Assembly: GCA_963703065.1 (NCBI GenBank)
Contig: OY969785.1
Span: forward strand, 2,014,116-2,078,115
DNA length: 64,000 nt
Direction of reading: 5' to 3'
DNA from: an uncultured Solirubrobacterales bacterium
GTDB taxonomy: Bacteria; Actinomycetota; Thermoleophilia; Solirubrobacterales; Solirubrobacteraceae
Part shown: piece by piece, positions 1-64,000 of the stretch
Position numbering within the stretch: the first letter of the stretch is position 1
Layout of the letters: every line of letters starts with the position of its first letter
Made by a program: the position numbers and the translations under genes
The notes under the pieces: model-generated
What the model was told of the DNA's origin: nothing
What the model saw: only the letters and a program-made list of their open reading frames with translations
Database searches by the model: none

Positions 1-546
1 GTGGAGATCCTCTCGGTCCCGGCCCGGACGATGCACCTGGCGTTGCACGCGGTGCACCACGGAGCGGTGGGGACGCCGCGGGAGGATCTGAGGCGAGGCA
101 TCTCCCAGCTCGAGCGAGAGGTGTGGGAGCAGGCGCGAGATCTCGCCGTGCGACTGAAGTGGGTCTCTCCGTTCGCCGCCGGACTACGGACGTGCCCGGA
201 GGGACGTGAGCTGGCTGACCGTCTGGGTCTGCCGGAGGCGTTCATCTACTGGAGGCTGCGCGGCCGGGCGCCGGAGACCGCCGGACGGCTGTGGTATCTG
301 CGCCACGCGCCGAGTTGGCACGACCGCTGGCGCCTGGTCCGGTGGTTCTTGCCCCAGACCCGCGCGGACGCCGGCTCGGGCCGGTGGTGGGCGATCGTCG
401 GCGACGTGGCGAGGGCTGTGGCGGCGGTGGCGCCGCGAGTGCGAGCGGGACTCGCGCGGCGCCGGGCAAGCCGGGCTGTGCGCCGCGGGCGGCGAGCAGG
501 GCAGAGGCGGTGGCGTCGGCTTCCCGGCACTCACGATGGAGAGTGA
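1..546 (+). CDS. Nucleotidyltransferase-family (NTP_transf_5-like) protein, C-terminal part; 5' end outside window
   Basis: HLALHAVHHG...DL motif typical of the C-terminal half of this family; ORF open at window edge. Confidence 0.55.
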   Translation: MEILSVPARTMHLALHAVHHGAVGTPREDLRRGISQLEREVWEQARDLAVRLKWVSPFAAGLRTCPEGRELADRLGLPEAFIYWRLRGRAPETAGRLWYLRHAPSWHDRWRLVRWFLPQTRADAGSGRWWAIVGDVARAVAAVAPRVRAGLARRRASRAVRRGRRAGQRRWRRLPGTHDGE

Positions 547-582
547 TCGCCCCAGCAGCGCGTACAGGCTCTGCTCCGTCCG

Positions 583-2091
583 TCACGCGCAGGGGTGGCG
601 TTCCCGGAGCCAGTTGGGGGCCAGGGTGGCTGCGGTCCAGCCTCCGAGGGCCTGCTCGAGCGCGAGTGCCACGGCTATCGCGACGTGGTCACGTCGCGGA
701 CCGGCGACGACTTGAACGCCGAGTGGTAGTCCGTGGCGAGTGAAGCCGATGGGAACTTCCGTGACCGGCACGCCGGCGAGGTTGAAGATCGCCAGGGTTT
801 GGAAGAACAGCAGTCGTGAGTAGGTGCGCCGGTGGCGTGGGGCGACCGTCGGGAGCGGAGGATGGAGGAGCACCCCGTCCCCGATCGTTTCCGCGAGCTC
901 GGCCGCGAACTCCTCTCCGCGCCGGATGGCTTGCGCAAGACGCCTCCTTGGCATCAACCGCTGGAGACGATTCGCGAGCGCGAGGCGTTTGACCGGAGTT
1001 GTGTGCGGGCCGCCCGGTCGGAGGGCGGCGCGGATCGTGATGGCGGGTACGTCGGAGTCGGCGAGGATCGAGGCCACGGTGATGGCGCCGGCGTCCGACA
1101 GGGTGGCGAGCGTTGCCTCGAACATCCGTCGCATGCTGGGCAGCGCGATGTGCTCGACGCGCGCACCGGCTGCGGTCAGTGCGGCGGCGGCGCGTTCGCG
1201 TGTCGTGAGCAGTTCGGGGCTGATGCGGCTGAGGAAGGCGCTCTCGCTGACCAGCACACGGAGACCGCTCAGCGGGACGGATCCTGGATCACCCAGTGGA
1301 ACCTGCCGGACCAGGGGGTCGCTGGGATCTGGTCCGGCGATGATCCGCAGCACGGGCATCAGATCCTGTGCCGAGCGGGTGATCGGACCAATCGTGACCA
1401 TTCGCCTGCCGTACCCGGAGATACGCGGGTACTCCAGGGTTTGCGGCACGAGGCCAACCGAGGGCTTGTGGGCGTACACCCCGCAGCAAAAGGCCGGCAT
1501 GCGCAGCGATCCGCCCGTGTCGGTCCCGAGACTCACCGGTGAGCCTCCGCAGGCCACAGCTGCGGCGCACCCGCCCGATGAGCCGCCCGCCGTGCGGGTC
1601 GGGTCGTAGGGGTTGTTGGTGCGGCCGTAGACCCGATTCTCGGTCTCGAACCAGGACGCCAGCTCGGCGGTGTTGGTCTGTCCAAGCAGGATCGCCCCCG
1701 AGTCCAGTAATCGGGCCGCGGGGAGGGCGGTGGTTCCGGCCGTGATGCCTCGTCGAGCAAGCACGCCGGCGGTGTGCGGCAGGCCCGCGACGTTGATGAT
1801 CTCCTTCACCGTGCAGGGCACTCCGAGCAGCGGCGGCAACACCTCATCCCAGGAGGCGGCCGCAATGCGTGCATCCGCCTCGGCGGCCAGTATCCGCGCG
1901 CGGTCGTAGTTCGGCACCGCGATCGCATTGACTCGAACTCGCCAGCGCTCGAGCTCGTCGATATGGGCATCCACGACGTCGCGCGCTGAGTGTCGGCCTG
2001 AGCGGATCGCCTGGGCGAGCCAGACCGCAGAGCGACGGGTGAGGACCGCATCGTCACGATTGGGAACGGGTCTGTCGCTCGGTCGACCCAT
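583..2091 (-). CDS. Amidase signature family protein
   Basis: PLLGVPCTVKE, GGSSGG and GTDTGGSLR amidase motifs; ATG at 2091 just after the upstream gene's stop. Confidence 0.92.
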   Translation of the reverse strand: MGRPSDRPVPNRDDAVLTRRSAVWLAQAIRSGRHSARDVVDAHIDELERWRVRVNAIAVPNYDRARILAAEADARIAAASWDEVLPPLLGVPCTVKEIINVAGLPHTAGVLARRGITAGTTALPAARLLDSGAILLGQTNTAELASWFETENRVYGRTNNPYDPTRTAGGSSGGCAAAVACGGSPVSLGTDTGGSLRMPAFCCGVYAHKPSVGLVPQTLEYPRISGYGRRMVTIGPITRSAQDLMPVLRIIAGPDPSDPLVRQVPLGDPGSVPLSGLRVLVSESAFLSRISPELLTTRERAAAALTAAGARVEHIALPSMRRMFEATLATLSDAGAITVASILADSDVPAITIRAALRPGGPHTTPVKRLALANRLQRLMPRRRLAQAIRRGEEFAAELAETIGDGVLLHPPLPTVAPRHRRTYSRLLFFQTLAIFNLAGVPVTEVPIGFTRHGLPLGVQVVAGPRRDHVAIAVALALEQALGGWTAATLAPNWLRERHPCA

Positions 2092-2093
2092 CC

Positions 2094-2621
2094 TCAGCCG
2101 TGCGGTAGCGACGACCCGGCGAAGAAGAAGAACCACACCTCGAAACAGCCCACGACGAACACCACCATGCTCACCAGGATCCACTCGAGTGCGGTCAACG
2201 GCTCAACCTCCGGCGGCGGATCGCCGTATTGGTCGCGCAGGCTGCGAAGCCACGGCAATGGCTGCCGAGTCCGCGGCGGCCGTCCGGTCACCTCGCCGTA
2301 CCGAAGGTCAAGCCGGGTGATCAGCTGACCGAGCAGGAACAGGATGACGGCCAGCGTGAGCACGGTCGCTCCCACGGCGCCCATCTTCAACGTCGTGTAC
2401 TGCCCCTGAACCTTCGAGCCGACCCACAGCGCGAGCAGCGGCCCGCCGGTCCACGTGTTCACGGTCGCCGCGATCATCGCCGCGACCAGCAGTACCCGCA
2501 GGAGAAGGCGTCGGGGCGGGCGCGTGCGCCGGGCCCCCGACGCGTCCTCTGAGGCATGGCCCGGCCGGGGCCCGGCGTCCCGTGAGTCGCTGCCGACGGG
2601 AGCACGCGATCTGACGGCCAT
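2094..2621 (-). CDS. Hypothetical membrane protein (about 3 TM helices)
   Basis: Three hydrophobic stretches; abuts the amidase gene. Confidence 0.7.
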   Translation of the reverse strand: MAVRSRAPVGSDSRDAGPRPGHASEDASGARRTRPPRRLLLRVLLVAAMIAATVNTWTGGPLLALWVGSKVQGQYTTLKMGAVGATVLTLAVILFLLGQLITRLDLRYGEVTGRPPRTRQPLPWLRSLRDQYGDPPPEVEPLTALEWILVSMVVFVVGCFEVWFFFFAGSSLPHG

Positions 2622-2699
2622 CAGGGGATCATCCCCCTCCGCGGTCCTCCAGACAATCGGCAGCTCCTGAACCGCGCGGTCCGATCGGGCCGCGCCGGA

Positions 2700-3191
2700 T
2701 CAGCGCAATGCTGCCTGATACGCCGCCAGGGCGACGGGGTCGTCGATGCTGCCGTGGTGGTGGAACTGAAGCCAGCGTCCCCGCCCCGGGGCGTAGCGGA
2801 AGTACCGCGAGGTGCGGATCGAGATCTCAACCGGAGCGAAACCATGCACCGTGTAGCTCCCGGATTCCCGACCCGCGACCATCGCGTGTCGATCGTCCGT
2901 GTACTGGACGAAGTCAGCGAACTCGATCTCCAACCGGGCTCGCCCCTCGAAGATCCGCCGGTAGAGATCGACGATCGCTCCACCGCCCCGGAGGATTCCG
3001 CCCAGCGGGTTGTTCAGCTGGGCCAGGTCGTGATCAGACCACACCATCGCCAGGACCTCGGCATCGCGGTGGTTGAGCGCGTAGTAGAAGCTCTCGAGCG
3101 CGGCCAGCTGCCCTGCAGGTCCGGCGTCCGCGGTCTCGGCCAGGCGATTGCGAGCATCGACTCCAAACCGGAGGTCGCTCAGCGAGATCAT
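2700..3191 (-). CDS. SnoaL/NTF2-like (YybH/DUF4440-type) protein
   Basis: FYYALN...W...NPLGG...RTSRYF...HHHGS pattern; ATG overlaps the MFS TGA (ATGA). Confidence 0.85.
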   Translation of the reverse strand: MISLSDLRFGVDARNRLAETADAGPAGQLAALESFYYALNHRDAEVLAMVWSDHDLAQLNNPLGGILRGGGAIVDLYRRIFEGRARLEIEFADFVQYTDDRHAMVAGRESGSYTVHGFAPVEISIRTSRYFRYAPGRGRWLQFHHHGSIDDPVALAAYQAALR

Positions 3192-4645
3192 CGTCGCTCC
3201 TCGAGCCGCAGGAAGGGGGAAGGTGTGCCGATCACCGCGGTCGCCGGCGGTCGAGGCCTGCGCAGGAGCTCGCATCCGGCGGCCACCACCGCGGCAACCA
3301 GGCAGAGGACGAAGGCGACGGAGGCGGCGAGATTCCAGCCACGCACGAGCCCGACTGCGCCTGGCGCGCTGCTGCCCGTGGCCACCAGAGCGAAGACGAG
3401 CGCGATCCCCGCCGCCCCGCCCAGGTACCGCGCTGTGTTGTTGGCTCCGCTGCCCATCGCCGCATGCTCGAGCGGGACCGACTCGACCGCCAGGCGGCCG
3501 AGGGCAGCGTTGATCAGCCCGCTCCCGATCCCTGCCACCAGCAGCCCCGGCGTGAGCCGGATCCAAGTCGTATGGGCGCTGAGCCCGCTGAGCGCCGCCA
3601 CACCGATCCCGCACAGCACGAAGCCGATCGACAACCGAGGCGCGGAACCCAGACGCGGGGGCAGGCGGCGCACCTGCGTGGCCACGACCATGCTCGGCAC
3701 CGACCACAGCGCCAGGATCCCAGCGCTTCCAAGCGCCGTGGAGCCCAGCGCCTCCTGGGTCATCAACGGCAGGAAGCTCATCAGCGCGATCAGGGCCAGG
3801 CCGGTGAACAGTGCTCCCGTGGCCGAGGCGATGAACAGCGGGCGCGTGAACAGGCGCGGTTGCAAGACGGGATCTGCCACACGCAGCTCCACGGCGATGA
3901 AGGCGGCGAGCAGGAGGACCGAAGCGGCAAGCGTCGCCACGGTGCCGAGCTGCGTCCAGCTCTGACGTCCGAGCGTCAGACCAGCGGTCACGCAGGCCAT
4001 GGCGGCGGCAAAGACCAGGACGCCGGCTACGTCGAGGCGTCGCGCGCTGTCGCGCCGGCTTTCGCCCATCAGTCGCGCCAGCCCCACCAGGAGGGCCGCG
4101 CCGGCAGCGACGACCCAGTAGATGGTTCGCCAGCCGGCGAGGTCCGCCAGTCCGGCGCTCGCCGCGGGGCCGGCGGCGATGCCGGCGCCGATGGTGGCGC
4201 CCCACAAGCCCGTGGCGTGTGTCCGGGCTGGCCCGGTCGGAAACGCGCCACCGATCAAGCCGAGGCCAGAGGCCAGAACGCCCGCGCACGCGATGCCTTC
4301 GAGGATGCGTGCCCCGACCAGGAAGTCGAGGCTCGGCGCGAGCCCGCCGGCCACGCTGGTCACCGCAACGCCGACTGTGGAGGCGACGAACACCCGCCGC
4401 CGCCCACGGCTGTCGGCGATCTCGCCCAGCGCGAGCAGGGCCACCGCGAGACCGAGACTGATGCTGCTCAGGATCCAGGTTCGCCCGCTGGCGCCGGCGT
4501 GCAGGGCCTGCGCCGTCGGGATAACCGTGGTGACGGTCGACGTGAAGGCCACGAGCACCAGGAACGTCCCCGCGCTCGCGACGCCCAGCGTCAACCGCGG
4601 GCGAACCGAAGACGCTTCAACGGTGGTCACCGGGACCTTCCGCAC
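3188..4645 (-). CDS. MFS transporter (DHA2-like)
   Basis: Motif A (GEIADSRGRRRVF); many TM segments. Confidence 0.9.
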   Translation of the reverse strand: MRKVPVTTVEASSVRPRLTLGVASAGTFLVLVAFTSTVTTVIPTAQALHAGASGRTWILSSISLGLAVALLALGEIADSRGRRRVFVASTVGVAVTSVAGGLAPSLDFLVGARILEGIACAGVLASGLGLIGGAFPTGPARTHATGLWGATIGAGIAAGPAASAGLADLAGWRTIYWVVAAGAALLVGLARLMGESRRDSARRLDVAGVLVFAAAMACVTAGLTLGRQSWTQLGTVATLAASVLLLAAFIAVELRVADPVLQPRLFTRPLFIASATGALFTGLALIALMSFLPLMTQEALGSTALGSAGILALWSVPSMVVATQVRRLPPRLGSAPRLSIGFVLCGIGVAALSGLSAHTTWIRLTPGLLVAGIGSGLINAALGRLAVESVPLEHAAMGSGANNTARYLGGAAGIALVFALVATGSSAPGAVGLVRGWNLAASVAFVLCLVAAVVAAGCELLRRPRPPATAVIGTPSPFLRLEERR

Positions 4646-5428
4646 CTAGACGGAGATCGTCTGACCGGGCTCTGCGCTCATCAGCCGCCCGCCGACGTCA
4701 GCCCCCGCGAAGGCTTCACGGAGCGATTCCAGGCCGTCGGAGAAGTGGGTCCAGTCGGCGTAGTGCAGCGGAACGACCGCGCGCACCCCGAGCAGCCGGG
4801 CGGCCTCGGCAGCATCGCGGCTCGGCAGCGTGAGATATGCGTCGCCCAGGAACGGCATCTGGGCACCGCCCGCAAACAACACCGCGATGTCGATCGGGCC
4901 GAGGCGATCGGCGATCGTCCGCACGACGTCCAGCGAGGCGTTGTCCCCGCTGATGTACACCGAGGGGAGATCCTGGCCGGTGAGCAGAAACCCCGTGACC
5001 TCGCCGACGAGGTGCTCCGAGCCGTCGGGGCCGTGTTGCGCCGGGACGCCCACGACGCGGATCGGCCCGGCGTCCGCCCGGTCGATCTCGATGCTCGCCC
5101 AGTTCGGGAGCGCGGTCGCGCCGGTGCCCAATCGCTCAGCGCCACTCCGTGTCGTCACCACGCGGGAGGCCCGGGCCAGGAACTGGCGGCCGGAGTCGTC
5201 GAGGTTGTCCTTGTGGTGGTCGTGGGAGAGCAGCACGACATCCACCTCTCCGACCTCATCGGGACTCAGCGCCGGCCCGGCGGTCTTGGTCAACGTGACG
5301 CCGGGGCGGGGCTCGTAGGAACCTGGCGGATCGAACGTCGGATCGGTGATGAACCGCAGGCCGCCGTAGCCCAGGACGGCCGTCGGACCGCCGACCAACG
5401 TGACCTGCAAGGGATGGGCTGCATTCAT
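4646..5428 (-). CDS. Metallo-beta-lactamase-fold hydrolase
   Basis: TDPTFD, SHDHHKDNLD, SGDN and PLH motifs. Confidence 0.9.
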   Translation of the reverse strand: MNAAHPLQVTLVGGPTAVLGYGGLRFITDPTFDPPGSYEPRPGVTLTKTAGPALSPDEVGEVDVVLLSHDHHKDNLDDSGRQFLARASRVVTTRSGAERLGTGATALPNWASIEIDRADAGPIRVVGVPAQHGPDGSEHLVGEVTGFLLTGQDLPSVYISGDNASLDVVRTIADRLGPIDIAVLFAGGAQMPFLGDAYLTLPSRDAAEAARLLGVRAVVPLHYADWTHFSDGLESLREAFAGADVGGRLMSAEPGQTISV

Positions 5429-6024
5429 CGTGCCTCCGGGGGATCGGTGTCGGGCATCGGCGTGAGCGCGAGGCGGTCGAGCAGCGCGAGCGCGCCCTGC
5501 ATCGCATCGGAGAACGGTTTGGTCGAGCCTTCGCCCCGGGCGAGGACGTAGCCGCCCTGCAGGACGGCACAGATCGTGCTGGCGGTCAGCTGAGGGGAGA
5601 GCGTGCCCACGAGCTCACCGCGCCGCTGCCCCTCCGCGATGACCTGCGCCAGCCGCGTCTGCAGCCAGAGCAGCGTCTCCTCGATCGGCGCTCGCAGCTC
5701 CGGATGGGCGACGACCTCCGGGTCCTGCGTCAGGCCGCCGATCCGGCAGCCGCGGAGCACGTCGCGCTCACGCCGGAGATACGCCCCGATGCGCTCGATC
5801 GCGGTGCCCGGAGCCGAGAGGATCGGCTCCACCTCGGCCCGCAGGTCGGCCGCACTCCGGCGCACGGCCGCCGCGCACAGGTCCGTCTTGCCATGGAAGT
5901 GGTGGTACATGCTGCCCTGCCCCACCCCGGCCCGGCGCTGGATCGCCTTCGGGCTCGTGGCGACGTAGCCGCGCTCCCAGAGAAGCTCCTGCGCGGTCGA
6001 GATGAGCTGTTCGCTTGCGTCCAT
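5425..6024 (-). CDS. TetR/AcrR family regulator
   Basis: HTH (GVGQGSMYHHFHGK) and GCRIG motif; ATG 6024 lies 7 nt after a TACAAT -10. Confidence 0.92.
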   Translation of the reverse strand: MDASEQLISTAQELLWERGYVATSPKAIQRRAGVGQGSMYHHFHGKTDLCAAAVRRSAADLRAEVEPILSAPGTAIERIGAYLRRERDVLRGCRIGGLTQDPEVVAHPELRAPIEETLLWLQTRLAQVIAEGQRRGELVGTLSPQLTASTICAVLQGGYVLARGEGSTKPFSDAMQGALALLDRLALTPMPDTDPPEAR

Positions 6025-6029
6025 GCCCA

Positions 6030-6057
6030 CCATTGTACATACTAGTAGGTACAATGG
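6030..6057. promoter_or_regulatory. Palindromic TetR operator overlapping the -10 box
   Basis: CCATTGTAC-A-TACTAGTA-G-GTACAATGG, 28 bp with a single mismatched pair, directly upstream of the TetR start. Confidence 0.8.
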
Positions 6058-6082
6058 CTGACGCGGCCACCGGCACCCCTGT

Positions 6083-6850
6083 CTAGACAGCCGCAGGGCC
6101 GCACCGACCGGGATCGAGCCCCAGCTCGTCGAAGCCGAGTTCGCCCGCCAGCCGGCGGACTCCGTCGCGCAGCGCTCGGCCGAGCCCCTGCCGGCGCCAG
6201 CCCGGATGGATCCACAGCTCCCCGATCCTGCCTGCCGGCCGAGTGCCGACGATCGTCGCGTATCCCCGCGGCTGGCCCTGGAGATAGATGATCGCGGCCG
6301 CCGCGACCGTGGCCGCCGCGCCGACCGGGTCCGGCGGGGTGAGCTCGCTTCGGTATGCAGCGCGCATGGCTCCGAGCAGGGGCCCGTGAGCGTCGGCGGG
6401 CCGAACCTCCCGCGTCCCGTCTCCGTCGGCCGGCCGGAAGGGAAGCCGGAGCAGCTGGGCGGTCAGGATGCCGATCCGTTGAGCGTCACCCTCGCGGTCG
6501 ATCTCGACTCGGCAGACCGTGAGGTTCCGCGTCTGGTGCTCGACCACGGCGTGCGCACACACCGTCTCGCCGACCCTGACCGCGCGATACAGATGCAGCG
6601 AGAAACCCGTTCCCGCCCACGTCGTCGCCTGGCCGGCGGGATTGGCCGCCAGACCCAGTGCTGTGTCGGCCAGCGTGAACAGCACGCCGCCGTGGGTGAT
6701 CAGGCCCTGATTCAGGTGCTCCTCGGTGATCGTCAGCCGGCAGGCGACCTCTCCGGGGCGAACGGAGGCGATCGTGATCCCGAGGAGCTCGCCGGCGGAC
6801 ATCGGCGTGGGCGCGGCGGACGCTGGGCGCCGGGGCTCGGCGGAGCTCAC
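6083..6850 (-). CDS. PaaI-type hotdog thioesterase fused to a C-terminal GNAT-like domain
   Basis: HLNQGLITHGGVLFTLAD (PaaI) and LWIHPGWRRQGLGRAL (GNAT acetyl-CoA motif A). Confidence 0.8.
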   Translation of the reverse strand: MSSAEPRRPASAAPTPMSAGELLGITIASVRPGEVACRLTITEEHLNQGLITHGGVLFTLADTALGLAANPAGQATTWAGTGFSLHLYRAVRVGETVCAHAVVEHQTRNLTVCRVEIDREGDAQRIGILTAQLLRLPFRPADGDGTREVRPADAHGPLLGAMRAAYRSELTPPDPVGAAATVAAAAIIYLQGQPRGYATIVGTRPAGRIGELWIHPGWRRQGLGRALRDGVRRLAGELGFDELGLDPGRCGPAAV

Positions 6851-6866
6851 GACGCGCCGTGGATCT

Positions 6867-6881
6867 GTTCACTCATCGAAC
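6867..6881. promoter_or_regulatory. GTTC-N7-GAAC operator, site 1 (divergent PaaI/NMO promoter)
   Basis: GTTCACTCATCGAAC next to overlapping divergent -10 boxes (TACCGT on +, TACCAT on -). Confidence 0.55.
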
Positions 6882-6926
6882 CATGGTACCGTGCGAGGCG
6901 CGTCCGAGCGGCGGACTCACGGCACG

Positions 6927-7985
6927 ATGATCCTCGACGAGCTGGTCCACCCGATCATCCAGGCACCGATGGCCGGCGGCCCGTCGACCGTCGCGTTGGC
7001 GGCGGCGGTCAGCAACGCGGGAGGGCTGGGGTTTCTCGCCACGGGCTATGGCCACGTGGAGACGATGCGCGCCCAGATCAACGAGCTGCGCCAGGCCACC
7101 GAGCGCCCGTTCGGGGTCAACGTCTTCGTCCCCGGATCGGGCCGTTACGACGAGGTCGCCGTCGAGCGCTACCTGCGTCAGCTCGCACCCGAGGCGCGTC
7201 GGTACGGTGCAGAGGTCGGAGCTCCCCGCAACGATGACGACGACTGGGCAGCGTTCCTGTCCGGGCTCGAGCAGGAGCGTCCACCGGTGGCCAGCTTCAC
7301 CTTCGGGTGCCCGACCGAGGAGGAGCTCGCGCGCCTGCGCGCCGCGGGCATCTCGACCTGGGTGACGGTGTGCGACCCGGCTGAGGCGCTGCTCGCCGGG
7401 CAGCGCGGGGCCGACGCCGTGATCGTGCAGGGTCTCGAGGCCGGCGGGCACCGCGGCGGCTTTCGCGATGACGGTGACGGCGAGGAGCTGTCGGTGCTGG
7501 CGCTGCTGCGCCTCACCCGTGCGTCCTGCGCCCTGCCGCTGATCGCGGCCGGCGGGATCGCCGACGGCGCCTCGCTCGGAGCCGTGCTCGTCGCCGGAGC
7601 GTCGGCGGCGCAGATCGGCAGCGCGTTCATGCTGGCCGACGAGGCCGCCACCCACCCGGCGCACCGCGAACGTCTCAGCCAACCGGCCCCCACCTCGTTC
7701 ACGCGCGCGTTCAGCGGCCGTCAGGCCCGGGGCATCGTCAACCGCTTCCAGGCGGAGCACTCGGCGCTCGCCCCTCGCGCCTACCCCCAGATCCACTACG
7801 CGACGGGTCCGTTACGGGCCGGCGCTCGTGAGCGCGGTGACGCCGACGGCTTCAACCTCTGGGCCGGGCAGACGCACTCGCTCGCCCAGGCGCTGCCCGC
7901 GGCGGAGATCGTGCGCAGGCTGGCGGCGGACGCGCGGTCGGCCGTGCTCGGCGCGGCCGAACACCTTCGCGCCGCGGCGACATGA
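6927..7985 (+). CDS. Nitronate monooxygenase / 2-nitropropane dioxygenase family flavoprotein
   Basis: PIIQAPMAGG, QGLEAGGHRG, AAGGI, TRAFSGRQARG and LWAGQ motifs. Confidence 0.92.
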   Translation: MILDELVHPIIQAPMAGGPSTVALAAAVSNAGGLGFLATGYGHVETMRAQINELRQATERPFGVNVFVPGSGRYDEVAVERYLRQLAPEARRYGAEVGAPRNDDDDWAAFLSGLEQERPPVASFTFGCPTEEELARLRAAGISTWVTVCDPAEALLAGQRGADAVIVQGLEAGGHRGGFRDDGDGEELSVLALLRLTRASCALPLIAAGGIADGASLGAVLVAGASAAQIGSAFMLADEAATHPAHRERLSQPAPTSFTRAFSGRQARGIVNRFQAEHSALAPRAYPQIHYATGPLRAGARERGDADGFNLWAGQTHSLAQALPAAEIVRRLAADARSAVLGAAEHLRAAAT

Positions 7986-8914
7986 CCCGCATCCCGGTGG
8001 TCGACATGTGGTCCCCGATCGTGCCCTCGCGGGAGATCATCGACCACCTCGCCGTTCATTTCCCGCCCCAGCAGCTGCAGTACCTCGAGGTGTTCACCAA
8101 GACCCGGATCACCGCTGCGGAGTTCACCGCCTATGCCCGGACGTTGGTGCGCTCCGATCAGGAGATCCTGGCCGAGATGGACCGATCGGTCATCCGCCGG
8201 AGCGTGATCACCGGCTTCGACGAGCGCTCCACCTGCGGCGAGACGTTCGTCGCCAACCAGGCCGTGGCCGCACTGGCCGCGCGGCATCCGGATCGCTTCA
8301 TCCCGTTTGCCGGCGTCGACATCATGCGCGGGGCAGAAGCGGTGCAGGAGCTGCGGCAATGGGTGGCCGGGCACGGTTTTCGCGGTTTGAGCCTGCGTCC
8401 GTTCATGATCGGAGAACCGGCGAGCCACCCGGCCTATCTCCCGTTCTACGAAGCCTGCTGCGAGCTGAACATCCCGGTCAGCATCCACAGCTCCGCCAAC
8501 TGGACTCGCACGAGCATCAGCGAGCTCGGTCACCCGCGGCACATCGACGAGGTCGCCTGTCGCTTCCCGGAGCTGACCATCATCATGAGCCACGGCGGAT
8601 ACCCGTGGGTGCTCGAAGCGTGTCTGATCGCGTGGAAGCACCCCGGCGTCTACCTCGAGCTCGGAGCTCACCGTCCTCGGTACTTCGTGGCGCCGGGCGC
8701 AGGCTGGGAGCCACTGATCCGCTTCGGCCAGAGCACGATCGTCGACAAGATCCTCTACGGCACCGGAGCGTTCCTGATCAACCGGCCGTACACCGAGCTG
8801 ACCGGCGAGGTTCGCGGGCTGCCGCTCCCGCACGACGTTCTGGAGCGATGGTTGTGGCGCAACGCGTGTCACGTGCTGGCGCTGGACGCGGACTGGATCG
8901 CAGCGGCGAAGTGA
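7982..8914 (+). CDS. Amidohydrolase_2 family protein
   Basis: PFYEACCELNIPVSIH, FPELTIIMSHGGYPW, KILYGT; ATGA overlap with the NMO gene. Confidence 0.88.
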   Translation: MTRIPVVDMWSPIVPSREIIDHLAVHFPPQQLQYLEVFTKTRITAAEFTAYARTLVRSDQEILAEMDRSVIRRSVITGFDERSTCGETFVANQAVAALAARHPDRFIPFAGVDIMRGAEAVQELRQWVAGHGFRGLSLRPFMIGEPASHPAYLPFYEACCELNIPVSIHSSANWTRTSISELGHPRHIDEVACRFPELTIIMSHGGYPWVLEACLIAWKHPGVYLELGAHRPRYFVAPGAGWEPLIRFGQSTIVDKILYGTGAFLINRPYTELTGEVRGLPLPHDVLERWLWRNACHVLALDADWIAAAK

Positions 8915-8940
8915 GAGTCGCCGGGCCTTGGAGAGCCTCG

Positions 8941-8955
8941 GTTCGTTGATTGCAC
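8941..8955. promoter_or_regulatory. GTTC-N7-GAAC-like operator, site 2 (HxlR-type regulator promoter)
   Basis: GTTCGTTGATTGCAC, 6 nt upstream of a TACGCT -10. Confidence 0.5.
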
Positions 8956-8973
8956 ACTCGCTACGCTGAGCGC

Positions 8974-9513
8974 GTGCTCCCCAGCGACTATGCAGCACAG
9001 GATTGCCTGGTGGCGCGGGCCCTCGAGACGATCGGTGAGCGGTGGACCCTGCTGATCGTCCGTGATGCGTTCTTCGGCGTGCGTCGCTTCAGCGACTTCC
9101 TGGCCCATCTCGACATCCCCAAGGCGGTGCTCTCCGAACGGCTGAAGGGACTGGTCCGCGACGGGGTGATGGAGCGTCTGCCGGATCCCGAACGTCCGAG
9201 CCGCGAGATCTATCAGCTGACGCAGGCCGGCCGGGATCTGTGGCCCGTCATCTTCGCCCTGCGCAGCTGGGGCGCTCGCTACAGAGCGCCCGATGGCACC
9301 CGCCGGGCATTCACGCACATCGCGTGCGGGATGGAGATCGCACCCGATGGCTCGTGTTCGGCCTGTGGCATCACCCCGGCGGCTCACGACGTGGTGATGT
9401 CGCTGCGACCCGGGATGCGGCGGATGCGCTCAGACCCCATCGCCCTCGCCCTGCTCGAGCCGCACCGTCTCCTCGAGCCGCTGAGCCGCACCTCCGCCGA
9501 CGATGAGAGCTGA
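8974..9513 (+). CDS. HxlR-family winged-helix regulator
   Basis: CLVARALETIGERWTLLIVRDAFFGVRRFSDF; C-terminal HxxCG and CxxC. Confidence 0.92.
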   Translation: MLPSDYAAQDCLVARALETIGERWTLLIVRDAFFGVRRFSDFLAHLDIPKAVLSERLKGLVRDGVMERLPDPERPSREIYQLTQAGRDLWPVIFALRSWGARYRAPDGTRRAFTHIACGMEIAPDGSCSACGITPAAHDVVMSLRPGMRRMRSDPIALALLEPHRLLEPLSRTSADDES

Positions 9514-9779
9514 GCCAGAGCGCTGCTCTTGGATCGATCCCGGGAGCCGGCCTGCGCTCGGTCTGGTCATCGAACCTACGTCTGCGGTGAAGACCAACCA
9601 GCTTCGTGCGGCGCTCTCCCTGACCGACGGGCGCGTCACGGCTGACCCCCTCCGGCCAACGCAACATGTCGTTGGCCTCCTGACACTGGCTGCCCGACAC
9701 CTGGAGGGCTGCTATCGCTCCGCACCTCGGGTGCCGAGCTGGACTGCCTGGGAGCCCCGAGGCTCCGAATAGGACGTCT

Positions 9780-11207
9780 TCACTCCATCGACCCCCGTCG
9801 GCAGGCCAACGCGACCGCGGCCCCGATCAGGCAGAGCCCGGCGGCCACGGCGCTGGCGAGATTCCACCCGTGCGCCAGCCCCGCGGCACCTGGCCGGTCG
9901 TTGCCGGCAGTCAGCAGCGCGGCCACGACCGCGACTCCGGCCGCCCCGCCGACGTACCGGGCAGTGTTGTTGGCGCCGCTGCCCATCGCGGCGCGCCCGT
10001 ACGGGACCGATTCGACGGCCAGACGGCCGAGTGCGGCATTGGCCAGTCCGTAGCCCGCTCCGAGCAGGATCAGTCCGGGTGCGAGTCGGAGCCAGCTCGC
10101 TGTCGGCGTGAGGCCAGAGCACGCGGCCAGCCCGGCCGCTCCGCACAGGAAGCCAAGCGCCACCCGCCGGCCGGAGTCGAAACGGTCCGGAAGCCGACGC
10201 ACCTGGAACGCGACGATTGTTCCAGTCACCGAGAAGAGCGCCAGGATCCACGCCGAGGCGAAGATGGACTCGTGCAGCCCCCGCTGGAGGAACGTAGGCA
10301 GGAAGCTGACGACCGCGACGACCGCCAGGCCGACGAACAGGGCACCCGAAGCGGAGGCCACGAACAGCGGACGGCGGAACAGTGCGAGCTCGATCATCGG
10401 CTCCGTGCGGCGTCGCTCGACGGCGACGAACCCGGCGAGCAGGAGCCCGCTCGCCAGCAGCGCGCTCACCGTCGAGAGCCGGCCCCAGTGTTCGCGACCG
10501 AGGGTGAGCCCGGCGATCAAACACGCCATCGCGGAGCCGAACAGCGCGGCACCGGCGAGGTCGAGGCGCCGCGGGGACGCCGCGCGTGTCTCGATGAGCA
10601 GCGATCCGGCGGGGACGAGCGAGAGGGCGGCGCCGGCCTGAACCCAGTAGCCCGCTCGCCAGCCCCCGACGGACGCCGAGGCAGCTCCGACCAGCGGGCC
10701 CAGCGCAGTGCCGGCCCCCACCGCGGCGCCCCACACACCGGTGGCACGCGTGCGCTCCGGTCCAACCGGAAACGTGTGCCCGATCGAGCCGAGGCTGGAA
10801 GCGATGATTCCCGCGCCGGCGCCTCCCTGCAACACGCGGGCAGCCACGAACACGTCGATGCCGGATGCGGTCGCCGCCAGGGCGCTCGCGGCCGCAAGCG
10901 TGAGCGACGAGAGCAGGAACACCCGCCGCCGACCGTAGTCGTCGGCCATCGCTCCCAGGCTGAGGAGCATCGTGGCCAGGCCGAGGCTCATGCCGCCAAG
11001 GGCCCAGGTCTCGCCGCCCGTCCCGGCTCGCAGTGCGCTGATCGTGGCGCCCACGGTGCTGACGACATTCGCGAACACGAGGAGCACCAGGCCGGTGCCG
11101 GCACTCGCGACGAGCAGCGTGATCGTGGGCGTCGACGCTGCGCCGACCGGCCGGGGCAGCGACCCGCCGCGTCGAGGGCGTGGGAGGGAGTAGCGGCTGC
11201 CGGGCAT
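9780..11207 (-). CDS. MFS transporter (DHA2-like), paralog of 3188..4645
   Basis: GAMADDYGRRRVF; shares AAMGSGANNTARY with the paralog; TAGGGT -10 lies 7 nt before ATG 11207. Confidence 0.88.
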   Translation of the reverse strand: MPGSRYSLPRPRRGGSLPRPVGAASTPTITLLVASAGTGLVLLVFANVVSTVGATISALRAGTGGETWALGGMSLGLATMLLSLGAMADDYGRRRVFLLSSLTLAAASALAATASGIDVFVAARVLQGGAGAGIIASSLGSIGHTFPVGPERTRATGVWGAAVGAGTALGPLVGAASASVGGWRAGYWVQAGAALSLVPAGSLLIETRAASPRRLDLAGAALFGSAMACLIAGLTLGREHWGRLSTVSALLASGLLLAGFVAVERRRTEPMIELALFRRPLFVASASGALFVGLAVVAVVSFLPTFLQRGLHESIFASAWILALFSVTGTIVAFQVRRLPDRFDSGRRVALGFLCGAAGLAACSGLTPTASWLRLAPGLILLGAGYGLANAALGRLAVESVPYGRAAMGSGANNTARYVGGAAGVAVVAALLTAGNDRPGAAGLAHGWNLASAVAAGLCLIGAAVALACRRGSME

Positions 11208-11229
11208 CAAGGCGACCCTACCACGTCTT

Positions 11230-11244
11230 GTTCGGTGATCGAAC
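11230..11244. promoter_or_regulatory. GTTC-N7-GAAC operator, site 3 (MFS promoter)
   Basis: GTTCGGTGATCGAAC just upstream of the MFS -10. Confidence 0.55.
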
Positions 11245-11428
11245 TCAGACTCCCGGAGTCGCATGAGCGTTCGAGCCAGCGCCGCAGGCAAGGCCGCCAC
11301 CGGTAGGTCCGGCGATCAAGTCGGACCCGCCTTGTGCCGATAGCGAACTCGAACATTCGGCCCTCAGCGGCGCAGTTGCTCTAGCTGCGGCGGGGTGTGG
11401 CCCGGGATCGAGATCAAGGAGATTTGAC

Positions 11429-11923
11429 GTGTTCCATGCCCTTCGCCGACGGCGCGTCCGCGCCGCGCTGGCCGCCGTCGCCGTGCTCGGCATCTCGGGC
11501 GCCGCGGTCGCCTACTTCAGCACCTCGGGCTCGGGTAGCGGGAGCGCCCAGGTGGGCACCAGCTCGGCGCTGACGATCACCGGCACCATCACGCCCGGCA
11601 GCGGCGGCATCGTGCCGGGCGGGAACCCGGCGACCGTGGCGTTCTCGGTCAACAACACCGGGAGCCAGGCGTACGTCAACACGATCTCGCTGAACAGCGT
11701 CACGGCGTACAGCGACTCCGGCCACACGAACAACATCACCGGTACCGGGACCGGCAAGTGCGACACCACCGCGTTCACGATGAGCCCGGTGAGCGAGGGC
11801 CAGTCGGTCGGCTCCGGCACCACGTCTCTGCCCACCAGCGGCAGCCTGGTGTTCGCCGACAACGGCGTCAGCCAGGACGGCTGCAAGAACGCCTACCTGG
11901 TGGCGAGCTTCACCAGCAACTAA
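11429..11923 (+). CDS. Secreted protein with SipW/TasA-type signal peptide; candidate major fibre subunit
   Basis: AAGGAG RBS; RRRR-hydrophobic-AVA|YFSTSGSGSGSAQVG; two Cys; Ser/Thr/Gly-rich beta content. Confidence 0.8.
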   Translation: MFHALRRRRVRAALAAVAVLGISGAAVAYFSTSGSGSGSAQVGTSSALTITGTITPGSGGIVPGGNPATVAFSVNNTGSQAYVNTISLNSVTAYSDSGHTNNITGTGTGKCDTTAFTMSPVSEGQSVGSGTTSLPTSGSLVFADNGVSQDGCKNAYLVASFTSN

Positions 11924-11962
11924 TCCCGGTCGAGACGGAGAGGCGGCGCCGGCCGCGAGCTG

Positions 11963-12817
11963 GTGCCGCCCACCCCGTATCCGAGGACCGAGCCCGTGCG
12001 CACCCCCCATCCCCGTCTCCTGTCTCGGCGGGGAAGGGCGCTCGTGATCGCCGCGGTGCTGCTGGCCGCGCCGGCGATCGGGCTGTCCGCGCGCGCCGCT
12101 CGGTCGAGCGGCGGCACGGGCGGGTCGGCTTCGGGCTTCCGGCTCCGCATCGCCCCCACCCAGCGCAGGCTCCGGCCGGGCCAGGCGACGAGCTTCCGGG
12201 TCACCCTGCCCGCCGGCCGGGTGCGGCTGTCGATCGGCGGCCTGCCGCGGGCGACCCACGCCCGCTGGCAGCGCGGTCGGAGCGGGCTGATCCTGTCGCT
12301 CACGACCACCGGGCGAACGCCACCCGGTCGCTACCACGTGGTGGTCGGCGTTCGCCGCGGCTCTCGGCGCGCATACGCCGCGATCCAGCTCGTCGTCATC
12401 CGGCCCGCCGCAGGACACGGCACGGGGAGTGGCAGCGCGACGACCGGACCGTTCACGGTCTCGGGCAACGTCCGCGATCCGCTCGAGCCTGGCCTCGAGC
12501 GTCCCCTCGACCTACGCCTGACCAACCCGTTCGCCGTCCCGCTGCGAGTGAGCAGCCTCTCCGTCATGATCCAGCGGGTGCAGGCGCCGGGGGCGAGCGC
12601 TGCGCTTCCCTGTGACGGCTCGGACTTCGCCGTGGTGCCGTACAGCGGCTCGCTGCCGCTCAGCGTGCCGGGTCGGAGCAGCCGGGACCTCGCCGGGCTC
12701 GGCGTGCCGAGCACCGAGTGGCCGCAGGTCCTCCTGCGGGATCTGCCCGTCGACCAGGATGGATGCCGAGGTGCCACGGTGACGCTCGGCTATCGGGGCG
12801 GCGGCACACTGGGATGA
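11963..12817 (+). CDS. Secreted two-domain protein whose C-terminal domain resembles the 11429 protein
   Basis: Signal-like N-terminus; PG...TNP...CDGSDF...DQDGCRGATVTLGY parallels PG...VNN...CDTTAF...SQDGCKNAYLVASF; exact start uncertain. Confidence 0.7.
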   Translation: MPPTPYPRTEPVRTPHPRLLSRRGRALVIAAVLLAAPAIGLSARAARSSGGTGGSASGFRLRIAPTQRRLRPGQATSFRVTLPAGRVRLSIGGLPRATHARWQRGRSGLILSLTTTGRTPPGRYHVVVGVRRGSRRAYAAIQLVVIRPAAGHGTGSGSATTGPFTVSGNVRDPLEPGLERPLDLRLTNPFAVPLRVSSLSVMIQRVQAPGASAALPCDGSDFAVVPYSGSLPLSVPGRSSRDLAGLGVPSTEWPQVLLRDLPVDQDGCRGATVTLGYRGGGTLG

Positions 12818-14817
12818 AGCCCTGGGGCCTGAGGTGGGCGCTCCGCGCGCTGACCCCCGCCGTCGTGCTGCTCTGCGGGGGTGCGGTGGCTTGGGGCTAC
12901 TTCTCCACCACGGGCTCCGGGTCGGCGCAGGCGAGCGTCGCGGGACTCACCGCCCCGTCGGCGGTCACCGCGACCCAGACCGGCAACAGCGTCACCGTGA
13001 CCTGGAGCGCGGCGAGCGTCACCTCGGGTACCGCGGTCGACGGCTACCGGGTCACGCGCTCGGACAACACCACGATCTGCGGCAGCCCGACGCTCGTCAC
13101 CGTCCTCACCTGCACCGACTCCGCGCCGCTGGGCGGGAGCGCGACCTACACCGTCACGGCTGTCTTTCGCACCTGGACGGCGAGCGCCACCAGCGCATCG
13201 GGCTCGACGCTGTCGGCGCCCAGCATCACCTCGAGCCCGCCGAGCGACTCGAACAGCCAGTCCGCCAGCTTCGCGTTCTCCGGGGGCGGCGGGGCGACCT
13301 ACGCCTGCCAGCTCGACGGGAGTGCCTTCACGACGTGCACCAGCCCCGCGACGTACTCGAACCTGGCGGCGGGATCGCACACATTCGGTGTCCGCGCCGT
13401 CTCGGGCGGCTCCACCGGCCCGGTCAGCTCCGACACCTGGCTGATCGACACGACCGCACCGACCCAGGGCATCAGCCTCGCCGCAGGCGCGACGAACGCC
13501 GCCTTGAGCGGCTCGACCCTGTACTACCGCGGCAGCGTGGCCGGCTCGTTCCAGCTGACTGACACGGTGAGCGACGCGGGATCAGGCCCGGCCTCGGCGA
13601 CCTTCGCCGCGCTCGGCGCCAGCGGGTTCACCCACGCCGCTGAGACGATCTCGACCCCGACCGGGGGCCCGTACACCTCGAGCGCGATCTCCTGGACCGC
13701 GAACCCGACGAACCCCGCACCCCTCACCGTCACCGGCGCCGACGGGGCCGGCAACACGATCGCCACCTCGCTGACGTTCGTCAGCGACACGACGCCGCCC
13801 ACCTCCGGGGCGCTCCAGGTCAACGGGACCACGGCCACCAGCGGCGGCTCGTCGAGCACGATCGCCAACAGCACGAGCTTTCCAATCAACGCCCGCACCG
13901 ACTACACGGACGCCGGCTCCGGGCTCGCGTCCTCGGTGCTGACCGTGCAGTCCGAGTCGCTGTCGGGCTCCACGTGCGGCACGGCGGGCTCCGGGGGGCC
14001 GTTCACCACGGCAACGGTCATCAGCGCCACAACCCAGCCCTCCGGCATCCTCGCCGGCTACTGCTACCTGTACACGCTCACCGGAACGGACAACGTCGGT
14101 AACCGCGCCGCTGTCCACACCACGGTGGAGGACGACCTCGCAGGCTTCACCGTCACCACCCAGCCGGCGACCGCCACCGCCGGCACGAGCACCGGATCCA
14201 CCTCGGTGGTACTCACCGCGACCAAGAACGGCGCCACCGACACGGCCTACACTGGCGGGACCCTGAGCTGGTCGGGAGCGTCGAACAGCCCGAGTGGTGT
14301 CGCCCCCACCCTGCCCACGAGCGCCACCTGGAGCTCGGGCGTGGCCAAGTTCGGGCTCACGCTGGTCAAGGCCGAGTCGGCGACGCTGAGCGTCACCGAC
14401 GGCACCCGGACCGCACAGCTGTCGCCGATCACCGTCGCTCCGGGCGCCGCCAGCCACGTCGCCTGGACCGGAACGACGACGACGAGCTCGGCCGGTGTTC
14501 CGTCTCCCTGCCTCTTCGCCTGCGCGTACGCGACGAGCGGCAGCTTCGGCAACGCGAAGACCTGGACGTCGTTCGTCAGCGTGACCGACGCCGATGGCAA
14601 CGTGGTCCGCAACCTCAGCACCGCACCGACCGTGACGCTCTCCCTGCAGCTCCTGGCCAGCGGCACCGAGTCGCCGACCACGCTGAGCATCCCCACCACC
14701 GGCCCCGCCACCTCGAGCGCCACCGTGAAGTACACGAGCCCCGGCAGCGGCAGCTTCTCCGACACGCTGACCGCCGCCAGCCTGGGCCTGACCAGCGCCA
14801 CCGCCACGTTCAAGTAG
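12814..14817 (+). CDS. Large secreted Ig/FN3-repeat protein with SipW/TasA-type signal peptide; candidate adhesin
   Basis: AWG|YFSTTGSGSAQASVA; FN3-like domain, YACQLDG...CTSPATY and DTTAP/DTTPP Ig-like modules; ATGA overlap. Confidence 0.8.
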   Translation: MKPWGLRWALRALTPAVVLLCGGAVAWGYFSTTGSGSAQASVAGLTAPSAVTATQTGNSVTVTWSAASVTSGTAVDGYRVTRSDNTTICGSPTLVTVLTCTDSAPLGGSATYTVTAVFRTWTASATSASGSTLSAPSITSSPPSDSNSQSASFAFSGGGGATYACQLDGSAFTTCTSPATYSNLAAGSHTFGVRAVSGGSTGPVSSDTWLIDTTAPTQGISLAAGATNAALSGSTLYYRGSVAGSFQLTDTVSDAGSGPASATFAALGASGFTHAAETISTPTGGPYTSSAISWTANPTNPAPLTVTGADGAGNTIATSLTFVSDTTPPTSGALQVNGTTATSGGSSSTIANSTSFPINARTDYTDAGSGLASSVLTVQSESLSGSTCGTAGSGGPFTTATVISATTQPSGILAGYCYLYTLTGTDNVGNRAAVHTTVEDDLAGFTVTTQPATATAGTSTGSTSVVLTATKNGATDTAYTGGTLSWSGASNSPSGVAPTLPTSATWSSGVAKFGLTLVKAESATLSVTDGTRTAQLSPITVAPGAASHVAWTGTTTTSSAGVPSPCLFACAYATSGSFGNAKTWTSFVSVTDADGNVVRNLSTAPTVTLSLQLLASGTESPTTLSIPTTGPATSSATVKYTSPGSGSFSDTLTAASLGLTSATATFK

Positions 14818-14907
14818 CGACCGGTCCGGCCCCGCACCTCACCCTCCGGCGGGTCTCCGCCTGATCCGCCAAGCATGCGGGTCGCCGAGGTGGGTAAGGT
14901 CCGATCG

Positions 14908-16416
14908 ATGTCCGACAACGATCGAACTCTCGGCCGGCGGGGCCCGCTCGCCGGGCGTTATCCCGCGGTGGCGATGATGGTGATCTTCGCCCTCGTCCCG
15001 TACCTGGCGCTCTCCGCGGCGCTCGCGCCGATCACCCCGATCATCGCCCGCCAGCTGCACATGAGCCTCCAGACGATGAGCCTCGCCTCCGGGATGGGCA
15101 ACGCGGCGTACGCGATCGGGACGGTCCTCGCCGTGCAGTTCGCCCAGCACCTGCCGCAGCGGCGGATGATGGTCGTCTACGCGGGACTGCTCCTGCTCGG
15201 CTCGGTGCTGTCGGCCGCCGCCGATAGCCCGGGCGTGTTCGTGGCCGGCCACGTGCTCCAGGGGCTCTGCACCAGCCTGCTGCTCATCGCCGCCGTGCCG
15301 CCGCTGGCCCTCGGCTTCGGCCAGGCCCGGCTCCGGGAGACCGGGATGATCATGAACATCTGCATCTTCGGGGCGGTGGCGCTGGGGCCGACCGTGGGCG
15401 GGCTCCAGGCCGGAGCGCACGGCTGGCGGCCGCTGTTCTGGATCGTGGCCGGCATCTCCGCCACCGCACTCCTGCTGTCGCTGCTGACCTTCGAGGACGC
15501 GCCGCCGGCGGATCGGACCGCTCCGTGGGCTCCCACGGCCCTGGGGCTGGCCGGCGCCGGGTCGGTGGCCGCCTTCTTCGGCGCGTCGCAGCTGCTGACC
15601 CACCGGTTCCTCGACCCGGTGGCGCTCGGTCCCCTCCTCGCCGGGCTGGTGCTGATCGTCCTGCTCATCGTCGGCCAGTACCGCAGCCCGCGGCCGCTGC
15701 TGACGATCCGCAGCATGCTGTCGAGCACGATCCCGGTGGCGGGGATCGTCGTCGCCCTGTTCGCCGCCGCGGCATCGGTGTCGGCCACCGCGCTGACCGC
15801 CGGCCTGCTCGACGCCCGCTACAGCCCGCTCCACGTCGGCCTGCTCTACCTGCCGGAGCTCGGCGGCGCGGTGCTCACCGCCGTGGTGCTCGGCGCGGTG
15901 CTCAGCCGGCGAGCGATCCACTACCTGCCCCTGGTCGGGATGGGGTTCCTGGCCGCCGGGATCGCGGTGTTCCGCATCGAGCTGCCGCCCACCCAGGCGC
16001 TGACCCTGGTCGGCGCCGGGCTGACCGGGATCGGCCTCGGCGCCACCGTGGCGCCGGCGCTGTTCGTCGCCGGCTTCTCGCTGCCGTCCGCCAATCTCCA
16101 GCGCGTGTTCGCCATCGTCGAGCTGCTCCGCGCGGTGGCCGCGTTCATGATCGCGCCCCTGTTCGCCCACTTCGCCGCCACCGTCGGCGGTGGGCTGCGC
16201 GCGGGCACCGGGATCGCGTTGTGGATCGGGCTCGGCCTGGCGATTGGCGGCGCGGTGATCGCCGTGCTCCTCTACGTCCTCGGCGGGGCACGACCCCAGA
16301 CGCCGGCGCTCGACGAGTTCATCGCCGGCGAGCGGGCGGCGTGGTACTCGCCGCCGCTCCTGGCCCGCGTGCGCACCCGCTGGCTGGCCGGGGAGCTGGC
16401 CGACGAGGTGGCGTAG
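14908..16416 (+). CDS. MFS transporter
   Basis: About 14 TM segments; TAAGGT -10 lies 7 nt before the ATG. Confidence 0.85.
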   Translation: MSDNDRTLGRRGPLAGRYPAVAMMVIFALVPYLALSAALAPITPIIARQLHMSLQTMSLASGMGNAAYAIGTVLAVQFAQHLPQRRMMVVYAGLLLLGSVLSAAADSPGVFVAGHVLQGLCTSLLLIAAVPPLALGFGQARLRETGMIMNICIFGAVALGPTVGGLQAGAHGWRPLFWIVAGISATALLLSLLTFEDAPPADRTAPWAPTALGLAGAGSVAAFFGASQLLTHRFLDPVALGPLLAGLVLIVLLIVGQYRSPRPLLTIRSMLSSTIPVAGIVVALFAAAASVSATALTAGLLDARYSPLHVGLLYLPELGGAVLTAVVLGAVLSRRAIHYLPLVGMGFLAAGIAVFRIELPPTQALTLVGAGLTGIGLGATVAPALFVAGFSLPSANLQRVFAIVELLRAVAAFMIAPLFAHFAATVGGGLRAGTGIALWIGLGLAIGGAVIAVLLYVLGGARPQTPALDEFIAGERAAWYSPPLLARVRTRWLAGELADEVA

Positions 16417-16425
16417 GCGATCCCG

Positions 16426-18000
16426 GTGGATCGCAAGGGGCTCGCGCTCACCGCTGCGATCCTGGCCTCGACGATCGCCGCGGTCGACACGTCGGCGACG
16501 AACGTCGCGCTGCCCGCCATCGCTCGCCAGCTTGGGGGCGGGTTCGCCGCCCAGCAGTGGATCTCGAACGCCTACCTGCTGACGCTGGGTACGCTGATCC
16601 TGCTCGCCGGGTCACTGACCGACCGGCTCGGCGAACGACGGGTGTTCGTCCTCGGCGTGTCCGGATTCGGGGTCGGCTCGGCGCTCTGCGCCGCCGCCCC
16701 GACGGTCGGGATCCTGATCGCCGCCCGTGCCCTTCAGGGCGTCGCGGGGGCGATGCTCACCCCGTCGGCGCTGGCGATCATCGTCGCCGTGTTCGGACCC
16801 GAGGAGCGTGGCGCGGCGGTCGGCCGCTGGACCGCCTGGAGCGGCGTCGGGATCCTCGCCGGGCCGCTGATCGGCGGCGCGCTCGTCGACCAGGCCTCCT
16901 GGCGGTGGATCTTCCTCATCAACCTGCCGCTCGTGAGCGCGGCGCTGTGGCTGGCCCGCACTGCCGTGCCCGGCCGTTCGACGCGCGCGGTGTCCGGCCG
17001 GATCGATGGGCTCGGTGCGCTGCTCGCCGCCGTCGGGCTGGCCGGCGTGTCGTTCGGGCTCATCGAGCGCCCGGTGCTGGGCGGCGGGATGGTCGTGTGG
17101 ACGGCGCTCGCGGTGGGCGCCACAGTGTTCGCCGCCTTCGTCGCCTACGAGCGCCGGGCGCCGGCGCCGATGCTCCCGCTCGAGCTGTTCGCCCGGCGGA
17201 ACTTCGCGGTGGCCAATGCGCAGACGCTCGCCATGTACGGCGGGATCGGTCTGCTCGGCTTCTTCGTCACGATCTACCTCCAGCAGGTCGCCGGCTACAG
17301 CGCGCTCAAGTCCGGGGTCACCGGCCTGGTCCCCACCTGTGTCATGTTCCTGCTCTCCGCGCGGATCGGCGCGCTGGCCGATCGGTACGGGCCGCGCCCG
17401 TTCCTCATCGGCGGGCCGTGCCTCGTGTCGGCCGGCTTCCTCCTCATGCTCCGCTACGGCACGTCAGTGTCGCTGCTCGGCGACGTCGTCCCCGCCCTGC
17501 TCGTGCTCTCGCTCGGCCTCGCCTGTACCGTCTCGCCGCTCACCGCGACCGTGCTGGCCGACGCGGACGAGCACGATGCCGGGATCGCCTCGGCGGTGAA
17601 CAACGCCATCGCGCGCACGGCCAGCCTGATCGCGGTGGCCGCGGTCGGAGCGGTCGTCAGCGCACACTACGCGGGCGCGCTCGACGCCCGGCTGGCCGGC
17701 CGCCTCCCCGCGTCGAGCGTCCCGGCGATCCGCGCTGCCAAGCGGGCGACGTTCGGGCGGATCGATCCCCATGCCGTCCCTCCGGCCGACCGTCCGCTCG
17801 CCGCCCGCGCGAGCGCTGCCGCCGCTCGCGACGCGTTCCACCTCACGGTCGAGATCGGCGGCGGACTGCTCCTCGTCGCCGCGGCCGGGGGGCTGGCCCT
17901 GCGCGGGCGGCGGCGGCCGGACGTGGCGGCGGCCGAGTGCGCGGCCGGTCAGACGACGGGGCAGCCTCGGGCGCTCATGGGCGCGTCGGTGCGGAGCTGA
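16426..18000 (+). CDS. MFS transporter, DHA2 (EmrB/QacA) family
   Basis: NVALPAI, GSLTDRLGERRVF, WRWIFLINLP. Confidence 0.92.
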   Translation: MDRKGLALTAAILASTIAAVDTSATNVALPAIARQLGGGFAAQQWISNAYLLTLGTLILLAGSLTDRLGERRVFVLGVSGFGVGSALCAAAPTVGILIAARALQGVAGAMLTPSALAIIVAVFGPEERGAAVGRWTAWSGVGILAGPLIGGALVDQASWRWIFLINLPLVSAALWLARTAVPGRSTRAVSGRIDGLGALLAAVGLAGVSFGLIERPVLGGGMVVWTALAVGATVFAAFVAYERRAPAPMLPLELFARRNFAVANAQTLAMYGGIGLLGFFVTIYLQQVAGYSALKSGVTGLVPTCVMFLLSARIGALADRYGPRPFLIGGPCLVSAGFLLMLRYGTSVSLLGDVVPALLVLSLGLACTVSPLTATVLADADEHDAGIASAVNNAIARTASLIAVAAVGAVVSAHYAGALDARLAGRLPASSVPAIRAAKRATFGRIDPHAVPPADRPLAARASAAAARDAFHLTVEIGGGLLLVAAAGGLALRGRRRPDVAAAECAAGQTTGQPRALMGASVRS

Positions 18001-18061
18001 GCCGGGCGCGCTGCCCGCTGAGGCCCCGGATCCGGCGCGTCGAACCTCTACGCTCTGCCCG

Positions 18062-18292
18062 GTGAGCACCGTCATGTACGTCAAGCCCGGGTGCCCGTAC
18101 TGCCAGACCGCGCGCGAGCACCTGGCGGCAGAGGGCATCGAGGTCGAGGAGCGCGATGCCACCCTCGAGGCGCGCTGGCGCGAGGAGCTGATGGGCTACA
18201 CGAATCGGCGGGGCGTCGTGCCCACCATCGTGCCCGACGACGGGCCGGTTCAGGTCGGCTTTCCGCCCGGTCGCGGCTGACGCGTCCACTGA
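18062..18292 (+). CDS. Glutaredoxin-like (seleno)protein; TGA at 18278-18280 probably selenocysteine (conventional ORF ends at 18280)
   Basis: CPYC active site and VPTI cis-Pro motif; ...GFPPGRG-TGA-CGC-GTC-CAC-TGA with a SECIS-like hairpin immediately after the first TGA. Confidence 0.8.
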
Positions 18293-18323
18293 CGCGGTCG
18301 GTCGACTGCGCAGCGGCGACGCG
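18281..18323 (+). promoter_or_regulatory. Candidate bacterial SECIS element
   Basis: Upper stem CGCGGTC/GACTGCG with GGUC loop starting 20 nt after the UGA; lower stem CGCGTC/GACGCG. Confidence 0.7.
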
Positions 18324-18379
18324 TGGCTCACGGCCCCTGCGCCGTGGCGCGGACGACTGCCGCCACCGCCACGTGCGGC

Positions 18380-20269
18380 TCAGCCGACCTGCGTACGCGC
18401 CTCGGCCGCCGCGGCCACCGCCCGTTCCACGGCGTTGACATCCCGGACCGCGCCCGTGTCGGCCGAGGTGGCCATGGCGGCGTAGGCCCGGAGCGCCGGT
18501 GAGACGGCGCGGTCCCGGAGCGCCGGCACGTAGCCGCCGCCCGACTCCAGCCGTTCCCGGCGCTCGGCGAGCTCCTCCTCGCTGACCTCGAGCGCCAGTC
18601 GGCGGGCGGGGATGTCGATCGTGATCGTGTCCCCGTTCTCGATCAGCGCGATCGTCCCGCCGGCTGCCGCCTCGGGTGAGACGTGGCCGATCGACAGTCC
18701 GGAGGTCCCGCCCGAGAAGCGGCCGTCGGTGATCAGGGCGCAGGCCTGACCGAGCCCTCGCCCCTTCAGATAGGAGGTGGGGTAGAGCATCTCCTGCATG
18801 CCGGGGCCGCCCCGCGGCCCCTCGTAGCGGATCACCACCACGTCACCCGGACGCACGCCGTCGCCGAGGATCAGCTCGACGGCTGCCTCCTGGGACTCGA
18901 TGACCACTGCGGGGCCGGAGAAGCGCAGGATCGACTCGTCGACGCCGGCCGTCTTGACCACGCAGCCGCGCACCGCGATGTTGCCGTACAGGATGGCCAG
19001 GCCGCCGTCGGCCGAGTACGCGTGCGCCACGTCCCGGATGCAGCCCTCGGCGGCGTCGGTGTCCAGGGACTCCCAGCGCTCGGACTGCGAGAACGCCTCC
19101 GCCGAACGCCGGCACCCCGGCGCGGCGTGGAACAGCTCCCTGGCCACGTCCGAAGTCCTCCCGGAGCGGACATCCCACGCATCGAGCCACTCGTCCATGC
19201 CGCGCGCGTGGACCGTGTGCACCGACTCATCGAGCAGGCGGCCGCGACGAAGCTCCCCCAGGATGGCCGGGATCCCGCCCGCCCGGTGGACGTCCTCCAT
19301 GAGGTAGGACCCGTTCGGCGCCACCTTGCAGATGCACGGGACGCGGCGTGAGAGCTCGTCGATGTCCCGCATGGTGAAATCGAGCTCGGCTTCGTGGGCG
19401 GCAGCCAGGATGTGGAGGATGGTGTTCGTCGAGCCGCCCATCGCTATGTCCAGCGTCATCGCGTTCTCGAACGCGCCGCGGGTGGCGACCGCCCGCGGGA
19501 GGACCGAGCCATCGTCCTCGCCGTAGAACCGGCGGGCCAGGTCCATCACGGTTCGACCCGCCGATTCGTAGAGCTCGCGCCGGGCGGTGTGCGTGGCGAG
19601 CGTCGAGCCGTTGCCCGGGAGTGCCAGGCCGAGGGCCTCGGTCAGGCAGTTCATCGAGTTGGCGGTGAACATGCCGCTGCACGAGCCGCAGGTCGGGCAG
19701 GCGGCCTCCTCGATGATCGCGATGTCCTCGTCGCTCACCTCGGTGGCGACGGCGTCGGCGATCGCCGAGATGAGGTTGACCCGCTTGCGCACCGTGCCGT
19801 CGAGGAGCACCGCGGTGCCGCCCTCCATCGGCCCACCGGACACGAACACCGTCGGGATGTTCAGCCGCAGCGCGGCCATCAGCATCCCGGGGGTGATCTT
19901 GTCGCAGTTGGAGATGCAGATCAGGGCGTCGGCGCAGTGCGCGTTCACCATGTACTCGACGCTGTCGGCGATCAGGTCGCGGCTCGGCAGCGAGTAGAGC
20001 ATCCCGCCGTGACCCATCGCGATTCCGTCGTCGACCGCGATCGTGTTGAACTCCCGCGGGATGCCCCCGGCCTCGTGCACCGCCTCGGCCACGATCTCGC
20101 CGACCGGCTTGAGGTGGGTGTGGCCGGGCACGAACTGCGTGTAGGAGTTGGCGACGGCGACGATCGGCTTTCCGAAGTCCTCGCGCGCTACGCCGGCGGC
20201 CCGGAGCAGGGCTCGCGCGCCGGCCATGTTCCGGCCGTGCGTGACGGTGCGGGAACGCAGCGCGGGCAT
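18380..20269 (-). CDS. ilvD: Dihydroxy-acid dehydratase
   Basis: [48 protein letters not shown]. Confidence 0.98.
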
Positions 20270-20287
20270 GCGTGCAAGGCTAGCCCA

Positions 20288-21694
20288 CTACGCAGCGGGT
20301 GCGGCGAGGGGAGCGGCCAGGCTCCGGCGAGCGCTGAGCCGGACGTAGCCGGCCAGGCCGGCGAGCAGTGACGCTCCAGCCAGCGCCCACCAGCCGGATT
20401 GGTAGGCGTGCAGCGTCGCCGCCGGGCTGTGCGGGTGACCGAGGATGGCGATCAGGGCGGCGACCCCGATCGCCAAGCCGATCTGGCGGAACATGTTGAC
20501 CACCGCCGAGCCGGTGGCCAGCGCGTGGGGCGGGAGCGAGCCCGCGCCGGCCGCCATCAGGGTCGGCAGCGTCAGCCCGACGCCGATCCCGGTGACGATC
20601 ATCCCGCCGAGCGCATCGCCGACGTAGTCCGGCGTCAGCCCGACGGCCAGCGCCCACCAGGCGATGCCGGCGGCGAACAGCGTTGCGCCGGCCGCGCTCA
20701 CCGCGCCGGCGCCGAAGCGGGCGACGAGCCGCCCGGTGATCCCGAACCCGAACAGCGGCACCATCAGCGGCCCGGGCGCGATCGACAGTCCGGTGTCCAG
20801 GGCCGACCAGTGCCAGACGTCCTGGGTGAACAGCACCCGGGACAGGAGCATGCCGCCGAAGGCGACGGAGAACAGCAGCATCGCGGCGGAGGCGCCGGTG
20901 AACGACCGCAGGCGGAGCAGCGCCGGGTCGACGAGCGGTGCACGGTGCCAGGCGCAGTGGGCGGCGAACAGCGACAGGAGGATCGCCGCTCCGCCGAGAG
21001 CGCCCAGCGTGCGCCCCGCGCTCCACCCCCAGCTCCCGCCCTGCACCAGCCCGAGCGTCAGCAGTCCGACGCCGCCGGTGATGAGTGCGGCGCCGAGCGG
21101 ATCGGGCGCCGGCACCGGATGGCCGGCCACCGCCGGCAGCCGGCGCCAGCCCACGGTCAGAGCGACGAGTCCGACCGGCAGGTTGACCAGGAACACCCAC
21201 CGCCAGCTGGCGGCCACGAGCAGTCCGCCCACCACCGGGCCGAGCGCCGCGGCCAGGCCGCCGACCGCTGTCCAGGCGCGCACCGCACCGGCCCGGCGCT
21301 CGGGTGCGGTGGTGGCGAGGACGAGGCTGAGCGAGGTGGGGGTGAGGATTGCCGCGCCGGCTGCCTGCACGATCCGGAAGGCGATGAGCGTGCCGAGGCT
21401 GCCCGCCGTCCCGCACGCCGCCGACGCCGCGGTGAACAGGGCCACGCCGAGCAGGAACGCTCGGTCGCGCCGGAACCGCTCGGCGATCCGGCCGAACAGG
21501 ACGAGGCAGGCGGCGTACACGATCGCGTAGGCGTTCAGCACCCAGGACAGCTCGGCGAGCCCGTCCGCTCGCAGGTGGAAGTCGCGTCCGATCTGCGGCA
21601 GCGCGACGTTGACGATGAACAGGTCGAGGCTGGCCAGCACGACGCCGGCGCAGACGATCACCAGAACGAGGCGGTGCTGGCTAAGGCGTGGCAT
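20288..21694 (-). CDS. MFS transporter, DHA2 family
   Basis: LDLFIVNVALP, WRWVFLVNLP; TACGGT -10 lies 7 nt before ATG 21694. Confidence 0.92.
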   Translation of the reverse strand: MPRLSQHRLVLVIVCAGVVLASLDLFIVNVALPQIGRDFHLRADGLAELSWVLNAYAIVYAACLVLFGRIAERFRRDRAFLLGVALFTAASAACGTAGSLGTLIAFRIVQAAGAAILTPTSLSLVLATTAPERRAGAVRAWTAVGGLAAALGPVVGGLLVAASWRWVFLVNLPVGLVALTVGWRRLPAVAGHPVPAPDPLGAALITGGVGLLTLGLVQGGSWGWSAGRTLGALGGAAILLSLFAAHCAWHRAPLVDPALLRLRSFTGASAAMLLFSVAFGGMLLSRVLFTQDVWHWSALDTGLSIAPGPLMVPLFGFGITGRLVARFGAGAVSAAGATLFAAGIAWWALAVGLTPDYVGDALGGMIVTGIGVGLTLPTLMAAGAGSLPPHALATGSAVVNMFRQIGLAIGVAALIAILGHPHSPAATLHAYQSGWWALAGASLLAGLAGYVRLSARRSLAAPLAAPAA

Positions 21695-21713
21695 AGTCAG
21701 CACCGTACCACAC

Positions 21714-21737
21714 CTGACTCAGCTACACTGAAGCCAG
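21714..21737. promoter_or_regulatory. Imperfect palindrome, probable HxlR operator between divergent genes
   Basis: CTGACTC-N10-AAGCCAG overlapping a TACACT -10. Confidence 0.45.
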
Positions 21738-21738
21738 T

Positions 21739-22239
21739 ATGGAAGCCCCCGATCACACCATCCGTCTCACGGGATCCCTCGAGCCGCGCTCCGGCTGGAC
21801 TGCGGAACGCTGCCCGATCGCGGCCGCGCTCGACGTCGTCTCCACCCGCTCGGCGTTCCTGTTGCTGCGCGAGGCCTTCTACGGCACCGACCGGTTCGAC
21901 GACTTCGCCGCGCGGGTCGGGATCAGCCAGCCGGCCACGGCGAGCGCCCTCCGCCGCCTGGTGGAGCACGGGCTCCTGGTCCGGGCGGACTACCGCGAGC
22001 CCGGCCAGCGCACTCGCCAGGGCTACCGCCTCACTGCCAAGGGAGCCGAGCTGCTGCCGGCGCTCACCGGGCTGATGGAGTGGGGGAGCCGCTGGCTGGA
22101 CGGGCGCGGCGGCCCGGTCGAGCTTCGGCATCGCGAGTGCGGGGAGCCCGTCGAGCTCGGCTTCCGCTGCGCGGCCGGACACGAGGTCGCGTCAGACGCG
22201 CTCGATCTGGCGCCGCGCCCCCGGCCGATCAGCGCGTGA
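21739..22239 (+). CDS. HxlR-family winged-helix regulator
   Basis: CPIAAALDVV...LLLREAFYG...RFDDF...YRLTAKG; HRECG. Confidence 0.92.
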   Translation: MEAPDHTIRLTGSLEPRSGWTAERCPIAAALDVVSTRSAFLLLREAFYGTDRFDDFAARVGISQPATASALRRLVEHGLLVRADYREPGQRTRQGYRLTAKGAELLPALTGLMEWGSRWLDGRGGPVELRHRECGEPVELGFRCAAGHEVASDALDLAPRPRPISA

Positions 22240-22500
22240 GCGCCCTCAGCCGGCGTTGGAAGCCGGCGTTGATCAGCCGCATGATCAGCGCGTAGAGCGG
22301 CTCGCACCAGCGGTGGAGCCAGAACGCCAGCTGGATCTCAGATCCCCGCGATGTTCATCACCACGTCGAGCGCGCCGCCGTCGGCGGGGACATCGGCGGC
22401 GAAGCGCCGAACCGCCTCGAAGTCGACGATGTCGAGAGCGCGCGTGTGGAGGACCGTGCCGCCCGGCCTGCCGGACCTCCGCCGCCGTCGCCTCCAGGCG
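22229..22500 (-). pseudogene. Short-chain dehydrogenase remnant with frameshift and large internal deletion
   Basis: LEATAAEVRQA/GGTVLHTRALDIVDFEAV...LDVVMNIAGI joined out of frame to a C-terminal-like EIQLAFWLHRWCEPLYALIMRLIN; no GxxxGxG or YxxxK. Confidence 0.7.
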
Positions 22501-22626
22501 GGCGCGGGCCTCGCTCCGCCATGTGGCCACGGTAACCGACGGCGCCCGGTCCGGCCGGATCGGCCCGATGGCCAGCGCGGACGCTCATTGTTCAAGCCGG
22601 CTCGCGCGGCGGGCGATACCGGGGGC

Positions 22627-23736
22627 ATGCCGCGCCCGTCCAGCCAGCTGCGCGCCGCCGTCTGCCTGCTCGCGCTCCTCGCGCCCGCGGCGGCCGAGGC
22701 CGCGCCCCAGTTCACCCCGGCCGAGCGGGTGATCGCCCGAGCGAGCGCGGTCTCCTCGGCGAGCGGCACGATCACCGCCGTCGGCGGCTCGGCACTGACG
22801 ATCCAGACCTCCGGACGCCGGGTCGGCGCCATGGACGCCATGATCGCCGCCGCCGACCGCCTGACCCGGGCGGATTACAACTACGTGTGGGGCGGTGGCC
22901 ATCCCGCGGCCGGGATACCGACCCGCAGCGGGCACAAGCTCGGCTTCGACTGCTCGGGCTCGGTTGCCGCCGTGCTCGTCGCCGGCGGGCTGTGGCCGGC
23001 CGGCAGCCCGGTGCCCAGCGACGCCGGCGTCATCTCCCAGCTCCGCCAGGAGGGGCTGATCCTGTCCGGATCCGGTAGCGGAGCGACGGACCTCACGCTG
23101 TACGACGACCCCGGGTACCACATCTTCATGCGCCTGGCCGGCCGCTACTTCGGCACCTCGGACGGTGGGGGCAGCGATACGGCGAACGGCGGCCCGGGCT
23201 GGCTGGACGACGGGGCGCCGGACACGCAGAGCCGCGCGTACCACGCCTACCACGTGCTCCCCTCGGCGCTGCGCTACCTCCCCGGCACGAGCCAGACGCT
23301 GACCTTCGGGGCCAGCGCCGCGAGCCTGCTGGCGGGCTTCGCTCCCGGCGACGCGGTGACCGTCACCTACGCCGCCGGGTCGAGGGGGGCGATGACCGCC
23401 ACCGGCGTCAGCTTCACCGGCGCGGCGACCGCCTCCGGCTCGCTGGTCTCGATCGGATCGGGCGGCGCGACGATCACGCTCAAGACGACGGGCGGGCAGC
23501 GCCTGAGCCTGACGCTCGGCAGCGGCCTGCGCAGCGCGTCCCTCGTGCCGGGCGACACCCTTGAGGTCCTCTACACCCACACCGGCGCGACGTACCTCGC
23601 CCGCCGGATCACCGTCACCGAGGCTCCGCTGCCGACCGGCGCCGCCGCGGTGAGCGGCGGCACGCTGCCCGGCGGCGGGACGAGTGGCGGGACGGGCTTC
23701 TCGATGGCCGCCGCGACCCAGGGCAACGCCAGCTGA
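22627..23736 (+). CDS. Secreted NlpC/P60-like peptidase with OB-fold-like (DUF5666-type) repeats
   Basis: Signal peptide (AAEA|A); YVWGGGH, GFDCSGSV, HIFM; repeats ending PGDxVxVxY. Confidence 0.75.
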   Translation: MPRPSSQLRAAVCLLALLAPAAAEAAPQFTPAERVIARASAVSSASGTITAVGGSALTIQTSGRRVGAMDAMIAAADRLTRADYNYVWGGGHPAAGIPTRSGHKLGFDCSGSVAAVLVAGGLWPAGSPVPSDAGVISQLRQEGLILSGSGSGATDLTLYDDPGYHIFMRLAGRYFGTSDGGGSDTANGGPGWLDDGAPDTQSRAYHAYHVLPSALRYLPGTSQTLTFGASAASLLAGFAPGDAVTVTYAAGSRGAMTATGVSFTGAATASGSLVSIGSGGATITLKTTGGQRLSLTLGSGLRSASLVPGDTLEVLYTHTGATYLARRITVTEAPLPTGAAAVSGGTLPGGGTSGGTGFSMAAATQGNAS

Positions 23737-23738
23737 GA

Positions 23739-25766
23739 TCAGCTCGCGGCGACGAGCGCCAGGACCTGGTCCGCGTGGCGCTCCAGGAACGATGGGCCGA
23801 TCCCGCGGATATCGGCCAGCGCGTCCACCGAGGCGGGACGGCCCGCCGCGATCGCCTCGAGCGTGCGGTTGTGGGCGACGGTGTACGCCGGCTTGCCCGC
23901 CGCAGCGTCGGCCCGCCAGGCCCGCAGCGCCTCGAGTAGCGCCCGGTCAGCGGGGTCCAGTTCGACCGCATCGGGAGCGGCCGCACCGGCACCCGACCGG
24001 CCGCGGGACCGCGGGACGCTCAGGGTCGCCGGATCGGGCAGGCCGATCGTGTTCGGGTCGCAGATGTCACAGCAGCGGCCGAGCGGCGCCCCTGGCCGTG
24101 GATCGCCGAAGTGGTCGAGCAGCGCGCGGCGCCGACAACCACCATCCGGTCCGGCGAACGCCTCGATCGCGCGGTAGGCGCGCCACGCCCGGTCGCGCGC
24201 CGCGCGGCAGATCTCCCGCACCGCCTGCGAATCGCCGTTGCGTCGCAACGTGACGCGCAGTCGACCGCCGCGCGCCGGCTCCAGCGCGCAGAACCCGGCC
24301 CGCTCGGCGATGCCGAGGCAGATCCGGTCGCGATCATCGGGCAGTGCGTCGAGCACCAGCTCGCCACCGCGCGCCTCGTCGCCCAGGCGGCGCACGAACC
24401 CGGCGACCGCGTCCGGCTCGATCGTCCCCTGGCGGATGAACGTGATCAGCCGGCCCAGGTCGGCACGCGCGGCGAGCAGCCGGGCCCGAGCCGGGCGTCC
24501 GTCCCGCCCCGCTCGACCGGCCTCCTGATAGAGGGCCTCGATGCTCTTCGGGATCGACCAGTGCAGGACGGTGCGGACATCCGCCTTGTCGACACCCATG
24601 CCGAACGCGTTCGTCGCCACCACCACGTCGGCGTCCCCGGCCATGAACCGATGCTGCGCGGCCGCGCGCTCGTCGGCCGGCAGGCCTGCGTGATAGCCGA
24701 CCGCGGTCAGCCCCGCGCCCCGCAGCAGCTCCGTCACCTCCTCCACCTCGCGGCGCGTGCCGCAGTAGACGATTCCCGGCCGGTCCTCGGCGGCGGCGAG
24801 CGCCCGCACGGCGAGCATCCCCTTGCGCGCACGAGACCCGGCGCCGTCGACTCCGATGACGTCGAAACTGAGGTTCGGGCGGTCGAACCCGGCTCGCAGG
24901 ACGTACGGGTCGCGCAGGCCCAGCCGGGCGGCGATCTCCTCGCCCACCGCCTCGGTGGCGGTAGCGGTGCAGGCCATCACCGCCGGCCGGCCGAGCCGGA
25001 CGATCACGTCGCGCAGCCGCAGGTAGTCCGGGCGGAAGTCGTGACCCCACTCCGAGACGCAGTGCGCCTCGTCGACCGCGAACAGGTCGACTCGCCGCGC
25101 GGCGAGCGCCTCCAGGAACGTCGCTGAGGCGAACCGCTCCGGCGAGCAGAGCACCAGCCGGGCCCGCCCCTCCCGCACCTCGTCGAGCGCCGCCGCCGCC
25201 ATCCCGGGCTCCATCCCCGACGCGATCATCGCCGCCGGATGCCCACCGGCCCGCAGGCGACGATATTGGTCGGCCATCAACGCGATGAGCGGCGAGACGA
25301 CGACGGTCAGGGTGTCCTCGGCGATGCCCGGCAGCTGGTAGCAGAGGCTCTTGCCCCCGCCGGTCGGCATCACGACCAGGCTGTCGCGGCCGGCCAGCGC
25401 GGCGGCCACGGCCTCGCGCTGTCCGGGCCGAAACTCGGCCAGCCCGAAGAACCGGAGCAGCGCGTCGGGATCCCGCGGTCCTCGGTAGCGGCAGACGAAC
25501 GCGCCCTCGGGTTCGATCCGGTCCAGGCCGCGGAGCGCCCGCCGGGCCGCGGCGTCGTCCTCCAGCAGCGATGCCTGACGCGGCGCCGGCGCCTGCGCGG
25601 CGGCCAGGGCCGTGGCGAGCGGGACGGCGGCCACGCGCTCGGCGTCGCTCAGCACACGCCACAGGTCGCGGAGCGCCTGGAGCTCCCCCGCCACCGCCGC
25701 GTCCTCGCCGCCGGCCCGCAGCCGGTCGAGCAGGGCCGTGGCCCGGGGGGCGAAGCCGTCGGTCAT
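23739..25766 (-). CDS. recQ: RecQ-family ATP-dependent DNA helicase with HRDC domain
   Basis: PTGGGKSLCYQLP, DEAHC, WGHDFRPDY, QEAGRAGRDG, CCDIC, C-terminal HRDC. Confidence 0.95.
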   Translation of the reverse strand: MTDGFAPRATALLDRLRAGGEDAAVAGELQALRDLWRVLSDAERVAAVPLATALAAAQAPAPRQASLLEDDAAARRALRGLDRIEPEGAFVCRYRGPRDPDALLRFFGLAEFRPGQREAVAAALAGRDSLVVMPTGGGKSLCYQLPGIAEDTLTVVVSPLIALMADQYRRLRAGGHPAAMIASGMEPGMAAAALDEVREGRARLVLCSPERFASATFLEALAARRVDLFAVDEAHCVSEWGHDFRPDYLRLRDVIVRLGRPAVMACTATATEAVGEEIAARLGLRDPYVLRAGFDRPNLSFDVIGVDGAGSRARKGMLAVRALAAAEDRPGIVYCGTRREVEEVTELLRGAGLTAVGYHAGLPADERAAAQHRFMAGDADVVVATNAFGMGVDKADVRTVLHWSIPKSIEALYQEAGRAGRDGRPARARLLAARADLGRLITFIRQGTIEPDAVAGFVRRLGDEARGGELVLDALPDDRDRICLGIAERAGFCALEPARGGRLRVTLRRNGDSQAVREICRAARDRAWRAYRAIEAFAGPDGGCRRRALLDHFGDPRPGAPLGRCCDICDPNTIGLPDPATLSVPRSRGRSGAGAAAPDAVELDPADRALLEALRAWRADAAAGKPAYTVAHNRTLEAIAAGRPASVDALADIRGIGPSFLERHADQVLALVAAS

Positions 25767-25805
25767 CCTCGCCTCAGCCTACGGCGGGCCCCGGCGGCCG
25801 CGCGA

Positions 25806-27848
25806 TCAGGCCCGGCTGCGCGCCCGCCGGCGCCGCGGCGCGCGGGCGGGAACCCTGACGGGCCGCAGCACGGCGGTCGCCCGACGGACCACCGTCCCGG
25901 CGAGAGCGGCCTGCGGCGTGTCCGCGGGATACGGGTTCGCCGGTCCCAGCGGCACGGTGACCGTCATCCGGCCCCCACCGTCCGCCACCCCGTCGACCGT
26001 CGTCGTCTGCCCCGCGAAGCGCACGGTGGCCACGAAGCGGGCGGCACGGTGCAGACAGGCGGGCGTGGTGATGGTGGCCGAGCCGCTCCCGGCGAGCGTG
26101 AAGCCGGTGCAGCTCGCCCCGCTCAGCGTCGAGAACTCACGCGCCGTGCGATGGGTGACGACGCTCCACCCGTACACGGTGTAGCGATCGTCGGCGCTGG
26201 TGAAGCTCACCGTTCGCGGCGCGGGCACCGGGTGGGCGAAGTTCGCCATCACCGCCGCGATCGTCCAGCGCAGGTCGCGCGCCCAGTACGGCCAGGAGTG
26301 GGTGCCCGGGCCGTACGGGTCGTACGTGCTCGGGATGCCGAGCGCGACCAGCCGGCGGTGGAAGTCCACCGCGTCCTCATCCACCGCGGCCTCGATCGCC
26401 TCCGAACCCGGGTTCGCCGTCTGCGAGGTGTCGAGCGGGCCCGGTGTACCGTCGCCGAACAGGAGCGTCAGCCGTGTGTCGCGGAGGTTCGACGCCAGCG
26501 TCGCCGGGTCGTGGGCGGCCCAGTTGATCTCGTCGGTCACCGGACTGCCGAACATCGAGTCGGCCGCCACGTGGTCGAGCCCTACCTCGGTGGCGTTGAT
26601 GATCGCCACGGCGCCGGTGTGCGCGTCGGAGTCGTAGGCGATGTCCGGCGCCCCGGAGTAGGAGAGCGCCAGGCCGAACAGGTCCGGGTGGCGAGCGGCG
26701 TAGCTCATCGAGCAGAAGCCGCCCTGCGACAGCCCGGCGATCGCCCGTCCACCGCGCGAGGCCACCGTGCGCAGGGTGGCGTCCAGCCACGGCACGAGCT
26801 GCCCGATGTGGAACGTCTCCCATCGCTCGGCGCCGTCCGGCCAATCGGTGCACCAGCCGCCCCCGTCCCCGTTCAGCGTGATGTCGGGCATGACCACGAT
26901 GAGCGGCCGTCCTGCCGTGGTGGCCTCTGCTCCGCCGAGCGTCGTCCAGTCCGAGGCCCGCCCGCTCGTGCCGTCGAACAGGATGAGGACCGGGTAGCGC
27001 CGGCGGCTGCGGGCATACCCGGCGGGCAGCAGGATGCGGACGTCGACCGCCTGGGGGAGCGCCGTGGTGCGCAGCGTCACGTCGTCCAGCCGGCCGTCGA
27101 GGTGGTGCACGGCGAGCACCTGCAGGCCATCGCGATCGGCGTACACCGGCGAATCACCGCCACCGCGGCGCGCCGCCGCATGGGCGGGGGCGGCGGCCGC
27201 CAGCGCCCCACCGACGAGCGCGACGGCCAGCAGCGCCACGCCGGCGTTCCCGCTCAGCCGGCGGACCAGGCGGAGCGCCGCGCCGGCCGGGCCGCCGCCG
27301 AGTGGTTGCGGGTCGGGCTGCACCCGGAGGCTGTTCAGCGTCATGGCGAGCATCTCGTAGTGCCCGGCGAGCAGCGGGAGCTCGATCAGCTGCCGCTCGG
27401 AGAGCTCTTCGGCCAGCGCGGCCCACGTGGCATCGGTGATCGTGCGGGTGTCGTGGAGCTCGTCGACCGCGCGGACGAGCAATGCCTGGCGCGCGGAGAG
27501 CGCCGCCGCCCCGCCGAAGTCACGCGCCGCGTCGACCTGCTCCGGCTCCAGCCCGGACGCACGGCCGATCCGCTCGTGGTGGCGCCACTCGTACTCGCTG
27601 CCGCAGCGGTGGGCGACCCGCAGGATGACGAGCTCGGCGTCGGGGCGGGGGAGCGTCCCACCCGGCATCAGCCGGCCCGCGAAGCGCAGCCAGGCGCGGA
27701 ACAACCGCCGGTGACGGGCCAGGGTGGTGAAGACGTGGGGAGGTGTGCGAGTCCCCGCCCCCCGGGCGATCACCGCCGTGATCAGCGCGTTGAGCGCGCC
27801 GATGTCGGCGCGGGTTCCGGGCGGGATGCGAGGGCGGTCGCCGGCGAT
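25806..27848 (-). CDS. Carboxymuconolactone decarboxylase/AhpD-like domain fused via a hydrophobic segment to an antigen-85-like esterase
   Basis: ELVILRVAHRCGSEYEWRHH (CMD); AIAGLSQGG and GTHSWPYW (esterase); start uncertain, ATC at 27848 proposed. Confidence 0.7.
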   Translation of the reverse strand: MAGDRPRIPPGTRADIGALNALITAVIARGAGTRTPPHVFTTLARHRRLFRAWLRFAGRLMPGGTLPRPDAELVILRVAHRCGSEYEWRHHERIGRASGLEPEQVDAARDFGGAAALSARQALLVRAVDELHDTRTITDATWAALAEELSERQLIELPLLAGHYEMLAMTLNSLRVQPDPQPLGGGPAGAALRLVRRLSGNAGVALLAVALVGGALAAAAPAHAAARRGGGDSPVYADRDGLQVLAVHHLDGRLDDVTLRTTALPQAVDVRILLPAGYARSRRRYPVLILFDGTSGRASDWTTLGGAEATTAGRPLIVVMPDITLNGDGGGWCTDWPDGAERWETFHIGQLVPWLDATLRTVASRGGRAIAGLSQGGFCSMSYAARHPDLFGLALSYSGAPDIAYDSDAHTGAVAIINATEVGLDHVAADSMFGSPVTDEINWAAHDPATLASNLRDTRLTLLFGDGTPGPLDTSQTANPGSEAIEAAVDEDAVDFHRRLVALGIPSTYDPYGPGTHSWPYWARDLRWTIAAVMANFAHPVPAPRTVSFTSADDRYTVYGWSVVTHRTAREFSTLSGASCTGFTLAGSGSATITTPACLHRAARFVATVRFAGQTTTVDGVADGGGRMTVTVPLGPANPYPADTPQAALAGTVVRRATAVLRPVRVPARAPRRRRARSRA

Positions 27849-27858
27849 GAGCGCGATC

Positions 27859-28347
27859 CTACGCCCCGCCGGCCGGCGCTTCGCCTGCCGGCGCCGCGTC
27901 GCTGCCGCCGGGCTGCACGGTACCGGCCAGGACGTGCGCGCCCACCGCGCCGGCGGCACCGGCGCCCGCCGCGGCCAAGGCCCAGCCCGCCCCGTTGCTC
28001 TCGTCGGCCAGCGCCAGCACGGCGGCGATCAGCACCAGGTTGTACTCGAACCCGCCGTCGCTGATCCATGGCCCGTTCTTCAGGTGGACGCGATGGATGG
28101 CCGTGAGCATCGTGCCGGTCAGCGCCGCCGCTGCCGCGGGCACCGCCACGCCCGCGGCCAGCGCCGCCCCACCGGCCGCCTCCGCCACCCCGGCTGCCGT
28201 CGCGTTGCGCCGGCCGGGGCGCATCCCCAGGCTCTCGAAGAACTGGGCGGTGCCCTCAAGCCCGTGCCCGCCGAACCAGCCGAACAGCTTCTGGGTGCCG
28301 TGACCGACGAACAGCAGGCCGACGGCGAGACGCAGGAACAGCTTCAT
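27859..28347 (-). CDS. DoxX family membrane protein
   Basis: LRLAVGLLFVGHGTQKLFGWFGG...GGFEYNL. Confidence 0.92.
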   Translation of the reverse strand: MKLFLRLAVGLLFVGHGTQKLFGWFGGHGLEGTAQFFESLGMRPGRRNATAAGVAEAAGGAALAAGVAVPAAAAALTGTMLTAIHRVHLKNGPWISDGGFEYNLVLIAAVLALADESNGAGWALAAAGAGAAGAVGAHVLAGTVQPGGSDAAPAGEAPAGGA

Positions 28348-28403
28348 GAAGACCTCCGGGGCGGGGGAACGGACGAGTCGCTTGTGCCCGCAACCATCCC
28401 GGG

Positions 28404-29915
28404 CTAAACCCGGGTGCGGAGCGCCTTGCGGTCGATCTTCCCCACCGGCGTGAGCGGCACGCTCTGGACCACGTGCACCTCACGCGGGTACTTGTAGCCG
28501 CCGATCCGCTCCCGGGCCCAGGCCACGAGCGCTGCGCCGTCCAGCTCACTGCCGCCGCGCAGCGAGACGAATGCCACCACCTCCTCGCCGTAGCGCGAGT
28601 CGGGACGGCCGACGACGCCGGCCAGCTCGACCTCGGGGTGCTCGACGAGCGCGTCCTCGATGTCGCGGGGGTAGACGTTGAAGCCGCCCCGGATGATGAG
28701 GTCCTTCTTGCGGTCGACGATGAACAGGTAGCCGTCGGAATCGAAGCGGCCGAGATCGCCGGTGAAGAGCCATCCGTCGCGCAGCGCCTCGTCGGTCGCC
28801 TCGGGCGCGTTCCAGTAGCCGCGGGTCACGCCGGGGGAGCGGACGCACACCTCGCCCACCTCGCCCGAGGGGGCGGCCGTCCCGTCCTCGGCGGTGATCC
28901 GCACCTCGGTCCCCGGCACCGGGAGTCCGACCGAGCCGTCCCGCTCCCGCCCGGTCGGGTTGGTCGACACAAGCGCGGCGGTCTCGGTCAGGCCGTACCC
29001 CTGGCGGATCGACACCCCGGGGACGCGGCGGCGGAACTCCTCGGCCAGCTCGGGTGCCAGCGGCGCGCCGCCGGAGCTGAGGAAGCGGAGTGTGTCGAGC
29101 CGGTAGGACTCGAGCGGCTCGGAGAGCAGCAGGCCGAACATCGTGGGCACCAGCGCGCTCTGCTGGATGCCGTGTTCGGCGATCAGCGACAGGAACTGCT
29201 TCGGCTCGAACCACCGCGTGAGCACGGCCACCGGAGGCTCGGGCGCGTGCAGACCGGCCAGAGTGACCAGCAGACCGTAGGCGTGGGAGAGCGGCAGCGT
29301 CCCCAGCGCCCGGGTGATGCCCGGCGTGTGCGCCGCCTGTTGCGCTGCGCCACCCGTGTAGTGCAGGTTGGCGTGAGTGAGCATCACGCCCTTGGCCCGC
29401 CCGGTCGTCCCGCCGGTGTACAGGAGTGCCGCCAGCTCGTCGTCGCCGCGCGCGACGATCTCGGTCGGGTCCGCCGCCTCGAGCGACTCGAGTGATGTGA
29501 CGCCCTCGCCGCCGCCGGGACAGACGAGGATCGGGGCCGGATCGAGACCGGCCAGCGCCTCCTGCGCCCGGGGGAGGAGCTCGGGCGTGGTGATCACCAC
29601 CCGCGCGCCGGAGTCGAGCACGATCCCCCGCAGGTCGCTCGCCGGGAGCAGGAACGTGACCGGTGTCACCACGCCCCCGGCGCGCCAAACCGCGCTGTAG
29701 GCGATCGCCACCTCCGGGCAGTTCGCCATCGTGACGGCCACTCGGTCGCCCGGCTCGATGCCGAGTGCCCGCAGCCCGCCGGCCAGCCGCCGACCCCGCT
29801 CGAACAGCTCGCCCGAGCGGTGCCACCGCCCCTCGAACCACAGCGATTCGTAGTCGCCGCGGCGCTCGTGAGCCGTCTCTCCCAGACGGGCCAGGTTCTG
29901 CGCGCTCACGGCCAC
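28404..29915 (-). CDS. Long-chain fatty acid--CoA ligase (AMP-binding)
   Basis: YTGGTTGRAKG, QGYGLTE, TGDLG, DRKKDLIIRGG, GKIDRK. Confidence 0.93.
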   Translation of the reverse strand: MAVSAQNLARLGETAHERRGDYESLWFEGRWHRSGELFERGRRLAGGLRALGIEPGDRVAVTMANCPEVAIAYSAVWRAGGVVTPVTFLLPASDLRGIVLDSGARVVITTPELLPRAQEALAGLDPAPILVCPGGGEGVTSLESLEAADPTEIVARGDDELAALLYTGGTTGRAKGVMLTHANLHYTGGAAQQAAHTPGITRALGTLPLSHAYGLLVTLAGLHAPEPPVAVLTRWFEPKQFLSLIAEHGIQQSALVPTMFGLLLSEPLESYRLDTLRFLSSGGAPLAPELAEEFRRRVPGVSIRQGYGLTETAALVSTNPTGRERDGSVGLPVPGTEVRITAEDGTAAPSGEVGEVCVRSPGVTRGYWNAPEATDEALRDGWLFTGDLGRFDSDGYLFIVDRKKDLIIRGGFNVYPRDIEDALVEHPEVELAGVVGRPDSRYGEEVVAFVSLRGGSELDGAALVAWARERIGGYKYPREVHVVQSVPLTPVGKIDRKALRTRV

Positions 29916-30003
29916 CCGCCGACCATATCGACGTCGGCGGCCGCTGCCGCTTCGTGCCAGCTGCCGCTACAATAATGCTTGCCGGCAGGCAACTATTCAC
30001 CCG

Positions 30004-30465
30004 ATGAGCGTCGACTCCCCACCCATCTCCGACTCCGAACACGCCGTCCAGCTCCGGCGAGTGATCTTGCGGCTCGCTCGTCGGGTCCGGCCGACTGCCG
30101 CCGCCGCCGCCGCCGGACTGTCGCCCTCCCGAGCCACGATCCTGCTCGACATCGATCGCCGCGGGCCCCTCCGCCTGGCCGAGGTGGTCCTCGGCGACGG
30201 CTTCAACCCGACGATGGTCTCCCGCACCATCTCCGACCTGACGGCCGACGATCTCGTCAGTCGCACCGCCGACGCACGCGACCGGCGCAGCGGCTGGGTG
30301 CGCGCCACGCCGCGAGGCCATCGGTTGGCCGAGCGGATCCGGCGAGAGCGCGCGGCGGCGCTGAACCGCGCGCTCGCCGAGCTGGCGGCTGAGGACCGGC
30401 GAACGATCGTCGCCGCCCTGCCCGCGTTCGCCGCGCTCGCCGATCAGCTCGAGGTCGCGCTGTGA
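30004..30465 (+). CDS. MarR family regulator
   Basis: DARDRRS wing motif; coupled to the downstream MFS. Confidence 0.88.
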   Translation: MSVDSPPISDSEHAVQLRRVILRLARRVRPTAAAAAAGLSPSRATILLDIDRRGPLRLAEVVLGDGFNPTMVSRTISDLTADDLVSRTADARDRRSGWVRATPRGHRLAERIRRERAAALNRALAELAAEDRRTIVAALPAFAALADQLEVAL

Positions 30466-31751
30466 CCGAGGCCGCCCGCCGCGCCGGCCGCACGACGTTC
30501 GCCGCCCTGGCGGTGCCGAACTACCGCCGCTATGTCAGCGGACAGGCGATCTCGCTCATCGGCACCTGGATGCAGATGACCGCTCAGTCGTGGCTCGTGC
30601 TGACCCTCACCCACTCCGGTACGACCCTCGGCTTCGTGCTGGCCCTCCAGACCCTCCCGGTCCTGCTGCTGGCGCCCTATGGCGGCGTCATCGCCGACCG
30701 GATCGACAAGCGGCGCCTGATGATCGCCCTGCAGAGCGCCATGGGAGTGCAGGCGGTGGTGCTGGGCGTGCTGACGGTGACCGGGGCGGTCCGCGTGTGG
30801 GAGATCGCGGTGCTGGCGGCGCTGCTCGGACTGAACAACGCGTTCGAGAACCCGGCCCGTCAGTCGTTCATGCTCGAGCTCGTCGGCTCCGATCACCTCC
30901 GCAACGCGGTCAGCCTGAACTCGGTGATGGTCAACCTGGCGCGGATCGTCGGCCCCGCCGTGGCCGGGCTGCTGATCGCCGGGGTCGGCGACGGCGTCTG
31001 CTTTCTGATCAACGGGGGGAGCTTCGTCGCCGTCATCGCCTCGCTGATGCGGATGGACCGGCAGGAGCTGCGGCCGACCGAGCCCGCTCCGCGGGCGCCC
31101 GGGCAGCTGCGCGAGGGCCTGCGCTACGTCCGCCGCACCCCGGCGCTCGCCACGCCGCTGCTGATGATGGGGCTCGTCGGCTGTCTCACCTACGAGTTCC
31201 AGGTCTCGCTGCCGGTGATGGCGAGCCGCGGTCTGCACGCCGGCGCCCGTGGGTTCGGGTTCATGACCGCCGCGATGGGCCTCGGCGCGGTGCTCGGCGG
31301 TCTCGTGATCGCCACCCGGGGCCGGACCGGGCTGCGTCCGCTCGTGCTGAGCGTCCTCGGCTTCGGCGTGGCCATGGCGGCGGCCACGGTGGCCCCGAAC
31401 CTGGGGGTCGAGCTGTTCGCGCTGAGCCTGGTCGGGGGTGCTGCGCTGTCGTTCATGTCGACCGGGAACTCGACCCTCCAGCTGAACGCGGACCCCACCA
31501 TGCGGGGGCGGGTGATGTCGCTGTGGTTCGTCGCGTTCCAGGGCTCGACGCCGATCGGGGCGCCGATCATCGGCGGGGTGATGGAGGCGTTCGGCCCCCG
31601 CGCCGGGCTCGGGGTCGGTGCCCTCACCTGCCTGCTCGCCGGTGCTCTCGGCTGGTTGGCCTCGACTCGAGGCCGCGCCTCGAGGCACCAGACCGGCGCG
31701 GCGGCCGGCCTCGTCCGCCCGGCCGGCGGTCGGCTCGCCACGCGGCGCTGA
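30462..31751 (+). CDS. MFS transporter (MFS_3/DHA3-like)
   Basis: NYRRY...SLIGTWMQ, GVIADRIDKRRL, PARQSF, MRGRVMS. Confidence 0.92.
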   Translation: MTEAARRAGRTTFAALAVPNYRRYVSGQAISLIGTWMQMTAQSWLVLTLTHSGTTLGFVLALQTLPVLLLAPYGGVIADRIDKRRLMIALQSAMGVQAVVLGVLTVTGAVRVWEIAVLAALLGLNNAFENPARQSFMLELVGSDHLRNAVSLNSVMVNLARIVGPAVAGLLIAGVGDGVCFLINGGSFVAVIASLMRMDRQELRPTEPAPRAPGQLREGLRYVRRTPALATPLLMMGLVGCLTYEFQVSLPVMASRGLHAGARGFGFMTAAMGLGAVLGGLVIATRGRTGLRPLVLSVLGFGVAMAAATVAPNLGVELFALSLVGGAALSFMSTGNSTLQLNADPTMRGRVMSLWFVAFQGSTPIGAPIIGGVMEAFGPRAGLGVGALTCLLAGALGWLASTRGRASRHQTGAAAGLVRPAGGRLATRR

Positions 31752-31826
31752 GCCCCGCCCGCCCCCGGCCGGGGAAGCCGCGATCGGTTGGACGGCCTCC
31801 GGAGCGGGTAGGCCAGCGGGGCGGAG

Positions 31827-32306
31827 GTGACGATCGTGGAGGCCAGCACATTCGTTCAGACGTTCCCGGCAGTGCCGGACTCGGTTCCGGTGGCGCGGCG
31901 TGCGCTGGTGGAGTTCGCCGTGGCGGCGGGGGCCGATGCCCGACAGGCGGAGGACATCCGGCTGTCGGCCAGCGAGGCGCTGACCAACGTCGTGCTCCAC
32001 GCCTATCGGGGGACCGAAGGCTCCATCCACGTCCGCGCCAGCCTGGCCGGCGAGGAGCTGTGGGTGCTGATCGGTGACGACGGCAGCGGCCTCCAGGCGC
32101 GCAACGACAGCCCCGGCCTGGGCGTCGGCCTGGCGTTGATCGCGCAGACGAGCGACGGGCTGACGATCATGGACCGGGCGTGCGGCGGCATCGAGGTGCG
32201 GATGCGCTTCGTCCTCGAGCCGGATCCGGTCGACGGCGCCTACGAGCGGGGATCCAACCTCTCCGCCGCCTCGCCGGCCGCGCCGCCCTTCTCGACCACG
32301 ACGTAG
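31827..32306 (+). CDS. RsbW-like anti-sigma factor / ATP-binding protein (HATPase_c_2)
   Basis: SEALTNVVLHAY, DDGSG, GLGVGLALI. Confidence 0.88.
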   Translation: MTIVEASTFVQTFPAVPDSVPVARRALVEFAVAAGADARQAEDIRLSASEALTNVVLHAYRGTEGSIHVRASLAGEELWVLIGDDGSGLQARNDSPGLGVGLALIAQTSDGLTIMDRACGGIEVRMRFVLEPDPVDGAYERGSNLSAASPAAPPFSTTT

Positions 32307-32566
32307 GCCGACTGCCGCTCCACCACCGCCTCCACCTCGGGTAGCTCATGGCCGGGGGCGACGATGAACCGGCGGGCATGGCCGCGGACGCGCTCGTAAT
32401 CGGGCAGCGGCACCGCGATGAGCAGGTTGCACCCGAGCCGCGCGCACTCGCAGCGGAAGCTGGCCGGCTTGTCGTCGCCGGGCCACTGTCCGCGCGCGAT
32501 CCCCTCGTTGACCTCGCGGAAGGTGTCCTCGTTGGCCGCCAGCCGCTCCTGCACGTTCTGATCCAT
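32240..32566 (-). CDS. Hypothetical small putative metal-binding protein
   Basis: NEDTFREVNE...FRCECARLGC...PGHE; GC-typical codon usage. Confidence 0.8.
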   Translation of the reverse strand: MDQNVQERLAANEDTFREVNEGIARGQWPGDDKPASFRCECARLGCNLLIAVPLPDYERVRGHARRFIVAPGHELPEVEAVVERQSAYVVVEKGGAAGEAAERLDPRS

Positions 32567-32607
32567 GCTGCGGCTATCGTCCCAGAATCGCGCCGTCGGG
32601 GCGCGGA

Positions 32608-32781
32608 TCAGCCGCGCGGCGGGTGGCGCAGCGCCCCGACCACGCCGGTGGCGAACAGCACGAGTACGAGCAGTGCCAGCACGCTGACCCCGGTGAGGCC
32701 GTAGCGGCCGATGTCGATGACCGTCAGCACGGCGAGCGCGACGATGAACACGAGCGTGATCGCCAGCAGCAGGAGCCGCAT
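32608..32781 (-). CDS. Small membrane protein (57 aa, 2 TM)
   Basis: MRLLLLAITLVFIV...GALRHPPRG; start overlaps the rhomboid stop (TGATG). Confidence 0.7.
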   Translation of the reverse strand: MRLLLLAITLVFIVALAVLTVIDIGRYGLTGVSVLALLVLVLFATGVVGALRHPPRG

Positions 32782-33554
32782 CAGGCGACCGGGAAGCGAC
32801 GCGGGACGGCCTGGCGGCGCGTGGCGAGCAGGCGGATCGTCAGCAGCCCGAAGGCGAAGCCGCCGACGTGGGCGAAGTAGGCCACTCCGCCCCCGCCGCC
32901 GCCCGGGTTGGTGAGATCGAACGCGCCGAACAGCGCCTGCTCGGCGAACCACACCCCGAGCATGACCAACGCCGGCAGCTCGATCACGGTGAAGAACAGG
33001 ATGATGAACACGAACGTCAGCACGCGGGCGCGGGGGTAGAGCAGGATGTAGCCGCCGAGCACGGCGGCGATCGCCCCCGAGGCCCCGATCGTCGGCGCCG
33101 TCGAGTTCGGGCCGATCGCCGTCTGCAGCGCGAGCGCCGCGGTTCCCCCCAGGAGGTAGAAGGCGAGGAACTTCAGCGATCCCATGGCGTCCTCGACGTT
33201 GTTGCCGAAGATCCACAGGAACAGCATGTTGCCGCCGATGTGCAGGATCGAGGCGTGCATGAACATGCTGCTCAGGACGGTCTGCCAGGTCGGGATCGAG
33301 TCGACCACCCCGGCCTGCCGGGTGCACCCCAGCTCGGTCCCACCGGCCGCGCTGAGCACACCACAGTGCTCGCCGGGATGGGTGAGCGCATAGGGGACGG
33401 CGCCGTACTTCACCGTCTCGTGGATGTCCGGGCCGGAGATGATCGACCCGCCGTGTCGGATGGCCAGCAGGTAGACGACGACGTTGGCCAGGATGAGGGC
33501 CACCGTCACCAGCGGGAACCGGTCGGTCGGGATGTTGTCCTTGATCGGGATCAT
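32781..33554 (-). CDS. Rhomboid intramembrane serine protease
   Basis: HIGGNMLFL, GASGAI, AHVGGF. Confidence 0.95.
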   Translation of the reverse strand: MIPIKDNIPTDRFPLVTVALILANVVVYLLAIRHGGSIISGPDIHETVKYGAVPYALTHPGEHCGVLSAAGGTELGCTRQAGVVDSIPTWQTVLSSMFMHASILHIGGNMLFLWIFGNNVEDAMGSLKFLAFYLLGGTAALALQTAIGPNSTAPTIGASGAIAAVLGGYILLYPRARVLTFVFIILFFTVIELPALVMLGVWFAEQALFGAFDLTNPGGGGGGVAYFAHVGGFAFGLLTIRLLATRRQAVPRRFPVA

Positions 33555-33581
33555 CCGGGCGGCGCCGCGGAGCGCCCGATG

Positions 33582-34979
33582 TCAGTGCGCCAGCGAGACG
33601 GCGGCGGACGCGAGCCGCCACGGCTGCGCCTCGTCCCCGTTGAGCGTCAGCGTCCAGTGCTCGGCGAATCGCACCTCGCGGTTCGGGTCACCGGCGAGCA
33701 CCGCCGTCGTGTCCCGGTCCTCCAGGTAGCGCCGTCCGCTCAGCTCCAGCTCCAGCGCCAAGGCCGGTGGGAGCGCCGCGGGGTCGAGTGCCGTGATCCG
33801 GATCTGGCCGATCGCCAGGCCGCGCACGACGAGTCGACTGCGCGGGCCGTCCGGGTGGAGCAGGGCCTGCAGGGCGTCCGGCTCGGCGAGCTCACGCAGC
33901 GTCGCGTCCGAGCCGTCGACCGCCTCCACCCACGCCTGGACCGCCCGCCGCGCAGCCACTTCGAGCACGTCGGGGGCAAAGCGACCGTCGGCCAGGCTGA
34001 GGTCGTTGGCGGCGGCGCGGGCATCGCCGGCGAAGTCGAGATCGGCCAGCTCGGCCAGGTTCGTCCCCTCCGGGACCGCCTCGGCCACGGCGCCGGCGAC
34101 GAGCGCCTCGTCGCGCAGGTGGCGCTCGTCGCTCCACGGCGTGGCGACGATCTCGTCACTGAGCGCGTGGGCGCCCTCCGCCCCCTGCTCGATCGAGACG
34201 AGCACCCAGTGACCCTCCCGCCGGCCGAGGGTCCAGTACTCGCGCGCCCGGACCGTGTCCGACAGCGTGTCGTCGCGGTGGATGTGGCGCCCGAAGCGGT
34301 CCTCGACGTAGTCGCGGACGGTCGCCTCGACGCGGACCGTCACCCGGCCGTCGCCGTCGCCGTCGCTGCGGCGCAGGCCAACGAGGTCGATGTGCGGCTC
34401 ACCCCTCACCTGCACCCGGTTGTGCCAGCCGCGCCGGTCGAAGTCATCGAGCCGCTGCTCCCACTCGGCCAGGAGCTTCGGCGCCACCAGCCCCCGCAGG
34501 GCGATCCGGTCGCCGTTGTCCCAGGCTCGCTGCACCGCGCCGAACAGCTCGGCCGCGGCGGCCCGCACCGCGTCGGGGGCGAACGCGGGATCGTCGTCCG
34601 CCGCCTCCGCGGCGGCGAGCTCGACCCGGCGCTGGCGCCGGCGGATCTGCCGTCGCGCGGCCGGACCGGCGGCCCGCCGCCCCCGCCACCAGATGACGAT
34701 GCGCGGCAGGACGACGAACACCAGGATGGCGAGCGCGATCAGCAGCAGGATCGTGCCGCCACCTCCGTGGCCGAGGGGGATGAAGAAGATGCGCCCATGC
34801 CCGAACGCTCGGCCGAGACCACCGAGGCCGTGGCCGACGCCGCTCAAGCCGTGGCCGAGCCCGCCACCGCCACCGCCTCCGAAGAAGTGGGCGGTGCCGC
34901 CGCCGCCCAGGGCGAGGGCGTCGGGAGCGCCGGCCAGCGCCGCGGCCGCCACCGCCAGGCCTACGAGCCCGCGTCTCAT
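33582..34979 (-). CDS. Tim44-like domain membrane protein (two tandem domains)
   Basis: Signal peptide, Gly-rich linker, TM helix, then two repeats of FAPD...W...E[YH]WTL; ATGA overlap with lipA. Confidence 0.8.
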   Translation of the reverse strand: MRRGLVGLAVAAAALAGAPDALALGGGGTAHFFGGGGGGGLGHGLSGVGHGLGGLGRAFGHGRIFFIPLGHGGGGTILLLIALAILVFVVLPRIVIWWRGRRAAGPAARRQIRRRQRRVELAAAEAADDDPAFAPDAVRAAAAELFGAVQRAWDNGDRIALRGLVAPKLLAEWEQRLDDFDRRGWHNRVQVRGEPHIDLVGLRRSDGDGDGRVTVRVEATVRDYVEDRFGRHIHRDDTLSDTVRAREYWTLGRREGHWVLVSIEQGAEGAHALSDEIVATPWSDERHLRDEALVAGAVAEAVPEGTNLAELADLDFAGDARAAANDLSLADGRFAPDVLEVAARRAVQAWVEAVDGSDATLRELAEPDALQALLHPDGPRSRLVVRGLAIGQIRITALDPAALPPALALELELSGRRYLEDRDTTAVLAGDPNREVRFAEHWTLTLNGDEAQPWRLASAAVSLAH

Positions 34980-35947
34980 GCCGCCGCGGCCGCGTGGAGC
35001 GGGCCGCTCCCGGGCTCGTCCTGCGGGACGTGCTGATCGGCGTGATAGCTCGAGCGCACCAGCGGGCCAGCCGCCACGTGGGCGAAGCCGAGCTCGTAGG
35101 CGGCGGCCTCGAGGGCGGCGAACTCGTCGGGGTGCCAGTAGCGGACCACCGGAAGGTGGTGCTCGGTCGGCCGGAGGTACTGGCCGACGGTCAGCACCTC
35201 GACGTGGTGGGCGCGCAGCTGCTCGAACGCGTCGACCATCTCGGCGAAGCTCTCGCCGAGACCGACCATCAGCCCCGACTTCGTCCGCACCCGTGAGCCG
35301 CCGAGCTCCTTGGCGGTCCGCAGGACGCGGAGGGAGCGGCGCCACGTCGAGCCGCGACGGGCCACCGGGTAGAGCCGTGGCACGACCTCGACGTTGTGGT
35401 TGAACACGTCGGGCCGCTCGGCGAGGACGCGGGCGAGCGGCATCTCCTCGCCGCGGAAGTCCGGGGTGAGGACCTCGACCTTCGTCCGCGGCGCCGCGCG
35501 GCGGATCTGGCGGATGACCGCGGCGAAGGCGTGCGATCCGAGGTCGGGCAGGTCGTCGCGGTCGACGCTCGTGATGACGGCGTGGCGGAGGCCCAGCTTC
35601 GCCACGCTGCGGGCCACCCGGGCCGGCTCGAGCGGGTCGAACCAGGTCGGCTTGCCCGTCTTGACGTGGCAGAAGCCGCAGCGGCGGGTGCAGGTGTCAC
35701 CGAGGATCATGAACGTGGCGGTGCCCCGTTGCCAGCACTCGCCGATGTTCGGGCAGGCCGCCTCGCGGCAGACCGTGTGGAGGTCCTCGGCCTCGATCAG
35801 CCGTGACAGCTCCCGGTAGCGGGAGCCGCCGGGCGCCGGCACCTTGAACCACGGCGGCTTGCGGGCGCGATGCGGCTGGACGTCCGGGCCGAGGACGGTG
35901 AGGACGTCGGCGACGCCGCCGGGATTGGCACGCGATCGGGTGGCCAC
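34976..35947 (-). CDS. lipA: Lipoyl synthase
   Basis: CREAACPNIGEC, CTRRCGFC, RSSY. Confidence 0.97.
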   Translation of the reverse strand: MATRSRANPGGVADVLTVLGPDVQPHRARKPPWFKVPAPGGSRYRELSRLIEAEDLHTVCREAACPNIGECWQRGTATFMILGDTCTRRCGFCHVKTGKPTWFDPLEPARVARSVAKLGLRHAVITSVDRDDLPDLGSHAFAAVIRQIRRAAPRTKVEVLTPDFRGEEMPLARVLAERPDVFNHNVEVVPRLYPVARRGSTWRRSLRVLRTAKELGGSRVRTKSGLMVGLGESFAEMVDAFEQLRAHHVEVLTVGQYLRPTEHHLPVVRYWHPDEFAALEAAAYELGFAHVAAGPLVRSSYHADQHVPQDEPGSGPLHAAAAA

Positions 35948-36014
35948 TGCCCTTGATTGTGCCAATCGCGTGACATTGCTTGGCAATCACCCCGCCCGCT
36001 GGAACGCTCCGGCC

Positions 36015-37019
36015 ATGCCGCCGCCCTCGCCCGGCCCCCTGCGGACGGCGGGACACTATGTCCCGTCGTCTGACCATGGCCAGCGGGAGGCGGGGGTGCG
36101 GGCGCTCGCCGAAGCGCACGGCGGGCCATTCGGGCTGTTCGAGATCCGGCGCCTCGGGATCTCCGGTGAGGTGGCTCGCAAGCGGGTTCAGCGAGGCCGG
36201 TGGTTTCGGATCCACCCCGCTGTCTACAGCCTCGTGCCGCGGCCACTGCTCACTCCCCAGGGTCATCGCGCAGCGGCTGTCCTGGCCTGCGGCCCGGACG
36301 CCTTTCTCTGTTGCCGCGCGGCGGCGGCCCAACGCGGCGTGCGCCCGGACAACCGCACCCGGATCGACGTCGGCGTTCCCCGCCGGTCGGCCGCCCACCG
36401 CCCCGGCATCCACATCCACCGCCTGTCCGACATCCACCCCGACGAGATCGAGCTCACCGCCGGCATCCCCTGCACCACGCTCGCCCGCACGATGCTCGAC
36501 CTCGCTGCCGTGCTGCCCGTCCGCCCCGTCGAGCGGGCGTTGAACGAGGCCGAGGTGCAGGGGATCTTCGACCTCCGCGCGCTGGAGGAGCAGCTCGACC
36601 GCCACCGGGGCCACCGAGGCGCGGCGACGCTCCGCGACGCACTGGACAAGATCGCCGGCGGATCCACCGTGACCTTCTCGTGGTTCGAGGAGCAGATGAT
36701 GCAGGTCGTGGATGCGGCCGGCCTCCCGCGCCCGCGGGTCAACCGGTACATCGATCCGGGCGACGGCGGCCTCCCGGTCCGCGCCGACTTCCACTGGCCC
36801 CGGCACCGCCTGGTCGTCGAGACCGACGGCTGGCAGTTCCACCGCACGCGCGCGGCGTTCGAGTCCAATCGGCGAGGCGATCAGCGACTCGCGCTGCTGG
36901 ACATCCGGGTCCTGCGCTTCACCGATCGCCAGTTCGAGCACGAGCGCCCGCGCGTGACGCGGACGCTCAGCGCGCTGCTGCCAGCGGTCGCGTCGCCGCC
37001 CGCAGCCGCGGCAGGCTGA
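36015..37019 (+). CDS. AbiEi-antitoxin-like / DUF559 (Vsr-like nuclease domain) protein
   Basis: AAVLACG, GIPCTTLARTMLDLA, ADFHWP...VVETDGWQFH...DQRL...VLRFT. Confidence 0.85.
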   Translation: MPPPSPGPLRTAGHYVPSSDHGQREAGVRALAEAHGGPFGLFEIRRLGISGEVARKRVQRGRWFRIHPAVYSLVPRPLLTPQGHRAAAVLACGPDAFLCCRAAAAQRGVRPDNRTRIDVGVPRRSAAHRPGIHIHRLSDIHPDEIELTAGIPCTTLARTMLDLAAVLPVRPVERALNEAEVQGIFDLRALEEQLDRHRGHRGAATLRDALDKIAGGSTVTFSWFEEQMMQVVDAAGLPRPRVNRYIDPGDGGLPVRADFHWPRHRLVVETDGWQFHRTRAAFESNRRGDQRLALLDIRVLRFTDRQFEHERPRVTRTLSALLPAVASPPAAAAG

Positions 37020-37665
37020 CCAGCCGCTGCCGGGCCCCGAGCTCGCGAGCCACCGCGTACGCCGCTCGCTTGCGGAAGCACGGCACGCGTCCGGCGCCGC
37101 CCCCCGTCTCTCGGATCAGCGAGGTCATCTGGACCCCCTCCAGGCCGCACGGGACGATGTAGCCGAACGGCTGGAGGTCGTTCTCCACGTTGACCGCGAA
37201 CCCGTGACTCGTCACGCCATGCTGGACGTGGACGCCGATCGAGGCGATCTTCCGCTCGCCGATCCACACGCCGGTGAAGTCGGCTCCCTCGTCCTCCCGC
37301 GTCCGGGCTGCCACGCCCTCCTCGCCCAGGGCGTCTACCAGCGCCCGCTCCAGCCGCCGCACGTACCTCACCACATCGGTCACGGCGACGATCGGATAGC
37401 CGACGAGCTGTCCCGGGCCGTGGTAGGTGACCTTGCCCCCGCGGTCGGTCTGCACGACGTCGATGCCCTGCATGCGGTACCAGTCCTCGCCCATCGGCAG
37501 CTCGCCGGGCGCCGAGCGCCGGCCCCACGTGTACACCGGGGGGTGCTGGAGGGTCAGCAGCACGTCGGGCACCCGCTCCGCCTGCCGCGCCGCGCGCACC
37601 TCCGCCTGGAGCGCCAGCGCCTCCGTGTAGTCGACCATGCCGAGGTGGCAGACCCACAGCTCCAT
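36967..37665 (-). CDS. lipB: Lipoyl(octanoyl) transferase
   Basis: HPPVYTWGR, RGGKVTYHGPGQ, KIASIG, HGFAVN, IVPCG. Confidence 0.96.
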   Translation of the reverse strand: MELWVCHLGMVDYTEALALQAEVRAARQAERVPDVLLTLQHPPVYTWGRRSAPGELPMGEDWYRMQGIDVVQTDRGGKVTYHGPGQLVGYPIVAVTDVVRYVRRLERALVDALGEEGVAARTREDEGADFTGVWIGERKIASIGVHVQHGVTSHGFAVNVENDLQPFGYIVPCGLEGVQMTSLIRETGGGAGRVPCFRKRAAYAVARELGARQRLVSLPRLRAATRPLAAAR

Positions 37666-37698
37666 CCTCCGGATGGTACGGGGGCGCATCATGTGTCC

Positions 37699-38289
37699 AT
37701 GGGTGAGCGGTACACCCGCTGGCGGTGGCGGCGGCGCGGCGCCTGGCTGTGGCCGGCGTTCACCATCGCGGTCGTCCTCGACGGCCTGATCGGCCACCTG
37801 CTGCCTCCGGCCGGCGAGAGCCAGCACGCGATCGGCGCGGCGCTGCTCGGTGCGTTCTTCGGCCTCGTGGCGGTCATCCTGCTCAGCTGGCCGCTCGGCG
37901 CTCTCGTCCGGCGGCGCCGGCCCGACATGCCGCGGGTGATAGCGCGGGACTACGGGGGCGTGCTGGCTATCGCCACCGTCACCTGCGGGCTGCTGGCGGC
38001 CGGGTTGGTCCACCGCCACGTGATCGAAGCCCACGCGCGGGCGCGGCGCGACGCGATCGTCCAAGCCCAGGCGTTCATCGGTGACCGGGCGCCGGAGCCG
38101 TTCCGTCACGACCTGGCCACGCTCGACGTGTACGCGATCACGCCCGGCCGCATGTACCGCATCTGCGTTCCGGACCCGGGCCGGTTGCGGGCCTACTGCG
38201 TGATCGTCGACTCGCGACGGCCGTTCGGTCAGGCGGTGAGCTTCGCCGGCTACGAGCCGAACTCCGTCTTCGCCCAGGGCGCCGAGTAG
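37699..38289 (+). CDS. Hypothetical membrane protein (3 TM plus soluble domain)
   Basis: Hydrophobic segments; GC-typical codon usage. Confidence 0.72.
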   Translation: MGERYTRWRWRRRGAWLWPAFTIAVVLDGLIGHLLPPAGESQHAIGAALLGAFFGLVAVILLSWPLGALVRRRRPDMPRVIARDYGGVLAIATVTCGLLAAGLVHRHVIEAHARARRDAIVQAQAFIGDRAPEPFRHDLATLDVYAITPGRMYRICVPDPGRLRAYCVIVDSRRPFGQAVSFAGYEPNSVFAQGAE

Positions 38290-38296
38290 CCGGCGC

Positions 38297-39169
38297 TCAG
38301 GCCGGACGGAGTGGCCGGTCCGCGCCACAGGCCGGCCCGGCGCGGCCGGGCGGCGCCTCAAGCTCGACCGTCTCCAGCGGCAGGCAGGCGTGGCAGAAGC
38401 CTTCGCCGAACGGCGTCAGGCGGATGCTCCGCCGGTCGCTCTTCGCCCGCGCCGTGCGCTTGATCGCACCGAGCACCGCCGGCTGGGCCTCGAGCACCTG
38501 GTAGGCGCCCGGGTCCTCCAGTGCTCCGGCCCCGGTGCGGACGAGGCCGAGGCGGACCAGGTTGTCGAGGTAGGCGGGGACCCGGTCGTGGTGGCGCAGT
38601 CCTCCCTGCGGGCCGAGCATCGTCAGCCCCTGGGCGACGAGCTGCGAGCCGACGCCGATCAGGTTCGCCGCTCGCACGTCGACCGCGGGCTGGGGCCCCT
38701 CGAGGACGAGCAGCCGCAGGATGCGGGCCTCATCGGGGGCCAGCTCGCCCAGGATGCGCGAGAACGCCGGGTGCAGCTCGTCGTCGGCGTCGACGTCGGC
38801 TGCCGCGCGCAGCAGATCGGCGCCCTGCTCGCGCAGCGACGGGGCGTGGCCGTTGCGGGCGCCGCGCCGGGAGAACGTCCCCGGCGGCGGGGCGATCTGC
38901 CGCACCTGACCCTCGAGGTCGGCGATCCCGAGAAACTCCCGCGCGTATCCCCGCGCCCCGGCGGAGAACTCCTCAGCCAGCTCGGCTGCGGCGCCCGGGT
39001 CGAGCGCCACCTGCGCCAGGCGCGTACCGACCTTGAGCGATACGGCGAGGCCCCACCACGCCGTCTTCACCCACGCGTCGGCCGCGGCGCGGGCCAGCTC
39101 CGGCAGCGCCTCGGCGATCGCCAGCTCCTGCGATGTGCGGCGTTCGTCGTCGGGCCCCATGGTGCTCAC
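38297..39169 (-). CDS. DUF4393 / Abi-alpha family protein
   Basis: HPAFSRILGELAPDEARIL, YLDNLVRLGL, LTPFGEGFCHAC; GTGA overlap with the upstream gene. Confidence 0.8.
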   Translation of the reverse strand: MSTMGPDDERRTSQELAIAEALPELARAAADAWVKTAWWGLAVSLKVGTRLAQVALDPGAAAELAEEFSAGARGYAREFLGIADLEGQVRQIAPPPGTFSRRGARNGHAPSLREQGADLLRAAADVDADDELHPAFSRILGELAPDEARILRLLVLEGPQPAVDVRAANLIGVGSQLVAQGLTMLGPQGGLRHHDRVPAYLDNLVRLGLVRTGAGALEDPGAYQVLEAQPAVLGAIKRTARAKSDRRSIRLTPFGEGFCHACLPLETVELEAPPGRAGPACGADRPLRPA

Positions 39170-40443
39170 AACACCACTCCGAACACGACGCCGTGCAGGA
39201 CGCCGCCCGCAAAGCCGAGTACCGCCCCGTGGAGCAGCAGCAGCCACTCGTCCTCCCGGGTCGCTGTCCGCAGCATCTCCGCGAAGTCCTCCGGCGCCAT
39301 CGCTCGCATCCGCTCCGCGATCAGCTTACGCATGGTGGCGCTCTGGCCCGCGCTGAACTCGGGATCGGCCAGCGGGCTCATCATCGTGTCGATCGGCTCG
39401 GTGGCCAGCGCCTGGCGAATCGACTCGTACCCGGCGCCGCCGAGCGCCACGCGCAGCGCCGGCCTGACCGGGCCGACCGCCCCATCGATCACCGGGCGCA
39501 TCGAGGACTCGATCAGCGCGCGCGTGCGATCGGACTGCGGACCGTCGAGCAGCTCGCCGCCGAAGTTCGCCACGGTGATGATCTCATCGGCCACGATCCG
39601 GGCGTAGACGTCGGCCACCTCCGGCTGGCGCCGGACGAACAGGCCCTGGAAGCGCACCGGTCCGTAGCGACGGGGGCGTGCTGGCTCGTAGATCATCCAC
39701 AGGGCGAGCCAGTTCGTGACGTAGCCGACGCCCACGCCGAGGATCGGCAGGATCCACCACGCGGTGAGGAAGTGGGTGAGCGCCGCCACCGGGATCCCGA
39801 GTCCGAAGCCGAACGCGAACCCGAAGTTCTGGATGAAGCGCAGCTCGCGACGACCCATGTCCAGGAACACCCGGTTGGCCAGCTCGGGGTCGGCCTCGAA
39901 GCGCCGGATGACCATCAGCTTGACGTCGACGAGCTGCTCGATGTGCTCAGCGATCCGGCTGGTGAGCAGCCGCACGATCTCCGGCAGCTGGGTCTCCACG
40001 CGGCCGTACACCAGCTCCCGGATCGGGCGCGGCAGCTCGCGCCACAGCCGGGGCTGCTCGCGCTCCATCACCCGGTCGACGATCGGCCGGATCTCCGTCT
40101 GCATCGTCTCGGCGATGTGCGTGGCGATGCGCGCCGGATCGAGCTGGGCGAAGAACTCCCGCGGCGTCCCGAGCTTGGCGATCCCGACGTCGACGGCCAG
40201 CGACCCCATCTTCGCCGCCCGGGAGGGGACGATGCCCTGCCAGCCGATCCCGCCGACCATGATCCCGGGGATCTGCTGGAGCCGGTAGGGGAGCGCATGG
40301 GCCGTCCGGCGCAGCCAGCGAGCGCGCCACCCCCGGAAGTGGACGGGGTAGAAGAGCATGAGCACCCCGGTCCAGTTCGTCACGTACCCGATCGCCCCGG
40401 TGAAGAACGGGACCGCGATCAGGGCGAGCGTGCTGTGGCTCAC
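39166..40443 (-). CDS. DUF445 family membrane protein
   Basis: IGYVTNW...MLFYP, GWQGIVP, and a second GYVTNWLALWM repeat. Confidence 0.85.
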   Translation of the reverse strand: MSHSTLALIAVPFFTGAIGYVTNWTGVLMLFYPVHFRGWRARWLRRTAHALPYRLQQIPGIMVGGIGWQGIVPSRAAKMGSLAVDVGIAKLGTPREFFAQLDPARIATHIAETMQTEIRPIVDRVMEREQPRLWRELPRPIRELVYGRVETQLPEIVRLLTSRIAEHIEQLVDVKLMVIRRFEADPELANRVFLDMGRRELRFIQNFGFAFGFGLGIPVAALTHFLTAWWILPILGVGVGYVTNWLALWMIYEPARPRRYGPVRFQGLFVRRQPEVADVYARIVADEIITVANFGGELLDGPQSDRTRALIESSMRPVIDGAVGPVRPALRVALGGAGYESIRQALATEPIDTMMSPLADPEFSAGQSATMRKLIAERMRAMAPEDFAEMLRTATREDEWLLLLHGAVLGFAGGVLHGVVFGVVL

Positions 40444-40466
40444 GGCAAGGGGTAGCCTCTCACGCC

Positions 40467-41279
40467 GTGAGCCTGACGGCGGTCATCACCGGCGCCTCGA
40501 GCGGCATCGGGGAGGCGACTGCCCGGGACATCGCCCGGCGGGTGCCCGATGCGTCGCTGCTGCTCGTCGCCCGCCGCGGTGAGCAGCTCGAGCGGCTGGC
40601 CGCCGAGCTGCCGTGCCGGGCGATCGGGCTCGCGGTCGACCTGACGGAGGATGACGCGCCCACGCGCGTGCGGGAGGCGGTGGAGCGCGAGCTCGGGGGG
40701 CGGCTCCATCTGCTCGTGAACAACGCCGGCGCGGCGTGGCGGGGGACGTTCGGCGATACCGGTTGGGCGAACGTCGAGCGGCACATGCGTTTGAACTTCG
40801 AGGCCCCGGTCCGCCTGATCGAGGCGCTGCTGCCGATCCTGCGCGCCACCGCGCAGGACGAGGGGCCCGGCGGCCAGCACGTGTCGATCGTCAACGTGGC
40901 CAGCACGGCCGGCCGCGTCTCCCGGCCGAAGTCGGGCGCCTACTCGGCGAGCAAGTTCGCCCTCGCCGGCTGGAGCGATGCTCTGCACGGCGAGGAGCGC
41001 GAGCACGGGATCCACGTCGGCATCGTCCTGCCCGGGTTCGTCAAGACCGAGGGCTTCCCGGCCGCCGAGCTCACCGGCAAGGCGAGCACCCGCTGGCTCG
41101 TGTCCGAGCCCGACGTCGTGGCGCGGGCGATCTGGGAGGCGGGTCCGGGGGGCAAGGCGGAGCGCTACGTGCCCCGGCACTACTACCTGCCGGCCATGCT
41201 GCGGATCCTCGTGCCCGGCCTCATCCGCCGGGCCACGGCGGGCGGCGCGCTCACCACCGCCACCCGCGCGGGCGATTGA
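40467..41279 (+). CDS. Short-chain dehydrogenase/reductase
   Basis: TGASSGIG, NNAG, YSASK. Confidence 0.93.
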   Translation: MSLTAVITGASSGIGEATARDIARRVPDASLLLVARRGEQLERLAAELPCRAIGLAVDLTEDDAPTRVREAVERELGGRLHLLVNNAGAAWRGTFGDTGWANVERHMRLNFEAPVRLIEALLPILRATAQDEGPGGQHVSIVNVASTAGRVSRPKSGAYSASKFALAGWSDALHGEEREHGIHVGIVLPGFVKTEGFPAAELTGKASTRWLVSEPDVVARAIWEAGPGGKAERYVPRHYYLPAMLRILVPGLIRRATAGGALTTATRAGD

Positions 41280-41304
41280 GCTGCACAGGCGGAGTCCCGG
41301 CCAC

Positions 41305-42585
41305 GTGATCGGAGAACCTCGCCGCGTCGCCGTGCTCGGCGGGATCCGCATCCCGTTCGCGCGCCAGGACGGCCCCTACGCCCAGGCGTCCAACCAGGAC
41401 ATGCTGACCTTCACGCTCGATGCGCTGGCCTCGAAGTGCTCGCTCGAGGGCGAGACCCTCGGCGAGGTGGCGGCGGGCGCGGTCCTGAAGCACAGCCGGG
41501 ACTTCAACCTGACCCGCGAGTGCGTGCTGGGATCGAAGCTCGCGCCCCAGACGCCCGCCTACGACGTCCAGCAGGCGTGCGGCACGGGGCTGGAGACGAC
41601 GATCCACGTGGCGAACAAGATCGCCCTCGGCCAGATCGACTGCGGGGTCGCGGGCGGGGTCGACACCACCTCCGACGCGCCGATCGCCGTCGGGGAGGAC
41701 CTCCGCCAGCTCCTGCTCGAGCTCAACCGGGCGAAGTCGACCCAGGCCCGGCTGCGGCTACTGGCTCGCTTCCGTCCGCAGCAGCTGATGCCGCTCATCC
41801 CCCGCAACTCCGAACCCCGCACCGGGCTGTCGATGGGTGAGCACACGGCGAGCATGGCCCGCGACTGGGGGATCGGCCGGAGCGAGCAGGACGAGCTCGC
41901 CGCCGGTAGCCACCACAAGCTCGCCGCCGCGTACGACAGCGGGTTCGAGGACGACCTGGTGACGCCGTACCTCGGCCTCGAGCGCGACCAGAACCTCCGT
42001 CCGGACTCCGATGTCGAGAAGCTGGCCAAGTTGAGGCCGGCGTTCGGGGGCCCGGACGGCACGATGACCGCCGGCAACTCGACCCCGCTGTCGGACGGCG
42101 CCTCGGCGGTGCTGCTGGCCGGCGAGGAGTGGGCGACCGCGCATGGCATTCCGGTGCAGGCGTACTTCGTCGACGCCCAGACCGCCGCGGTCGACCACGT
42201 CCACGCGCGCGAGGGACTGCTGATGGCTCCGGCCTACGCGGTGCCGGCGCTGCTCGACCGCAACGGGCTCACCCTCCAGGACTTCGACTTCTACGAGATC
42301 CACGAGGCGTTTGCCGCGCAGGTCCTGAGCACGTTGCGAGCGTGGGAGGACCCGGTGTTCTGCCGCGAGCGCCTGGGGCGCGAGGCGCCGCTCGGGGCGA
42401 TCGACCGCGGGCGGCTGAACGTCCGCGGCGGCTCGCTCGGTGCCGGACATCCGTTCGGCGCCACCGGCGGGCGGATCGTCGCCAACCTGGCCAAACAGCT
42501 GGCGCAGGCCGGATCCGGCCGGGGGCTCATCTCGGTCTGCGCCGCCGGCGGGCTCGGCGTCACCGCGATCATGGAGGCCGCATAG
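41305..42585 (+). CDS. fadA: Acetyl-CoA C-acetyltransferase (FadA2-type thiolase)
   Basis: QQACGTG, HEAFA, GHPFGATG, CAAGG. Confidence 0.93.
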   Translation: MIGEPRRVAVLGGIRIPFARQDGPYAQASNQDMLTFTLDALASKCSLEGETLGEVAAGAVLKHSRDFNLTRECVLGSKLAPQTPAYDVQQACGTGLETTIHVANKIALGQIDCGVAGGVDTTSDAPIAVGEDLRQLLLELNRAKSTQARLRLLARFRPQQLMPLIPRNSEPRTGLSMGEHTASMARDWGIGRSEQDELAAGSHHKLAAAYDSGFEDDLVTPYLGLERDQNLRPDSDVEKLAKLRPAFGGPDGTMTAGNSTPLSDGASAVLLAGEEWATAHGIPVQAYFVDAQTAAVDHVHAREGLLMAPAYAVPALLDRNGLTLQDFDFYEIHEAFAAQVLSTLRAWEDPVFCRERLGREAPLGAIDRGRLNVRGGSLGAGHPFGATGGRIVANLAKQLAQAGSGRGLISVCAAGGLGVTAIMEAA

Positions 42586-42588
42586 GAC

Positions 42589-44001
42589 ATGTCCGACCGC
42601 TATGCCCAGATCATCCGCAGTCCGGTCGGGCGGATCGTCGCCGGGCAGGTCGGCCTGCCCCAGCCCGTCGAGCTCCAGCGCTACGAGCCGGGCCGGCCGG
42701 TGATCGACGGCCCGGTCCTGGTCGGCGCGGCGTCGCAGGGCGCCCGTCTGGGCCCGGCGGTGGCCCGCGTGCTGGCCGAGATCGGCGCCGAGGTGTTCAC
42801 CCCGATGCACGATGACCTGCGCCACGCGGCTGCGTCGGCCGGCATCGACGCGAAGGTCTGGAACCCCGACACCGCCCCGGCCGAGCAGCGCTTCAAGGCG
42901 CTCGTGCTCGACGCCAGCGCCATCGGGTCCACGACCGAGCTGCACGACGCCTGGGCCTTCTTGCAGCCGACGATCCGCCGGGTGCGGAGCTCCGGCCGGG
43001 TGATCGTGCTCGGCACCCCGCCGGAGGCGGCGGGCGGTGCCCGGGCGGCCACGGCTCAGCGGGCGCTCGAGGGGCTGGCGCGCTCGATCGGCAAGGAGGT
43101 GCGGCGAGGGGCGACCGCGCAGTTCGTGTACGTCACCCCCGGGGCCGAGGTGGCGCTGGGCTCGACGCTGCGCTTCCTGCTCTCGCCGCGCTCCGCCTAC
43201 GTCTCCGGCCAGGTGATCCGCGTCTCCGAGCCGGTGGCCGAGATCCCGGGGACCGACTGGGAGCACCCGCTGGCTGGACAGACGGCGCTCGTCACCGGCG
43301 CCTCGCGCGGCATCGGTCTCGCCATCGCCGAGACCCTGGCCCGGGACGGTGCGGAGGTCGTCGGACTCGACGTGCCCGCGCAGGCCGAGGCGCTCGACGC
43401 CCTCGTCGGACGGATCGGCGGCACGGCGCTGACCCTCGACATCACGCAGGACGGCGCGCCGGAGCGGATCGCCGGCGAGCTGACCGACCGGCACGGTGGC
43501 GTCGACGTCGTCGTGCACAACGCCGGCGTGACCCGGGACAAGACGCTCGGAAGGATGTCGGCCGAGCTGTGGGACACCGTCCTCGGGATCAACCTGATCA
43601 GTCAGGAGCGGATCGACGACGCCCTGCTGGACCGAGCGGCGATCCACCCCGGTGGGCGGATCGTCACCGTCTCCTCGATCAGCGGCATCGCCGGCAACGC
43701 CGGCCAGGCGAACTACGCCACCTCGAAGGCGGGCGTGATCGGCATGGTCCAGTCGCTGGCGCCCGAGCTGCGCGAGCGCGGGCTCACGATCAACGCGGTG
43801 GCGCCGGGCTTCATCGAGACGCAGATGACGGCGGTGATGCCGATCGGCACCCGCGAGGCCGGGCGGCGGATGAACAGCATGGCGCAGGGCGGTCTGCCCG
43901 TCGACGTGGCCGAGACGATCGCCTGGTTCGCCAGCCCGGCGTCGCTCGGCGTCACCGGCAACGTCGTGCGGGTGTGCGGGCAGAGCCTGTTGGGAGCCTG
44001 A
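42589..44001 (+). CDS. fabG: High-molecular-weight 3-oxoacyl-ACP/CoA reductase (FabG4-type)
   Basis: N-terminal extra domain plus TGASRGIG, HNAG, YATSK, VRVCGQSLLGA. Confidence 0.92.
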   Translation: MSDRYAQIIRSPVGRIVAGQVGLPQPVELQRYEPGRPVIDGPVLVGAASQGARLGPAVARVLAEIGAEVFTPMHDDLRHAAASAGIDAKVWNPDTAPAEQRFKALVLDASAIGSTTELHDAWAFLQPTIRRVRSSGRVIVLGTPPEAAGGARAATAQRALEGLARSIGKEVRRGATAQFVYVTPGAEVALGSTLRFLLSPRSAYVSGQVIRVSEPVAEIPGTDWEHPLAGQTALVTGASRGIGLAIAETLARDGAEVVGLDVPAQAEALDALVGRIGGTALTLDITQDGAPERIAGELTDRHGGVDVVVHNAGVTRDKTLGRMSAELWDTVLGINLISQERIDDALLDRAAIHPGGRIVTVSSISGIAGNAGQANYATSKAGVIGMVQSLAPELRERGLTINAVAPGFIETQMTAVMPIGTREAGRRMNSMAQGGLPVDVAETIAWFASPASLGVTGNVVRVCGQSLLGA

Positions 44002-44004
44002 GCC

Positions 44005-44886
44005 ATGGCCGAGCGCACGCTCACCGGCTCCCCGGACATGCGACTCCTGTTCGCCCGGGCCGGCGCGGGAGCGATCCCCGGTGCGTCGCGGTTGCCGTTC
44101 GTCGGCGGTCGCGGGGCGGCGCTGCCGGATCTCGTCCTGACGCTCGAGGACATCGCGGTCACCCGGGATCGTCTCGCCGCCTACGACCGGGTCTGTGGCT
44201 TCGACGTCTCCGATGAGCTGCCGGCCACCTATCCGCACCTGCTCGCCTTCCCGCTCCAGCTCGCGCTGATGACCGACGACGGCTTTCCGTTCGGCGCGAT
44301 CGGGCTCGTCCACATCACCAACCGGATCGTCCAGCACCGTCCGCTCGGCGCGAGCGAGCAGCTCGATCTGCGCGTGTGGGCGAGCGACCTGGAGCCGCAC
44401 CCGCGAGGGCAGCAGTTCTCGCTGCGCAGCGAGGTGCGGGTGCACGGTGAGCTCGTGTGGGAGGAGGTGTCGACGAACCTCCAGCGGGGTGGCGGGGCGA
44501 CCGGCGGGGACCCGGCTGGGGCCGACCCGATCCCGAGCTCCGAGGGACTCGACGGCGGGGCGATCTGGGCGCTGCCCGGAGACCTCGGACGGCGGTACGC
44601 CGCGGTGTCCGGTGATTTCAACCCGATCCACGTCCACCCGCTGAGCGCGCGGCTGTTCGGCTTCCCCCGCGCGATCGCCCACGGCATGTGGACGCAGGCC
44701 CGCTGCCTGGCCGCCCTGGCGCCCCGGCTGCCCGGCGCGTTCACGGTCGAGTGCGCCTTTCGCAAGCCGATCCTGCTGCCCGGGACGGTCGAGTTCGCCT
44801 CCGGCGGCGCCGGCGCCGGGATCCTGTTCGGCGTGCGGGACGCGCGGCGTGGCACGCCGCACCTCGACGGGCGGATCAGCTTCTAA
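44005..44886 (+). CDS. MaoC/HtdX-type double-hotdog 3-hydroxyacyl-thioester dehydratase
   Basis: YAAVSGDFNPIH...IAHGMW hydratase motif. Confidence 0.92.
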   Translation: MAERTLTGSPDMRLLFARAGAGAIPGASRLPFVGGRGAALPDLVLTLEDIAVTRDRLAAYDRVCGFDVSDELPATYPHLLAFPLQLALMTDDGFPFGAIGLVHITNRIVQHRPLGASEQLDLRVWASDLEPHPRGQQFSLRSEVRVHGELVWEEVSTNLQRGGGATGGDPAGADPIPSSEGLDGGAIWALPGDLGRRYAAVSGDFNPIHVHPLSARLFGFPRAIAHGMWTQARCLAALAPRLPGAFTVECAFRKPILLPGTVEFASGGAGAGILFGVRDARRGTPHLDGRISF

Positions 44887-45347
44887 TCCGGGTCGGGCTC
44901 GGTGGCGAGCGCGTCGAACGTCTGTCGCATGCGCTCGAGAACGCGCACTGCGGTCTGGAGCTCGTCATCGGAGAAGTCGGCGAACGCGGCGCGCCACCGG
45001 GGCTCGAACTGCTTGCGCCGCTGGTCGACCAGCTCCCGGCCGTGCGCCGTCAGCGACACGAGCACGATGCGCCGGTCGCGCTCGGATCGCCGGCGGGCGA
45101 CGAGATCGTGCGCCTCCAGCTCTTCGAGCAGTTCGGTGGCGCTCGCCGGGGTGACGTCGGCCAGCGCGGCGAGCTCGGAGGAGGAGAGCTCCTCGGCCTG
45201 GGTCAGGCTGAACAGGAGCGAGTACTGGGCATCGCGCAGCTCGTCGGGGTGACGCCGCTCCCGGGCCCGCAGCCGCCGCACCGCGGCGAGGGTCGCCTTG
45301 AACGCCGGGCCGAGCTCGGTGACCGGCTCCGCGCCGACCGCGCTCAC
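44883..45347 (-). CDS. MarR family regulator
   Basis: SERDRRIVLVSLTAHG; GTGA overlap with the MFS stop. Confidence 0.9.
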   Translation of the reverse strand: MSAVGAEPVTELGPAFKATLAAVRRLRARERRHPDELRDAQYSLLFSLTQAEELSSSELAALADVTPASATELLEELEAHDLVARRRSERDRRIVLVSLTAHGRELVDQRRKQFEPRWRAAFADFSDDELQTAVRVLERMRQTFDALATEPDPD

Positions 45348-46780
45348 ACCGGCACCGCCTCTGCCTCCGGGGGAACGGCCACGGCCGCGGCTCCGCGCGC
45401 CCGGCGCTCGGCGATCATGAGGATGACGGCCGGGCCGATGCCGGCGAAGGTGAGGATGGCGGAGGCCCAGAACGCGGTGCCGAACGCCGACGCGCTGCCG
45501 GCCAGCGTGTGCACGCCGACCGAGGCGCGCTGGAGGACGACCGCGAGCACGGCGGTGCCGATGGACCCCCCGACTCGCTGGAGCACGTTCAGCTGCGGGG
45601 TGGCGTGGGCCAGCTCGCTGCGATCGAGGGCCGCGAACGCGGCGGTCATCGCCGGCATGAAGCCGAAGCCGATGCCGACGCCCCGCACCACCATCGCGAC
45701 CGAGAGCCAGACGATCGACGTGTGCGCGCCGATCAGCCCGAACGGGATGGTGGTCACGCCGACGATGGCGATCCCGATGAGCGCCAGTGGGCCGCCGCCG
45801 TGGCGGTCGGTGAGCCGTCCGGCGATCGGCATCGCCAGTGCCGCGCCGAGCCCCTGCGGCGCCGTCAGCAGCCCGGTGTCGACCACCGACTGGTGACGGA
45901 TCTGCTGCCAGTAGAGCGGCAGCAGGATCATCCCGCCGAACAGCGCCGCGGCCAGGAAGAACATCGCCGCCGACGCCGAGGAGAACGTGGGGCGGCTGTA
46001 CAGGCGGAGGTTCAGCAGCGGGAAGCGCGCCCGCAACGCGTGCCGTGCGAAGATGACGATCAGCCCGATGCCGATGAACGCCGGGACGATCACCTTGATC
46101 GAGCTGAAGCTGCCGGTCGATCCGACCTCGGCCAGCCCGTAGGTGATCAGCGGGAGCCCGAGCGCCATCAGGGCCAGCCCCCGGATGTCGAGCGGGTCCG
46201 CCGGTCGTCGCTCGACCCGTGGCAGCATGCGTAGGGCGAGCACGAACGCCACGATGCCGACCGGGACGTTGACGTAGAAGATCCATCGCCACGAGGCGTG
46301 GTCGAGGATGAGGCCGCCGAGCGCCGGACCGAGGATCGGTGCCAGCATCATCGGCGCCGCCACGACGCTCATCACCCGCCCCATGCGTTCGGGGCCCGCC
46401 GCCTCGGCCATCATGAGCTGGACGACCGGCATGATCATGCCGCCGCCAACGCCCTGCAGGACCCGGAACAGGATGAGCTCGGTGCTCGAGGTGGCCAGGC
46501 CGCAGAGCGCCGAGCCCGCGGTGAACAGCACGAGGGAGACGAGGTAGATCTGCTTGGCGCCGAATCGGCGGGCCGCCCATCCGCTCACCGGGATCACGGC
46601 GGCCAGCGAAAGCATGTAGCCGGTCGACACCCACTGGATCTGGCTGATCTGGGCGTGTAGGTCACGCCCGAGCGTGTCCAGCGCGACGTTGACGATCGTC
46701 GTGTCGAGGATCGACATCATCGATCCGAGGATCACCACGGCGCTGACGCGCCAGACGTCGGCTTCGATGCGGTCGTTCAC
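45344..46780 (-). CDS. MFS transporter, DHA2 (EmrB/QacA) family
   Basis: LDTTIVNVAL, WRWIFYVNVP; GAAGGAG RBS before GTG 46780. Confidence 0.93.
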   Translation of the reverse strand: MNDRIEADVWRVSAVVILGSMMSILDTTIVNVALDTLGRDLHAQISQIQWVSTGYMLSLAAVIPVSGWAARRFGAKQIYLVSLVLFTAGSALCGLATSSTELILFRVLQGVGGGMIMPVVQLMMAEAAGPERMGRVMSVVAAPMMLAPILGPALGGLILDHASWRWIFYVNVPVGIVAFVLALRMLPRVERRPADPLDIRGLALMALGLPLITYGLAEVGSTGSFSSIKVIVPAFIGIGLIVIFARHALRARFPLLNLRLYSRPTFSSASAAMFFLAAALFGGMILLPLYWQQIRHQSVVDTGLLTAPQGLGAALAMPIAGRLTDRHGGGPLALIGIAIVGVTTIPFGLIGAHTSIVWLSVAMVVRGVGIGFGFMPAMTAAFAALDRSELAHATPQLNVLQRVGGSIGTAVLAVVLQRASVGVHTLAGSASAFGTAFWASAILTFAGIGPAVILMIAERRARGAAAVAVPPEAEAVPV

Positions 46781-46794
46781 CAGAATCAGTCTCC

Positions 46795-46821
46795 TTCGGG
46801 TCCGAATCTTTCGGTTCCTAA
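46795..46821. promoter_or_regulatory. Tandem palindromic operators (probable MarR sites)
   Basis: TTCGG-GT-CCGAA (46795-46806) and TTCGG-TT-CCTAA (46810-46821) immediately downstream of the minus-strand TATAGT -10. Confidence 0.6.
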
Positions 46822-46996
46822 CTATAGCGCGGCATGCTCCGATCACAACTTCCTCACCGTCCCGCCGGGCCCCGGTCTACACTGGGCCTCGTACCGGCCG
46901 GGGTGAGCCCGGTAAATAGTGCCCGCGTCCGTAGTTGTTGCCCGTTTCGAGCACCTCCCGCGTTTCGCAGCACACAACACTCCCGGGAGGGATCTC

Positions 46997-47200
46997 ATGC
47001 CAACAGGCACCGTCAAGTGGTTCAGCGACGAGAAGGGCTACGGGTTCATCACGCCCGACGATCAGGGCAAGGACCTGTTCGTCCACTTCTCGGCGATCAC
47101 CGGCAGCGGCTTCCGCACGCTCGCCGAGGGCGCCAAGGTCTCCTACGAGCCCGAGCAGGGCCCGAAGGGGCCGAACGCCGCGAACGTCCAGATTCTCTAG
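46997..47200 (+). CDS. cspA: Cold-shock protein
   Basis: GTVKWF, KGYGFI (RNP1), LFVHF (RNP2); GGGAGG RBS. Confidence 0.97.
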
Positions 47201-47288
47201 GTCGCGCGGACTGCAGTCAATCCGTGACGCGGCCCGCCACCGAGCGGGCCGCTCCACTTAACAGGCCGACCTCTACTCTCATTCCGAC

Positions 47289-48707
47289 ATGACCGCCTTT
47301 GCCGATCTCGGTCTGGCGCCGGACCTCCTCGCCGCTCTTCGGGAGGTCGGCTACGAGTCGCCGAGCCCGATCCAGGAGCAGACGATCCCGCTCCTGCTCG
47401 AGGGTCGCGACGTCATCGGCCAGGCCCAGACCGGCTCGGGCAAGACCGCGGCGTTCGGCCTGCCCATGCTCCAATACGTCGATCCGGGTGACGACGACAT
47501 CCAGGGCCTGGTGCTCACCCCGACGCGCGAGCTCTGCATCCAGGTCACCCAGGCCCTGCGGGCATACGGGAAGCCGAAGGGCGTCGACGTTGTGGCGGTG
47601 TTCGGTGGGGCGCCGATCCGCACCCAGCAGGCCCAGCTCCGGGCCGGCGGCCACATCGTCGTCGGCACGGTCGGCCGGGTCAAGGACCTCATCTCGCGCC
47701 ACTCGATCCTGCTCACCGCGTGCCGCTTCGTCGTCCTCGACGAGGCGGATGAGATGCTCGACCTCGGCTTCCTGGAGGACGTCGAGAAGATCCTCGCCCT
47801 GACGCCCTCCAGTCGCCAGACGGCCCTGTTCAGCGCGACGATGCCCTCGGAGATCCGGCGCCTGGCCGATCAGTACCTGTACGACCCGGTGACCGTCCGG
47901 GTCAAGACGGCGACGCTCACCGTCGACACGGTCGAGCAGTTCTCCCTCCAGGTCCGGCCGCCGGACAAGGCCGACCGCCTCGTCGAGGTCCTCGCGTCCG
48001 AGCGGCCGAGCCAGGCGATCGTGTTCGTGCGCACGAAGATCCGCTGCGACCAGCTCTACCGCACCCTGCGCGACCGGGGGATGAACGTCAAGGCCCTCCA
48101 CGGCGACATGAGCCAGGGGTCGCGGGATGGGGTGATGATCTCGTTCAAGGACGGCCGGCTGCCGGTGCTGGTCGCCACCGATGTCGCCTCGCGCGGCCTC
48201 GACATCACCGGTGTCTCGCACGTCATCAACTTCGACGTCCCCACCTCTCCCGACATCTACGTCCACCGCATCGGCCGCACCGGGCGGGTCGGGCGCTCAG
48301 GGCGGGCCATCACCTTCTTCGAATCGCGCCAGGCGCGCGACATCGAGGCGATCGAGCGCCACGCCGGCGTCAAGCTCGCCCCGTGGGTGGAGAACGCCCA
48401 TGTCGCTCCGATGCCGATCACCCCCAAGCCGCGCCGCCATTCCAAGCCCCACGCGCCGGCGAACGGCGATCTGGTCAAGCTGATCATCGGCGCTGGTCGC
48501 GCGGACGGGCTCGAGCCCTCGGACGTCATCCACGCGGTCACGACCGCCGCGGGCCTGGACGGCGAGGCGGTGCACAACGTCCGCGTGCTCGAGCAGTTCA
48601 CCCTGCTCGAGGTGCCGGCGCTCGACGCCGAGCGGGTGATCGAGCGGGCCGGAGAGGCTCGGGTGAACGGCCGGGGGCTGACGATCGAGGCAGCGCGGGT
48701 AGGCTGA
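47289..48707 (+). CDS. deaD: DEAD-box RNA helicase with DbpA-type RNA-binding domain
   Basis: [27 protein letters not shown]. Confidence 0.93.
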
Positions 48708-48712
48708 CCGGC

Positions 48713-49177
48713 ATGTCCTCTGCGCACATGCACACCAGCCACGGCACGATCGCGCTCGAGCTGTTCGACGCGGACGCCCCGAAGACCGTGGAGAACTTCC
48801 GCCGGCTCGCCGGCGAGGGTTTCTACGACGGCATCGTCTTCCACCGGGTGATCCCGGATTTCATGATCCAGGGCGGCTGTCCGGAGGGCACCGGCACAGG
48901 TGGTCCCGGGTACACGTTCGAGGACGAGATCAATCAGCGCAAGATCGTCCGTGGGGCTCTGGCGATGGCCAATGCCGGGCCGAACACGAACGGCTCCCAG
49001 TTCTTCATCGTCACCACTGACGCCGCACCCTGGCTGGACGGGAAGCACACGGTGTTCGGCCGGGTGAGCGACGGGATGGAGGCCGTCGATGCGATCGAGG
49101 CCTCGCCGACCGGTGCCCGCGACCGCCCGCTCGAGCCGGCGGTGATCGAGTCCATCGAGCTCGATCCGGCGCGGTAG
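48713..49177 (+). CDS. ppiA: Cyclophilin-type peptidyl-prolyl isomerase
   Basis: [38 protein letters not shown]. Confidence 0.95.
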
Positions 49178-49226
49178 CCTTCGTCCTCTACGAGCCGCCC
49201 CTCGGGCGCGAGCGAAGGAGAGGACG

Positions 49227-50771
49227 ATGGCCACTGTCGAGCAGCAGCCCGTGACCCCGACCAACGGCGCGGAAGCCTCCGGGATCCCGGTGGAGAATCC
49301 CGCCACCGGCGAGACGATCGCCACCGTCCCGCTCACCGAACCGACCGCCCTGGCCGAGATGGCGGCCCGCGGCCGCGCCGCGCAGCCCGCCTGGGACGCG
49401 CTCGGCTTCGCCGCACGCGGGCGGATCATGCGGCGGGCGCAGAAGTGGATGCTCGACAACGCCGACCGGGTGCTGCGGACGGTGGTGAGCGAGACCGGCA
49501 AGACGTTCGAGGATGCGCAGATCGCCGACCTCGGCTACACGGTGAGCGCGCTCGGCTTCTGGGCCAAGGAGGCACCGAAGTACCTGGCGGACGAGCGGGT
49601 GCCGTCGTGGAACAACCCCCTGGCGGCCGGGAAGAAGCTCGTCATCCGCTACGCGCCGGTGGGCCTCGTCGGCGTAATCGGACCGTGGAACTATCCGATC
49701 GCCAACTCGTTCGGTGACTGCATCCCGGCGCTCATGGCGGGCAACAGCGTCGTCCTGAAGCCGAGCGAGGTCACGCCCCTGTCGAGTCTGATGATGGCCG
49801 AGGGGATGCGGGAATGCGGGTTGCCGCCGGACGTCTTCCAGGTCGCCACCGGCGACGGCTCGACCGGCGCCGGGCTCATCGCCCAGGTCGACTGCGTCAT
49901 GTTCACCGGCTCGAGCCGGACCGGCCAAGCGGTGATGAAGGCGGCGGCCGACGCGCTCATCCCGTGCTACCTCGAGCTGGGCGGCAAGGACCCGATGATC
50001 GTCTGCGCCGACGCCGACATCGAGCGGGCGGCGAACGCTGCGGCGTTCTATTCGATGAACAACGGCGGCCAGGTGTGCATCTCGGTCGAGCGGGCGTACG
50101 TCGAGGCGCCGGTGTACGACGAGTTCGTCCGCCGGGTCACCGACAACGTGCGCGGGCTGCGCCAGGGTGCACCGCGGGCCGAGGGCGTGGTGGACGTCGG
50201 CGCGGTGACCTTCCCGCCGCAGATCGAGATCGTCGACGAGCACGTCCGAGACGCCATCGGCCGGGGTGCGCGTGCGCTCACCGGCGGCCACCGCCGGCCC
50301 GGCGCGGGTCGGTTCTACGAGCCGACCGTACTCGTCGATGTCGACCACTCGATGCGCTGCATGCGCGAGGAGACGTTCGGTCCCACCCTGCCGATCATGC
50401 GGATCGGCAGTCCCGAGGAGGGGGTGCGGTTGGCCAACGACTCGGAGTACGGGCTCCAGGCCAGCGTGTGGACGGGCGACACCGACCGCGGAGAGCAGCT
50501 GGCGCGTCAGATCCAGGCCGGGGTGGTGTGCGTCAACGACGCCCAGGTCAACTACACGGCGCTCAACCTCCCGATGGGCGGCTGGAAGGCCTCTGGGCTC
50601 GGCACCCGCCACGGGGCGATGGGCATCCGCAAGTACACCAAGGTCCAGTCGCTGCTCGTCACCCGCCGCGCGCTGAAGCGCGAGCCGTTCATGTTCCCCT
50701 ACCGCGCCCGGCAGACCCGCCTGCTGCGGCGGATGTTCCGCCTGCTGTACGGGCGAGGCCGGCGGGACTAG
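49227..50771 (+). CDS. Aldehyde dehydrogenase
   Basis: PWNYP, FTGS, LELGGK, GQVCIS, EETFGP. Confidence 0.95.
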   Translation: MATVEQQPVTPTNGAEASGIPVENPATGETIATVPLTEPTALAEMAARGRAAQPAWDALGFAARGRIMRRAQKWMLDNADRVLRTVVSETGKTFEDAQIADLGYTVSALGFWAKEAPKYLADERVPSWNNPLAAGKKLVIRYAPVGLVGVIGPWNYPIANSFGDCIPALMAGNSVVLKPSEVTPLSSLMMAEGMRECGLPPDVFQVATGDGSTGAGLIAQVDCVMFTGSSRTGQAVMKAAADALIPCYLELGGKDPMIVCADADIERAANAAAFYSMNNGGQVCISVERAYVEAPVYDEFVRRVTDNVRGLRQGAPRAEGVVDVGAVTFPPQIEIVDEHVRDAIGRGARALTGGHRRPGAGRFYEPTVLVDVDHSMRCMREETFGPTLPIMRIGSPEEGVRLANDSEYGLQASVWTGDTDRGEQLARQIQAGVVCVNDAQVNYTALNLPMGGWKASGLGTRHGAMGIRKYTKVQSLLVTRRALKREPFMFPYRARQTRLLRRMFRLLYGRGRRD

Positions 50772-50777
50772 GCGCCG

Positions 50778-51620
50778 CTGCTCGGTCTGGCGCTCGCCCT
50801 CGGCGCCTCGGCGTGTTGGGGGCTGGCGGACTTCGGTGGCGGCGTCCAGTCCCGCCGCGTGCCGGTGGCCTGGGTGGTGCTGCTCAGCCAGGCCTGCGGC
50901 CTGGCCGCGGTCGTGCTCCTGCTCGCGCTGCGGGGCGCCGGCCCGCCATCCCTGCACCGGCTGTGGCCGGCCCTCGGTGCCGGGGCGGTCGGCCTGGTCG
51001 GCCTCGGCGCCTTCTACCGCGCCTTGGCGGTGGGGACGATGAGCATCGTCGCGCCGATCGCGGCCTCCGGCATGGCCCTGCCGGTCCTCGTCGGGCTGGC
51101 CGGCGGCGAGCATCCGGGTCCGGTGCGGCTGCTCGGGATGCTCGCCACCGCGGTCGGGGTCGTCCTGGCCAGCCGCGAGCCGGCTCGGCCCGATCGTCCC
51201 GCGGCCCGCGCCGCGCGGAGGAGCGTCGGCCTCGCGCTGGTCGCGGCGCTCGGCTTCGGTGTGTTCGCCCTCGGGCTGCGCTCGAGTGCCCGAGCCGACG
51301 TCGGCTGGGCGCTGCTGGCCGCGCGGCTCGCCTGCCTGGTGCCGCTGGCCGTCGTCCTCGGCCGCCGCCGTCCCGGCCGGCCGAGTGGCCGGGGCCTCGG
51401 CGCGGTGGCGCTCGTCGGGCTGCTCGACGTCTCGGCGAACGGCCTATACGCTCTGGCCACCCGTCATGGCCTGCTCTCCGTCGTGGCCGTCGGCTCCTCG
51501 CTGTACCCGCTCGTCACGGTGCTCCTGGCTCGCCGGCTGCTCGGCGAGCGCGTGCGCCGCAGTCAGGAAGCGGGAGTGGTGGCGGCGCTGGCGGGCGTGG
51601 CGCTGATCGCCGCCGGCTGA
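50778..51620 (+). CDS. EamA/DMT family transporter (probable CTG start)
   Basis: Family-typical N-terminus LLGLALALGASACWGLADFGGG lies upstream of the ORF-track GTG at 50859; SSLYPLVTV. Confidence 0.82.
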   Translation: MLGLALALGASACWGLADFGGGVQSRRVPVAWVVLLSQACGLAAVVLLLALRGAGPPSLHRLWPALGAGAVGLVGLGAFYRALAVGTMSIVAPIAASGMALPVLVGLAGGEHPGPVRLLGMLATAVGVVLASREPARPDRPAARAARRSVGLALVAALGFGVFALGLRSSARADVGWALLAARLACLVPLAVVLGRRRPGRPSGRGLGAVALVGLLDVSANGLYALATRHGLLSVVAVGSSLYPLVTVLLARRLLGERVRRSQEAGVVAALAGVALIAAG

Positions 51621-51725
51621 TGAGCTACGGCTCGGCGGTCGTGCTCGCCGGCCTGCGGCTCGCGAGTGGCGCGAGTCCAGCTGGGTAAAGGGAGGCCCCG
51701 TCCCGCTTCCCCTCCAGGAGCTCCC

Positions 51726-52703
51726 ATGATCAGCCGTATCGACCGTCTTGGCGTCGCAATGCCGCCTCCGTCCGACCCCGACCCGAAGGGCGCCGCCATC
51801 GTCCAGGAGCTGATGGGCGGTCGTTTCGGCGAGATGTCGACGTTCATGAACTACACGTTCCAGTCGTTCAACTTCCGCGGGCGCCAGCAGGCCCGCCCGT
51901 TCTTCGACCTCATCGCCAACATCGCGGCCGAGGAGTTCGGCCACATCGAGCTTGTGGCCACCGCGATCAACACGATGCTCACCGGCGTCGCCGACCCCAG
52001 CGAGCTCGAGCCGCCGGGCGCACCGCTGTCGGCGGTCAAGGGATGGGGGGGCAACCCGCATCACTTCGTGGCCGGCGCCGGCGCACTGCCCCAGGATTCC
52101 CGCGGTCTGCCGTGGACCGGCGACAACGTCTTCTCCTCCGGCGACCTGATCGAGGACCTGACCCACAACTACTTCCTGGAGACCGGCGCGCGGAGCGGCA
52201 AGCTCCGCGTCTACGAGACGGTCGACCATCCGGCGGCGCGAGCCCTGACCGGCTACCTGCTGGTCCGGGGTGGCGTCCATCAGGTGGCCTACGCGCGGGC
52301 GGTCGAGCGGCTGACCGGCGCCGACCTGACCAAGCTGTTCCCCAGCCCGCGGATTCCCACCGACAAGATCCCGGAGTGCCAGCCGCACATCGCCCAGGAT
52401 CTGCACCGGACGCTGTACCGCTTCTCGACGACCGACTACCTGGAGCTCGCCGCGGTGTTCAACGGCCCGCATCCCGAGACCGGGGAAGAGCTCACGGTCG
52501 CGCAGGGCCCGCCGGAGGGAGCGCCGCCCCATGACCTCCCGCCCGAGCCGGCGGTGTTCGCGCCCGACCGCAACCCCGAGGAGGTCGCCGAGATCGCCCG
52601 ACGACTGCGCGAGGCGGCCGGCCTGTCGAGCGAGCCGAGCGGCAACGTGGCCAGCTCGCCGAACGGGATCGTGGAGAAGGTGGTGGACAAGCTCAGCGGC
52701 TGA
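51726..52703 (+). CDS. Manganese catalase family protein
   Basis: QELMGGRFGEMST, IAAEEFGHIE, RGGVHQ; AGGAG RBS. Confidence 0.9.
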   Translation: MISRIDRLGVAMPPPSDPDPKGAAIVQELMGGRFGEMSTFMNYTFQSFNFRGRQQARPFFDLIANIAAEEFGHIELVATAINTMLTGVADPSELEPPGAPLSAVKGWGGNPHHFVAGAGALPQDSRGLPWTGDNVFSSGDLIEDLTHNYFLETGARSGKLRVYETVDHPAARALTGYLLVRGGVHQVAYARAVERLTGADLTKLFPSPRIPTDKIPECQPHIAQDLHRTLYRFSTTDYLELAAVFNGPHPETGEELTVAQGPPEGAPPHDLPPEPAVFAPDRNPEEVAEIARRLREAAGLSSEPSGNVASSPNGIVEKVVDKLSG

Positions 52704-53130
52704 CGCACACCGGGATCCCCAGCGACCGCCAGGCCCCGTCCCCCAGCGTCTCGACCGGCGTCAGCCGGGACTGCAGGGCGCGCAGGGCGGTGGCCGGGTC
52801 GCTGCCGTGAACGATTGCCGCCCGCGCCCGGCGCACGAGCTCGATCGAGCTCTCGAGCGCACCAGTGGCCGTTCGGTAGGCGCTTGCCTGCGGGGCCCCC
52901 GGCGTCAGGGTGCGCAGACTGGCGAGCTCGCCGCTCAGCACTCCGCTGCCCACCGTGAGGAAGCGCAGCGTGCCCGCCGGGCCCGCCGGGGTGGGAATGC
53001 GCCCGGTGCGCCGCGCCGCCGTCTGGCAGATCGCGCTCGCCTGGGTGCGCAGATCGTGCAGCGACAGCGTCGTGCCGCCGCACCCCGAAATCGCCGCGGC
53101 GGCCAGCCCGGCGACGATGGCACGCCTCAT
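52693..53130 (-). CDS. Hypothetical lipoprotein
   Basis: MRRAIVAGLAAAAISG|C lipobox; Cys pair; ATGA overlap with the HAD gene. Confidence 0.75.
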   Translation of the reverse strand: MRRAIVAGLAAAAISGCGGTTLSLHDLRTQASAICQTAARRTGRIPTPAGPAGTLRFLTVGSGVLSGELASLRTLTPGAPQASAYRTATGALESSIELVRRARAAIVHGSDPATALRALQSRLTPVETLGDGAWRSLGIPVCVSR

Positions 53131-53739
53131 CTCAGGGAGACGTCGAAGATCGCCTCCAGCTCCTGCACCGTCCGCTCCGGGTCGGTGTGGTGGACGGTGG
53201 CCATCCCCAGCTCCGCGGCCGGAGCCAGGTTGAATGGCAGGTCGTCCACGAACACGCACGCCTCCGGGCTCAGGCCGACCTGCTCGGCGCCCATCCGGTA
53301 CATCTCGGGCGCGGGCTTTCGCATCCCCACATCGCCGGAGATGACGACGCCGTCGAACAGCTCGGCCAGCCGCTCGCGGTCGTAGCGCCGGGTGCCCCAC
53401 GAGTTCGAGATGAGCCCGGTGCGGATGCCCTGGGCTCGGGCACTGAGCACCGCGGCGAGCATCACCGGCTCCGGGCTCGAGCCGGCGAACAGCCGGTCGA
53501 TCAGGTGACTGGGGTTGACGTTCAGGATCGTGGCCAGCTGGGACTCGAACTCGGGCTCGGGCAGCCGGCCCTCCTCCAGCGCGATCAGCGCCTCCCGGGC
53601 CTGCGGATCGGTGCGAAACCGGCGGCCGAGCTCGCCGGGGTCCAAGCCCTCGGCGCGCGCAGAACGCGGCGAACGAGTCGAACAGGTTCGTGGTCAGCAC
53701 GCCGCCGTAGTCGACGAGCAGGCCGGTTCTAGAACCCAT
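53127..53739 (-). pseudogene. HAD-family phosphatase with a +1 frameshift near 53655 (possibly an assembly error)
   Basis: Motif I (LLVDYGGVL) is in a different frame from ISN, RKP and FVDD. Confidence 0.8.
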
Positions 53740-54806
53740 GCCGCGTGACGTCGAGTGCCCGGCGGGCGAGCTCGACGACCCCCTCGCCGAACGTCTTGAG
53801 GTAGGGGTCGTCGGTCGCCCCGGACACCGCTCGCTTGTAGTTGCCCTCCATGAACACGGTGCCCTTCCACAACGCCAGCGCCACGTACCAGTCGAGGTTC
53901 TGCACGTCGCGCCCCGAACGCTCCTCGTAGCGGGCGACGAGCTCCTGCCGCGTCGGAAAGCCCTCGAGCGTCGTCACGCTCTGGAGGTTGAACCGCCCGA
54001 CCGCGTCTCCGGCCTCGATCCAGTGGATCATCATGTAGCCGACGTCGGCCAGCGGATCCCCGATCGTCGCCATCTCCCAGTCGAGGATCGCCCGCAGCTC
54101 GGCCGGCGCGGTGTCGGCGAAGATCGTGTTGCCGAGCCGGTAGTCGCCATGGACGATCGTGGCCGGCGGCGACTCCGGGAGGTGGTCGGCCAGCCACCGC
54201 CCGACCTGCTCGACCTCCGGTACCTCGCGCGTGCGGTTGTGCTCCCACAGGCCGGTGAACCGTCGCAGCTGGCGCTCCAGGTAGCCGGTCGGCTTGCCGA
54301 AGTCCGACAGGCCGACCGCGTCGGGATCCACCGCGTGCAGCTCGACCAGGCCGTCGACCAGCCCATCGGCCGTCCGGGCTCGCTCCGCCGGGGTGTCGAG
54401 CGCCGGTGGCATCACTGCGGTGATCACCTCGCCGGCGACGTGCTCCATGACGTAGAACGGGGCGCCGATCAGCCCCGGGTCGTCGCACACCGCGAGCACC
54501 CGGGGGGTGCGGACGGCGGTCGGCTCGAGCGCCCGCAGCAGTCGCGCCTCACGCAGGACGTCGTGGGCGCTCGGCGGCAGCGGCCCACGCGGCGGCCGGC
54601 GGAGCACGACGCCGGTGGACAGGCTGAACGTGACGTTCGAGTGGCCGTCGCCGATCGGCATCACCTGGAGGTCGTCCGGGGCCTCCAGGCCTGCGGCGGC
54701 CAGGAAGCCGAGCAGCGGGTCGAGCACGAGCAGCGGCTGGCGCTGGTTGGCCGCCCCCTCGCTGGTGTGTGCGAACGATGTCGTCGGGGGCGAGCGGGAC
54801 GGTCAT
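53729..54806 (-). CDS. Phosphotransferase (APH/ACAD10-like) family protein with an apparent +1 frameshift near 54760
   Basis: GHSN, HDVLRE, HGDYRLGN, LDWE; ATG 54806 is one base out of frame with the body. Confidence 0.85.
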
Positions 54807-54883
54807 GCGGACGCGGAGCCTACCGTCCTCCGTCCGCCCCTCCGCCTGTCGCCCGCTGGGTCGCCGCCGCCCGCCCCCGCACT

Positions 54884-54988
54884 AAAACTCGACTTGCGCC
54901 CCGCCTTGGGCCCGCGGGGTCGAATCTTGGTGCTGTGACCACCGCTATCCGACTCGCTGCACCGCGCCGCGCCGTGAAGTCGACTTTT
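54884..54988. repeat. Degenerate nested inverted repeat (REP/MITE-like)
   Basis: AAAACTCGACTT / AAGTCGACTTTT outer arms (11/12 complementary) with inner GGGTCGAAT / ATCCGACTC arms. Confidence 0.45.
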
Positions 54989-55027
54989 GCCCGCGAGGGG
55001 TCGCCACAACTACCCTCGAGGGTGAGG

Positions 55028-55873
55028 ATGCCCGAGCTGCCCGAGGTCGAGATCACCGCCCGCCGGATCGGGGCCGCGGTGGCCGGTGCCACGGTCGAGT
55101 CGACGCTGGCGCCGGGCATCAACGCGCTGAAGACGTTCGATCCGCCGCTCCACGCCCTCGACGGCCTGGCGATCGACGGCGTCGAGCGCCGGGGGAAGCT
55201 GTTCCTCGTCCGGGTGGATGAGCTCGTCGCGCTCATCCACCTCATGTCCGCCGGCCGGCTCCAGCTCTACGACACCCGGGCCTCGCTGCGCGACCGGGCC
55301 TCCCGCCTGCTCGTGCGCCTGACCGACGGGCGTGAGCTCCGCCTGCGCGAGTTCGGCACTCGGCAGCGCGCCTGGGTCAAGCTGCTCCGCGCGCCCGACC
55401 TCGAGTCCGAGGAGACGCTCGCCGCGCTCGGGCCGGAGGCGTGGCCCGACCCGCCGCCCGATTTCGCCGCGCTGCTCGACCAGCCCCGCCCGCTCCACGG
55501 CCTGCTCCGCGACCAGCACGTGATCGCCGGCATCGGCCGATCGTGGGTCGACGAGATCCTCCACGCCGCACAGCTCTCACCGTTCAAGCGGGGCAGCGAT
55601 CTCGATCCGGACGAGGCGCGCACGCTGCGCACCGCCACGATCGAGACCCTAGAACGCGCGCTCGACCACTACGAGCAGGCGGTCCACCTGCCGATCCCGG
55701 ACAAGTTGCCGCTCCCCCTGACCGTCCACCGCCACCAGGGCGAGCCGTGCCCGCGCTGCTGCGACCGGCTCGAGGCGGTGTTCTACGAGGACTACGTGAT
55801 GGGGTACTGCCCGGCCTGCCAGACCGACGGGAAGCTCCTCAAGGACCGTCGCCTGAGCCGGCTCCTGAAATAA
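55028..55873 (+). CDS. Fpg/Nei family DNA glycosylase
   Basis: MPELPEVE, RRGK, HLM, H2TH (IAGIG...DEIL), CPRC...CPACQ zinc finger. Confidence 0.93.
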   Translation: MPELPEVEITARRIGAAVAGATVESTLAPGINALKTFDPPLHALDGLAIDGVERRGKLFLVRVDELVALIHLMSAGRLQLYDTRASLRDRASRLLVRLTDGRELRLREFGTRQRAWVKLLRAPDLESEETLAALGPEAWPDPPPDFAALLDQPRPLHGLLRDQHVIAGIGRSWVDEILHAAQLSPFKRGSDLDPDEARTLRTATIETLERALDHYEQAVHLPIPDKLPLPLTVHRHQGEPCPRCCDRLEAVFYEDYVMGYCPACQTDGKLLKDRRLSRLLK

Positions 55874-55876
55874 GGT

Positions 55877-57430
55877 TTGCATAATCATGGGTCGGGGCGT
55901 AGCGTCGGCACCGTGACGGCTCGCCGAGGGTCCCGGCGTGTGTTGCGCCGGCTGCTCCTGATCTCAGGTGCAGTTTGCGTCGCACTGACGTTGGCCGCTT
56001 GCGCGGCCAAGACGACCGGCACCACGAAGGTGACGGACGGGTCGGCCACGCTCCACGCCTCGGGCAGCTGCGACCTGGGCCAGCACTGCACCTGGTACTG
56101 GCAGTACTGGCCGGCGAGCGGGCCACGGTCCGCCGCCACCACGACGCCGGTGCAGGGACCGGTCACCGGTCCGGCGAGCTACGGCGACCTGACGACGACC
56201 GTCACCGGGCTCGCCCCCGCCACCGCGTACCGCTGGGTGTTCTGCGCCTCACCCAACGACGGCGGGATCTACGCGTGCGCCGGGCCGACCGGCACGTTCG
56301 ACAGCACGACCGCCGATCCACCGGCGGACTATGCGACCTTCACCACGCTGACCCAACGGACGCTGGCCGAGCGGTCGATATCCGGCGGACGCTGGACGGT
56401 GCAGCGCACCGCGAATCCGTCTGCAGCTTCGCTCAGCCGGCTGTCGGGGATCTCCTGTGATCCCGGATCGGGCGGCGCGTCGCCGCCCGCGCTGTGCACC
56501 GCCGTCGGCAACTACACCGACAGTGCCGGAACCAGCTACGAGCTCGCCGAGAGCTACGACGGCACGAGCTGGACGCCCCAGTCGCTGCCCAGCCCGGAGA
56601 ACGGGTCGCTGACCGCCGTCTCCTGCAGCTCGCAGACGCCGCCGGCCTGCACCGCAGTCGGATCCGATACTGACGTCTCCCGCCCCCCGCTGCTGGCCGT
56701 GCGGTGGAACGGCACCTCCTGGACCGATCAGGCACTCGCGCCGTCGGGGGGCTTCGCCAGCGTCCTGTTGGGCGTGTCGTGTCCCACGGCCACGATGTGC
56801 CTGGCCGTGGGGTCCGAGCTCGCCTCCCCGCACATCGACGAGCCGCTGGCAGAGCTGTGGAACGGAACGGACTGGACCCTCCTGAGCCCGCCGAACCTCG
56901 GCGATCAGGACTTCTTCTCTGCCGTGTCCTGCGTGAGCGCGACCGCCTGCACCGCCGTCGGCGGGTCGGCATCGCCGCCGGTGGTGGCGGCGAGCTGGAA
57001 CGGGAGCACCTGGAGCGCCGAATCGGTCCCCGTGCCGAGCGGAGCGCAGGGCGCCGAGTTCAGCGGCCTGTCATGCACGTCGGCCAGCGCGTGCACAGCC
57101 GTCGGCAGTTATTCCCCCAGCAGCGGCCCGGAGCAGACGCTGGCGGAGCGCTGGAACGGGACGGCGTGGGCGATCCAGCCGACGCCGAATCCGGTCGGCG
57201 CCACCTTCAGCTCGCTGATCGGGGCGTCGTGCACCTCGGGCACGTCCTGCTCGGCTGTCGGGACCTCAGCCGACTCGAGTGGCACCCGCGCGACGCTGGC
57301 GGAGAGCTGGAACGGCACAACCTGGACGATCGTGCCGTCGGCCAGTCCGCTGCGCCGGGTGAACGACGAGCTGCTCGGGGTCTCCTGCCTCGCCGCGCCG
57401 GACGTGTGCGAGGCGGTCGGTACGCGCTAG
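55877..57430 (+). CDS. Secreted/lipoprotein with FN3-like domain and seven Cys-paired repeats (probable beta-propeller)
   Basis: LAAC lipobox-like; repeats VSC...C.AVG...LAExWNGTxW; start uncertain. Confidence 0.8.
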   Translation: MHNHGSGRSVGTVTARRGSRRVLRRLLLISGAVCVALTLAACAAKTTGTTKVTDGSATLHASGSCDLGQHCTWYWQYWPASGPRSAATTTPVQGPVTGPASYGDLTTTVTGLAPATAYRWVFCASPNDGGIYACAGPTGTFDSTTADPPADYATFTTLTQRTLAERSISGGRWTVQRTANPSAASLSRLSGISCDPGSGGASPPALCTAVGNYTDSAGTSYELAESYDGTSWTPQSLPSPENGSLTAVSCSSQTPPACTAVGSDTDVSRPPLLAVRWNGTSWTDQALAPSGGFASVLLGVSCPTATMCLAVGSELASPHIDEPLAELWNGTDWTLLSPPNLGDQDFFSAVSCVSATACTAVGGSASPPVVAASWNGSTWSAESVPVPSGAQGAEFSGLSCTSASACTAVGSYSPSSGPEQTLAERWNGTAWAIQPTPNPVGATFSSLIGASCTSGTSCSAVGTSADSSGTRATLAESWNGTTWTIVPSASPLRRVNDELLGVSCLAAPDVCEAVGTR

Positions 57431-57502
57431 CGCCGGCGGTGAGCAACTCCCGGTGGTCCAGACGCGGTGGGTGGCGGGCGGCAGGCGGGTAGCCTCCGCA
57501 AC

Positions 57503-57955
57503 GTGCTCGAGCCCGGCGACGCCGCCCCCGACTTCACCCTGCCCGATCAGACCGGCACCGACGTCAAGCTCTCGGCGTTGCATGGCCAGCCGGTCGTCGT
57601 CTACTTCTACCCCAAGGCGGACACCCCGGGCTGCACGACGCAGGCCTGTGGCGTGCGCGACCACGCCGCCGACTATGACGCGGCGGGCGTCACGGTGCTC
57701 GGCGTCTCACCCGATCCGGTGGCGAAGATCGCAACGTTCGCGGCCAAGCACAATCTGAGCTTCCCGCTCCTGTCCGACGAGGACCACTCGGTGGCCGAGG
57801 CCTACGGCGTGTGGGTGGAGAAGTCGATGTACGGGCGGACGTACATGGGCAACGAGCGCACGACGTTCGTCATCGACCCCGAGGGCACGATTCGGGAGAT
57901 CCTCCGGCAGGTGAAGCCGGCCGAGCACGACGAGCGCGTACTCGCCGCTCTGTGA
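57503..57955 (+). CDS. bcp: Thioredoxin-dependent peroxiredoxin (BCP)
   Basis: YFYPKADTPGCTTQAC. Confidence 0.95.
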   Translation: MLEPGDAAPDFTLPDQTGTDVKLSALHGQPVVVYFYPKADTPGCTTQACGVRDHAADYDAAGVTVLGVSPDPVAKIATFAAKHNLSFPLLSDEDHSVAEAYGVWVEKSMYGRTYMGNERTTFVIDPEGTIREILRQVKPAEHDERVLAAL

Positions 57956-58332
57956 TGCCCGAGTACCCGTTCGCCGCCGCCGTCGAGGCGGGAGACGTGG
58001 AGGGGGCTATCGCCCTGCTCGCGGACGACGTCGTCTTCCGCAGCCCCGTTGTCCACCGTCCCTACCAGGGCCGTGGGCCGGTCGGGACCCTGCTGCGCGC
58101 GGTGTTCGAGGTGTTCGAGGACTTCCGCTACGTCCGCACGATCGGTGACGCGCGGGACCATGCGCTCGTCTTCCGCACGCGGGTCGGAGACCGGGAGATC
58201 GAGGGCTGCGACTTCCTGACGCTCGGCGAGGACGGTCTGATCCGCGAGTTCGCGGTCATGGTCCGCCCGCTGTCCGGTGCCCTCGCGCTCGCCGAGGCGA
58301 TGCGCGCGAAGCTCGTCGCGGCCGAGAGCTGA
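57955..58332 (+). CDS. NTF2/SnoaL-like protein
   Basis: DDVVFRSPV...VMVRPLS; TGATG overlap with bcp. Confidence 0.88.
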   Translation: MPEYPFAAAVEAGDVEGAIALLADDVVFRSPVVHRPYQGRGPVGTLLRAVFEVFEDFRYVRTIGDARDHALVFRTRVGDREIEGCDFLTLGEDGLIREFAVMVRPLSGALALAEAMRAKLVAAES

Positions 58333-58335
58333 GCG

Positions 58336-58611
58336 CTACTGGAGACCCTCGCGCGCTTCGCGCACGAGGGTGACGGCCTCGGGGAACACCCGCGCCATCA
58401 CCGTGCGCAGCTGGTCGGCCTGCTGCTCGGTGGTGCCCTGGATGTTCGCCCGGTTCATCGCCGCCACGGTCAGATCGACGGCGAGCTTGATGGCGTTGTC
58501 GGCCCAGGCCAGGCGCTGGGCGCCCTGCATCTGCTCGGCGAACTCCCCGAGTCGTCGCTGCAGATCCTCCGGATCACCGAACGGGAACCCGAATCCGCCG
58601 CTGCCTTCCAT
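58336..58611 (-). CDS. Hypothetical protein (91 aa)
   Basis: Natural composition; TACGAT -10 lies 7 nt before the ATG. Confidence 0.75.
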   Translation of the reverse strand: MEGSGGFGFPFGDPEDLQRRLGEFAEQMQGAQRLAWADNAIKLAVDLTVAAMNRANIQGTTEQQADQLRTVMARVFPEAVTLVREAREGLQ

Positions 58612-58615
58612 GCCG

Positions 58616-59572
58616 TCAATCGTACTCCGCCGGCTCGACCCGCCGGGCGAGCACCGCGATCGTGCCCCCCCGTCCGCCGAGCCCGGCGAGGAGCTCCAGC
58701 GCCGCCGCGGCCGGAGCCAGCGGGAGGGCCGCGAGCGTGAGCCCCAGATCGCCGGCGTCCAGCGGGGCGCTGCGCTTCAGCAGGTGGTACAGGTAGGACG
58801 GCCGGCGGGTGAGCCGGCTGGCCAGCGACTGCCACATCCCGAACGGGTTGTGCTCGGCCAGCGCCTGCACGGTTCGCTCCACGACGAAGCCGTGGGCGGC
58901 GAGCAGCGCGGCCAGCCCGTCCGGCGTGAAGTGCGTCCGGTGGCGCGGGACGTCGAGATGAAACCACCGCTCGCCGCCGAGCCGCGCCTGGAGGCTCGCC
59001 AGGTTCGGCACCCCGACGAGCAGCGCCCCCCGCGGCCGCAGCCAGCCCGCGATCGGCGCGGAGCGCCGATCCCGGGTCCTCGACGTGCTCGAGGACGTGC
59101 CACAGCGTCACCGCGTCGAGTGAGCCCGGCGCCACGGCCGCCGCCTCGATGCTCGTCGGCTCGACGGCGATTCCCATGGCCTCCGCGGCCGCGGCGCCCC
59201 GGATCGACGGCTCGATGCCGCGGGCCAGGTAGCCGGCCGTCCGGGCGACGGTCACGAACCGGCCCCGGCCGGCGCCGGCGTCGAGCAGCCGAGCCGGTGG
59301 GGGCACCGCGCGGCGGACGAGTGCCAGCCGGCGGCGGTCGAAGCGCGCGCAGCACCGGCGCCAGGACGCCGGACAGGCGCGGGCGGACCGCCGCCGTAGG
59401 CGCCCGTCTCGTGGACGTCGGCTGGGGCGGCGCCGACCGTCACCGCCGAACCGCAGCGGGCACAGCGCGCGAGGCCGAACCGCCCGGGCGCGGCCACCGG
59501 ATCCGAGCTTCCCACCTCCCGCCACGGCGCCAGCGGACCCCCGCAGGCGGGGCAGGATCGAGGCTCGGCCAT
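58616..59572 (-). pseudogene. Class I SAM-dependent methyltransferase with N-terminal Zn knuckle; three +1 frameshifts (possibly assembly errors)
   Basis: CPACG/CARCG, LLDAGAGRG, WHVLEHVEDP, VPN and PRHRTHF are distributed over different frames. Confidence 0.75.
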
Positions 59573-59603
59573 CGGGGCCGCGAGCCTACACTCAGGCCTC
59601 GAG

Positions 59604-59849
59604 ATGCCCGCCCCCGCCGCCGATCCGGTCCTCCGCCGACGGGTCGAGCTCGCCATCCGGCTCCTGGCGCCGGCGCTCGACCTCACGCTGGCCGTCGGCG
59701 AGCGGCTGTCCCGGGTGCTCGAGCGGGAGGATCCGGAGTACTTCCCGGCGCGCATGGCGAGCGGCGGGGAGTCCGCCCCGCGGGGCCTGCACCGGCGGCC
59801 CGGTGGCGGGAGCACCCCGAGCGACCATCTAGCATGTCGCCCGCCATGA
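59604..59849 (+). CDS. Hypothetical protein (81 aa)
   Basis: RRVELAIRLLAPALDLTLAVGERLSRVL amphipathic segment; ATGA overlap with the next gene. Confidence 0.6.
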   Translation: MPAPAADPVLRRRVELAIRLLAPALDLTLAVGERLSRVLEREDPEYFPARMASGGESAPRGLHRRPGGGSTPSDHLACRPP

Positions 59850-60757
59850 GTGCCGTCGACCAGCAGCTCGCCTACGAGGCGCGGGCCAAGCCGCGCCAGG
59901 CGGTGATCGCCGCCGGCGCGGCGGTGCTACTCGTCGCAGCGGCCGCCATCCAGCTCGCCGGGCCGCACACGAAGGTCAACGAGCTGACGCTCGACCTGAT
60001 CACCGCCCACCGGCGGTTCCCGCTCGACCTGATCGGTGCGATCGTCAACGGCTTCGGCCTCACCGCCCTCGCCGTCACCCTGGTGTTCCTGTTCCGGATG
60101 TCTCGCGCGCGCAAGCCGAGGACCTGCGCGACTTCGTCCAGTGGCTGGCGCTCGGCGGGGCCATCGTCGCCGGCGCTGACCGGAATCGTCTACGCGGTCC
60201 TGATCGCCAGCAAGGCCTCGACGTTCGTCAGCCACGGCGCTCAGACCTACCAGCAGGCCAACCAGCTGACCACCGGCGGGGGTCTGCTGGCGCTGCCGCT
60301 GTTCGGCCAGGCGTCGGCGCTGGTGCTGGCGGTCGGCTTCGTGCTCATCTCGCTGAACGCCATGCGGGTCGGCCTGCTCACCCGCTTCATGGGTTACCTC
60401 GGCATCTTCACCGGGGTCCTCGTCCTGTTCCCGATCGGCTCGCCGGTCCCGGTCGTCCAGGCGTTCTGGCTGCTCGCGCTCGCCTACCTGTTGACGAACC
60501 GCTGGCCCTCCGGCGTGCCCTCGAGCTGGAGGAGCGGCCAAGCCGAGCCGTGGCCGTCCTCGGCGGAGCTGCGCGAGCAGCGTTCGCGCACCGCCGGCCG
60601 GCACGGCGCCGACAAGCCGCCGAAGTCCACCAAGCCGGCTCAGCCGGCCGGCGCGGTGAAGGTCACCCGCCAGGACGTGGAGGAGACCGTCGCCGGCGGC
60701 CAGGCCGCCCGCACCCGCTCCGGCACGCCCAAGCGCAAGCGCAAGCGCCGGCACTAG
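59846..60757 (+). CDS. Hypothetical multi-TM membrane protein with basic C-terminal tail
   Basis: About 6 TM segments, KRKRKRRH tail; locally frameshifted at 60118-60176. Confidence 0.75.
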   Translation: MSAVDQQLAYEARAKPRQAVIAAGAAVLLVAAAAIQLAGPHTKVNELTLDLITAHRRFPLDLIGAIVNGFGLTALAVTLVFLFRMSRARKPRTCATSSSGWRSAGPSSPALTGIVYAVLIASKASTFVSHGAQTYQQANQLTTGGGLLALPLFGQASALVLAVGFVLISLNAMRVGLLTRFMGYLGIFTGVLVLFPIGSPVPVVQAFWLLALAYLLTNRWPSGVPSSWRSGQAEPWPSSAELREQRSRTAGRHGADKPPKSTKPAQPAGAVKVTRQDVEETVAGGQAARTRSGTPKRKRKRRH

Positions 60758-60767
60758 CGGCTTCCTG

Positions 60768-60797
60768 GGCGCCGTCCACCGTATGCACGGCGCCGTC
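60768..60797 (+). promoter_or_regulatory. Candidate LytTR binding site upstream of satP-acs
   Basis: GGCGCCGTC-N12-GGCGCCGTC perfect direct repeat. Confidence 0.55.
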
Positions 60798-60895
60798 TGG
60801 CGCCCCTGGTCTGCCGCCCGTCGATTGCCGTTGCCGTGGGCGGCGGGTGTCGGAAAGGCTACGCGGGACATCTCAACCTATTGAGGAGGAGACAG

Positions 60896-61567
60896 ATGGA
60901 AGCTGCACGACCAGGCCCCGGCGCGGCACGGCGGGAAGCCGACGTGGCTCCGGCTCCCGCCGACCCCACCGGCGGCCGCCTCGCCGGCTGGACGCCGGCC
61001 GATCCGGGACCGCTCGGGCTGGCTGCCTTCGCCAGCACGACCTTCATCCTCAGCATGATCAACGCCAACCTCATCTCGGGGCCGGTGACCGACGTGCCGG
61101 TGGTGCTGGGCATGGCCCTCGCCTATGGCGGCATCGCCCAGGTGCTGGCCGGGATGTGGGAGTTCAGAACGGGCAACACCTTCGGCGCGGTGGCGTTCAC
61201 CTCGTTCGGTGCGTTCTGGATCTCGTTCTACGTCCTGGTCAACAGCGGCGTGCCGGTGCTGGCGAAGAACCCGTCCCATCTGAACGCCGCGCTCGGCCTC
61301 TATCTGTGGACGTGGGGAATCTTCACCACCTACATGTTCGTCGCGTCGCTGCGCACCACGGCGGCGGTCGCGCTCGTGTTCCTGCTGCTGGCGATCACCT
61401 TCATCCTGCTCGGCATCGGCAACGCCGGCGGGAGCGCCAACACGATCAAGATCGGCGGGTACGTCGGCATCGCAACGGCGATCGCCGCCTGGTACGCGTC
61501 GTTCGCCGCGGTCGTCAACTCGACGTTCGGCCGCGTGGTGGCGCCCGTGATCCCGCTACGGCGCTGA
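60896..61567 (+). CDS. satP: Acetate uptake transporter (SatP / GPR1-FUN34-YaaH)
   Basis: ADPGPLGLAAF, YGGIAQ, GNTFGA...FGAFW; GAGGAG RBS. Confidence 0.93.
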   Translation: MEAARPGPGAARREADVAPAPADPTGGRLAGWTPADPGPLGLAAFASTTFILSMINANLISGPVTDVPVVLGMALAYGGIAQVLAGMWEFRTGNTFGAVAFTSFGAFWISFYVLVNSGVPVLAKNPSHLNAALGLYLWTWGIFTTYMFVASLRTTAAVALVFLLLAITFILLGIGNAGGSANTIKIGGYVGIATAIAAWYASFAAVVNSTFGRVVAPVIPLRR

Positions 61568-61686
61568 CCTGGCGTTCAGAGGAGTAGCGTCGCGGAGGAG
61601 CAAGACACCAACGCAATTCGGTCCGGGCGCCGCGGTGGCGGTGTCCGGACCGGTCGCCAGGGGCGACGAGAGAGAAGGAGAGGACG

Positions 61687-63678
<1,992 letters not shown>

Positions 63679-63705
63679 GCCGGGATCCAGCCGGCCCGCC
63701 GGCGG

Positions 63706-64000
63706 CTAGAAGTGCAGGCGCCCGGCCAGCTCGCTCGCATGGCGGCGAGCGACCGGGATCCTCTGCCCGTCTCCGAAGACGAGCTCGGCGGTGCCGCCCA
63801 GCTGCGGGCGGAGCTCGACGGCGCGGCGCAGATTGGCGACGTACTGGCGGTGCACCCGGACGAAGCCGAACGGCTGCCAGCGCTGCTCGATGGCCGCGAG
63901 CGTCTCGCGGAGCAGGAACCGCCCCTCGGGACTGACGATTCGCACGAAGTCGCCGTGGGACTGGACGTAGAGGATCTCGCCGCGCGCGAGCAGCCGGATC
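63706..64000 (-). CDS. LytTR DNA-binding domain protein, C-terminal part; 5' end outside window
   Basis: ILYVQSHGDF...FVRVHRQYVANL...IPVARR. Confidence 0.88.
   Translation of the reverse strand, partial: IRLLARGEILYVQSHGDFVRIVSPEGRFLLRETLAAIEQRWQPFGFVRVHRQYVANLRRAVELRPQLGGTAELVFGDGQRIPVARRHASELAGRLHF

Follow-up and report, generated by a model that had tools for sequence, protein, structure and literature searches.

The reading frame and its two TGA codons

The question raised by this locus is whether the TGA codon at which a small glutaredoxin-like reading frame appears to end is a stop or a codon for selenocysteine (Sec). The gene lies in a stretch of 64,000 nt (hereafter the window), which belongs to a single-contig genome of 3.25 Mb (85% complete, 72% GC) of an uncultured Solirubrobacterales bacterium. 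As the initial annotation had described, and as we confirmed in the sequence, the frame that opens with GTG at 18062 (ATG in most homologs at the aligned start) passes the CPYC motif, reaches ...GFPPGRG and TGA at 18278-18280, and runs on through CGC, GTC and CAC to a second TGA at 18290-18292. Termination at the first TGA gives a product of 72 aa, and read-through a product of 76 aa (…GRG-U-RVH). The sequence comparisons presented below make it very likely that the first TGA is read as Sec and that three residues are added after it. The positions of the features are given in Table 1. A scan for sigma-70 promoters and intrinsic terminators gave 0 sites, and an Rfam scan of 17500-19000 gave only 7 chance matches, none of them near the gathering scores.

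Table 1. Features of the locus, with positions in the window
Feature	Position	Strand	Remarks
Uxx-star family glutaredoxin-like selenoprotein gene (predicted)	18062..18292	+	Starts with GTG; read-through product of 76 aa, ending at TGA 18290-18292
CPYC active-site motif, Cys11-Pro-Tyr-Cys14	18092..18103	+	Invariant in 22/22 alignment rows
V52-V53-P54, equivalent of the cis-Pro loop (glutaredoxin TVP motif)	18215..18223	+	Predicted partner strand of the Sec tail
UGA codon, putatively read as selenocysteine U73	18278..18280	+	TGA in 78/78 intact loci; Cys in 10 aligned homologs
Arg, Val and His codons that follow Sec	18281..18289	+	Val in 78/79, three synonymous codons
True stop codon	18290..18292	+	TGA 58, TAG 18, TAA 2 in 78 homologs
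SECIS apical hairpin (candidate)	18293..18310	+	7-bp stem, GGUC loop 18300-18303; wholly 3' of the stop codon
3' arm of the lower stem of the initial annotation	18318..18323	+	Present here, not conserved
Convergent ilvD (dihydroxy-acid dehydratase)	18380..20269	-	Neighbour only, outside the system

Conservation of the TGA codon and of the tail

A contig scan confirmed 162 relatives, of which the best 80 were analysed. The coding end of 78 of these 80 Solirubrobacterales loci reads G-x-G-TGA-x-x-x-stop; of the remaining two, one carries a frameshift and the other is truncated at the end of its contig. All 78 intact loci have TGA at the Sec position, never TAA or TAG, and the stop three codons further on varies (Table 1). 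The second residue after the putative Sec is Val in 78 of 79 sequences, the window included, and it is encoded by GTG in 38, GTC in 34 and GTT in 6 of them; this use of three synonymous codons indicates a coding-type conservation of the tail. In the methods of bioRxiv 2022.07.06.499078, a universal TGA in ten or more family members is taken as the mark of a bacterial selenoprotein, and the TGA found here is universal in 78 of 78 loci.

The same tail was present in 12 of the 14 loci of the genus sample (own locus and two from G025 included), and the other two loci are damaged copies; these loci overlap with the 80 above and the counts are not additive. The damaged gene copies are L020/L085, a second copy in G035, and L017 of G005; one is frameshifted near the tail, and the other has a large internal deletion but has kept a tail-like and a hairpin sequence. 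An order-wide search with the NF041212 profile gave 28 loci, 19 of them with a tail of the U-X-V-X type (own locus, G228 and G283 included), the rest being 3 ordinary YruB-like redoxins and 6 loci unmatched by the tail pattern. In a class-wide search, all 27 matches from other families end U-X-X-stop with a hairpin behind the stop. Set against these 27 two-residue tails, the 78 three-residue tails show that Solirubrobacterales members have one tail residue more than would follow from the name Uxx-star. A one-base assembly error as the source of the longer tail was rejected, since 78 of 78 homologs share the tail length. In two class-level relatives, L165 (G345) and L169 (G330), the tail contains Cys in addition to Sec and reads GFGGS-U-G-C-stop.

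No Cys form at the Sec position was found among the close Solirubrobacterales homologs. Among 150 listed representatives of 1088 profile-search matches, 10 distant homologs have Cys in the aligned Sec column, and 5 of the 7 that were scanned pass the NF041212 cut-off. Six of the 10 have CPxS/T instead of CxxC, so that only the first Cys of the active site remains, together with the Cys of the tail, which marks these two residues as the conserved pair. V53 and P54 are invariant in the aligned Cys homologs too. The homologs therefore have TGA or, at a distance, Cys at this position, and the product ending G-R-G-U-R-V-H that the initial annotation had proposed is supported by the invariant TGA, the coding-type tail and the distant Cys homologs.

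It had also been claimed that gene callers truncate the protein, and the databases bear this out: 119 of 120 listed proteins and all 86 new ones, that is 205 of 206 distinct proteins among those listed, stop with the Gly that precedes the UGA. Only P0041 differs, with Trp at the Sec position and an unrelated tail. In a further branch (P0219-P0252) the database sequences likewise stop at Gly, with the endings GWEGRG or GWGDPxRG, and one member, P0227, has Trp at the Sec position; the branch probably consists of more truncated Uxx-star selenoproteins.

The hairpin behind the stop codon

The minimum free energy (MFE) fold of 18278-18330 has an upper stem (18293-18299/18304-18310) with the loop 18300-18303, and a lower stem (18281-18286/18318-18323). 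The 53-nt segment that starts with the first TGA reaches -27.7 kcal/mol in this fold, with a z of -1.85 and 9 of 200 shuffles as good; since the genome has 72% GC and 9 of 200 shuffles are as stable, the fold alone says little, and the significance of the hairpin comes from its conservation. The initial annotation had placed the start of the GGUC apical loop 20 nt after the UGA, and it does start there, at the 20th base behind a spacer of 19 nt. The SECIS of E. coli fdhF has a GGUC loop as well; the two elements are alike in having a hairpin with a loop that starts with GG, and differ in location, the present one standing after the stop codon.

The apical hairpin is kept in all 79 sequences, those of the 78 loci and that of the window; the closing C-G is present in 79 and CGGTCG in 70 of them, and at least 6 of the 7 pairs are formed in 73 of 79. 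The loop lies 17-21 nt after the UGA in 77 of 79 and 18 nt after it in 50. Across the 33 sequences of equal offset, 95.9% of the cells are paired and 5 of 6 pairs have changes on both sides, whereas slid controls pair 28-57%; 0 of 500 shuffles reach the covariation score, in a shuffle test that is inflated by kinship. The lower stem CGCGTC/GACGCG was rejected as a part of the SECIS, being specific to this locus: all 6 pairs are possible in only 6 of 79 sequences, even with the partner 6-mer chosen freely. Of the 43-nt hairpin proposed as SECIS, the fold is thus present here and the apical C-GGUC-G is conserved, but the lower stem is not. By this comparison, conservation of the putative SECIS is confined to the short apical C-GGUC-G hairpin that follows the true stop and does not extend over the full 43 nt.

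The model of bacterial SECIS elements given in PMC13188914 has a loop of 3-9 nt with G first, a stem of 4-16 bp, a spacer of 16-37 nt and an MFE of at most -7.5. In a hand check against these four constraints, we found a 4-nt loop starting with GG, a 7-bp stem, a 19-nt spacer and -10.2 kcal/mol for the 20-nt hairpin, each of them within the limits of the model. The true stop at 18290 is only 7 nt from the loop, outside the spacing of 16-37 nt. Recoding of this second TGA as well was rejected, because 20 of 78 homologs have TAG or TAA there and the distance to the loop is only 7 nt. The usual bacterial SECIS sits in coding sequence, whereas here the hairpin starts on the base after the true stop and is located in the 3' UTR; it falls past the stop codon because the Sec is C-terminal. 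SaoC is described as a parallel case of a SECIS after the stop (bioRxiv 10.1101/2022.07.06.499078), and a search of further literature for 3'-untranslated bacterial SECIS elements gave nothing relevant.

Family placement

On NCBIfam NF041212 (Uxx-star family glutaredoxin-like (seleno)protein), for which the cut-off is 66 bits, the product with read-through scored 70.1 bits and matched model positions 2-70 of 70, and the truncated product scored 65.3 bits, below the cut-off; three homologs gave 68.3-71.6 bits. The Pfam PF00462 match was 44 bits, and the score on TIGR02181 (classical glutaredoxin) was 40.4 bits against a cut-off of 90. The UXX-star families 1, 2 and 3 (NF041114, NF041211 and NF047338) and the HUGP/GUXX-star fusion (NF045501) are homologous (E 1e-9 to 1e-12), but the scores of 38.3, 36.5, 47.0 and 47.8 bits are far below the respective cut-offs of 72, 100, 97 and 325. 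UXX-star family 1 has two Sec (UxxT site), whereas the present protein has CPYC and one Sec; it is also not fused, unlike HUGP/GUXX-star. For family 2, PMC13188914 lists one Sec and a GxGU motif, which is also the motif of the present tail.

The closest homologs are in Solirubrobacterales, Solirubrobacteraceae and Thermoleophilaceae records, and two close ones, P0035 and P0179, already carry the NCBI name Uxx-star although both sequences end at Gly. The protein is, by its profile scores, a member of the already catalogued UXX-star selenoprotein family, the Solirubrobacterales branch of which is uncatalogued. It had been called a hidden selenoprotein, which holds for the mis-truncated gene but not for the family, since the latter is known and NCBI applies its name to Solirubrobacteraceae and Thermoleophilaceae homologs. 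With the NF041212 members it shares a length of about 70-76 aa, the glutaredoxin fold and Sec or Cys near the C-terminus; it differs in the three residues after Sec (U-X-V-X-stop) where the name implies two, and many members have a Pro-Pro-Gly insertion before GRG. Exactly two residues would be the literal reading of the name. A two-residue tail is unlikely to be a strict criterion for the family, as judged from Cys members over the cut-off, which also differ in tail length.

CPYC, the V-P of the cis-Pro loop and the fold are shared with classical dithiol glutaredoxins (E. coli Grx3, Clostridium cGrx1 7c10, NrdH-redoxins), to which the read-through model gave Foldseek TM values of about 0.7-0.75. 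The classical proteins have the loop TVP, a GG motif and a C-terminal helix, whereas the present one has VVP, GF followed by PPGRG, and a Sec tail with no helix. The known Sec glutaredoxins treated in PMC13188914 have Sec in a UxxC motif and not in the tail. A literature search on Sec in Solirubrobacterales or Thermoleophilia, on this branch or on the tail as glutathione found nothing relevant, which is weak evidence since the coverage was incomplete. The text on BSepDB (PMC13326102) mentions neither UXX nor Grx.

Selenocysteine machinery and a second candidate selenoprotein

The source genome has a tRNA-Sec at 1,483,700 (67.6 bits) and a selD (378.6 bits), each over its cut-off. The selD gene, at C1:2,406,390-2,407,319 (minus strand), encodes the Cys form (AGCGCK) and is far from selAB and tRNA-Sec. 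Both selA and selB are present at 1623375-1626076 in several frames, none over cut-off, with selA in 5 pieces and selB in at least 3. When compared with intact orthologs in two relatives, unrelated flanking genes (an ABC ATPase and permease, a methylmalonyl-CoA mutase-like gene, a sugar transferase and the gene next to it) show the same frame switches, from which we infer local assembly indels for selA and selB. The frameshifts are probably an assembly error, and the Sec machinery of this strain is likely to be intact. The check for Sec machinery thus came out clearly for tRNA-Sec and selD and with frameshifts in the assembly for selA and selB. In the region C1:1,618,000-1,629,300, selA-selB are flanked by an amino-acid ABC transporter, by a moaD-moaE fusion-like gene and by a nucleotide-sugar epimerase/decarboxylase-like gene, and G033 shows this gene order too; most genes in the region are frameshifted, which points to poor polishing.

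A selA over cut-off was found in 32 of 36 genus members (G025 and G030 included). Among related and hence not independent genomes, it was found in 23 of 25 carriers of the glutaredoxin-like gene versus 39 of 73 non-carriers; the carrier set comprises 9 of 9 (G025 included) plus 14 of 16, with G005, which has a gene remnant, left out. The two carriers without a selA match, G185 and G249, are both fragmented. The association is consistent rather than strong, given the kinship of the genomes and how common selA is among the genus members.

The alpha subunit of formate dehydrogenase, FdhG (C1:155,701-158,919, minus strand), has an in-frame TGA at 158,346 (…QARI-U-HSST…) with a C-GGUCU-G hairpin 18 nt past it, the same C-GGUC start as in the glutaredoxin hairpin. 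Of 2306 in-frame TGAs after coding-like sequence in the genome, 13 are followed by a similar hairpin and 4 of these have 6 of 6 pairs; two of the four are the TGA of the present gene and the Sec codon of FdhG. These two may be the only selenoproteins with this SECIS type in the genome.

Predicted structure of the tail and thiols of the hosts

An AlphaFold model of the read-through product (Sec as Cys, 22-row alignment) has a pLDDT of 90.4, the best of five models (the others 70-84), a glutaredoxin core and no helix after residue 46; its best Foldseek matches are dithiol glutaredoxins, ordinary redoxins. Strand or bridge marks appear at 52-53, 67, 71 and 73-74. In the control model of the truncated form, the marks at 52-53, 67 and 71 are gone and residues 70-72 fall below pLDDT 50. 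The DSSP strings of the two models suggest a pairing of U73-R74 with V52-V53, in the strand that precedes the cis-Pro.

The cysteine of glutathione forms a mixed disulfide with the first CxxC cysteine of glutaredoxins. The TVP motif is described as binding the cysteine moiety of glutathione (PMC6120076). From the predicted pairing at the TVP site and this chemistry, the tail is proposed to be a tethered stand-in for glutathione that would resolve Cys11. Such a role would agree with the monothiol Cys homologs and with the outcome of the searches for gshB, mshC and bshC given next.

In profile searches of these incomplete genomes, gshB was found neither in the source genome nor in any of 24 carriers. 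No mshC over cut-off was detected in the 24 carriers or in the source genome, and the mshC matches below the cut-off are probably cysteinyl-tRNA synthetase. A search of the source genome for bshC was also negative. The best thioredoxin reductase match in the source genome is partial (281 bits versus a cut-off of 343).

Gene neighbourhood

Clustering of 372 ORFs around the 80 loci gave no neighbour recurring beyond 7 loci, no metal-resistance operon and no operon-based clue to function; ilvD is not a recurring neighbour. In the window, three MFS transporter genes and a winged-helix regulator (14875-18000, plus strand; 20288-21703, minus; 21739-22239, plus) flank the gene and ilvD; two of the transporters are DHA2/EmrB-like, under cut-off, and the flanking genes are not conserved beside the homologs. 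A RecQ-family helicase over cut-off (TIGR00614) is at 23739-25766 (minus strand). ARAGORN called a 96-nt tRNA-Ser(GCT) at about 60584-60679 of the window (minus strand), although another is present at 991,278 of the genome; the call may be false in such high-GC DNA.

Proposed mechanism and alternative explanations

As a whole, we think it reasonably probable that the UGA is read as Sec by means of the hairpin behind the stop and that the tail folds into the glutathione groove as a tethered selenol partner. The mechanism would start from what the sequence comparison gives, namely an invariant UGA, three codons under coding constraint and a true stop that varies between TGA, TAG and TAA. According to established bacterial Sec biology, SelB with Sec-tRNA would then bind the GGUC loop 18-19 nt downstream and decode the UGA; since the ORF ends 12 nt after the UGA, the hairpin lies in the 3' UTR, free of codon constraint. 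That recoding under control of the hairpin holds in the lineage is nearly certain in our judgement. The tail is then predicted to take the place of the last helix of ordinary glutaredoxins, with U73-R74 paired to V52-V53. Cys11 would attack a substrate disulfide or an oxidised thiol, the nearby selenolate would resolve it to a Cys11-Sec73 selenenylsulfide, and Cys14 and/or a thioredoxin reductase system would re-reduce this bond, with no need of free glutathione. For the docking of the tail and the Cys11-Sec73 relay, we would put the chance slightly below even. The initial annotation had seen in the tail a second redox centre; a Sec tail is supported, but it is more likely a partner of Cys11 than an independent centre. 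A functional analogy, without homology, is offered by the Gly-Cys-Sec-Gly tail of mammalian thioredoxin reductase, where the C-terminal Sec tail is described as exchanging with the N-terminal dithiol (PMC10298544); in that flavoenzyme the tail brings a Cys-Sec pair with it, whereas here a lone Sec is carried on a 76-aa redoxin. A wider and more doubtful proposal is that Uxx-star proteins carry their own glutathione, with the Gly-Sec-Xaa tail lying in the groove for glutathione and imitating it as a tethered selenol.

If the TGA at 18278 were an ordinary stop, the hairpin would be a terminator or stability element for the gene or for the convergent ilvD, and in that case TGA as a common stop in high-GC genomes (58 of the 78 true stops here), a z of only -1.85 for the fold and the ending of 119 of 120 listed database proteins at this Gly would all be expected. 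We consider it extremely improbable, as TGA is invariant in 78 of 78 loci, unlike the in-frame stop that comes next, the Val two codons on is kept with synonymous codons, Cys homologs exist, and the loop sequence is conserved as in a protein-binding loop. A U-tract is lacking, and the hairpin is conserved whatever the neighbouring gene, ilvD not being a recurring one, so the terminator reading was not upheld. As far as sequences can tell, the pairing of Cys with TGA largely refutes an ordinary stop.

A decaying Sec system, with selA and selB truly broken and only the 72-aa product made in this strain, would account for the split genes, selA in 5 and selB in at least 3 pieces, which differ in frame and all score under cut-off. 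This is very unlikely, given that unrelated neighbours switch frame likewise against intact orthologs in syntenic order, that tRNA-Sec, selD and the UGA and hairpin of FdhG are intact, and that selA passes its cut-off in 32 of 36 members of the genus. The function could also be a different one: Cys11, Cys14 and Sec73 may form a site for soft metals or metalloids (Hg, Cu, As), serving in binding, chaperoning or reduction instead of a disulfide relay. The 2026 review PMC13188914 considers that the UXX-star Sec may be a metal ligand or contact unknown substrates, and three thiol or selenol groups predicted near one groove would suit such a site. We rate it as unlikely, though less so than the two preceding alternatives: no neighbour, and hence no metal-resistance operon, recurs in the 80 loci (largest unrelated clusters at most 7), 6 of 10 Cys homologs are without the second CxxC cysteine, and the best fold matches are ordinary redoxins.

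Implications

Recoding of the UGA as Sec would mean, for annotation, that database entries for the Solirubrobacterales members of this known selenoprotein family are consistently too short (205 of 206 listed proteins) and should be corrected. The hairpin is adjacent to the stop and free of codons, and its natural variants, of which there are dozens, form a clean set from which to learn what actinobacterial SelB recognizes. A Sec tail beside Cys11 in the glutathione site is a specific and testable prediction on a protein of 76 residues. If the tethered-mimic proposal were true, it would give soil Solirubrobacterales, in which synthesis genes for glutathione, mycothiol and bacillithiol were not detected, a self-contained glutaredoxin cycle, and it would explain the function of the whole uncharacterised Uxx-star family.
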